Shown: positions 1 through 64,000 of the stretch, one piece after another
Position numbering within the stretch: position 1 is the first letter of the stretch
How the letters are laid out: the number at the start of each line of letters is the position of its first letter
NCBI RefSeq assembly: GCF_035084215.1
Contig: NC_090331.1
Coordinates: forward strand, 55,366,001-55,430,000
Source: Heptranchias perlo
Taxonomy: Eukaryota
DNA length: 64,000 nucleotides
Reading direction: 5' to 3'
Program-made: the position numbers and the translations under genes
Notes under the pieces: generated by a model
The model's database searches: none
Told to the model about the DNA's origin: nothing
What the model saw: the letters and a program-made list of their open reading frames with translations, nothing else

Positions 1-14100: not shown

Positions 14101-16142
14101 TGTGTTGTGCGTGTGTGTCATGAACAGTCCACTCATAGCTCTTATCACAATTCATCATTTGTCAAATTTGAAGAAAGGAAAGCACAAAAGGATGATGGCA
14201 GTATTGGGGTAGCCCAATTGCACAGGCATTAAAGCACTTGCTTCGTCACGTTTCAGAGCTGTCTGTCAATCAAATGTGTCTCTTGTGGTTAGTTCTTGTT
14301 GAGAAAGCCAGCTGTATTGCCAATAAAAATGAGCCATTCCAATCTAGCCAAGACTTCCAGTCCAGCTCATCCTGCTTGAATTGTGCCTCCTTCTGGCTGG
14401 TCACACAATAGCAGTGATGAAGAATTTCACAACTTAATTACTTTTTAGTTAGGAAAGAATGTAAGTGAAGAAAAGCATGTAAGGAATCTATTGCAGCACC
14501 TATAAAGAGAACAAGATCTATAATGTTACAATGCATAATTTGAGATGCAATTGGAATTTCATGTACAAAGTCAACTCACAACAGGACTTTCAAGCCAAGT
14601 ATATCTAAGTTCCATAAATGCACAAAATGAAGGTAGATAGAAAAGTTTTCTTGTTTGGTTTTTAAAAGGGCTGCATGGTCTTGCAAAAGCATCTTGCAAT
14701 AAAAAAAAATCTGCTGGATTCAACATGGAATCATCACTGAGGCTGCTATTTGTTTTGCTAATAATTAGATTTTTGAATAGGTTCCTATATCCGATCTAGG
14801 TTACACCTTTGAAACTTTCAGAAAGCGATTATGAAAATTACAACTGAATCAGTGACATGATGGATAGCCTGATTTAGCTCAGTAGAGATTTCATTTATAC
14901 TACAGGAAAATATATCCCTTCTATGTATTTGTACTAATTCACTACTGTATCCTGTAGGATATCCTATAGAGCAGCCCTAAAGGAACTGGGAAAACTTCAG
15001 TGCTATACAATTTTTATGAAGCTTTAAGGAATTTGTTTTCCCTGTTATAGGATAATTTCAAAACCCTACAAGCTTTTTGGAGAAAGGTTCATAGAAATCT
15101 TGTTTTAACAGGTGTCAACTGCACAGTAAAAAGCTCACATGCTCTCTTTTTTTATAAGAGTAGCAGCAATTACTGCCCTGCACTCCTGGGACCTGACTCT
15201 CCACAATTTTTGTGTAAATTCCTAGCTGTACATGTATACACATACAGCAAGCCAAAAATATGTGCTGTACTCCAAGGAATGTGGATATGCTGCACTTAAG
15301 AATTTACATAATTAGTCAGTTCCCTGCAGTATAAACCTGTAATGTGGGTCTATAACCCTGACTGTTAAATATATTTTTATCATCTCTTTTTCCAGCCATT
15401 TACTATGTTTCAAAAGTGAAACCTAAAGAATGTGTTTGATTTCTCCAATACTTTTTGTATAAATTAATATAAGACTGGATTCACAGGGCTGGGTTGTACA
15501 CTTCTCTATAATGCATGCTGCTCTTAGCACTTAATCCAGTCACATCCTGTGAGCCCTGTTCTAGAATTAGAACAAGATCAATCCAAATGGTAATTAGTAC
15601 TGTACTATAATTTATTATCCGCTGAGTAATCACATTACCTTAATTCAAATGGTAGAAATCAATTTTTATTACAAGATTTATTAACTGCATGTTGCAGAAT
15701 TTCTTCACGTTTTCTATTTATTTCTGAAGCTTCTTCTCCATACAATATTTCCACAATATTAATATTCATTTTATTTTAGGCCCATTTCAAAATTGAATAA
15801 GTGTGTGGCAATAAGCAAATTTCATGTGAATCAGTGCAACATCAGAACCTGTAAATATGTAATTTTATATAAAGCTATAGAACATGAACACTGTGATATG
15901 GATAAAATAACACTGTAAAAAAGAAGTTTCACCAAACTTTAGATGACACTATTAACTATTTGTGGGGCTTTGGGAGGAATTCAAAATGGATATGCTTTGC
16001 TCGGGGTCATCCTGAATTTGGAATAGCACATCGGCCAGTGTCACAGGACTATGCCCCTTAAGATAGCCTTCAACTGACCATGAATGGTGTGGTATGGAGA
16101 ATTACTGGAGTCTTAAAATAAGTCCATTACATTAACTTTAAT

Positions 16143-16760
16143 AAATAAAAACAGAAAATACTGGCAATACTCAGCAAGTCAGGCAGCATTGGTGGAGAAA
16201 GAAACCAATTTAACGTTTCAGGTTGATGACCTTTCATCAGAACTGGAAGAAATTGAAGATTTAACAATTTTTAAGCAAGAACAGAGCCTGGGAAAGGGTG
16301 GGTGGGGGGGAGGAAAGAACAAAAGGGAAGGTCTCTGATAGGGTGAAGGGTAGGAGTGGTTAAATGACAATAGGGATGATGGTGCAAGGCAAGGAGGGTG
16401 GTAATGGGACAAGTAAAGAAACAAAAGATGGGTCTAGAGGAGCTGTAAATGGCAACAGCAGAAGCATTACCAGCTGTCTGAAAAAAATAGGAGCAGTAGT
16501 TATGATCTGAAGTTATTGAAATCAATGTGTCCAATGGTTGGGAAGTGCCTAATCGAAAGATGGGGTGCTGTTCCTCAAGCTTCCGTTGAGCTTCATTGGA
16601 ACAGTGTAAGAGGCCGAGGACAGAGAGCTCAGAGTGGGAGTGGGACGGAGAATTAAAATGGCAAGGTCAGTGTCATGCTTGCAGACTGAACAGAGGTGTT
16701 CAGCAAAGCGATCACCCGATCTGCGATTGGTCTCCCTGATGTAGAGTTGATCTGTTGCAA
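16143..16760 (-). mobile_element. Penelope-like element 3' fragment (GIY-YIG remnant plus terminal repeat region)
   Basis: Minus-strand LYIRETNRRSGDRFAEHLCSV resembles the Penelope GIY-YIG motif YIGETxRxLxxRxxEH. The tail is shared with 59283-59548 and carries a hammerhead-like core. Confidence 0.8.
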
Positions 16761-16899
16761 TAATTGTATTGTGAAGTAGTTTGCAACGTATTGATGTCCC
16801 CATAAATGATGTCCCTATGCTGAGCTGAGCTGAGCTTCAAATCCCACCACCAGCTCATCACCAGGACTTTCACCTCTGAAACATTCCCCATCTCCTCCC

Positions 16900-17470
16900 C
16901 TACCTCATCTCCACTACCACAGAAACTCTCATCCATTCCTTTGTCACCATCTGATTCAGCTTTTCAAAGACCCTCCTCAGCGACCTCCTGAGCTCCACCA
17001 TCTATAAACTCCAACTCATCCAAAATGTTGTTACCCATATCCTGTACCACACAAAATTGTGCCCACCTTTCATCTTGATCCTTGCCAGTGTACCAACTTC
17101 AAAATCTTCAGTCGAGTCTTCAAATCCTTTCAAAGCATTACTCCTCCCTAACTTTGCAACCTCCTCAAGCCCTACATCCCGACTCAAAGTCTCTACTCTT
17201 CTAACTCTGGACTACTGTACATTCCCTCCTCCCTCTGCTTTCCCATCGCTGGCAGAACCTTCACCATCTCACCCCCATACTCGAACACTTTCCCTAAACA
17301 TCTTTGTCTTGTTACATCTCTCCCCGCCTTCAAAATCCTCCTTAAAGCTTACTGCTTCGACAGTGGCTTTGGTCACCTCCCCTAATCCCCTCCTTATCCT
17401 GCACAAGTCTGACCCATGACTGTGAAGTAACTTAGGACGTTTTGTTACATAAAAGGTGCCATATAACTGC
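16900..17470 (+). mobile_element. L2 LINE 3' fragment
   Basis: CTCCAACTCATCCAAAAT..., CCTTCAAAATCCTCCTTAAAGCTTAC..., tail GGACGTTTTGTTACATAAAAGGTGCCATATAACTGCAA. Confidence 0.65.
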
Positions 17471-17940
17471 AACCCACATAAGATCATATAGCCTCTGACA
17501 TATGAAACTAAGTACCCTCTGCTGCCTGCACTGAGTCTGTGTTGAAAAGATGAAAGGACAGCACCTGTGAATGCCAACCACTTCTTACTTGTGTTTACTT
17601 TGTGGAGAAGACCTTCATATAAAAGTCTGCTTCCTGCTGTTTGAAAGATCTATTCCCCATATGGACATTTCACTGCTCTTGATTTCAATGTCTTCTTCAA
17701 AGCATCTTTGTAAAGCATTGTTATCACCTTCCCTTCCAAGATCCTGATGGGTTTCTATAATATTGACCATGCAAGAATCATCTATAGGAATACAAGGACC
17801 AAAGTTTTAATTAATTGACATTGGACTATAGCTAAACTAGAAGACTATATTGCAATGGGGCTTGTCTGAACACTGCCTCTTATAAAATATCCTGCAACAA
17901 ATCACAGCCTATAAATAGTTCCACTTTGCTTGTCACTATA

Positions 17941-18145
17941 GGACTGATTTTACAATTGCAAGCTCCTGGAGTGTAGCCTCACTCACTGTGAAAACATATC
18001 GGGAAATCATGAATGAACTCCCCATAGTTTTCCGTCTATTAAAATTCATGGATGAAAGTTTGTATAGAGTTCATCCACAATTTCCTGATAGGCACTCCCA
18101 GTGGGTGAGGCTTGCACCAGGAATCCACATTTGGAAAATGAAGCT
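17941..18145. mobile_element. palindromic MITE
   Basis: Long imperfect inverted arms: TCCTGGAGTGTAGCCTCACTCACTG..ATCGGGAAATCATGAATGAACTC versus GAGTTCATCCACAATTTCCTGAT..CAGTGGGTGAGGCTTGCACCAGGA. Confidence 0.65.
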
Positions 18146-18379
18146 TTATAAGTCAGCCAGCTGGGACAGTCTTTGAAGATTCTTTGCTGTTTTACCCTGG
18201 CCCAACTGCTGGTTCTACCTGTGCCATGATTGAACCATGAAGTTCAAGAAATGAAAGTTTAGTTGGCATGCAAGGATTCATACCTTAGTCTTCCATCAGA
18301 TCAAATACTGTATCTTAGTTCAAACCTGTCTATTGTTCCATAGTCTCTTGTAAAAATTCTGCCTATCACACTTGGCATC

Positions 18380-20560
18380 TTGATTAGTCTAAAGTACCTG
18401 AGTCAACTCTCGCTGCTCATAATTTTAGTAAATCCATTATAAGAGGTGCTATGCAACTTTATTGAAAATCAACTACTATCTTTCTATCTCTCCAACAGCT
18501 CGCTCTTCTGGTTCCGAATGCAGCTGTACCTCATAACTTATATCAATCCTTCTTTCTATCCCTTTGATGTCCTGATCATACTGTTGCTAACCCTTCTAAA
18601 GCGAAATCTGACCATTTGGGCTCCCTTTTCTCCAACTCTAACCTTGATGATGTTGGTAAAGAATCTCTCTCCATTGTTACATTCTGTTTTTAGGAAAATA
18701 TCAAATTTTATCCCTGCCAGTCCTGTGTTCTCTACTCTCTGACTTCTGGTCCTAATGGCATCCCTCCCTTCACCCTCACAATGTGTGCCTTTGAACTTAC
18801 CCCTGTCCTATGCCATATTGTCAATCTCTCTTACTTCCAGTCAACCTTTCTTTCTTCTTCGAAATTTGTTTATGTTTACCCTATTCTTAAAAACATAATC
18901 TCTCTTACTTTTCAAATTAACTGCCTGTTGCCCTTCCATTAATACTTTCTAAAGATATGAAAGCTGCTGTTAACTTTCAAATTATCCATCATTATGAAAG
19001 TTTTGCTGTAATCTATGATTGCCAATATGGTCTTCTAATTATTGCCAATGTTATATACCTGCGTAATGTTTCTCTTGAACACTTTGATGCATCATCTCTC
19101 ATTACCTTGTATATGTTCAAAGTTTTTACAGGATTGGGTACATTAATTTCTAAACAGGCTATCATTATATAATATCCCATCAAAACTATTTTAGTGGCTG
19201 CCGTTTTTTCTCTGAAATTGGTGTTGTAATTGTGTCTTGTTCTCTGATTCTTTTTCCACCAACTTGGGTTCCCCAGGGGTCTGTCCTCTTTTCACTCTGT
19301 TCCTTCTTCATATCAGTGACCTCCTTAGTTTACCACCCATCCCTATCTATTCCTTTGCTGGTGATTCCATTACCTTCAGATTGCATTTTCTCAATACACA
19401 CAACCTCCAATCATTTTGCATGGCATAATAAAAATCTTGTTTCTTAATTCTTCAAAGAGACAAGGCCTAAAATTCTGTTTGGGATTGTATCAGTCTACCA
19501 TAGTAACCCCAACTGGAGACCGCGGAACCCTCAGGAAAACTATATAATCAAGTGAAAATCGCTGTTCCTGCCAATCTCTCACTCGAGTTACAGCAGGAGA
19601 CTGGTAGAACCCCCATGGAATTTTAGGGCCACTGTTTCTTCATGTCTCTTACAAGTACAACCAACAACTACCACCTCTTATTTCTGGCTGTACTCTTAGC
19701 CTTTCTTCATTTAGTGACATTTTTGGCCTCATTACCTTATTTGACCTCAAATGGAATTCCCATATCTCTTTTATTGACAAAGGTCTTTGAAGAAGTTCAG
19801 TTTCCTCTTTCACATTAAGCATTTCCCTTCTCAGCAAGAATTTTTAACTCGTTATAAAGCCAAAATCTGTCGAACACTAGAATATTACTCCATATCTTTG
19901 CAGGTGGGGAAGGCACATCTCTCCCACTTCTGTAATTGAACAAGAAAAAGTGTGTCCTTTGACAGATGATTGTTGTCTCATTTCTAGTTTGGAATTCCCT
20001 CCTTAAAATTCTCTGTCTCTCCAGCTCTCTCGCCTCCTTTAAGACCCTCCTTAAAACGTACCTCTTTAACCAAGCTTTTAATCATCTGTCCTCGTATCTT
20101 CTTTGGCTTGGTGTCAATTTTTGTCTTATTACACTGTGAAGCACTGTGGGGCATTTTTCTACATTAAAGTCACTGTATAAGTGCAAATTGTTATTGTTCA
20201 ACTTTATTTTTCTATCCTTTCTTATCAGTCTATTTTATCAATGTCACTATGGTCAGCTGTAATCCTACTTTTATTCATTTGATCCTTCTAAGCTTCCAAC
20301 AAGCCACCCCAACTGCTTTTCCTCCTCCCTGCATCCTCATCATGCTGAAATCACGGTTCACCGCACAGTCTCCTGCTCCAACTCATTCTTTCCCAGGACC
20401 TCAATGCTGTTGAGCCCCTTTCCCCCCTCAGCCTTTCCTTCCTCACGCAATCATCAGGCTTTTAAAACCCAAGCTTGGCATCATTTAATTACTACTTTCT
20501 GATATAAACATCTTCTCTTTACTCTTTTCAACCTTGGTGGTGCCTGAAGTATGCCCTTTG
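18380..20560 (+). mobile_element. highly decayed CR1-superfamily (Zenon-like) LINE RT region, interrupted by later insertions
   Basis: Colinear remnants GPNGIP (~18750), VPQGSVL (~19270), YSFAGDS (~19350, FADD box), YKAKICRTLEYYS (~19855), RTVSCSNSFFPRTS (~20365); many stops and frameshifts. Confidence 0.7.
20005..20197 (+). mobile_element. L2/L2-tail SINE 3' fragment nested in the older LINE
   Basis: CTCCTTTAAGACCCTCCTTAAAACGTACCTCTTTAACCAAGCTTTT...CATTTTTCTACATTAAAGTCACTGTATAAGTGCAA. Confidence 0.65.
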
Positions 20561-21364
20561 TCCTGCACTTTGGCCTCTCCATTAAAAAATTATACTTTGC
20601 AAGGGATTTAAATATGAAGAAGAACTATTGAACTTAGGAAAAGGCAAATGATTATGGTCCAATGACATTCGCAACACTCAAAATGACTTGCATATACTTT
20701 TCTGGAATTTTATACAATGTGTAATGTTATAGCTAAGATTGTAATAGCTAAAGTTACAGAACATGGGTTTAATACGACAATATTAATACTCACCAATATC
20801 TATGGCATCAGAGAAGGTATCAAGCCTGTATTCCACAGCGCATGTGATTTACTTTTCCCCTTTCAGCTCATCATTATCTTGCACTGCTGCTTTTCTTTCA
20901 CTAATCATTTATCTTTACTGATACACCACATGTTATTGAATCACTTTAAATTCTTTAGCTATAGGTGTGATGTTTGTCCGCCTTTTGTGGCAATAATTTA
21001 CCTGCCGCATTGATGGCCCCATTATGATAGAATTTATTTTCTGTGCCTAGAAATACGTGTTGTCACTTTGTAAACTTTTGCTCCCCTTCTTTTCTCTCAT
21101 GAAAGTGCTGCATCACACTAGGGACTGGTTCCATGGGTGTTGGCAGCCCTTCAGCACCCAAACCTCTTGAACCTGTGATGAAAAGGTAGAATTTAGGTCA
21201 TCACTTGGGTTGGAAATGTGGTTCTTGGTCGAATAGTTGATTTTACCATCTTGGGGGTTTAGCGTGCTAGTACTGCTTTTCTTTCTTTTTGCTATTTAAT
21301 ATCAGATCATCTCAATTAAAATAGGACAGTTGCGAGCAATGCCAGTATCTCACTTACGTGCCTA

Positions 21365-21670
21365 TACTTCATATGCGACAGTGACTGCAGGCAGGCTATT
21401 GAGCTGTGGAAGGTTGAGCCTGATATTGACTTCACCCGATATCAGCTCCACACAGACAAAATTTTCAGCAGAGGCCAGTTGATTGCGATGAGAAGTAGGA
21501 ATCCTGGCTAATTGTGTTTTTCTCTTTCCCAGCTTAGGGCACTGAGACGAATTGTGATGCCCCTCACCACCATCCTGGCTGCAATCACCAGGACCAGAAA
21601 TTAAACCAGGAACTTTCCTGGTTGGTATGATTCTATACAACAGCACAGGGACATTTATCCACTCAGCCAT
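21365..21670 (-). mobile_element. AmnSINE2-like SINE
   Basis: Reverse complement aligns by eye with the copies at 41500-41890 and 56255-56532; tRNA-like head GGCTGAGTGG...GTTCCTGGTTTAATT. Confidence 0.6.
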
Positions 21671-22606
21671 TAAATATGGGAGAAGTAAACTTTTCTTATA
21701 AGTACTTTTAGAATCATTGTCAACATTGGGTTTTCATCATCATCCATTGTCCTCTATTAACAGCTTTTTTGGAATGGAAAAGTAATTTTGGTATGGATGA
21801 AGTGACTTATGTATGGCACCTACTGCTGAATATTTGGAAAATTACAACTGAATTCTGACTGGATATCTAATTTTTCCATCAATTTAAAGGTTTGCTGGGT
21901 GGAGTTTTTTCCTCCAAAAGTATCTTTCAAATCCAACCAAAGTATCTTTCTTGGTCAATTTGCCCAAATGTGTTTGCAAATTTCTGCTATCCCACTTTTC
22001 ACAGTTCAACATTAATAAACCTATTTAAATTAGTGGGCAACTAAAGACTGTGCTAAAGCCAAACATTGGGTCCATGCCATCAACTTTTCAGTTAAACCCC
22101 CATTTCCTGCATTGCCTTGCAAGGTTCTTTTGCCTGTGCCATTTTATTTACTCCTCCCATAATACACTCTCCTGAGACTCTGCAATCCTTCTATATACCA
22201 TTCTTACCATTTCTGGTATTATCCTTGTTCATTGTGGTGCTGTATTCCTTTTTATCTATATGCTGTTCTTGTAATTTCTCTCCATTGTGGAGTCTCTCAC
22301 CTCCATTACTGATAATCTTGAGAAAGAGACTGAATTCTCATTGCTGCTTCATAGATCTACCAACAGGATATGCTCAGTCCCCAGCTAATTGTCATTTTCT
22401 TCCATGGGGTGACTGAGATTGAATGAAAATTTCAATACCAAAAAATGTATGGAGCAAGTCTGAGGAAGATTACTGTCAAATCACTCTCAAGCATATCGAA
22501 ACCTTTAGTTCAAAAATCCTTCTCTACAACTACATTGCAACCTGAATCTCTGAGTATAAAATAGTGATTATAAGTGAAACATTTTATCATTAGTCAAATC
22601 TAACCT

Positions 22607-23226
22607 TTGCAATATCGCCTGCCTCCACCCCTACCTCAGCCCATCCTCCTCTGAAATCCTCATCCAAGCCTCTGTCACCTCCAGACTCGACTATTCCAAT
22701 GCTCTCCTGGCTGGCCTCTCATCCTCCATCTCCATAAAATTCAGCTCATCCAAAGCTCTGCTGCCCATATTCTATCCTGCACGAAGTCCTGTCACCCATT
22801 ACCTCTGACCCTGCTAGTCTACATTGGCTCCCTGACCCCCAGTGTCTCAAATTTAAAATTCTCATCCTCATATTTAAATCACACTGCAACCTCACCCCTC
22901 CCTATCTCTGTAACCTCCTCCAGCACTACACCCCCTCCTTGAAATCTCTGTTACTCTGACTGGCCTCCAGCAGATCCCCCTCCCTTTGTCCCACCATTGG
23001 CACCTGCCTTCAGCCACCTAGGCCCCCACTCTGGAATTCCCTCACTAAACCCCTCTGCATCCCTCTCCTTAAAACCCACCTTCAAAACTGTCTCCTTAAC
23101 CAAACATTTGGTCACCTCTCCTAATATCTCCTGCTTTGGCTCAGCATTCATTTCTTACCTTATGCTTGAAATCCCTTGGGACATTTTTCTATGTTAAAGG
23201 TGCTATATAAATGCAATCTGTTATTG
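22607..23226 (+). mobile_element. L2 LINE 3' end
   Basis: CTCCAGACTCGACTATTCCAATGCTCTCCTGGCTGGCCTC (SRLDYSNALLAGL), CTACATTGGCTCCCT (LHWLP), tail GGGACATTTTTCTATGTTAAAGGTGCTATATAAATGCAA. Confidence 0.85.
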
Positions 23227-24249
23227 ACTCATCCAAGATTGTTAACCTTTAGGAACCCAAACTGGTCAGCTCCACCCAAATCTCTGAGCTATAAATTAGA
23301 TTTTACACAAACTGCTTCTTTCCATTAATTTTGATCTTGTTTGTCAGTCCAAACTGTTTTTCATGTTTAACTGTCAATGGTCTTGTTTACAGATGAGAAG
23401 TACCAACTTGCCTTGTCGCAGTATTTCTAATTGCCTAAGGAACAAAGGATGATAAAGGTGAAGGTTACAGGAAGGAGAGAATTGTGAGGTAGAGCAGAAA
23501 TTTCGTACGAAATAGAGAAGTACCCAGCACAGTGTCAAGTGTTATAAGAAACAGGAGGAGGGAGCTGCACTGAGCAATGGATGGAATCCTAAAATTATTA
23601 GCATTGCACAGATTGTCTATTCGCCACCCAAAATACTGTAACTTTTTTTAAAATTTTAGGAACATCTCTTATAGGCTAATGCTTCTTCATAATTCAATAA
23701 TATAATACTGGCCCCATCCCATCTCTCGCACTGCCTGCCACAGCAGCTCATGCTTGAATTCTGTGAGTATCTGATCAGTTTGGCCATTAGAGGGAGCTGC
23801 TGTGTGGAGACCAGGCATTTCCCGGCACTGAGGAAGGGATGTAGTGGGAGAGCCACTCCCAGCGGTGGCTTAAAAACTGGCACAAGCAGAGGACAGGAAG
23901 CAAAAGTTGTTAGCCAGGGGGTGATGTGTGGCACTGGGAGACCTAGAAGATGAGGGGGGAAGATTTTGTTTAAAGGTTACCCGAAAATGCTTTTCTTTCA
24001 ACCTTAACATGAAATTGACGACTGTTCCTTAAAATTAAAATGTAAATCCTTATCTGAAGTAACAAATAGGAGGAAGGGAATTGTATAGCATGGGGAATCA
24101 TTAATAACGCTGGAATTGGCAGTATAAAACTGCGAAATACCAATTTCAAAATGTAAATGTGATTCCATTTTCCACGAATCCATTTTATTCCCACAAAGAT
24201 CTTTCAGTAATTGCTACTCCTATGCCAGGGGCTATTTACATATGTAACA

Positions 24250-27200
24250 GAAGCAATTAATCTAGGGCATCACGTTGCAGGATGCAAATAAAAGAAATGA
24301 GAAGAATGCTAATTCGGGACGAGCATGAAACGATGATTCTGGACGTCTTCCTACCGAAACAGTTGTATTAAAATATGCAGCATGCTAGCGGATCCTGTAC
24401 AATAGCAGGCAAACGGCAAGCACCCAGGGGACTCGTTTCTCATCATAAAACAGGCTGCTGTAAACACGCAGAACACAGCCTCCCGTGCTCCAAAGGTGCA
24501 AAGAAAACTAAAGTTTACCTCGGCAGAAATGATGGTCCAGTAGAAATTCTCCGGTCACATTGTAGTTCTCTTGCCACCTCCCCCGAGGTCAAATGATAAG
24601 TAACACTTTCATCTTACCCGCATTAGAATGGAAAGCAAAGCGAGTGTTTAAAAGTTATCAATGGGAATAAAGAGGAAAGTTCCCCCACCCAATCCCAGAA
24701 GTTGAATCAGACCCAGTCAGTGCCTTGTGAATTCTTCAGCACAATTCAGGGACCTGTTCTTTTACTCGGCTATTCCCACACAATAAGGACAGAATGCACA
24801 CAGTGATCGGGCACCGAACTGGCTTTCAGGAGAGCAGATCAGTATTTTTGGCTCCTTCCATATCGCCAGCTGTCAGGTGTCAAAAGACGTTTATCTAGAG
24901 CTCCAGAATCGGGTGAATTTCAAGAATCACCCGTCTTTAGTGAGTGTAAATCAGTATGCTCGTGAGCCAGAGGCTACTCCTCATGAATTAGATTTCTTGT
25001 TAATTTTACATATTTCAAAACATTAAAATATATTAAACGAGAGAATTCGTATACAAGCTATCATTCTGAAATAACCAGAGTAACACGTAAGCATATTGGG
25101 GTATCCAACAGATAATACATTCTGCAAATGCCTTCACATTTATGGTTGTAAACGTGACTCCTAATCCAGGATGATTCATTGATCGTGGGGTTGTCACCTA
25201 AAGACACGTGATATAAATCTGATCTGTGTATATTCAGGGCAGCAGCGTTTAGGGTTGAACAAAAATGTGACTTTGGCTTGACTCGGTGTTTGATAAACCC
25301 TCAATTTAGATGCAACTGAGTTTGAGACTTTGTCTTCAGAAGGTGAACTGCTGAGTCAAGAAAATCCACACACAATTTAAAAGGATGCAGTTCAAAAATG
25401 CCCCATGAAAATTCGCAATTGGCATGATCATGAATATTACAAAGCTGCTGCAGGACTGAATTGATCACGAGATCTGCACCATAGTGACTGGCGGTGCCTT
25501 ACAGCTTCTGTAGTTTCGACAGTAAGGTACTGAGCTGTAGGGTTAAGATCAATGCATGACACAGACCACTGTCACACAACGCAGACTTCTAGTGTAATAT
25601 TTAAACAACGTCAGAGAACCTGAACTGTTGTCACCTAGCGGGAAATTTAGGTCCGATGGGTTTAAAACCGAAGGGAGCTGCTTTATTCTAGACTGACTGC
25701 ATCCCTGGAGACGGGAGCGGGGTATTTTTCTACCCGAGTTGCAGCAATTGTGCAGATATTAAACTTAAGCATTAAAATCAATTGGAGTGTAAATATTCCT
25801 GGTAACTGCGTAGGATTGTGGATGTTTGGAGCAGTTTGTTTGTAACAGTATCTAATGGGAGCCGGTGGCATGGTGTATGTGCTGGGGTGAGCTGTGTGCT
25901 TGCTGAGTCAGTCCTCTCTGCTCCATCCATCATGTGGATAAGAGCAGCGGCAGCAGGCAGGTGCAGTCCCACTCCAGAGGAGAACAGCAGCATCCCACAG
26001 GAATTTCCACTCTGCAAGAAAGGAACAGCTGGCCTCTGGCCCAGTAGCCTTTAGCATCCTCTTCTGGATCAAGCGTTAAAACACGCCATCTCCATACCAA
26101 ATGCATTACAAAATCATCCATGTTATTATTACCATTCTTACGTTCGCCACTGATTTTTAAATATGAATATTATTACAAATACATATATGATGTGGTGTGA
26201 TTCTAACAATTGTAGTTATAGCACTGTAAGGACTGTGGAAACCTGTACCTAACTCGTCAGTAATCTTTAGTTTATGGCTCTGTAATCTTATTATGCAATA
26301 TAGTCGACATGAAAAACTTACAGCAAATCGATTTTGCATTCGTTAAGAAAGAAAAATGCACGTATTGTGTAATGTGTAAACATGTTTCAAAATGGAGACG
26401 GTCGCGATATATGCAAACCTTCGAGAGATGGAGAGTTAATTGGTTTCAGAAAGACAAGCACATGAATATCTACCGTCCCTTATACTTTGGTTAAATCAGT
26501 GTGCTGTGGTCCGAGAGAAGCTGTAGAACATAATGTACAACCAGAGAAATAGCTGTCTAAACAATATGAAAGAAAATGAAAAACTGAGGAATTTTCCATG
26601 TATTTTGGGCATGATGTAAATTACAGCCTTTGAAGGGTTAATATGGATGTCTGACTGCACGTTTGTACAGGACGGCGGTGTTACAACGATTCCGACAGTA
26701 AAGACCTAAACTCGAAACGTATTTAAGATGATGAATCAGATATAGGGACTGAGCAGACAGTACACATGGTACGACGGACAGACAGACCAGTCCCTAATAG
26801 CTTTAAACTTTACAGCTTCGTGAATATATTTAACGTCGGGGCTGAAATTTACATTAGGGTCAAAAGCAAAATGATACAATTTCTAGCATCGCCTCCAACT
26901 TGCTTAGAAATGTTTTTAAGTCACATGAAGTGTCTTCTGTTACTAGTCCAGATCAATGTTTTGCAAAGGGAAAGGTAAAGATTTGCGTGTGCAGAGCTTC
27001 CCTATTACAATCCCTTGAATGCAGCCTAATTTGCTTCACCTTCTGACCTATTTTTCAAAAAGTTTTGGTGAAATCTGGCGGGTGTTAAAGTCACATTCAA
27101 AAGGGCTGTCAGCTGATTTTATATTTTCACGACAAATCTTATTTGATATGTAGAAACACAATCGATCACAATCAAGAAGGAAGAAAACTTTATTTCCTAT

Positions 27201-27600
27201 TCTCTGCAGAGTGTAGGCTGGGAGCGTGAATCCATTAGAATTATTTGTAATAAATGCCCGTCTAGCGTGCCGATTCTATTTTTACTCTGCTGTGATTTAA
27301 TGGTGATATCCTCAGTGTCGTACTAGAGGAAACAGATGCTGGGATTCTCGCCTCCTGTATTCCTGAGAGTGGGAATATTTGTCACACCCTCCTACAATTC
27401 ACCCATGCAAAAAGGCCTGCATTGCAAAAACAAAGTTAATTTTCGATTTAAGGTTCCTTTAGTTGCTTCGTTTTTGCGTTATTTTGCCACAGGGTTTCCC
27501 GTCTGCTAGCTTCGGCCTTCATTTTGAGTCGAAGATTACATTAATTAGGAACCCAGTATTATAATACCCAGTGTATAACCGAATTGCTACCAATCTATGT
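24250..27600. promoter_or_regulatory. CpG-retaining, TE-free island; probable promoter/enhancer region
   Basis: Up to 5 CpG per 60-nt line (24301-24360, 26641-26700) versus about 0-1 in flanking unique DNA; no recognisable repeats. Confidence 0.55.
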
Positions 27601-28877
27601 ACCCATACCCCTTTTAGGTTTTATTTTGATTGTGATGTGCCATATTTTACATAAACAATTATTATTAATAATAGCTGTATGCTTTTTGTCTTCGAGTTGC
27701 CCTTTTCAAAGGAGCCATCTAGTGACTCTTTGTAATATTTACATGTGGTATGCTGCTGGAATAAGCGCATATTACTGGGCTCCCTGGCTAGCTTTGTTAA
27801 AATTTAGACAAGACTGTTTGCAAAAAGTGTTTATCTGACTTTAATTTGTGCTTTGCCTGTAAGAGCTAATCAATATAAACATGATCAGCTCTTATATCCA
27901 AAACAGATTTTGCTGCTTTATTATAAAAGTATCAATGCATAAGTTATAGTTTTTGCATAATTTTAATAGGGCCTAGCACTGACTACATAAACTAAGTAGA
28001 ATTGATACATAGATACAAAATTGAAACCTATAAGAAAAATGAAGACTGCAAATAAGGTACCCAGGCAAAAAGAGAATGAACACAAACCTACACAAAAAAC
28101 AGTAAGTTGTGTTAAGAGTTGCACTAAAATGTAATAGCACAAATCAATAAAAACGTGTAAGTAACAAGCCAAAAAAAACTTCTGGGAACTTTGTGGGTTT
28201 GCTCTGAGTTTTTTGCCAAAGCTATACTTCATTGTATAACGGATGTGGGGTGAGATCCTGATTATTAATGGACATGGCATGGGGTCTAGATTATTACAAA
28301 GGTCCAGAAAATCTTGTTGTTCAGATATTCCTTTTTGAGCTGGTATTTGTAAACTGCACATATTTCTGTCCATTCCTCAGATTGTACTTTTCAGGATGGA
28401 CTCAAGTTCTCTTTCATTTTCAGAAGCTTTTTATGTGGCACACTTTTTATATATAATGTCAGTAAAACCTAATAACAGATTTGAAGACCAATACTAGGTC
28501 ATCAGCATGCAGGCCAGCTGACTTTATGTAGGTTATGCAATATAATCAGTTACTGGCCTGTGGATGTAAGTAATTGGTTTGGTGCTCTTTAGGTTCCTGG
28601 TAATTATGATGTCAAATGACTTTTTTTTGGAAGTTATTCTTTCCACTGGATGTTAATCAATCAGCTCTTATGGGCAATAGGGGAGGTTAATGGCACCTTA
28701 ACCATTCAGAAAGATAATTTTAATGTTTCTGATGAATACAAGCAGCATTAATGTTGCTTTCAAAAGCAGGCACACCAACATGCTTAAATGTATGACTAGT
28801 CAAGTGCATGTCACTTGTCATAATTAAAAAGCAGTGGAGAGCTAGACTGGTACCTTATGAGAATCCGGTCTAAAAAA

Positions 28878-29095
28878 AGGCTGTGCCTTCAGCTGCCTAG
28901 CCCCTATGCTCTGGAATTCCCTCCCTAAACCGCTCCGTCTCTCTACCTCTTGATCCTCCTTAAAACCTACTTCTCTAACAAAGCTTTTGATCACCTGTCC
29001 TAATATCTCCTTTATGTGGCTCGATGTCAAATTTAGTTTGATAACACTCCTGTGAAATACTTTATGATGTTCTACTACGTTAAAGGCGCTATATT
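28878..29095 (+). mobile_element. L2 3' tail fragment
   Basis: GCCTTCAGCTGCCTAGCCCCTATGCTCTGGAATTCCCTCCCTAAACC...CTACGTTAAAGGCGCTATAT. Confidence 0.75.
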
Positions 29096-30266
29096 AATTA
29101 CAGATGTAACCATGCATCACTTGGACATCATATTACTGTTTCAATTCTGTAAACCATCTGAGAGGAAGGCACAGACCCATTAGATTAAGACAAGGCCACA
29201 TCAACATTCCTTAAATCGCTTATTCGTACAGCAGGATATTGTGATTACTTGAATTAAAGGCTTTTAAGCAAACCTGGGCTTCTTCTTTGTTCACGCTGCT
29301 ACATGTCATTTGTGTGTCATGTGTAACCATGTACCAACAATGGATAACATTTTCATACATCCTGATTGGTTGGGTTTAAACAGCTCCCTAATCCATGAAC
29401 AAATAAAGCCTCAGGTTACGTGTTAAATAGCTTTTGTGAATGAAAAGAGACATGTGTTGCTGTCAAAAGGACATTGATGGGTATTATTGGAGATTATTTC
29501 CATATTGGTGAATCTAGGCCTCCAAACAGGGAGGATATAAAATTCATACAAAATCTTATTTATTCCAGAAAGAAGGCACCAGTTTTTGATATTCAATTGG
29601 AAATCTTGTTGGTGACACATGCTCTACTTTATTTAATCATTGTAAGTAATTTTTGTTATAGGGCCAGATATTGTGCATTTATTCAGCACCTTGTATGGAA
29701 TTTCAGGATCCATTGGGCTCGATTTTTGCACCCCCGATCGGGTGTGTTCATGGCGGGGGGGGGGGGGGGGGGCTGCGAAAATCGGGGATTCCCGGGACGG
29801 GTCTGGAGCCCTGCTCCAATCCGCCCACTTCCGGGTTCCCCAGTGACGCACTGACATGCGCACGCAGTCCCCGCATGTGGGACTCCCGCCAGCAATTAAA
29901 GCCGGGGGGGTGCCACATAAAGTACTTAAACAGGTACTTCAGGTCATTTACAGACCTGATTGACCTGATATTTTAGGAGGGGTGGGATTTTGAAATGAAC
30001 TGAGACTGTTTCCCGTACTGGGGGAAACACTCCCAGTTCAAATGGACGTGTTGCAGCCATCAGCTTGTGGAAGCTGCAAAGGTCCATTTGACAGGAGGGG
30101 GGGGCGGAGACCCTCACTCATTGCAGGAGGCCACTCTGTCACTTTGGACAAAGTTTGGCCTCCACCACCCTCCTCCTAACAATAAAATGCACAAACTTGC
30201 ACACTTACCCCGGTGTCCAGACACGTGTACCTACCTTGCGGACCCCCTCAAATGTACATCTTCCGG

Positions 30267-30690
30267 ATGGGGGCCGCCATGGCTGCGGGGGACGAACAGC
30301 ATCACCAGCCTCGCCGGCCACGCTGTCCACCTCTGACACATGGAGCCCCACAACACAGTGCTGTGACACATCCACCTGCACAGCAGGAGGGAGGGCAACC
30401 GCAGAGAGAGATGCGTCGCAGAGGGCACTACCCTCGCCACAGGGTCTACAGACTGAGGCTCAGCTTCCTGGACCTCTCTGATCAGCAGTGCACACGGAGG
30501 CTCAGAGTCACTCGACATGTAGTTGTGGACATCTGCAGCCTCCGTCATGCCGAGCTGCTCCCGGCTGGCCCGAGCATCATCTTCTTACCCGTCGCTGTCA
30601 AAGTCACCACTACCCTCAACAACTTCTCCTCCGCATCCTTCCAGGTGCCACCGGGGACATTGCCGACGTCTCTCAGTTGTCTGCACAAAA
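30267..30690 (+). pseudogene. HARBI1-like Harbinger transposase N-terminal fragment (no DDE domain)
   Basis: RHRVYRLRLSFLDLSDQQCTRRLRVTRHVVVDICSL..LPVAVKVTTTLNNFSSASFQ resembles the Harbinger/HARBI1 N-terminus; similarity ends after GDIADVSQ (shifted frame). Confidence 0.8.
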
Positions 30691-30920
30691 GAGCCCTGCA
30701 AATACACCTACACCCACTCTGCAGTGACACAATGGGTGGCATCAGTTGTGGGTCTTCATAGTGATCCTCAGGAAAGGGCATTATTTCACACACCAGACAA
30801 GATTCACAAAGACGTGGAAGTAGTGGTGCCAATATAATATGTGATGTGAGTTGATCAGAAATTAAATATAGGTAAACACCATGACAAACCCTCAAACACC
30901 CTTGTGCATCCCCTTCATGC

Positions 30921-31502
30921 TCACGACACTTTTGCCTTATGCTTCCTACTGCACATATGTGATGCATGCCCTGTGGCTGCAGCACAGGTAGTGGCAGGTT
31001 GAGTGAGGCTGACCGTGAAAGAGATGCATGAGAGGGTGAGTATGAGATAGAGCCATAAGATTGTATGAGGATTGGGTTGAGTGGTAGTGGTGAGATGAGT
31101 ACTGGCGAGGTGAGTAAGTGCAGGTAAAATGAGGATGAGCTTTGAGTGGGTGTGAGAGGTGATGTGATAGAGTAGTGTTGGCAGTGCAGAAGGAGATGTG
31201 GGGTGGGGGCGGTGATGTGGCAGACGGAGGGGAGGGGAATGAGTAAGTGTACTCACTTTGGCTGACCTACTTAGGTGATTGAAGCACCTCCTGCACTGTA
31301 TGCAGGTGCGCGATATGTTGGTGGTGCTAGTGACCTCCTCTGCCACCTCGAGCCAGGCCTTCTTGGTGGCAGAGGCAGGCCGCTTCCTCCCGCATGCCGG
31401 GGGGAAGATCTCTGTCATCCCCCTCCTCCTCACCCCATCCAATGATATCTGGAGTAAGGCATCATTAAACCTGGGAGCAGCCTTCCCCCTGGGCTGCTCC
31501 AT
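30921..31502 (-). CDS. Harbinger Myb/SANT-like (NAIF1/MSANTD-type) DNA-binding ORF; exon 1 fused by deletion to the C-terminal tail
   Basis: PRFNDALLQISLDGV..KKAWLEVAEEVT..RTCIQCRRCFNHL trihelix motif; AAA|GTGAGT donor with exon ending at 31257. Confidence 0.7.
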   Translation of the reverse strand: MEQPRGKAAPRFNDALLQISLDGVRRRGMTEIFPPACGRKRPASATKKAWLEVAEEVTSTTNISRTCIQCRRCFNHLSRSAKVSTLTHSPPLRLPHHRPHPTSPSALPTLLYHITSHTHSKLILILPALTHLASTHLTTTTQPNPHTILWLYLILTLSCISFTVSLTQPATTCAAATGHASHMCSRKHKAKVS

Positions 31503-32444
31503 GCTGTAATTTTTCCTAGTTTCTGCAGCCTCAGTCAGTGGAGGACTGCCCCTTTAAATAGAGCTCCTCCAGCTGACGGACCTTTCTGCGCATGCGCAGT
31601 CCGCCCACCGCGCAGCTTACCAGCGGGAAACCCGGAAGCACAGGTAAGTGGCTCCAATTAGCCTGCGATTCCGTGCGGAGCACACTGATTTCACCGGGCG
31701 CGTTACCCACGCGCCCAGTCGACCCCCCGCTGAGAACCCGCCACCCTGCTAATATCGAGCCCATTATTGGAGTTGGAAAGTTCTTGGGTGTTACTTCTGT
31801 AGGGGTATTCAACACTACCACTAGGTGATGGAGTTTATGTGAACCATAATGGACTGGGGTTACGTGTTGAACAGGCTACTTTAAATTATTCCATCAAATC
31901 CTAAAATTGATTTCCCTTAGTTTGGCACCTTGTTGCGAACAGAATGCACATATTTAATTATGTTTAAACTGTTTACTTTGTTTCTCAAGTAATTGAATAA
32001 GGGCTGGTTTGCAGACTTTAAGTTCCTCTGCTGTTTAGTGGCCACATCTTCAAAATGTTCAGGGACCCAGAGCTCTCACTACTACACACTTGAAAGTGGA
32101 GTAGAGACACCAAGAATGGAATTGATGTGACTAATTAGATCATCTTAAAGGATTGCAGATTAAGAGTAAATTAACAATAAGGTCAGCATATTTAATTGGT
32201 TCAGAGGCTAGTTTAGGGATTGACTTTCTGATTCTACAAGTCTAAGTTTTAGTTCCAATTTTGTGAAAGATTGATAGTTGGTTAATTAAGCTAGAAACAG
32301 TATTGTATTTATGGCATGAACTTATAGTCTTAATGTTTCATATTTGTTGATGTTAAGTGTTACAGTTATTGTTTGTCTCTCAACAGTTTGGGTTACCATA
32401 TTTAATGTATGAAGTTTGAACAAATTCATCTACAAATCCCTAAC

Positions 32445-32710
32445 TCAATACGGAATTAAGGAGAAATTTCTTTACCCAAAAAGTGGTAAGAATGTGGAAT
32501 GCGCTACCATGAGGAGTAATTGAGGCAAATAGCATAGATGCATTTAAGGTGAAGCTGCATAAGCACATGAGAGAGAAAGGAATAGAAGGGTCACTGATAG
32601 GGTTAGATAAAGTAGGCAGGGACAAGGCTTGTGCAGAACATAAACGCCGGCATAGACCAGTTGGGCCGAATGGTCTGTTTGTGCTGCAGTTTTGATGTAA
32701 CTCAATGTAA
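32445..32710 (+). mobile_element. CR1 LINE 3' end fragment
   Basis: ELRRNFFTQKVVRMWNALP, then 3' UTR GACCAGTTGGGCCGAATGGTCTGTT and a TGTAA-repeat tail. Confidence 0.85.
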
Positions 32711-32878
32711 ACATCTTCGTGTGAGGTACCTTGGTTCTGTGTTGGTCTACCAATGTGCTGTGCCACAGACTGATATGATGTAACCCAACACATAGCAAGT
32801 TCACAATCCTGGTCAGACCAATTAGGAGGTGTCCTTGCACGAGGGAAAGGAGAATTAAAAGGACAAGGGCAGATATCA

Positions 32879-32896
32879 CACACCTCCTAGTGGCCA
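32879..32896 (-). promoter_or_regulatory. candidate CTCF site
   Basis: Reverse complement TGGCCACTAGGAGGTGTG resembles the CTCF consensus. Confidence 0.3.
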
Positions 32897-33499
32897 GTCA
32901 CAGACCAGCAGACGGAAGCTGTGAGCAGGCTGCTAATCCACTCTATGAGATGGGAAACATACAGTGTGGCACTAAAAAACCCAAATATGGTGGTAAAATA
33001 ATTGAAAAGTGCTTATGGAGATGAATAACATTATTTTAACAGACTTAACTTAAAGTCATTGTGTTAAAAAACTGAACATATAAACAGTATACACACACAT
33101 TTACACAGGAGATATCACTAGGACTGACTTCATGTGAACTGATGCAGATTCAAGTCAGAGTGTTTGCATGCTTGAGTGTGGAGCAATAGCCTGGAAGATC
33201 ACCCAAAGAGTAATATGCTGCACTAAATGTAGTCCCTTTCATTTAGCTAATAGATGGCTTTTGTATTTATAGGCTTTTAAGATCATATAGTTTATTTTGT
33301 AAAGTGTGAAATGGAAAAAGATGCTGCAGTCTGAATATCAGCAGGCAGTCAGAATACCTATGGTTCTGGTTACAGTGACTAGTTATACATGAGCAGATAA
33401 TTACTGTGACAGACTGGCAGTCACAATCAATTGAAACATAAACAACGAAAATTAACTTTCTGCTTTTTCCCCTGTTTTTCTCCTTACTCCTCCTCTCCT

Positions 33500-36400
33500 G
33501 AGAGTGATCAGTTCCACAGCTAGTAGCACCCCTGCCATATTTTGCCGAAGTAGTCAAAGAGCACATCACGGAGTAAACTGGTAACAGAATGGGGTGGGCA
33601 CAGGGTGAGAGAAAGGACTTCTAAAATGGAATTTGGTAAGCATAGGATTTCAGTGATGAGTAGGGGATGAACCGTGAGTAAGTTGTGCAGAAATTGTGTT
33701 TTTTATTGAACTGAAATTTAAGCTTAGATTTTAACTTGTGTCCCTTTAGTCTGGGTTGATAGAATGGCACCAGGCAGGAGCCCAATGCCACCAGGACAAA
33801 AACCACTAAGAAGTGCTGCCCTGAAGAGAAGGGCACCACTAATACAGTTGGCCCAGCCAAACTAAAATGTGTGCAACTGCAAGACAGTTAGCAGTTAAGT
33901 GTCAGTCACCTGTAAGTAGATCATCGGCCAGGTGTTAATTGGATACTATGTAGTTGGGGGCTGACTGACCAGTTGAAAATGGTTTGTGTTTGTAAAGGAG
34001 GTAGTTGCAAGAATTCTAGCTCAAGCCAAAAGCACATCAAGGAGTAAAATGGTAATGGAATGAGATGAGAGTAAGGACTTCTGAAACAGAAATTTGGTGA
34101 GACTGAGAACTAGGTGCAGAGGGGGAAGGAGGTGCTAAGTAAATTAGCTGATATTATATACAAGTAAAATTAATTTTAAAGTAAAACAAACACTTAAACC
34201 TAAAAATGGCAGCAGAGGAAGGGGCAACAATGTGTCATTCCGACAAGATGTGGGAGTTTCGAGCACTAGGTGTTGACTCACAAACACGGCTGTGCAAAGT
34301 GTCACCAACTCACATTGCTCAAGCTCAAATCTCAAAATTTGGAGACAATCTGACACATCAAAGAGGAACAGCAGTTTTTGGTGTGAGAGTTTGAGATGGT
34401 GGTCACACTGACAAGAGATAGGGAGCAGGCAGTGGAAGAGCAAAGATGGATGACTAACTGAGGGGTGAGGAAAGGCAGGAAGGAAAGGTTAGAATAGGAT
34501 TGACCAGAGCAACTTATCCCTCAAACAGATTTGAAGCTCTAACTTCCCATGGAGAAAATAAGGACTCTGGGTGGGAACCATCAAATAAATATCAATGGCA
34601 CAAACAAACAAAAAATGCCTGTAGGGATGAGATTAGCAACACAGCTGGAAATGCAATAGTAATAGGGCAATCAATAGTTAGAGGTGCTGACTTTTGAAGT
34701 GCAGACCAGCAGTTCCAGGTGTTTTGTTACCACCCAGGGGCGTATCACATGGACTGGAAAAGATTTTTAATGGGGAGCGAGAGCAATCACGTATCATGGT
34801 CCATGTGGGAGCCAATAATGAGGTAAAGAAAGGTCTAAAGTCATGAAAGATGAATGTAGGGGATTAGGAAGCAACTTTAGGAGCAGTACTTAACGGGTGA
34901 TAATCTCAGAATTACTTACCCAGCCATGCGCTAGAATAGGGAAGGATAGGAAGTTTAGGGAAGCCATTGCATGACTAAAGATGTGGTGTCAGGAAGAGGG
35001 ATTCCACTTAGTTGGGCATTGGCACTAGTTCTGAGACAAATGGGAGGTATTTTGCAAGGATGGGCTAATCTGTACAGGGAGGGTGCTAATGTAGTTCCAA
35101 AATGGTTAAATAGAGAAGTGACAAGGTATTTAAACTAGGAAGTAGAGAAGCTGTAAAAATAAAATCAACCAGGTTCAGCTAATAGCGAAGGGAGAAATAG
35201 ATGAGAATATTATTAATGCAGGAAACAATTTAGCAAGAGGGATATGGAGTAGAGGAATAAAATCAAATGGACTTCTAATAAACAGATATAAACTGAAGTA
35301 AATGTAGTGAGTAGCTTAAACAACAAAAAACATGGGGGAAAAAGGCAAAAAAAATGTATTGCAATGTGCAGAGTGTGGGAAATAAACTGGGGAACTGGAA
35401 GCAATTAGCTTGAACAGAATCCTGGCTACAAACTGGACAAGAACGGAAAATAAACTTATCAGTATATAATATATTTAGGAGGAATAGAAAAGATAAGAAA
35501 GAAGACAGCATGACAATATTGGTAAAAGAGGGAATACATGCTATAGAGAGGGCTGATGCAGACATGGGTGGGGTACTGACAGAGCCAATATAGTTCAAGC
35601 TCAAAGATAGAAAGGGCATGTTATATTAGTAAAGGTATATTACAGATCACCAAATTGTGGGAAGGAATGGAAGAGGAAATCTGCAGTCAGATTAGAGAGA
35701 TGAGTAGGAATAACAAAATTATTGTTCTAGGAGATTTTACTCATCGACTTATTGATCAGGACTAAGAGGTAGTAATTCTAGAAAACAGAATGCAATTCCT
35801 AAAATGTGTACAGGACTCCTTTCTCAAGCAGTATGTTAGTAGGCCTACAAGGGTGGAGGTTTTTCTAGATCGGATAATGAGTAATAAAATCAATCATGTG
35901 GATGAATTAAATATGCCTGAGCACCCCTTGGGAGTAATGACCACAACATGATAAGGTTTAAAATCCAAAGAGAAAGGGAAAAAGTCAATACAGAAACTCA
36001 AACATCAGATTGGATTCAGGCAGTTTTTTAAAAGATGAGGAGCAAGCTGGCTGGAGTGAGGTGAGAGGGCAAATTGGCACACAGGACTGTAGAACAGTGG
36101 GATGTTTTTAGAAAAGAGATTGTAAAAGTACAGAATAAGTATATTCCATTAAAAAAGAAGGAAACTACTAATAGTTTTAGGATATCAAGGATTAATAAAA
36201 CGGTTAGAAACCAATTAAATCTGAAGAAGGGAGCTGATAAGGACTATAAGAATAATAATGATGAAAAAAATAAAGAAGAATATGAGAAAATAAGAAAAAA
36301 GGTGAAGAGTGGGATAAGGAAAGCTAAGGGAGAACATGAGGAAAAAAATTCAAAAATCATCAAAAGGAACAGTAAATTATTTTACAAGTATATCAGTGAA

Positions 36401-38110
36401 AAGAGAATGGTTAAAAGTGAACTGGGATCCCAGAGAGGAGAGGATTATCAATTTGTAAATAATGACCAAAAAATGGCAGAAGTATTTAATAAGTCTGACT
36501 AAAGAGAAGGATATTAAAGATGAGGTGAATCCTGAAGTGGTCAAGTGCAAGGTGACTGATACCATGATGGATAAAAGGAAAATTTCAGATAAATTAGGCT
36601 AAAGAAAGACAAATGGGGTGATTTAGCCCCCAAGAACGGGTGGGCTGGGGGTGGGTGGGAGTTGAAAATAGTTGTTTTATGGGTCGCAACCGCAACCCGG
36701 CTTCACTTCCGGGTTTAACGTGAGCGCATAAAAGTACAGGCTTCCCACTGGGAATGCAAAGTCCGAAAATTTTGCGATTGCGACCCAAAAAAACAACTAT
36801 TTTCAACTCCCACCCGTCCCCAACTCACCTGTTCTTGGGGGTTAAAATCACCCCCAAAGTGTCAGTTACCCAACAGGATATATCCTAGCATCCTGAGGGA
36901 GATGAGGGAGGAAATAACTGAGGCCCTAAAAATTATATTTCAGGGCTGTATTAACTGAAGAGTGGTCAATATGGTACCCACCTTTAAAAAAAGAGACAGA
37001 GTTAATCTGGGCAATTACAGGCCAATTAAGTTTAATATCTGTAGTAGGGAAAATTATGGAGCCTCTAATTAAGGATGAAATTACCAATTTATCGGGATAA
37101 AGAGAAAATAGCTAAAGGTGCCCAGTATGGATTTCAAGAGGGGTGATCATGTTTGCAAACATCACAGAATTCTTTGAGGAAGTAACAGACATGGTAGATG
37201 GGTGAAATGCAGTGGATGTCGTGTACATTGACTTTAGGAAAGCCTTTAAGAAGGCACATCACAGGATATTACGAGAGAAAATTAAGGGGTATGGATTTAA
37301 GAGGAGGATAACAAACTGGATTAAAAATTGGTTAGAAGGGAGAAAATAGAGTTGGAGTTAAGTGCAGTTTTTCAGAGTGGTTGGAAGTGGGTACTAGTGT
37401 CCCATGGAGCTGAGACTGGGGCCACTTCTGTTCACTGTGTATATCAATGAATTGATATAGGCCTTGTGGGAGTGGTGCTGAAATTTGCAAATAAGAGGGA
37501 TAGTTAATTATTTAGAAGGAAGCTGCATAAGGGATATTGATAAGATGGGGGAATGGGCTAAAAAGGTCAGATGGAATTCAATGTCAGTAAGAGTGAGGTG
37601 ATACATTTGATAAAATAAATAGCAGCAGTAATTATACTCTGAATCAAAGTAGGCTCAGTGCTGTGGAAGAGCAGAGGGATTGGAAGTCAGAACATTCAAG
37701 GCAACACCTCAGGTTGATAAGGCCATAAAAACTAATGGAATTCTAGGTTTTATCACAAGAGGTATTGAATATAAAAGCCAAGAAGTAATGAGGAGCCTGT
37801 ATAAAGCCTTAATAAGACCTCAATAAGATTAAATGTAAGAAGTTTAAAAAAGAGAGCAAGAGAAATATCTTTACACAGAGAGTTATGAGGTTGTGGAATT
37901 CATTTCCAGGGCTAGTGGATGAGGCAGAAACTATATCAACATTCAAGATTAGATTGCATAGGTGAATAAAAGGAAAGGGGATGAAGGGATATGGGAACAG
38001 GATAGCTAAATGTGATTAGGACTATTTGCCAGTGTGGAGGGTAAATGCTGACATGACCGCTTGGTCCGAATGCCTTGTTTTCTTGTTGTAACTTCTTTGT
38101 ATTTCTATAT
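33500..38110 (+). mobile_element. near-full-length decayed CR1 LINE (5' UTR, ORF1 with Cys motif and esterase, ORF2 APE+RT, 3' UTR)
   Basis: ORF1 remnants MCHSDKMWEF (34230), SNRFEAL, AIVIGQSIVRG (GDSL-like). ORF2 remnants ESWL, GDF, NSKLFYKYI, GNYRPI, EFFEEVT, DVVYIDFRKAF. 3' UTR TTGGTCCGAATGCCTTG. Many stops; 5' boundary approximate. Confidence 0.85.
36614..36855. mobile_element. palindromic Harbinger-type MITE inserted in CR1 ORF2
   Basis: About 80-bp imperfect TIRs (TGGGGTGATTTAGCCCCCAAGAAC / GTTCTTGGGGGTTAAAATCACCCCC), AAA TSD; splits the LKKDK..IYPSILRE motif. Confidence 0.88.
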
Positions 38111-38112
38111 AC

Positions 38113-38320
38113 GTGAGCCTAAGAAGTAAAGGTCAGTGGGCTATGTGACTATGGGGCTATCAAACTGAACCCAAACCTGTCCTCATCCCGTGTGCACATG
38201 TGCACGTTTGCTGCAGGGGTCATTGGATAGCAATCGGGAGCAGGAATCCAGGGTGGTTTTCCCCTCTCTTCTCCATAACCCAGAGATACATTAGCAAACT
38301 GCAGCACCCCATTGCCACAA
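38113..38320 (-). mobile_element. AmnSINE2-like SINE fragment
   Basis: CCTGTCCTCATCCCG..GCAGGGGTCATTGGATAGCAATCGGGAGCAGGAA is the reverse complement of the core in the plus-strand copies. Confidence 0.6.
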
Positions 38321-38384
38321 AGGTTCTTACGTATTCAATATTTAAAATTCTGAGCTGCTAACCCATAGTGTAATTCTTGACACT

Positions 38385-39265
38385 ACTTTTTTAAAATTTC
38401 TTTCTTTCTTGGGATGTAGGCGACTTTGGCAAGGCCGCATTTATTGCCCATCCTTAGTTGCCCTGAGAAGGTGATGGGCCTGCTGCTAGAACCACTGCAG
38501 TCCTTGGGTTGACAGTGCTCCCATGATGGTGTTAGGTAGGGAATTCTGGGATATTGACCCAGTAATGATGAAGGAACAGTGCTATATGTCCAAGTCAGGA
38601 TGTTGTGTGACTTGGAGGGAAACTTGGAGGTGATGGTGTTCCCATGACATTGCTCTTGTCCTACCTGGTGGTAGAAGTCATGGGTCTGGAAGGTTCTGTT
38701 GAAGTAAGCTTGGTGAGTTACTGCAATGCACCCAGATACTACATACTGCAACCGGGAAGGGAGTGGTGGAGTGAGTGGCTATTGAGTTCAGTGGCGGGTG
38801 TCAATCAAGTGGATTACTCTGTCCAGGATGGTGTCCAGCTTCTTGACTGTTGTTGCGGCTGCACCCACCCAGGCAAGTGGTGAGCATTCCATCATGCTCT
38901 TGACTTGAACCTAGTAGATGGTGCAGAGGCATTGAGGGATCAGGAAGTGAGCCACTCATCACAGAATATCCTGCTTCTGTAGCCATGTTGATATGGATGG
39001 TGCAGTTCAGCTTCTGATCAATGGTGACTCCCAAGGTGTTGATGGTGGGGGGATTCCACAACGGTAAGTTGTTGAAAGTCAGGGGAAATGGTTGGGCGTC
39101 GTCTTGTGGAGGTGGTCATTACCCGGTACATCTGTGAAGTGATGTTACCTGCCACTTGTTTGTCCAAGCCTAGATGTCAGCTAGGTCCTCTTGTAGGCTG
39201 GCATGGGCTGCTTCATTATTGAAGGAATTGTGACTGGAGCTGTACAGTTTAAAATTGTCAGCACT
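38385..39265 (-). mobile_element. older decayed 3' fragment of the same LINE family as 43860-45748
   Basis: PTINTLGVTIDQKLN matches PTINILGVTIDQKLN; the 3' UTR is also shared. Confidence 0.88.
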
Positions 39266-40133
39266 ATTATTTAAGCATAATCAAAATCAAGTCGTAATAA
39301 TTTCATTTTTCTTCACACCAAGTGGCCAGAGTGACCTCCCAGGGCCATTGTAAAGGAATGCCAAGGGCACCATGAGCACTGTGGAACACCTGGCTCCATT
39401 ACTAAATGATATAGTCAGATAAGTACTGTCTCATGCTGATACAATGGGTATTGCAAATCACCTTGTGTACCACAGTGTGGTTCTGCACATTTTGTTTTCA
39501 CTGTACACCATGTTCTATTGTGTATCACCATGTGAAATCAGGGCCTCATACTTTTGTTTGTTGGACTGTGAACATACCTGACACGCCAAGTCGAGTGGCA
39601 CCAAAGAGTTCATTTACAATTTGAACCTGAGGCAATGTGATTATAGTCAGCAGCTGAACTGCAGTGTTGAAATGCCATGGGAAATTAAAACATTGCGGTC
39701 TTGCTGCTATTAGACAGAAGCGACTATCAGCACCTTTATTATTTGTACCTGCATTCTATTATTATTATTACTGTAATTACCTGATCACTATGGATAGGTG
39801 GTCTCTAAAGGAATAGGATCATCTAAAGACAAGTACAGATGCAAATATGTCTCCAACGGAGGTTTCTAACTTTTTCTAACTGTTGAAATCAATACACTGT
39901 AAATATTCACATTTAGTGTTACTTTGGTGGAGCTCTATATGCATCTTTTTCATTACAGCAATCTTGCTTGCTGAAATAACGTCATGTTGGGCTACAGTAC
40001 GTGCACCCTCTGAGTGCAGTGGGACGAATGCTTGCAGTCTGGACCAGCTGACAGACTTTTTTGATGAGTATTCAGCAATATTTGACAGAGATGAGAAAAA
40101 AAACTCTCTCTCTTACACACACATACACACACA

Positions 40134-41139
40134 GGCCTCGATTTTAATCTCCCCACTTCCCCCGCCGACGGATGGGAGGGGGTCGGAGAGGTTAATATAT
40201 CAGGATCAGGCAACCCGACCCCAACTCAACCCCATTCCCGACCCTTTAAACTTTAAAGTGGAGGAATCAGGGCATGGATGAGGCTCCCATAAAAGAGAGG
40301 CAGGTGCCTAATTAACATACCAAAGTCGCAGCCTGATGACATCATCGGCACCATGATTTAAATTTAATAGTAAGTGAAGGGTAGGACCGATCTGTGGGAT
40401 TCCAGGCAACTGATCTGAGGTAAATGGCTCTTTTAGCATTCCTTGTGGGCCAGGAGGAGCAGGAGTGCTCCCCCAAGTGTTAATTGTATGATTTATAGCA
40501 ATTAGTGTTAATTGTATTAGGTGGTGGGTATCAATTGGGGACTCTCTTGTATCCTTTTTATAGGAGAGCTTAGCTAGGGTGTGGGATGTGTAAAGGAGAA
40601 TCTCTGTGAATAAAGATTGGAAGCAACTAAATACCAGGCTCTAGTATTCTATCCTTCACCACATGGCTATCCAATTTTATCACCAGGGTCCTCAAGGACG
40701 ACTTTGACCTTCCCCTCCCGCCCCCGAGCCCTTCCGATCGCTGACCTCCCCTTAGTCCTCTCAATTGCCGACCATCCCCAGCCCTCCTGATTGCCAGCCT
40801 CCCCCCAGAACCTCCTGAATGTCAGCATCCACCCCCCCCCCCCCCCGCCCCAACCATTACGCAGAGTTCCCATCCTAGTGCCGGGGACCATCTCCAAGGC
40901 TCCCTGGCTGCAGCCTCGTGCCGCTGGTGTTCCCTCCCGCCCGCAGAGATTCCCCTTTACACACACCCCACATCCTAGCTAAGCTCTCCTTTAAAAAGGA
41001 TACAAGAGAGCCCCCATTTGGCCAGCAACTGAGTGGAAGGCGGCCCTACGATATGTTAATTATGCCCTGCCTTGCCGGGTTCATTGACCGATTTCGACCT
41101 CCCCCGTACCCTCTCCGGCTCCCCCTTAATATCGGAGCC
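40134..41139. mobile_element. Harbinger-type MITE with nested insertions
   Basis: GGCCTCGATTTTAA ... TTAATATCGGAGCC TIRs similar to the GGGCTCGAT ends of the large Harbingers; internal GGAGCAGGAGTGCTCC core. Confidence 0.7.
40478..40682 (+). mobile_element. short solo LTR
   Basis: TGT...TCA ends, flanks CCAAG/CCAGG (5-bp TSD, one mismatch), internal AATAAA. Confidence 0.6.
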
Positions 41140-41499
41140 AAAATATCCAACTGTGGCTCTGCAAAAAGGCCGTAAACATACTGATGTCAAAATGGATTAA
41201 TGCACAGTTTCAGAAAGATGCCTCCAATTGTGGATATGGAGAAAGCAAATTGACCAGAATAAAAATTTGGGAAGTGATTTGGAAAACTGCCCATTTTACA
41301 CCCCGCCTGACTTTACTTTCCAGTTTCCCGCCAGGCAGGTTAGTTTAAAATTACCCCCTTGAACCGGTATAATTACTGGGAATTTCCTTGGAGCTCCTCC
41401 TACTCCACTGCCATAACTTTGCATGTGTAAACAGGACTTCTGCCAAATGTCCGCTGAAGGTACAGTGCCAGAGTGAGAACAGCCCCAAGGAAAATCCCG

Positions 41500-41890
41500 G
41501 CGAGCGAGTTTATCCAATGAATATTTGAGCCACAAAGTCCAGGAAGGTCCCAGGCTCAACTCTGGCCTATGCTGAGTTAGCTAACCTCAGCTGGGCAGCA
41601 ATATGGGCACTGCAATTTCTCTCAGTGACCCAACGTTGAGAAGAGGAAAGTCAGCCAGACTTCCTGCTGAGGACTTTATCCATGGACAGTCTACTGGAAG
41701 CGCATGTGCGGATGTCAGTTGAAGACAGGAACAGGCTTGAGTGTGATGTCCCCACAGTCAAATAACTTGCTGATAGTCATTCTCAAGGCTCACACATGAA
41801 TATTGGGCATTTGAGCAAGGCACTGGGGTAACTGGTGCCCCTGAAACAATATCCCAAAAAAGAACTTAAGATCCTCAGAGGAGCAAGAGA
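41500..41890 (+). mobile_element. AmnSINE2-like SINE
   Basis: GGAAGGTCCCAGGCTCAA..TGCTGAGTTAGCTAACCTCAGC..GACAGGAACAGGCTT..TGTGATGTCCCCACAGTCAAATA..GGCTCACACATGAA, matching the recalled consensus. Confidence 0.65.
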
Positions 41891-42544
41891 GGGTAGAAAT
41901 TTGACACATTTCCTTTAAAATAATTTTTTAAAATTTGGATATGCCAAGGGCAAGTAATACTGTACTTATCCTTACAAGGTCCTACTCCTTAGAATTAATT
42001 CACAGCAGTTGAAGTATTAGGAGTAAAATGACACAGCAAAACAATACTAAAAGGATAATTGGTTTTACCTCTATTGTTAATTATTTTCTATTTTAGAATT
42101 GAGTACACAAGAATAAAAAAATGTATAATTGGTCTTATTTGTGCTTTATTGATTGTAGTTTATTAATGGACTTTTAACCAGTGATACTGCCATGCTCACA
42201 TCAATCAGATGACTTTACATATGTAACATAACAATAATAACAATTACAGCTGCCTTCTTAACATGTCATGCTGTCTGCTGTTTTCTGGCTTACAGTAGTC
42301 CAGTTGTGGTATTAAATCAATGAAAGGCAAAGGTTAAAAGATTTCCTTCCCTTTCCTAAAGTGGATATGTGTGTAAGACAACTGCATGTATTCACTTACA
42401 GCTCTACCGACAGTCTGACAATTGTAGATTGAATCCAGATAAACTCCATTAACAGTAAAATCTCTAGAATTGAGAGTATGTGTTCTATATAGTATAAGAG
42501 GAATAAACATGGACTGGACTATTACAAATTGAGTCAGTGAATTA

Positions 42545-42563
42545 CTAGCGCCACCCAGGGTCC
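42545..42563 (-). promoter_or_regulatory. candidate CTCF site
   Basis: Reverse complement GGACCCTGGGTGGCGCTAG has the GGTGGCGCTA half of the motif. Confidence 0.3.
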
Positions 42564-43260
42564 TGTGTAGTACACACATGCAGATCTATTTGGAAATGAA
42601 GATAAATCACGTCTACTCCAGCATTCTTCATTATAATACAACAGAAAGTGGTACCCACTGCTGACATTATGCAAAGATTTACTATTCTACAAAGCAATAT
42701 GTTGGTATATTTTATATTATCAAGCCTGCAAGAACGATCCAATTAAGAAAAGGGTATGGCTGGCTCATTATGTCTCTACTAAAATTCAGCATTGGTAATC
42801 TATTACAGTCCCTGTTTTCCAACATAGACAAGCAGATAAACAAAAATGCTGCCTAAAAAGTCACCCTTAGATCACACAATGGTGGAATCCTTGGCTCTGC
42901 AATCATTATAAATGACATACAAAAAGAACACACACTCTTCCATTATTCATGTAAAATCATTCCTGCTCACACTGAGCACTTTGTGAATGACACAGTAAAT
43001 CTTCACACCTTATAAAAACGTCTTCCCATTGGTATTGCTTGGAACGAGCTAACAGATATCCAGTATGTTTTCATAATCAAAGCTGAGAAATACACCCTGA
43101 TAAGCTGTGTATTTGTGATGTGATGGCTGCTATAGAAATATTTACATTGACTGTTGCTAATTCAGAAACATTTTTGTCTAAATATCATTATTTAAAGGGA
43201 TCATGTTACAATATTATTAACATTAACAATACTTAGCCCTTTCTATAACTGAATCAGGAT

Positions 43261-43365
43261 TTCATTTTCACATCGTTCACCTGACGAAGGAGGTAGCCTC
43301 CGAAAGCTTGTGAATTTAAAATAAAATTGCTGGACTATAACTTGGTGTTGTAAAATTGTTTACAA
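43261..43365 (+). mobile_element. 105-bp Penelope-terminus-like mini insertion
   Basis: Exact 11-bp TSD TGAATCAGGAT (43250-43260 and 43366-43376); contains a hammerhead core followed by AATAAA. Confidence 0.8.
43275..43315 (+). ncRNA. minimal type I hammerhead ribozyme
   Basis: (G)UUCAC-CUGACGA-A-GGAGG-UAG-CCUCC-GAAA-GC-UU-GUGAA(U): stem I, conserved core, stem II, and palindromic AAGCUU in place of stem III. Confidence 0.8.
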
Positions 43366-43469
43366 TGAATCAGGATCAGTAGCATTCACTTTACTAAGGG
43401 TAGACAAAAACAGTTTTAAAAAAAATACGATTGGTGTCAATATTTCTGCACTATCCTTTTCAAATTGCT

Positions 43470-43640
43470 TATAGAATAATAGAATTTTACAGCAGAGGGA
43501 GGCCATTCGGCCCATTGTGAGTGTGCTGGCTCTTTGTAACCAGCAATTCACATTGTCCTATCTCCCCATTCTTTCCCCATACCCTTTAAAACTTTTATTT
43601 TACAAATATTTATCCACTTCCTTTTTCAAAGCTAGAATGG
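43470..43640 (-). mobile_element. CR1 3' UTR fragment
   Basis: ATAGAATAATAGAA..GGAGGCCATTCGGCCCAT is the reverse-complemented CR1 tail. Confidence 0.7.
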
Positions 43641-43859
43641 GAAGCTAATATCAAATTTATACATCAAAAATTAAGCAGCTGTTTAATTTATATATATTTA
43701 GGAGGATCTTTAGCAGCTCAATCAACAAATAGTTTGTTTATACAAAAATATATTGTTCGTCAAAAAAATAAGAAATAATCACATTAATTTCAACAGATGA
43801 CAGTGTGCTTTTATTTTCGACAGCAATAGGAAGGATGCTGAGGTGGCTATGACAGAAGA

Positions 43860-45748
43860 GCTATAGACAGAGCTAAGCGATTCCACAACCAACGGATCAG
43901 ATCAAAGCTCTGCAGTCCTGCCACATCCAGTCGTGAATGGTGGTGGACAATTAAACAACTAACGGGAGGAGGAGGCTCTACAAACATCCCCATCCTCAAT
44001 GATGACAGAGTCCAGCACATGAGTGCAAAAGACAAGGCTGAAGCGTTTGCAACCATCTTCAGCCAGAAGTGCCGAGTGGATGATCCATCTCGGCCTCCTC
44101 CCGATATCCCGACCATCACAGAAGCCAGTCTTCAGCCAATTCGATTCACTCCACGTGATATCAAGAAACGGCTGAGTGCACTGGATACAGCAAAGGCTAT
44201 GGGCCCCGACAACATCCCAGCTGTAGTGCTGAAGACTTGTGCTCCAGAACTAGCTGCGCCTCTAGCCAAGCTGTTCCAGTACAGCTACAACACTGGCATC
44301 TACCCGACAGTGTGGAAAATTGCCCAGGTATGTCCTGTCCACAAAAAGCAGGACAAATCCAATCCGGTCAATTACCGCCCCATCAGTTTACTCTCAATCA
44401 TCAGCAAAGTGATGGAAGGTGTAGTCGACAGTGCTATCAAGCAGCACTTACTCACCAATAACCTGCTCACCGATGCTCAGTTTGGGTTCCGCCAGGACCA
44501 CTTGGCTCCAGACCTCATTACAGCCTTGGTCCAAACATGGACAAAAGAGCTGAATTCCAGAGGTGAGGTGAGTGTGACTGCCCTTGACATCAAGGCAGCA
44601 TTTGACCGAGTGTGGCACCAAGGAGCCCTAGTAAAATTGAAGTCAATGGGAATCAGGGGGAAAACTCTCCAGTGGCTGGAGTCATACCTAGCGCAAAGGA
44701 AGATGGTAGTGGTTGTTGGAGGCCAATCATCTCAGCCCCAGGACATTGCTGCAGGAGTTCCTCAAGGCAGTGTCCTAGGCCCAACCATCTTCAGCTGCTT
44801 CATCAATGACCTTCCCTCCATCATAAGGTCAGAAATGGGGATGTTCGCTGATGATTGCACAGTGTTCAGTTCCATTTGCAACCCCTCAAATAATGAAGCA
44901 GTCCGATCCCGCATGCAGCAAGACCTGGACAACATCCAGGCTTGGGCTCATAAGTGGCAAGTAACATTCGCACCAGACAAGTGCCAGGCAATGACCATCT
45001 CCAACAAGAGAGAGTCTAACCACCTCCCCTTGACATTCAACGGCATTACCATCACCGAATCCCCCACCATCAACATCCTCGGGGTCACCATTGACCAGAA
45101 ACTTAACTGGACCAGCCATATAAATACTGTGGCTACAAGAGCAGGTCAGAGGCTAGGTATTCTACGGCGAGTAACTCACCTCCTGACTCCCCAAAGCCTT
45201 TCCACCATCTACAAGGCACAAGTCAGGAGTGTGATGGAATACTCTCCACTTGCTTGGATGAGTGCAGCTCCAACAACACTCAAGAAGCTCGACACCATCC
45301 AAGATAAAGCAGCCCGCTTGATTGGCACCCCATCCACCACCCTTAACATTCACTCCCTTCACCACCGGCGCACTGTAGCTGCAGTGTGTACCATCCACAG
45401 GATGCACTGCAGCAACTCGTCAAGGCTTCTTCGACAGCACCTCCCAAACCCGCGACCTCTACCACCTAGAAGGACAAGAGCAGCAGGCACATGGGAACAA
45501 CACCACCTGCACGTTCCCCTCCAAGTCACACACCATCCCGACTTGGAAATATATCGCCGTTCCTTCATCGTCGCTGGGTCAAAATCCTGGAACTCCCTTC
45601 CTAACAGCACTGTGGGAGAACCGTCACCACACGGACTGCAGCGGTTCAAGAAGGCGGCTCACCACCAGCTTCTCAAGGGCAATTAGGGATGGACAATAAA
45701 TGCTGGACTCGCCAGCGACGCCCACATCCCATGAACGAATAAAAAAAA
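43860..45748 (+). mobile_element. young 5'-truncated CR1-superfamily LINE (distinct from canonical vertebrate CR1)
   Basis: Uninterrupted frame 43860-45686, short 3' UTR with AATAAA and A-tail, possible AAGAG TSD, no APE domain. Confidence 0.93.
44019..45686 (+). CDS. non-LTR retrotransposon reverse transcriptase (ORF2 C-terminal part)
   Basis: [66 protein letters not shown]. Confidence 0.93.
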   Translation: MSAKDKAEAFATIFSQKCRVDDPSRPPPDIPTITEASLQPIRFTPRDIKKRLSALDTAKAMGPDNIPAVVLKTCAPELAAPLAKLFQYSYNTGIYPTVWKIAQVCPVHKKQDKSNPVNYRPISLLSIISKVMEGVVDSAIKQHLLTNNLLTDAQFGFRQDHLAPDLITALVQTWTKELNSRGEVSVTALDIKAAFDRVWHQGALVKLKSMGIRGKTLQWLESYLAQRKMVVVVGGQSSQPQDIAAGVPQGSVLGPTIFSCFINDLPSIIRSEMGMFADDCTVFSSICNPSNNEAVRSRMQQDLDNIQAWAHKWQVTFAPDKCQAMTISNKRESNHLPLTFNGITITESPTINILGVTIDQKLNWTSHINTVATRAGQRLGILRRVTHLLTPQSLSTIYKAQVRSVMEYSPLAWMSAAPTTLKKLDTIQDKAARLIGTPSTTLNIHSLHHRRTVAAVCTIHRMHCSNSSRLLRQHLPNPRPLPPRRTRAAGTWEQHHLHVPLQVTHHPDLEIYRRSFIVAGSKSWNSLPNSTVGEPSPHGLQRFKKAAHHQLLKGN

Positions 45749-47121
45749 GAGACCTCATACAATTATTGAGAGAGCAAGGAGCAAGCAGTAACAGATACAA
45801 CTATAAGCAAAGGGTTGTACATGTTACCAAAAATAATACACAAACATTCTTATATATACAGACTTATGGTGAATCTTCAGCACATAAACTTCTTTATATT
45901 GTATGTTTTATAGAGAGAGCTTCTTTGTAATGTTGTTTGTGGGTGCAATGCAAATTGACTGTTATAAAGTGGGGTGTTTTATGGAGAGCACATTTTATTA
46001 CAGAAGAAGCCATAGGCAATGTGCGTTCTTCTGAGGTCAGAGAATGTTATAGTGTGTAATCGCTGCATATGATGAGAGGACATATTCCATGGGCTGATTG
46101 GATATGACAGTTATTGTGTGGATCCTGTTGACAAACACACGAGCAATCACGGTATAGTATAAATACTGTACTGAACTGGGCTCCGGTTTGTTTTCAGTTT
46201 TCACTATGTTTGAGGATTCCTGTCAGCCTGCAGGGTGGCACCATGTGCTGAAGCTAGAAGCTGCCAAACAGGATGCTGGAGGAAGCCACAAGTATGGAAC
46301 ATGCAAAGGAGGAGGATAAGTGACATTGTGCACAAAAGGGAGAGTCTTAAATTTTGAAAGGCTTCTGAGTTTGATGTAGGGAAGGTGACAGGAGAAGGTT
46401 TGTGGTGGCTATACCCTGGACAGAGTGTTGAGTGTTTGTAGCAAAAGTTTTTATCCAAGTTTAAGTTTGTTTACTGTTTTCTTTTCCAACCTTTTGGTGG
46501 CTACTTTTTCCATCATCCCAGGAATGCTGATTCAAAATGTAATACCCGAAAACTGCCCCAATCAAGATCAGCTGAGCAGAGACTATGGGCTCGATTTTCG
46601 GATGTCCGAGCCGGCGGGTTCGTGGAGGGGGGGCTCCGAAAATCGGGGATTCCCGGGGCGGGTCCGGAGCCCGGCTCCAACCCGCCCACTTCCAGGTTCC
46701 CCAGTGATGCGCGCGCAGCCCCCGCATGCGGGATTCCCACCGGCTTTAATTGCCGGCGGGATCCCACTTGAGGCAATTGTTTTGATACTTTAGGTCGTTA
46801 GCAGATGTGATTTGTAGGATATTTTAGGAGGGGTGGGATTTTCAACTAAACTGAGACTGTTTCCCGTACTGGGGGAAACACTTCCAGTTGAAATGGACGT
46901 GTTGCAGTCACCAGCCTGTGGCAGCTGAAAAGGTCCATTTGACAGGTAGAGAGGGGGGGGGAGACCCTCACTCATTGCAGGAGGCCACTCTGTCACTTTG
47001 GACAAAGTTTGGCCTCCACCACCCTCCTCCTAACAATAAAATTCACAAACTTGCAACCTCAACCTCAGTGTGCAGACACATTTAGCTACCTTGCTGACCC
47101 CCTCAAACGTACATCTTCCAG

Positions 47122-47598
47122 ATGGGGGCCGCCATAGCTGCAGTCATGACCTCCTCGGAGGGCGAACACCATCACCAGCCTTGCCGGCCAGGCCGTCCAC
47201 CTCTGACACGTGGAGCTCCACAACACAGTGCTGTGATACATCCACCTTCACAGCAGGAGGAAGGGCAACTGCAGAGAGAGATGCGTCGCAGAAGGCACTA
47301 CCCTCGCCACAGGGTCTACAGACTGAGGCTCAGCTTCCTGGACCTCTCTGAGCAGCAGTGCACACGGAGACTCAGAGTCACTCAATATGTAGTTGTAGAC
47401 ATCTGCAGCCTCCTTCATGCCGAGCTGCTCCCGGCTGGCCCGAGCACCATCTTCTTACCTGTCGCTGTCAAAGTCACCACTGCCCTCAACAACTTCTACT
47501 CCGCATCCTTTCAGTGTGCCACCGGGGATATGGCCGACGTCTCTCAGTCATCTGCACAAAAGAGTCCTGTAAATACACCTACACCCATTCTACAGTGA
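47122..47598 (+). pseudogene. HARBI1-like transposase N-terminal fragment (158-aa ORF, no DDE)
   Basis: ATG directly after a TCTTCCAG acceptor-like site; FLDLSEQQCTRRLRV..LPVAVKVTTALNNFYSASFQCATGDMADVSQSSA. Confidence 0.8.
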
Positions 47599-47792
47599 CA
47601 CAATGGGTGGCATCAGGTGTGGGTCTTCATGGTGATCCTCAGGAAAGGGCATTATTGCGCAAACCAGACAAGATTTTCGAAAGACATGGCAGTAGTGGTG
47701 ATAACAATTTTTTATGATTTTTTTGCAAAACAAAGGAAAATAAATGTAAAACATGACATTTCGTCTTACACCCTTGTGCATCCCCTTTGTGC

Positions 47793-50245
47793 TCACAAAT
47801 CCTTCGCCTTACGTTTGCAAGAACCCCTACGTGGTGCTACCCCTGTGGCTTCAGCAGAGGTAGTGGCAGGTTGCTCTTGTCCATGCCCTAACCGATGAGA
47901 TGCTTTGCGCGGATACCCTCTGGGTTTCGGTGCCCATGAGGGCCCATCCAAAGACTGCTCCACCTGCACCTGTGCAGGGGCAGACTCGGTCACCTGGAGA
48001 GGCGGCAGCATTGCGGGTACTGGTTGAGAGGGGGGCAACGGGTGAGACGTGGGAGCACTTTGAGTGGCGTCCCCACTTCCATGTCCCCTTTCACCATCCC
48101 TCTCTTGGCCCAGGCCCACATCACTCCTTCCACCCAGCTGGACGACAGTTTGGAGAACTTGTGTGAAGCCTTGGAAGGCCAGTTGTAAGGTATCTGTCAG
48201 CCTGTTTAAGGCGGCAGAATGTTGCTCACCCTGAATCCGAACAGTTGTTGTCAGGGCCTGAATGGACTCATTGTTGAGCCGTGCTTGACGATGGAGGCTA
48301 GCCTTTCCTCCATCGCAGACATTCCCGCACCTACCTGCGAAACTATCTCAGAGATGCCTTCACGTCCCTGTGACAGTATTCCACTCGTGCAGGAGTTGGA
48401 CTCCTCCATTCTCTGCGTGATTGTGGAGAGTGTGCGTGGCAACTGTTCCAGTACCTCGGCAATGTGCTGCTGCCCCTCGATGACTCTCCTTTTCACGGCT
48501 GGCCCCCAGGGTTCAGCATCTGGGTCCAGCTGAGCAGAGCCTGGAGAAGAGTGCTCCCACCGACGCGGACTCTCCACAGCTGCCCCTGCCACCAGGGTCT
48601 GCTCGTGCTCACATGTGCGTGGTGACTCACCATGTGCAAGCCCAACTAAGTGTGGAAAACCATAAAGAAATGCCTGACCAAATTAACTTTCTAATACACC
48701 TAAACCATAAAGCTGACCATATTAATTTCCTAATACCCTTAAAACCAAAAAAAAAGAAGCAAAGCATGATGGATAAGTTGACCATGTTAGCTGACCAGCT
48801 GAATATAATAGAAAGCTTATGTTCTAGTTCTCACCAAAGACACACAGAAGAGCTATTGTCTGCTTATGAGATAACTGTCTGACTAACAGAAATGAATGAC
48901 CATATAGCCTTGAGACTAGGTACAGACCCACTGATAAGAAAAACTGTTACTAAGGAAACGTGCTTTCCCAGACTTTGTTTAAAGAATCACGAGGCAGTCA
49001 TGAGGAACCAGAGGGTGGGTTCCCTATTTTGATTGACTAACCACTTGAACTAATAAAGAATGTACATGTACGCCCATATTCTATGATAGACAGACATTAC
49101 TAATTAAACTGTATAAATATGCACTGTCTTCCTATGTACAGTGAAGAGGTTGTTCTAACCATTGTTTTAGACACCCTTCCCTTGAGCTCAAGTTTCTTTT
49201 AATTAAAATTCTTACTTGTCTGAAAATAAGTGTTTGGAGTTAATGCATTGTGTATAATAGGTAATTAAGTTTTCGACATAAGTGAGGACGGGGTCCCACC
49301 GAGGTGTGTATATCTGCGCTGGTGGATGGCTGGCTCAGATGTGATGATGGACCCTCAGAGGCTGGCAGGTCCTCTGAGGAATTGCTCTCCGCAGTCACGG
49401 CGGTTGCAGATGGCCCTGCAAGAGAACAGAAAGCAATATTAAGCATGTGGACAGATATTGAGGTGCTGCAGATGCCAAGTGATGCTAAGATCATTCGCTA
49501 TCATGAGTGCTGAGTGTTAGATTTCTGTCACCAGCCGCTCGTGCACTCCCAGTCTCGGCGTCCGCCACGGACAGGCACTCCAGCGTCCGGCTTATTTCGA
49601 GTGCCTGCTGCTCCGCATCTGTTAAGGCCACCTGGGGTGGTGGGCCCCCTCCGGTCCTTGCCCTCTCCCGAGCATTCTGACATCTCTTCTCCTATCAAGG
49701 CAAAACACAGAGGTGTGATTGAGTGATGGTTGCATGGTGACCCACTGCATGCATTGATGTGGGTGGGGGTGAGCGTGAGGGAGATGCATGGGAGGGTGCG
49801 TGTGAGACATAGCCATGAGATTGTATGAGGATTGGATTGCGTGATAGTGTTCAAATGGGAACTGGGGCGATCAGTAAGTGCAGGCAAGGTGAGGATGATG
49901 GTTGAGTGGATGTGAGGAGTGATGCGAGGGCGTTGTGGTGGCAGTGCAGAAGGAGTTGTGTGGTGGTGGAGGTAATGTGGAAAACGGAGTGTGCGAGAAT
50001 GCGTACCAGGCTGACCTGGTTAGGTCATTAAATCTCTTCCTGCATTGCACCCAGGTTCTGGACACATTGCCGCTGCTGGTGACCTCCTCGGCCACCTCCA
50101 GCCAGGCCTTCCTGGTGGTGGAGGGAGGACACTTCCTCCCATCCGATGGGGAAAAAATTTCCCTCCTACTCCTCACCCCATCGAGCAACACCTGGAGTGA
50201 GGAGTCAGAGAACCTTGGAGCAGCCTTGCCTCTGGCCTGCTCCAT
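47793..50245 (-). pseudogene. three-exon Harbinger Myb/SANT-like gene, disrupted
   Basis: Exon 1 50245 to ~50007 (Myb; donor damaged or out of phase). Exon 2 49691-49532 (EKRCQNARERARTGGG). Exon 3 49415-47793, split by a solo LTR and a frameshift. Confidence 0.75.
48651..49278 (+). mobile_element. solo LTR (Gypsy/ERV type)
   Basis: TGTGGAAAAC ... GTTTTCGACA (9/10 inverted match), exact TAAG 4-bp TSD, TATAAAT at ~49112, ATTAAA at ~49202. Confidence 0.88.
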
Positions 50246-50550
50246 GCTCTTAAATTGGTTGTTTGCTGCAGGAGGAGCATTGGAGGACTGCCCCTTTAAA
50301 TAGGGCTCCTCCTGCTGACAGCCTGTGATGCGGGTGCACAGTGCGCCCGTTGCGCAGGTCTAGAACGGGAAACCCGGAAGCGAAGGTAAGTGCCTTCAAT
50401 TAGGCTGCGATCGGGTGCGGAGAATCCCGCATTCACTGGGCGCGTTACCCATGCGCCCAGTCGACCCCCCGCTGCCAACCCGCCTCCCTCCTATTATCGA
50501 GCCCTATGAATTAAACCTGGGTCCTCCTAGTTTCAGATTTGGCTCATCCA

Positions 50551-50993
50551 TGTCAAGCGTTACCGTACCTTGCTTCCCTCAGCCAACTCCTCCTACTACA
50601 CCAGGAGCATCTTGGCTAAGAGATAAGAGATGGAGCATCATGTCTGAAGGTTTCACACTGAAACTAGTCAAGTGATATATGGCAGAGCTGGACAAATCTG
50701 GTCTGAGTCAGTTTTCAGACAAAGGGATAACACGTGATGCTAGGGTTACATCATATCTTATGGCCAAAAGTAGGTGTGTTAAGTATAAATGGACTGCAGT
50801 GTACCTTTGGGGTGCACTTCTGACCAAGAACTGGCATGGATTAATGTCGCTCTTGATCCCCAATGGATATCCTACTTGTAAATATGATTCATGTATTTTC
50901 TTGCTTGTAATCATGTATATGTTCAATAAACCTTGAAAATTAACTTGTCTTTTGGTATCCTGGTACATGGTATCCTATGCTTCAAACCCAACA
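50551..50993 (+). mobile_element. probable solo LTR
   Basis: TGT...ACA ends, flanks TCCA/TCCT, TATAAAT (~50784) followed by AATAAA (~50925). Confidence 0.5.
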
Positions 50994-51027
50994 TCCTATC
51001 TATCGCCAAGATAATTTATTTATTTCT

Positions 51028-51292
51028 TCAGTGCAGTACTGAAGGAATGCTGCACTCTTAGAGGTGCCATCTTTTGGGTGAAATGTTAAACTGAGACCCT
51101 GTCCGCCTTTTCAGATGTACTTTTTGAAGAAGAGCAGGGATGTCCGGGGAAACATTTATACCTCAACCAACACCACCAAAAATTAGATTATCTGGTCATT
51201 TGTCTCGTTGCTGTTAGTGGGACCTTGCTGTGCGCGAATTGACTGCCACATTTCCCTACATTACAACAATGACTATGCTTCAAAAGTATTTA
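51028..51292 (+). mobile_element. Deu-domain SINE
   Basis: CAGTGCAGTACTGAAGGAATGCTGCAC..GAGGTGCCATCTTT..TTAAACTGAGACCC..GGGACCTTGCTGTGCGCGAATTGACTGCC..TACATTACAACA. Confidence 0.8.
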
Positions 51293-51319
51293 ATTTCTTT
51301 CTCTCTCTCTCTGATGACC

Positions 51320-51800
51320 CATCCTCCACCTTCATAAAATGCATTTTTTCCAAAATGCAGCTGCTTGTAAACTATCTCACACTAAGTCCTACTCGCCCTC
51401 TACCCTTTGCTGGCTTACATTAGATTCCTGTCCTCCAAAGATTGAATTTGAAATCCTTATCCTCACCTTCAAATCCCTCCATGACCATGTCCCACTTTAT
51501 TTTTCCAACTTCCTTATATTTCCTCCTTCACCCTTCTTCCAACTGACTCTTATGAGTTTCCCTCCATCCATTCATAATTGATGATAGAGCCTTCAACTAC
51601 TTCAGCCTTACCTTTTTGGAACTGCATCCCTAAACCCCTCCATTTCTCTCTCCACCTCTGAAAATCTTCTCAAAACCCATCCTTTTGACCAGACTTTCAG
51701 CCACCTTTCTTAATTCATGGCTTGGCATTTGTTCCTTTATTTTACGCTTCACCCTCTATAAAATGCCTCGAGACATTTTCTATGTTAAAAGTGCTTTCTA
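51320..51800 (+). mobile_element. L2 3' fragment
   Basis: CCAAAATGCAGCTGC, TTCAAATCCCTCCATG, tail GACATTTTCTATGTTAAAAGTGCT. Confidence 0.7.
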
Positions 51801-52274
51801 TTTATCAATTTTAAAGAATGTTTCCTGGGAGGTATCACTGCAAGCATTCCCATCCCAAATAGGAGCTTTCAGTTGGCAATTGCAGTAGCAGTTGGTGATT
51901 GAATTGCCAGCTCAAAGTGATCAGCAGTAAAGGGCTGCGGAATCCTACCTCTGCAAATAGTGATCTGTTTATTATCATTAAAGTCCATCATACCCCCAAG
52001 AAAAGCCCTTGAGCGTATTCTGCACCTGTTCAATGTATATGACATAATGAATAGTCTTGTTATCTACCATAAAAAGAGTCTCACCTGCATCATATTGTCC
52101 CACTAACAGCAGCTGTATCACATTGCAGAGTTAAAGGGTCATGAGGCTCAGACCATGACAAAATGGTAAATTTAAATCTATTAAAAACAGCAGAGTACAT
52201 AATGAAAGAAAACATAACTTTAAATCATGGTGCAGGGCTGTAGTGTTTAAGGTTTAAATGATTTGTAAGCCATT

Positions 52275-52378
52275 CAAGTTGCCAACCACTGGAAACAATC
52301 TATCACAATTTACCCTATCATAATCTTCAAGACCTTTATTAGGTCACACCTGAACCTAATAAAGGTTTTCAAGATTAT
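52275..52378 (-). mobile_element. old CR1 fragment; continues at 55835-55945 beyond the younger CR1
   Basis: Minus strand DLIKVLKIMIG..FPVVG; continuation IEKVQYRFTRMSPVIRSYSSEERLEKFG at about 55860-55945. Confidence 0.6.
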
Positions 52379-55300
52379 ACAAACAAACGAACATACGAAT
52401 TAAGAGCAGGAGTAGACCATTCGGCCCCTTGAGCCTGTTCTGCCATTTGATAAGATCATGGCTGATCTGATTGTGACCTCAACCCTACTTTCCCATCTAC
52501 CTACTATAATCGTTGACTCCCTTGTTAATCAAGAATCTATCTAACTCAGCCTTAAAAATATTCAATGACCCTGCCTCCACTGCTCACTGGGAAAGGGAGT
52601 TCCAAAGACTCATGACCCTCTGAGAGAAAACATTTCTCCTCATCTCCATCTTAAATGGGAGACCCCTTATTTTTAAACTGTTGCCCCTAGTTCTAGTCTC
52701 TCCCACAAGGGGAAACATCCTCTCACCATCTACCCCTTCTAGTCCCCTCAGGATCTTACATGTTTCAATAAGATCACTTCTCATTCTTCTAAACTCCAAT
52801 GTATACAGGCCCAACTTGTCCGACCTTTCCTCATAAGATAACCCCCTCATCCCAGGAATCAGTCGAGTGAACCTTCTCTGAACCGCCTCTAAAGCAATTA
52901 TGTCCTTTCTTAAATAAGAAGACCAAAACTGCACACAGTATTCTAGATGTGGCCTCACCAATGCCCTGTACAACTGTAGCAAAACATCTTTACTTTTATA
53001 TTCCATTCCCCTTGCAATAAATGGCAACATTCCATTTGCCTTCCTAATCACTTGCTGTACCTGCATACTAACTTTTTGTGATTCATGTACTAGGACACCC
53101 AGATCCCTCTGTACCTCAGAGTTCTGCAATCTCTCTCCATTTAAATAATGTACTGCTTTTCTATTCCTCCTGCCAAAGTGGACAAGTTCACATTTTCCCA
53201 CATTATACTCCATCTGCCAAATTTTTGCCCACTCGCTTAACCTATCTATATCCCTTTGCAGACTTCTTATGTCCTCTTCACAATTTACTTTCCTACCTGC
53301 TGTGTGCAGTTTTGGTCTCCTTATTTAAGAAAGGACATAATTGCTTTAGAGGCGGTTCAGAGAAGGTTCACTCAACTGATTCCTGGGATGAGAGGGTTAT
53401 CATATGAGGAAAGGGTGGACAAGTTGGGCCTGTATACACTGGAGTTTCGAAGAATGAGAGGTGATCTTATTGAAACATATAAGATCCTGAGGGGACTAGA
53501 AGGGGTAGATGCTGAGAGGATGTTTCCCCTTGTGGGACAGACTAGAACTAGGGGCCACACTTTAAAAATAAGGTGTCTCCTATTTAAGACGGAGATGAGG
53601 AGAAATTTTTTTGCTGATGACAACTTTGTGTCATCAGCAAATTTAGCAACCATACATTCGGTCCCTTCATCCAAGTCATTGATATAGATTGTAAATAGTT
53701 GAGGCCCAAGCACTGATCCCTGTGGCACTCCACTCATTACATCTTGCCAACCTGAAAATGACCCATTCATGCCTACTCTCTGTTTCCTGTTAGCTATCCA
53801 ATCCTTTATCCATGCTAATATGTTACTCCATACATCATGAGCTCTTATTTTGTGTAGTAGCCTTTGATGTGGCACCTTGTCAAAAGCCTTCTGGAAATCC
53901 AAGTACACCATATCCACAGGATCCCCTTTATCCACGTTGCTTGTTACTTCCTCAAAGAACTCTAATAAATTAGTCAAACACGATTTCCCTTTCAGAAAGC
54001 CGTGTTGACTCTGCCTGATTGCATTGAGATTTTCTAAGTGCCCTGCTATAATCTCCTTAATAATAGATTCTAGCATTTTCCCTATGGCAGATGTTAAGCT
54101 AACTGGCCTGTAGTTTCCTGCTTTCTGTCTCCCTCCTTTCTTGAATAGAGGAGTTACATTCGCTATTTTCCAATCTAATGGGACCCTTCCAGAATCTAGG
54201 GAATTTTGGAAAATTAATACCAATGCATCTACTATCTCTGCAGCCACTTCTTTTAAGGTCCTAGGATGAAGTCCGTCAGGACCTGGGGACTTGTCAGCTT
54301 TTAGTTCTAATATTTTTTTCAGAACACTTTCCCTGGTGATTGTAAATGTTTTAAGTTCCTCCCTCCCTTTCACCTCTTCATTCACAATTATTTCTGGCAT
54401 GTTATTTGTATCCTCTACAGTGAAGACGGACGCAAAATATCTGTTCAATTCATCCGCCATTTCCTTATTCTCCATTATTAATTCCCCAGACTCACTCTCT
54501 AGAGGACCAACGCTCACTTTATTTACTCTTTTCCTTTTTAAAAACCTGTAGAAACTCTTACTATCTGTTTTTATATTTCTAGCTAGCTTTCTCTCGTACT
54601 CTGATTTCTCTCTCCTTATTATTCTTTTAGTCATTCTTTGCTGTTTTTTATATTCTGTCCAATCTTCTGACCTGCCACTAATCTTCGCAGAATTGTATGC
54701 TTCTTCTTTCAATTTGATACTGTTTTTAACTTCCTTAGTGAGCCACAGGTGGCACATCCTTCCCCTAGAGTCTTTCTCACTGGAATGTATCTTTGCTGAG
54801 TGTTATGAAATATCTCATTAAATGTCTACCACTGCATCTCTACTGACATATCCCTTAACCTAAGTTCCCAGTTCACTTTAGCCAGCTCTGTCTTCATGCC
54901 CTCATAATTGCCCTTATTTAAGTTTAAAACACTAGTCTAAGTCTTACTGTTCTCTCCCTCAAACTGAATGCGAAATTCAATCATATTGTGATCACTGCTA
55001 CCTAGAGGCTCCTTTACAATGAGGTCATTAATTAATCCTGTCTCATTACACTTTACCAAATCTAGAATAGCCTGCTCTCTGGCTCTAGAACGTGCTGCTC
55101 TAAGAAACTGTTCTGAAAGCACTCTATGAACTCATCTTCCAGGCTACCTTTGCGAATCAGATTCCTCCAATCTATAAGTAGATTAAAATCACCCATGATT
55201 ATCACTGTTCCTTTCTCACAAGCCCCCATTATTTCTTCCTGTATACCCTGTCCTACAGTGTGGTTACTGTTATTACTGTTATGGGGCCTATAAACTACTC

Positions 55301-55834
55301 CCACAAGTGACTTCTTGCCTTTACTATTTCTTATCTCTACCCAAACTGATTCTACATCTTGGTCTTTAGAACGAAGGTCATTTCTTTCTATTATACTCAT
55401 GTCATCCTTAATTAACAAAGCTACCCCTCCACCTTTTCCTAGCTTCCTATCCTTCCGAAATGTCAAGTGCCCTTGAATATTCAGGTTCCAGCCTTTGTCA
55501 TCTTGCAGCCATGTCTCTGTAATGGCTATCAGATCGCACATATTTATTTCTATTTGAGCTGTCAATTCATCCATTTTGTTACAAATGCTACGCGCATTCA
55601 GATACAAAGCCTTTAGTGCTGTCTTTTTAGTATTTTTGCAACCTCTAGCCTTATCTGCTGGCGCACTCTTAAGTTTGCATGCTCTGTCCCTTCCTGCCAC
55701 TCTCTGATTATCATTTCCCTTATTGCTACCTTGCTCTCTTGCCTTGTCTTCTTTCTTTAATTTATCACATCTTCCCTTACATGATCCCTTGCCCCCACTA
55801 TTTAGTTTAAAGCCCTCTCTTCCGCCCTACCGCA
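52379..55834 (-). mobile_element. 5'-truncated CR1 LINE (ORF2 APE+RT pseudogene)
   Basis: [84 protein letters not shown]; frameshifts; CR1 3' UTR at 52380-52500. Confidence 0.95.
53299..53622 (+). repeat. inverted copy of the CR1 ORF2 3' segment inserted inside the same CR1
   Basis: Plus-strand CVQFWSPYLRKD..EMRRNFF mirrors minus-strand 52630-52940; 13-bp hairpin at the right junction. Confidence 0.9.
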
Positions 55835-56254
55835 ATGATAGGGTAAATTGTGAAAATGCCCGAACTTCTCAAGTCTCTCTTCAGAACTGTAACTCCTTAT
55901 CACCGGTGACATCCTGGTGAATCTATACTGCACCTTTTCTATTCCTTGGGTCCCCGGCAGCGGCCTGCTGCTGGGCGATTTCTTGCTTCCGTCCACCGGT
56001 CATTCCCGCCAAGCATCAGCGAGTCGGAGCAAGCCTGCCACTTACCCCACACCCACCCCCACCCCCACCCTCCCCACGCTGACCTCTCACCCGAGTTAAA
56101 ATTGGTGCTATAATCTTGGATTTTAGCTCAGTAGCTGTAGCAAAATTCCAAATATTATCTACTCACACTAACACTGGAAAATTACCAGTTCATGTTGCCA
56201 CATTATTCCACAAAATATTTCAAAGCTCCACCAATAACTCAACGAGTACATCCA

Positions 56255-56532
56255 GTAAACAACTAAGCCATACAGTCTAGGAAGGTGCCAGGTTCAGTTC
56301 CGAGTCTGTGCTGAACTATCTCAGGTGGTGTAATAGTAGGGATGGTACAATTTTTCCCAATGCCAATGGACCAGGGAGGAAAATCTGCTCCTGATCACTA
56401 TTCAATGACCCCCCCCCAATGGGAGTGTAGACACCTGGTGAGGAGACTATTGGGCATGGCTGAAATGTCCCCCATAGATGAATAGTCTCTGGATGCTCAC
56501 TGTTAAGTATCAAATATGAATAAAGATTACTT
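56255..56532 (+). mobile_element. AmnSINE2-like SINE
   Basis: GGAAGGTGCCAGGTTCAGTTCCGAGTCTGTGCTGAACTATCTCAG..GCTCCTGATCACTATTCAATGACCCC. Confidence 0.6.
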
Positions 56533-56684
56533 GGGGATAATTTTGACCTTGTGTGATAGTGTAAAATGGGTGAAAGCGAATGAGGATTGACTTAAATGGA
56601 AATAAAAATCGGGAGAGATGTAAATCGAGTTGCCGATTCGCTATCACCCGTTTTACATTATCGCACAAAGTCAAAATCTACTCC
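56533..56684. mobile_element. palindromic Harbinger-type MITE
   Basis: About 49-bp imperfect TIRs GGGGATAATTTTGACCTTGTGTGATAGTGTAAAATGGGTGA / TCACCCGTTTTACATTATCGCACAAAGTCAAAATCTACTCC; CTT TSD. Confidence 0.85.
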
Positions 56685-57239
56685 CTTTGTGTGATGTACA
56701 AACAATCACATAAATCAGAACTTCAGTAAAAATATACTGCCTACATAATGCAAAATATTGTGTTTTAAGACATGAATTATTAATGTCAATGCCTACCAGC
56801 GTAATATTAAATTGTTACATGAATTTAAAGTCACTCTAAACAATACAATTGCTCAATATCTTGCTGCACCTGCCACCACTCACTTTAAATCATATAAAAA
56901 TGTAAATAAGGTTCACTTTTTGTAGCTGTAGGAACATGTAAATTACACTGTAAAATACGAAAGGTTACCAATGTTAATTAATTTTGTTGCTTTCTATTCA
57001 ATAAGTCTGTAATTCATTACTGATTTCACCATTAGCATTCACATGCAATGTACTGTATATCTTGATGTGAAATGTGTGCAGTCCTAGTGGCTAATTAAGA
57101 TCAAACAAGTTTTTATACTAATACTAAACTTAATACAATTAATAAACTAAAACTTTTTATTGAACAATCTTGGTGAAGGCCCACAGTACAGGGTATTGCC
57201 AAGATAGAAATGTGTGGTAAAGAAGATGAAGCAAGTCAA

Positions 57240-57440
57240 GTGGTTAGATAACAGCAAGCCTGTATTTTAAAAGTCTGTACAGTAAGTTAAATGAGGAAGG
57301 GAAGCCTGAGGGAGGGAAGAGGTTCCACAGTTTCGAGGTCTTAGAAAAGAATGAGTTGGAGTAGGAGACTGAGCAATGAGACTTGATTTTGACAGGTGAG
57401 AGTACAGGGAGGAGGAAGATTGGAGAATGGCATCGTTGAA
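57240..57440 (-). mobile_element. 3' fragment of the decayed Zenon-like LINE family
   Basis: SYSNSFFSKTSKLWNLFPPSGFPSSFN matches the 20360-20460 segment. Confidence 0.6.
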
Positions 57441-57599
57441 GCAAAGAAACAAATTAGCTCTCATTATGTAAACTCACATCACACCCAGAGCATTCCCTTC
57501 AATTGGTATTTTTAAGGTTTTTTGCTCTGCCAGCAAAATAAAACATTCAGGATGTTGTTCTAACCAGCAGTAATGTCATGAACTTTGATGAAAACACTG

Positions 57600-58178
57600 G
57601 GGAGTAAATCAGGTGGCCGACTGGTGGAGCGCGCTGGCCGACCAACAAATCCTGCCAGCGGGAGGCCCCGTCCATTTTGAGGGCTGCCCTCATTATGATT
57701 CCAATGGCGAGTTACGGGCACCCAATGGGCACCCCGCTGCAGCTAGCCGACTCCAGGCTGGTGCAATATTGGGCGGCCTGGAGACTGATATGGCCATCAA
57801 GAAGGTAAGTCCGGGGCGGGATGTAATTGCGGAGGGGGTGGGGGGAGTGTGGGATGGCAGCGGCCTGCATCATTCTTGTGGAGCCCGAAGAAACACACCT
57901 GCATCTCCTAGCCCCACAAAAATAATTTTAAACTTACCTTTCTGATGACTCTTTTGTTGTATTGTTCATCAAAATTGCAATCAGGTTGCTATGTACAGCA
58001 TAAGACTCCAATTTGCATATTAGAAGCCCCAGCATCTGAAATAGGCAGCTCTCCGGCCACCCAGCAGAAGGCCCCTTTGAGGATGGCTATCCCCGGAGCA
58101 CTGCCATAACCAGACAGTAAGCCATTTTCGGGCTGCTACCATCCCTTTATGCCGGACGGCCTAAGTTAAAATCTACTC
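57600..58178. mobile_element. Harbinger-type MITE
   Basis: GGGAGTAAAT ... AAAATCTACTC ends, possible CTG TSD, GC-rich, shared internal hairpin/donor core. Confidence 0.6.
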
Positions 58179-59282
58179 CTGAGTCTCTTCAATAATTTAA
58201 AAGGACATCATAGCAATTCTAAGGTCTTCATTTTGAAGATTGCCCATTACTCTTAACATTAAAGCACTGAACTCCCACTCAGCAGTTGTCCAGGTCAAAT
58301 TCTGGCCCTGCCCTTTACTAGGTGATTTCTCAACTGTTCAGGCAGAAAGATGTACTGCAACATCTCCAAGGGAAGAGAGTCCTCCCAATCAAGAAGGGGC
58401 ACTAACTGTAACAGCGGAAACATGTACTCATCACCTCTAGGATCTGGAATCACTTTCAACCCAGACTTTCCAGCCCTCACATTCCTAAGCTTGCAAAGCC
58501 CAAACAAAATCACTGCCAAAAAGCTTGAAAGAAAGAAAATTAGTTGGAACGGGAAAGAGTAATTAACCTTGCTCTATCATTCAATGCCTCTTACAGGACT
58601 TGTACAAACCATTTCCAGCAAATAAAATCTTAATCAATGAAATATTTATGAATTTGGGTCTATTGCAGGTACCTACTCAGGGTCAGGGTCAATCATTCCC
58701 TTAAGTGGTCTGGTTACCTCTTTTTTTGCAGAAGTTGAGTCCCACTGCCCTGTATGTGTTTCCTTGTGATCAGATGGGGTCTCCCTGTCTTAGCAGCATG
58801 TACTCATTTAATATTTCTGAAGGCAGACTGGGTTAACACTATATTTTAGTTTTTCAATCTTCACAAAGTGTACACATATTTTACACTTTATATCGATTAT
58901 ATGGTGTGCATATATTTTACACTTTATATAATCTACAGAAAATGTGCGCATTTTCTTTTGCAATTTTTCCCTTCAAACTTCACCTGAACAGCAGACAATC
59001 TAATAGGCAGCGGATTGTTTCTAAAGAAAGTAGAAGAAAAACAGGAAGGCAACATGTGTAAATTAGAGAGGCTGTGCATTTCAACATCCCTTAATGGCAG
59101 CCAATGGAGGGGGGCAGGTGCATCTGTCGCCTGCCCTCCCCCCACTATCTGTTTGGGGGCATGTCCTGGTTGCTTCTCGAGATCCACCAAGAATCTCACC
59201 AGTTACAGCAGCAATGTGGCCAACGGTGCATAGGCAGCAGAAAGCAGGCTTAGTGCCATACTAGGCCACATGATTGATGCCA

Positions 59283-59548
59283 GATCATCCCTTTTGTCAT
59301 TTAATCACTCCTGCCTTCCACCCTATCACAGTCCTTCCCTTTTGTTCTTTCTTCCCCCTCCCACCTTCCCCCCACCCCCTCCCCCCAACCCCCGCTTTTC
59401 CCTGGCTCTGCATTTGCTTATAAATTGTCAATCTCTAACATCTTCCAGTTTTGATGAAAGGTCATCGACCTGAAATGTTAACTCTGTTTTTCTCTCCACA
59501 GATGCTGCCTGACCTGCTGAGTGTTTTCCAGTATTTTCTGTTTTTACT
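59283..59548 (+). mobile_element. Penelope terminal fragment
   Basis: Reverse-complement homologue of about 16143-16390 (GATGCTGCCTGACCTGCTGAGT..CCAGTATTTTCTGTTTTTA). Confidence 0.8.
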
Positions 59549-59709
59549 TCTACCCTTGTGTTTGGTTGAACTAGCTGACAGTTACAATTAGTCACCCTTC
59601 AAATAGATCTGATAGAGTATATCTAAATTCAACTGTTGGCTACATGTGAAACAATGGGATGGTGTGTTTCTGTTTCTCCCTATCAACGTTCTCAATAAAT
59701 CTAGACCTT

Positions 59710-60303
59710 GGGGTAGAAATCGGTATCCATTACGCCCATTTTTCGGGTGCGAAATGGGTGCAAAGTGTACCAATTTAGCAGAGGGACAGCCTACACCCAA
59801 TCTGCACAGGTGTTGGTCCCATTTTTTAAGTGTCTCAGACGGATGGATAAAATGGCCGTTAGGCTCCTTGAATATGTTAATGAGGGGCCTACCCACTCAG
59901 GATTCTTCAGCGCTCCACCCCCTCCCCCCCACCGCCGCCACCCCCGGCCACCACCTGAAGGTAAGTTTTTTTTTAAATGTTTTTGAAAAACCATCCTGTG
60001 GAGCCAAGCAGGAGTGCTCCTCTGAATCCACAGGCATTGCAATCGTTCGCCACCCCACTCAGAGCCCATTCCAACCCCCCTCCTGGGATTACCTGAGGGC
60101 CGCTGCCGACGAGGCAGGTGGCCTGAAATTGTGTTTTCTCGTCAAGCAAGCTGTCTGTGGAGGCACGACCAGCACTGGCAGCTCTCTCCAAGTATGCAGA
60201 TGAGGCCCGAGGACCAATTTCTATCGATCCTTTTGCCTTTTGGTTTGGGCTCGTGCAGCACCTAGGCCGGGCCCACAAACAGGCCCAGACTAATTTCTAC
60301 CCC
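59710..60303. mobile_element. Harbinger-type MITE
   Basis: Perfect 11-bp TIR GGGGTAGAAAT/ATTTCTACCCC, CTT TSD. Confidence 0.85.
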
Positions 60304-60518
60304 CTTGAATTCCATACAATGAACTGCTGAAATCTAAAAATATTGTTTTATTTTACAAAATGCTGGTAAGCTGCTTTTTGATCATCGAGATATGTAATGT
60401 CAGTGCTGGAGAACGTTTTAAATTGTTGTCACCTCTAGCAGAAAACACTTCCAGGTCAGATCTGTCACAGCCCGTTAAAAGCCAAAGCTAGCCCTGTTCC
60501 TCGCTAACAACATGCATT

Positions 60519-60537
60519 AAGTGCCCCCTGCTGTCTG
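60519..60537 (-). promoter_or_regulatory. candidate CTCF site
   Basis: Reverse complement contains GACAGCAGGGGGCACT, close to the CTCF core. Confidence 0.4.
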
Positions 60538-60897
60538 AGTGTGCGTTTTTCCATTTTCCATGCTAGAAAGTCTATGTAAGATTGCAAATTTAGTGCTAAA
60601 TTATAGGCAGTTCTGTGATTTGGACCCAAGAAACTGGATTGAGATTGCCCGAATTAATTTTATTTAGGACCCTCAGCCAGAAAAAAGAGACTTTTATCTC
60701 ATTAGTCTAGGCTGGAGTCAAATCTAAACCTCAGAACAGAAAGGATAGTGTTCTAACCAACTACTCCACTCAGCCAAAAAAATTATATTATTTCACATTT
60801 TGCATACATATTATTATTTTAAGATTTTAAAACATCTACATTTTTACAACTCCAAACAATTAAAATGCAGAAATGTAAATTTGTCGCCTTTTTCAGC

Positions 60898-61288
60898 CAA
60901 GTGGAAATTTGTCTGGGCCCGTTTTCAGGCCCAGAATATACTGCGCAGACAGCCCGATGCCGATCCAAAATTGGGCCTTGGGCCTCATTTCAATAAGTTT
61001 GATGAGCTTCTGGCGCCTATCGCGCCTCCACAGAGATCTTGCCTATTTCAGCTTTTTGAATTTCGGGCTGCCTGCCTTGATGGCAGCGGCCCTAAGGTAA
61101 CTCTCGGTGGTGGGGGGAGGAGGGCACGATCGTGATAATGTAGAGTAGGGGGGTGGGGGGGGATTCTCCTGCTCCTCCTAATTCCACATGAATGATTTTT
61201 AAAAGCTTTTTCTAAAAAACAATTTACCTTTTTGTTAGAAGCCAATGTGGCCCGTAAAACAGGCATAACAAAGTCCAATTTCTACCCC
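60898..61288. mobile_element. MITE related to 59710-60303, opposite orientation
   Basis: Right end AATTTCTACCCC; left GTGGAAATTTGTCTGGGCCCGTTT mirrors AAACAGGCCCAGACTAATTTCTAC. Confidence 0.7.
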
Positions 61289-62669
61289 ATAGTGTGATAA
61301 CTGTCCTGTTAGTAATGATGTCACACAGTGTCATTGTCAACAAACTGAATGTAAATACAGAAATTCCTGACAATTATTTAATTCTCTATTTTATATTGTA
61401 ATCAGAATACTCCTGGCATGTATTTTGCTTTCTAATAGCTGTTGTAAGACTATAACTGTTAGTAATTACTTTTTCAATGTATGTGCCAAAAATTGTGTTT
61501 CCTGGTTTTAACCTTGGGAACTGAGGACCTTTTGAACAAAAGAAAAACAGACAAAGGTTCCTCTGAAAGATTTGATGTGAAAACAGCAAACATTTAAGTA
61601 CAGTGACCTTCGAGCAGGCTCTTGAGGAAGTGGAGCAGTAGAGGAAAAGGAAGCTAATTTGTCACCCAGGTCACCACTGCCCAAATGAGGTCAATGTCCC
61701 TCATCGTGTATTAAAGCACATGGCGGAAGCTGTCACAGTCACACAGCACTTCTGGCACTGGATCTTAATAACCAAACTCTAATGGGAGTTTCCATCCAAC
61801 TGGGAAGCATGTGGAAATATGAAGCACACAATGATCAAATGAGAGACTTGCGTAACATGAAAAATATATCCTGTATTATGAAATTATGAATAGGAAAGAA
61901 GCTTTGAATTTACATGCTTTTAAAGGAACCACATCCCTTTTGTCACCCTACCTATTTTTAAACCTTTCAAGATATTCAGTTCACACAGATATCAGTGTAC
62001 GGCTTTCACAAAAACATCCCTCACACTTTCTCAAAACTCTCCATTTAACCATTTAACTACTGGAAATTTGTTTCTTTCTCAAATCTTCATTTGTTACAAG
62101 TTTGTGACACATTTCTTAAACACCTTTGTGAATCTGTTCAGTGTGACCTGCTGTTCCTGATTATGCATATTTAAAATGTAAACAACATTTTATAAATGTT
62201 GTAATTTCAATGGCTTTGCGATATGTTTCTGAATGCAATTATGTGAATTGGAAATTTTTTTACAAAAATGTGTTGTTTGATATCACAAACATACTTACTG
62301 TGTGATTATGAAAAAGAAGCAATGAAGAAATAATAGTAATAAATTTAACAAAAATCAGTAGTTAAATGTCACGGAGCCATTTTTGAGGCATCCCTCACCT
62401 TAACACATAATATATGCTTTAGCTGATTACAGAATATAATTTGAATTCAACTGCAATCTTCTACAGTCTTAATATTTGTCTATTAGATTCTCGAAGAATG
62501 GAAGAGATTGTAGAAAAATATATTGGACACCATTTTAAGACAAGACTGCATGAAATTGTGGAAGAATATATAGATTTGATCATGTACATTGATTGATCTG
62601 ATAATGTCACCATGAGATGTAAAGTAATTCCTGTTCATGGTAAAGATTTAATGTAACTTTAACAACACA

Positions 62670-63232
62670 ATTCCGGGATTGAGGAGTTGGAGCCATTTTG
62701 AGGTTTGGGCCTCATTTAAATGCAACCGGCGAGCTGCATCAGGACACTCATTTGATGTTTCAAGCCTGAAGAATTTCAGCCAGCTCTTAGGCCAAGTTGG
62801 CCTGCCGGGGGCGGGCGGGGGGGGGGGAGGCAAAGCCAAGGTCAACAGAAACGAGCAGTATTTTATGTGGAGCTAAGAGAAGCATTCCCTCTAGCGCCAC
62901 AAAAATATAACTTTGAAAAACTTTTAGGGCCATTCTGGGTGCAGCCAGCAGCGGTCCCTTTGAGGACTGCTGCTTAGGCCACTCAACGCCAGGATACATA
63001 GGCAGGCTGTGCATGACACAGGCTCCGCCAATGTGTCCCGTAAGATTACAATCGGGATCCTAACGATGTCCTAGGACCCCGGTCCTACCACCAGAAACAG
63101 GTGGGTGCTCTGGCCACCCCCAGAGAAGGGAAGGCCCCTTTTAAAATGGCGACAGCCAGAGTATCAACATTACCCCCATTTTGAGGTTGTTTCCTCCCAT
63201 TTAATTCCGATTTTGGACTGTTAAAATCGGAC
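62670..63232. mobile_element. degraded GC-rich MITE of the same superfamily
   Basis: GGGCCTCATTTAAAT, TGTGG..CCACA hairpin core, TTAAAATCGG end; boundaries approximate. Confidence 0.5.
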
Positions 63233-64000
63233 TGGAAGCCATGGCCACAGATTCACTGCTGAATGGTTTGTTAAGTAGGTTTCTTGAGTAATTCTTTTTA
63301 TTACAAGATACAGTGGCAGAGGGTAATTTAACTGCTATTCAATGACCAAGATCAGTAAAATGTAAAAAATCTTAGCAAATTCTAAGAACTACATGACCGA
63401 ACCACCTGCATTTTGAATTTTCTCAAAAATGAAAACTTCTAGCTATTTTGACTTATAAAACTACCAACTAATTTTAACTAAAATTGTCCTATACATGCTA
63501 AGATTTATTAATAAAAAATGCCTGCTTGTGTTTATATGGTGTCACCAAAGTCTTGCTAAATAAATCAACAGGTTTGTCTTTGGCACATATTAGTCTTTAG
63601 GTTTTCAGATTTTATGTAAACACCAAAGGAAAGAAAATTCCAGAATTATTTGCTATTCTATGATTTGTTAACAAATCTGTCACTGCAAGTGAATGGGTTA
63701 AAATTATTTTTCTTTTCTGTTGACTAAATTCAAACTTTATCAAAGACAGTAACATTACAGGCTTTGTGTACTCCGTCACATCAGGCCTACTGGACAACAT
63801 GCAACATATTTACCTTCTTATAATAACAAGGATTTGAAAGAGATTACTGAAGAAAAAAAACACTGGACTTTTTACAAACTAACAATGAAATGTTTCGTTT
63901 TCATAGGGTACAATCAGCAGTGATGCAACAAATTCCAAAACACAGTTTTACCATCTCAAAACCTACTAGGCTTCTATGGAAACACAAATAAGATTCTAAC

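Follow-up and report, generated by a model that had tools for sequence, protein, structure and literature searches.

A hammerhead-bearing short insertion in Heptranchias perlo, probably a solo end-piece of an autonomous Penelope-like retrotransposon

The window analysed here, a 64,000-nucleotide stretch of the Heptranchias perlo genome, carries a minimal hammerhead motif between two copies of a short direct repeat, and raises the question of whether such a unit moves in its own right or is a fragment of something larger. The first-pass annotation had offered both answers, an extremely short Penelope-like insertion or a tiny retrozyme-like family. The results of the current study make it very probable that the insert represents the tail-less terminal 111 bp of an autonomous Penelope-like element (PLE), present as a solo piece and likely inserted by the reverse transcriptase (RT) and GIY-YIG endonuclease of that element. 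The hammerhead would then have come along from the parent as a passenger, and a lone copy of it is predicted to lack activity. As a locus, the insertion is unremarkable, one short copy from a Penelope-like family that is very abundant and was recently active; any wider interest may lie in the population of short copies.

All features of the insertion are given for the + strand. The exact 11-bp target-site duplication claimed earlier is borne out at 43250-43260 and 43366-43376, and is the sole direct-repeat family in 43100-43500; two random 31-nt zones spaced 116 bp apart shared an exact 11-mer in 12 of 20,000 draws. The last five bases of the left duplication (43256-43260) and the first base of the right one match the element as well, so that the junctions carry microhomology and the annotated insert length is a minimum: the duplication does flank 105 bp, but the element-derived stretch covers 43256-43366, i.e. 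111 bp. This stretch is the 3' part of a subfamily A pseudo-LTR, and runs from +22, counted from the TATA box of longer copies, to the tail-less terminus. Its 5' end lies at TATA+27, or at +22 if the 5-bp microhomology is counted, slightly upstream of the modal 5' end of short copies; the equivalent of that modal end (TATA+29..33), an initiator-like sequence and the inferred start of transcription, lies at 43263-43267. The insert is the sole copy in the window and is 99.1% identical over 111 bp to the end of a natural copy (L031), whilst another (L002) holds the identical 111-mer and three TATA-bearing long copies (L233-L235) differ from it by 1-4 mismatches. No empty allele was seen among the 15 joints listed, of 55, in the run of the assembled sample. 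One contig from run X6 of a relative, organism C, follows the left flank as far as 43258 and then continues into other sequence; absence of the insertion from this relative is only suggested, because the right flank was not recovered.

Two very high-depth, SINE-like short repeats, also present in the runs of organisms B and C, occupy 43480-43650, and LINE-type ORFs lie at 43842-45686 (+), 53372-54802 (-) and 55062-55826 (-), with RVT_1 (E 2.4e-38 and 9.2e-27) and Exo_endo_phos (E 6.8e-8) domains. Myb/SANT-like domains, which are typical of Harbinger-type DNA transposons, were found at 49871-50359 (-) and 30921-31553 (-), with E values of 2.5e-9 and 7e-4. No host gene was found in the window, as all 43 ORFs of at least 110 codons carry transposon-type domains or nothing, in a search that short exons escape.

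The sequence, the minimum free energy (MFE) fold and pairing kept across variants identify a minimal type-I hammerhead at 43276-43314. It consists of stem I (43276-80/43310-14), the core CUGACGA (43281-87), stem II (43289-93/43297-301) and GAAA (43302-05), and is completed by the palindromic AGCU at 43305-43308, a putative intermolecular stem III, with cleavage predicted after U43309 (CUU triplet, 43307-43309). An AATAAA at 43320-43325, with a GT-rich run about 17 nt downstream, is a predicted, possible polyadenylation signal of the element. The parts listed in the first-pass annotation, from stem I through core, stem II, GAAA, palindrome and cut to AATAAA, are all present in the sequence, and its layout of stems and core stands, except that it omitted the bulged, unpaired A43288 between core and stem II. 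Both stems form in the MFE fold, with z scores of -2.4 for a 56-nt piece, -2.8 for a 40-nt piece and -1.07 for the whole 127 nt. In a search of the window against Rfam, no hammerhead family reached its gathering score, nor was one among the four weak matches up to E 10, and the bare core pattern was not above chance in the window (9 matches versus 5.94 +/- 2.90). The case for the hammerhead rests on copy number, location within the element and structure-compatible variation. Stem pairing is kept in 95.9% of 220 cells over 22 variants, as against 29-53% in slid controls, with two-sided changes at 3 of 10 stem pairs; the variants were taken from the commonest in the sampled loci and are mutually related, and this conservation is therefore moderate support. 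The AGCU is invariant in all 22 aligned variants, and all 340 descriptor matches, overlapping loci included, have CUU as the cleavage triplet; U at the cleavage position is a weak choice for hammerhead cleavage. Divergent hammerhead relatives with compensated stems were also seen (L066:2609-2712, L189:225-263 and L077:1436-1474), and probably represent older or sister subfamilies.

Since stem III can form only between two molecules, a lone copy has no stem III and is likely unable to cleave. In an unconstrained co-fold of two copies, pairing took place via stem II and not stem III, and the AGCU duplex contributed only -2.5 kcal/mol. Published work on PLE motifs describes no in vitro cleavage by a single motif, low cleavage by dimers and a dimer model, as well as thousands of solo copies per genome and a bulged base before stem II as a known trait (PMC4209133). 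The background given in the first-pass annotation, of minimal hammerheads with a palindromic stem III acting as dimers, agrees with this source.

The parent of the insert was sought among its copies. The copy-number search proposed earlier returned tens of thousands of copies, as a 29-mer of the hammerhead has 27,534 exact matches in the 3.25-Gb genome and a 25-mer of the element 3' end has 62,622, with none for either reversed control. The pseudo-LTR is common to the window insert and to full-length masters, and this collinearity with protein-coding masters shows that the Penelope-like option was the right one. Upstream in L031 lies a 611-codon ORF whose RVT_1 match is above the cut-off (E 5.2e-10), whilst the GIY-YIG match of the parent ORF (E 3.9e-4, 21.1 bits) falls just below the Pfam cut-off of 22.6. 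A subfamily B locus (L102, G000:C1:4460300-4470299) contains head-to-tail units of 3,081 bp with an intact 901-aa ORF encoding RT and GIY-YIG. The parent protein has YIDD at aa 531 and GIY-YIG endonuclease motifs with the CCHH residues at aa 789-834, and its Atlas neighbours carry RVT_1 and GIY-YIG. Between the RT and the endonuclease lies a linker motif, C-x4-C-x2-C (aa 752-760); a CX2-5CxxC linker is a mark of Neptune and Nematis and is described as absent in Penelope/Poseidon (PMC8557442). Judged by this motif, the parent appears to be of Neptune/Nematis type. Behind the subfamily A pseudo-LTR, that of the focal copy, one locus (L233) has an 865-codon ORF that is 96.8% identical and stops 37 codons early; no fully intact subfamily A ORF was present among the five loci checked, four of which lack a long ORF from ATG.

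Several loci illustrate the arrangement of copies. In L102 and L127, tandem and inverted full-length units with intact ORFs lie within a 19-bp minisatellite, and the L102 units match each other at 100% over a minimum of 2,049 bp, which points to activity in the very recent past. Elsewhere (L032:1-4230 oriented, G000:C1128), a satellite array with a 47/94-bp period adjoins a complex inverted insertion of the element.

We examined the population of copies in two samples, both from the first 11 Mb of one contig. For sample 1, the 3'-end 25-mer was used to collect 101 copies from the initial 5 Mb of contig C1, of which 92 were kept after removal of 9 duplicate-junction copies; for sample 2, the hammerhead 29-mer yielded 60 copies between 5.2 and 10.9 Mb, with duplicates retained and the last two listed places left out. 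The 5' ends were placed against panels of natural TATA-bearing copies, 33 for sample 1 (33 of the 101 copies entered by having a TATA box) and 34 for sample 2. An earlier placement against one reference, which gave ends at 87-103 nt, was discarded, as truncation was confounded with subfamily divergence; the top genome matches of a query are biased to the query's own ends and were kept out of the counts. Copies range from about 40 bp to 3 kb. Their 3' ends fall at either of two fixed positions, separated by about 35 nt: a tail-less site, which precedes the start codon by 36 nt, and a second site just at the start codon. Of 22 solo short copies, 10 are accompanied by a target-site duplication of at least 6 nt. 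Exactly one arm carries the tail in 39 of 40 inverted pairs, and the arms are length-concordant: 24 pairs are short/short, 8 long/long, 7 have intermediate ends and 1 is long/short, i.e. one pair joins a long arm to a non-long one where about 13 would be expected. Ten perfectly palindromic insertions with both arms at TATA+30/31 were noted among the first 100 places listed, for example L210/L211, L212/L213, L214/L215 and L220/L221. The two-site 3' ends with their tail, the inverted pairs and the duplications are known PLE traits (PMC8557442, PMC3846280); hammerheads, solo pieces, tails, inverted pairs and target-site duplications of PLEs are already published.

The 5' ends of the copies are a different matter. 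In long copies, a TATA box precedes the tail-less end by 123-131 nt, apart from one subfamily that lacks it. Among the 92 copies of sample 1, 33 ends are upstream or long, 12 lie at +1..28, 18 at +29..33, 20 at +34..56 and 9 beyond; among the 60 of sample 2, the corresponding numbers up to +56 are 14, 7, 18 and 21. The +29..33 bin was chosen on sample 1, and sample 2 serves as an independent replicate. Within +1..+56, the bin holds 18 of 50 ends in sample 1 and 18 of 46 in sample 2 (P 3e-8 versus uniform). Genome-wide in subfamily A, 10,189 copies reach +35, 3,430 reach +26, 2,749 reach +17 and 2,523 reach +8; the +35 pattern (25 nt) is 9 nt shorter than the other three (34 nt), so that part of the 66% drop reflects point mutation and T-run variation. 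Ends preceded by two unmatched bases number 1,462 at +31 and 975 at +30 in this subfamily genome-wide. The distance from the peak to the element end differs between the subfamilies (98-103 nt in A, 93-94 nt in B), which indicates that the peak follows the TATA box and not that end. The first-pass annotation had held that random 5' endpoints would speak against a discrete mini-family; the ends proved to be neither random nor fixed at the focal end, with a peak about 30 nt past the TATA box, a distance that fits the canonical spacing from TATA box to transcription start.

The clustering of 5' ends makes the short copies look discrete, as a non-autonomous mini-element or retrozyme of about 105 bp, transcribed and amplified from its own copies, would be, and animal retrozymes have been proposed to derive from PLE pseudo-LTRs (10.64898/2026.07.22.740005). 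We nevertheless consider such an origin highly unlikely. The short copies lack a TATA box and share their variants with long coding copies, their ends track the TATA box of the masters in two subfamilies, and the 5' end of the focal copy is not the modal one. The tandem repeats seen have a period of about 3.07 kb, and inspection by eye of the sampled copies and genome match listings revealed no head-to-tail array of short units. The tandem array of short hammerhead units by which non-LTR retrozymes are recognised has no counterpart in the window, which holds a single copy. The earlier suggestion of a stand-alone mobile unit therefore finds no support, the unit being collinear with the pseudo-LTR of the masters, its lengths running from about 40 bp to 3 kb and short-unit arrays absent from the copies and listings inspected.

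The hammerhead itself could have shaped the insertions, either through a template of ribozyme-cleaved RNA or as a self-cleavage and polyA cassette within a host transcript. In favour of this, the core and both stems are conserved without disruption, 79 of the 83 sampled copies long enough to score retain AATAAA, and, genome-wide, the 110 ends at the cleavage site outnumber the 36 located 3 nt upstream, a threefold step. Against this, the cleavage site lies within the focal copy, whose own template was therefore uncleaved, and no pile-up was found there in the sampled copies (0 of 101). The 110 ends are no commoner than those 2 nt downstream (153, partly a sequence variant) and far rarer than the ends at +31 in one subfamily; of 20 loci ending at the cleavage site, 3 are stem-I microhomology inversions and 1 is an internal deletion. 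The cassette proposed in the first-pass annotation is likewise unsupported, as a solo copy has no stem III, the window has no host gene among its ORFs of at least 110 codons, and published solo motifs were inert in vitro (PMC4209133). Overall, either role is very improbable for this insertion.

We propose instead that the short copies record the leader of the element's mRNA. From its sequence and its spacing from the TATA box, we infer that TATA+29..33 is the transcription start of the element. The endonuclease would make staggered nicks that give rise to the 11-bp duplication, and the RT would prime within the RNA of the element, at the tail-less site 36 nt before the ATG, and copy backwards. 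With the protein bound at the mRNA leader, the cDNA would extend for about 100 nt (135 with the tail) and then run off the RNA 5' end. Run-off after about 100 nt is probably the source of the many short copies, and on balance we favour the fuller proposal that most of them are complete, strong-stop-like run-off cDNAs of the leader, about 100 or 135 nt from two internal priming sites to the TATA-driven start, integrated alone or as an inverted pair. Long copies would be templated by read-through transcripts of tandem arrays. The focal copy extends a few bases past the modal end; its template was likely a longer RNA or one begun at a minor upstream start, and the copy would have been joined at the 5-bp microhomology. 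In vitro, a PLE protein primes internally at two sites, nicks both strands and yields products whose length is set by the template 5' end; the hammerhead of this Anolis element is protein-assisted in vitro and dispensable for insertion (PMC11167929). Penelope transcripts begin in the upstream pseudo-LTR (PMC2377424), and a putative TATA box and initiator have been noted in rotifer elements (PMC3846280). Points against run-off include the position of the focal copy, which is not at the peak, and the TATA-less promoter of D. virilis Penelope (PMC2377424). Retrovirus-like strand transfer of a short cDNA to the RNA 3' end was also considered and is disfavoured, because independent jumps would give many long/short pairs and 1 of 40 was seen.

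The same element could also produce the +30/31 pile-up if the RT stalled or folded back at an RNA or cDNA hairpin, and not at the RNA 5' end. In read-through RNAs of both subfamilies, the 3' arms of predicted hairpins end at +32 (B) and +33..+38 (A), fold-back too would give length-concordant inverted arms, and at least 20 ends per sample lie at +34..+56. Among 30 loci that end at +30, the solo copies showed no cap-derived extra G, the inverted junctions being confounded by AT microhomology. This explanation is weakened, because, among 21 variants with a TATA box, the hairpins differ in position and topology, with energies of -3.8 to -12.7 kcal/mol in a 61-nt stretch, whilst the peak stays at +30/31, and because the RT traverses the GC-rich stem II, with 1 of 92 ends between +57 and +73. 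The canonical distance from TATA box to start also matches the peak spacing. We therefore regard stalling or fold-back as rather unlikely, and retain run-off from the mRNA leader as the preferred reading.

If run-off is correct, thousands of insertions in the genome preserve the transcription start of the element to the base, the hammerhead has spread to tens of thousands of copies without ribozyme cleavage or a non-autonomous family, and what is called '5' truncation' in PLEs is to some extent an end at a defined position. The findings bear on how PLEs make short, tandem and inverted insertions and on the role of their hammerhead. The sharp 5' boundary, the concordant arms and the scarcity of cleavage-site ends lead to predictions that CAGE and the established in vitro assay could address directly, and intact ORFs of this family could serve in such work. 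The results also call for caution over 'retrozyme monomers', since the solo hammerheads tallied under that name in genomes may have arisen as by-products of the autonomous element. The element type, the ribozyme and the solo pieces are known; no description of the 5'-end pile-up of PLE short copies was found in the accessible literature text searched.

Comparison with known systems places the element among described PLEs. Like the metazoan PLE hammerheads of PMC4209133, the present motif is of type I, without loop 3, with palindromic positions 15.2-16.2, an extra nucleotide between 9 and 10.1 and a G10.1-C11.1 pair, and occurs mostly as solo copies or opposite-strand pairs; in contrast to them, it has the CUU triplet in 340 of 340 matches, a stem II of 5 bp and a higher copy number (27,534 exact 29-mers versus about 2,000-9,000 motifs reported). 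Poseidon PAc of Anolis carolinensis (PMC11167929) resembles the present element in its AT-rich targets, in a tail delimited by two internal sites of RT initiation and in a hammerhead unneeded for insertion. In PAc, however, the ORF starts at stem II and priming occurs 111-118 nt inside the ORF, whereas here neither the hammerhead nor either 3' end lies downstream of the ATG, with U17 92 nt before it; in the text examined, that source reports no genomic 5'-end pile-up. The endonuclease-bearing PLEs of Neptune/Nematis type (PMC8557442) share with the parent element a single ORF with RT followed by GIY-YIG, the GxKF/Y-like, DKG and CCHH residues and the CX2-5CxxC linker, as well as pseudo-LTRs, partial tandems, inverted 5'-truncated arms and a 30-40-bp tail at one end, and differ in that the window site shows no microsatellite targeting. 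Finally, the animal non-LTR retrozymes (10.64898/2026.07.22.740005) are, like the insert, non-coding, hammerhead-bearing and related to PLE pseudo-LTRs, but consist of tandem units with at least two consecutive hammerheads, whereas the window carries a solo copy with a target-site duplication.
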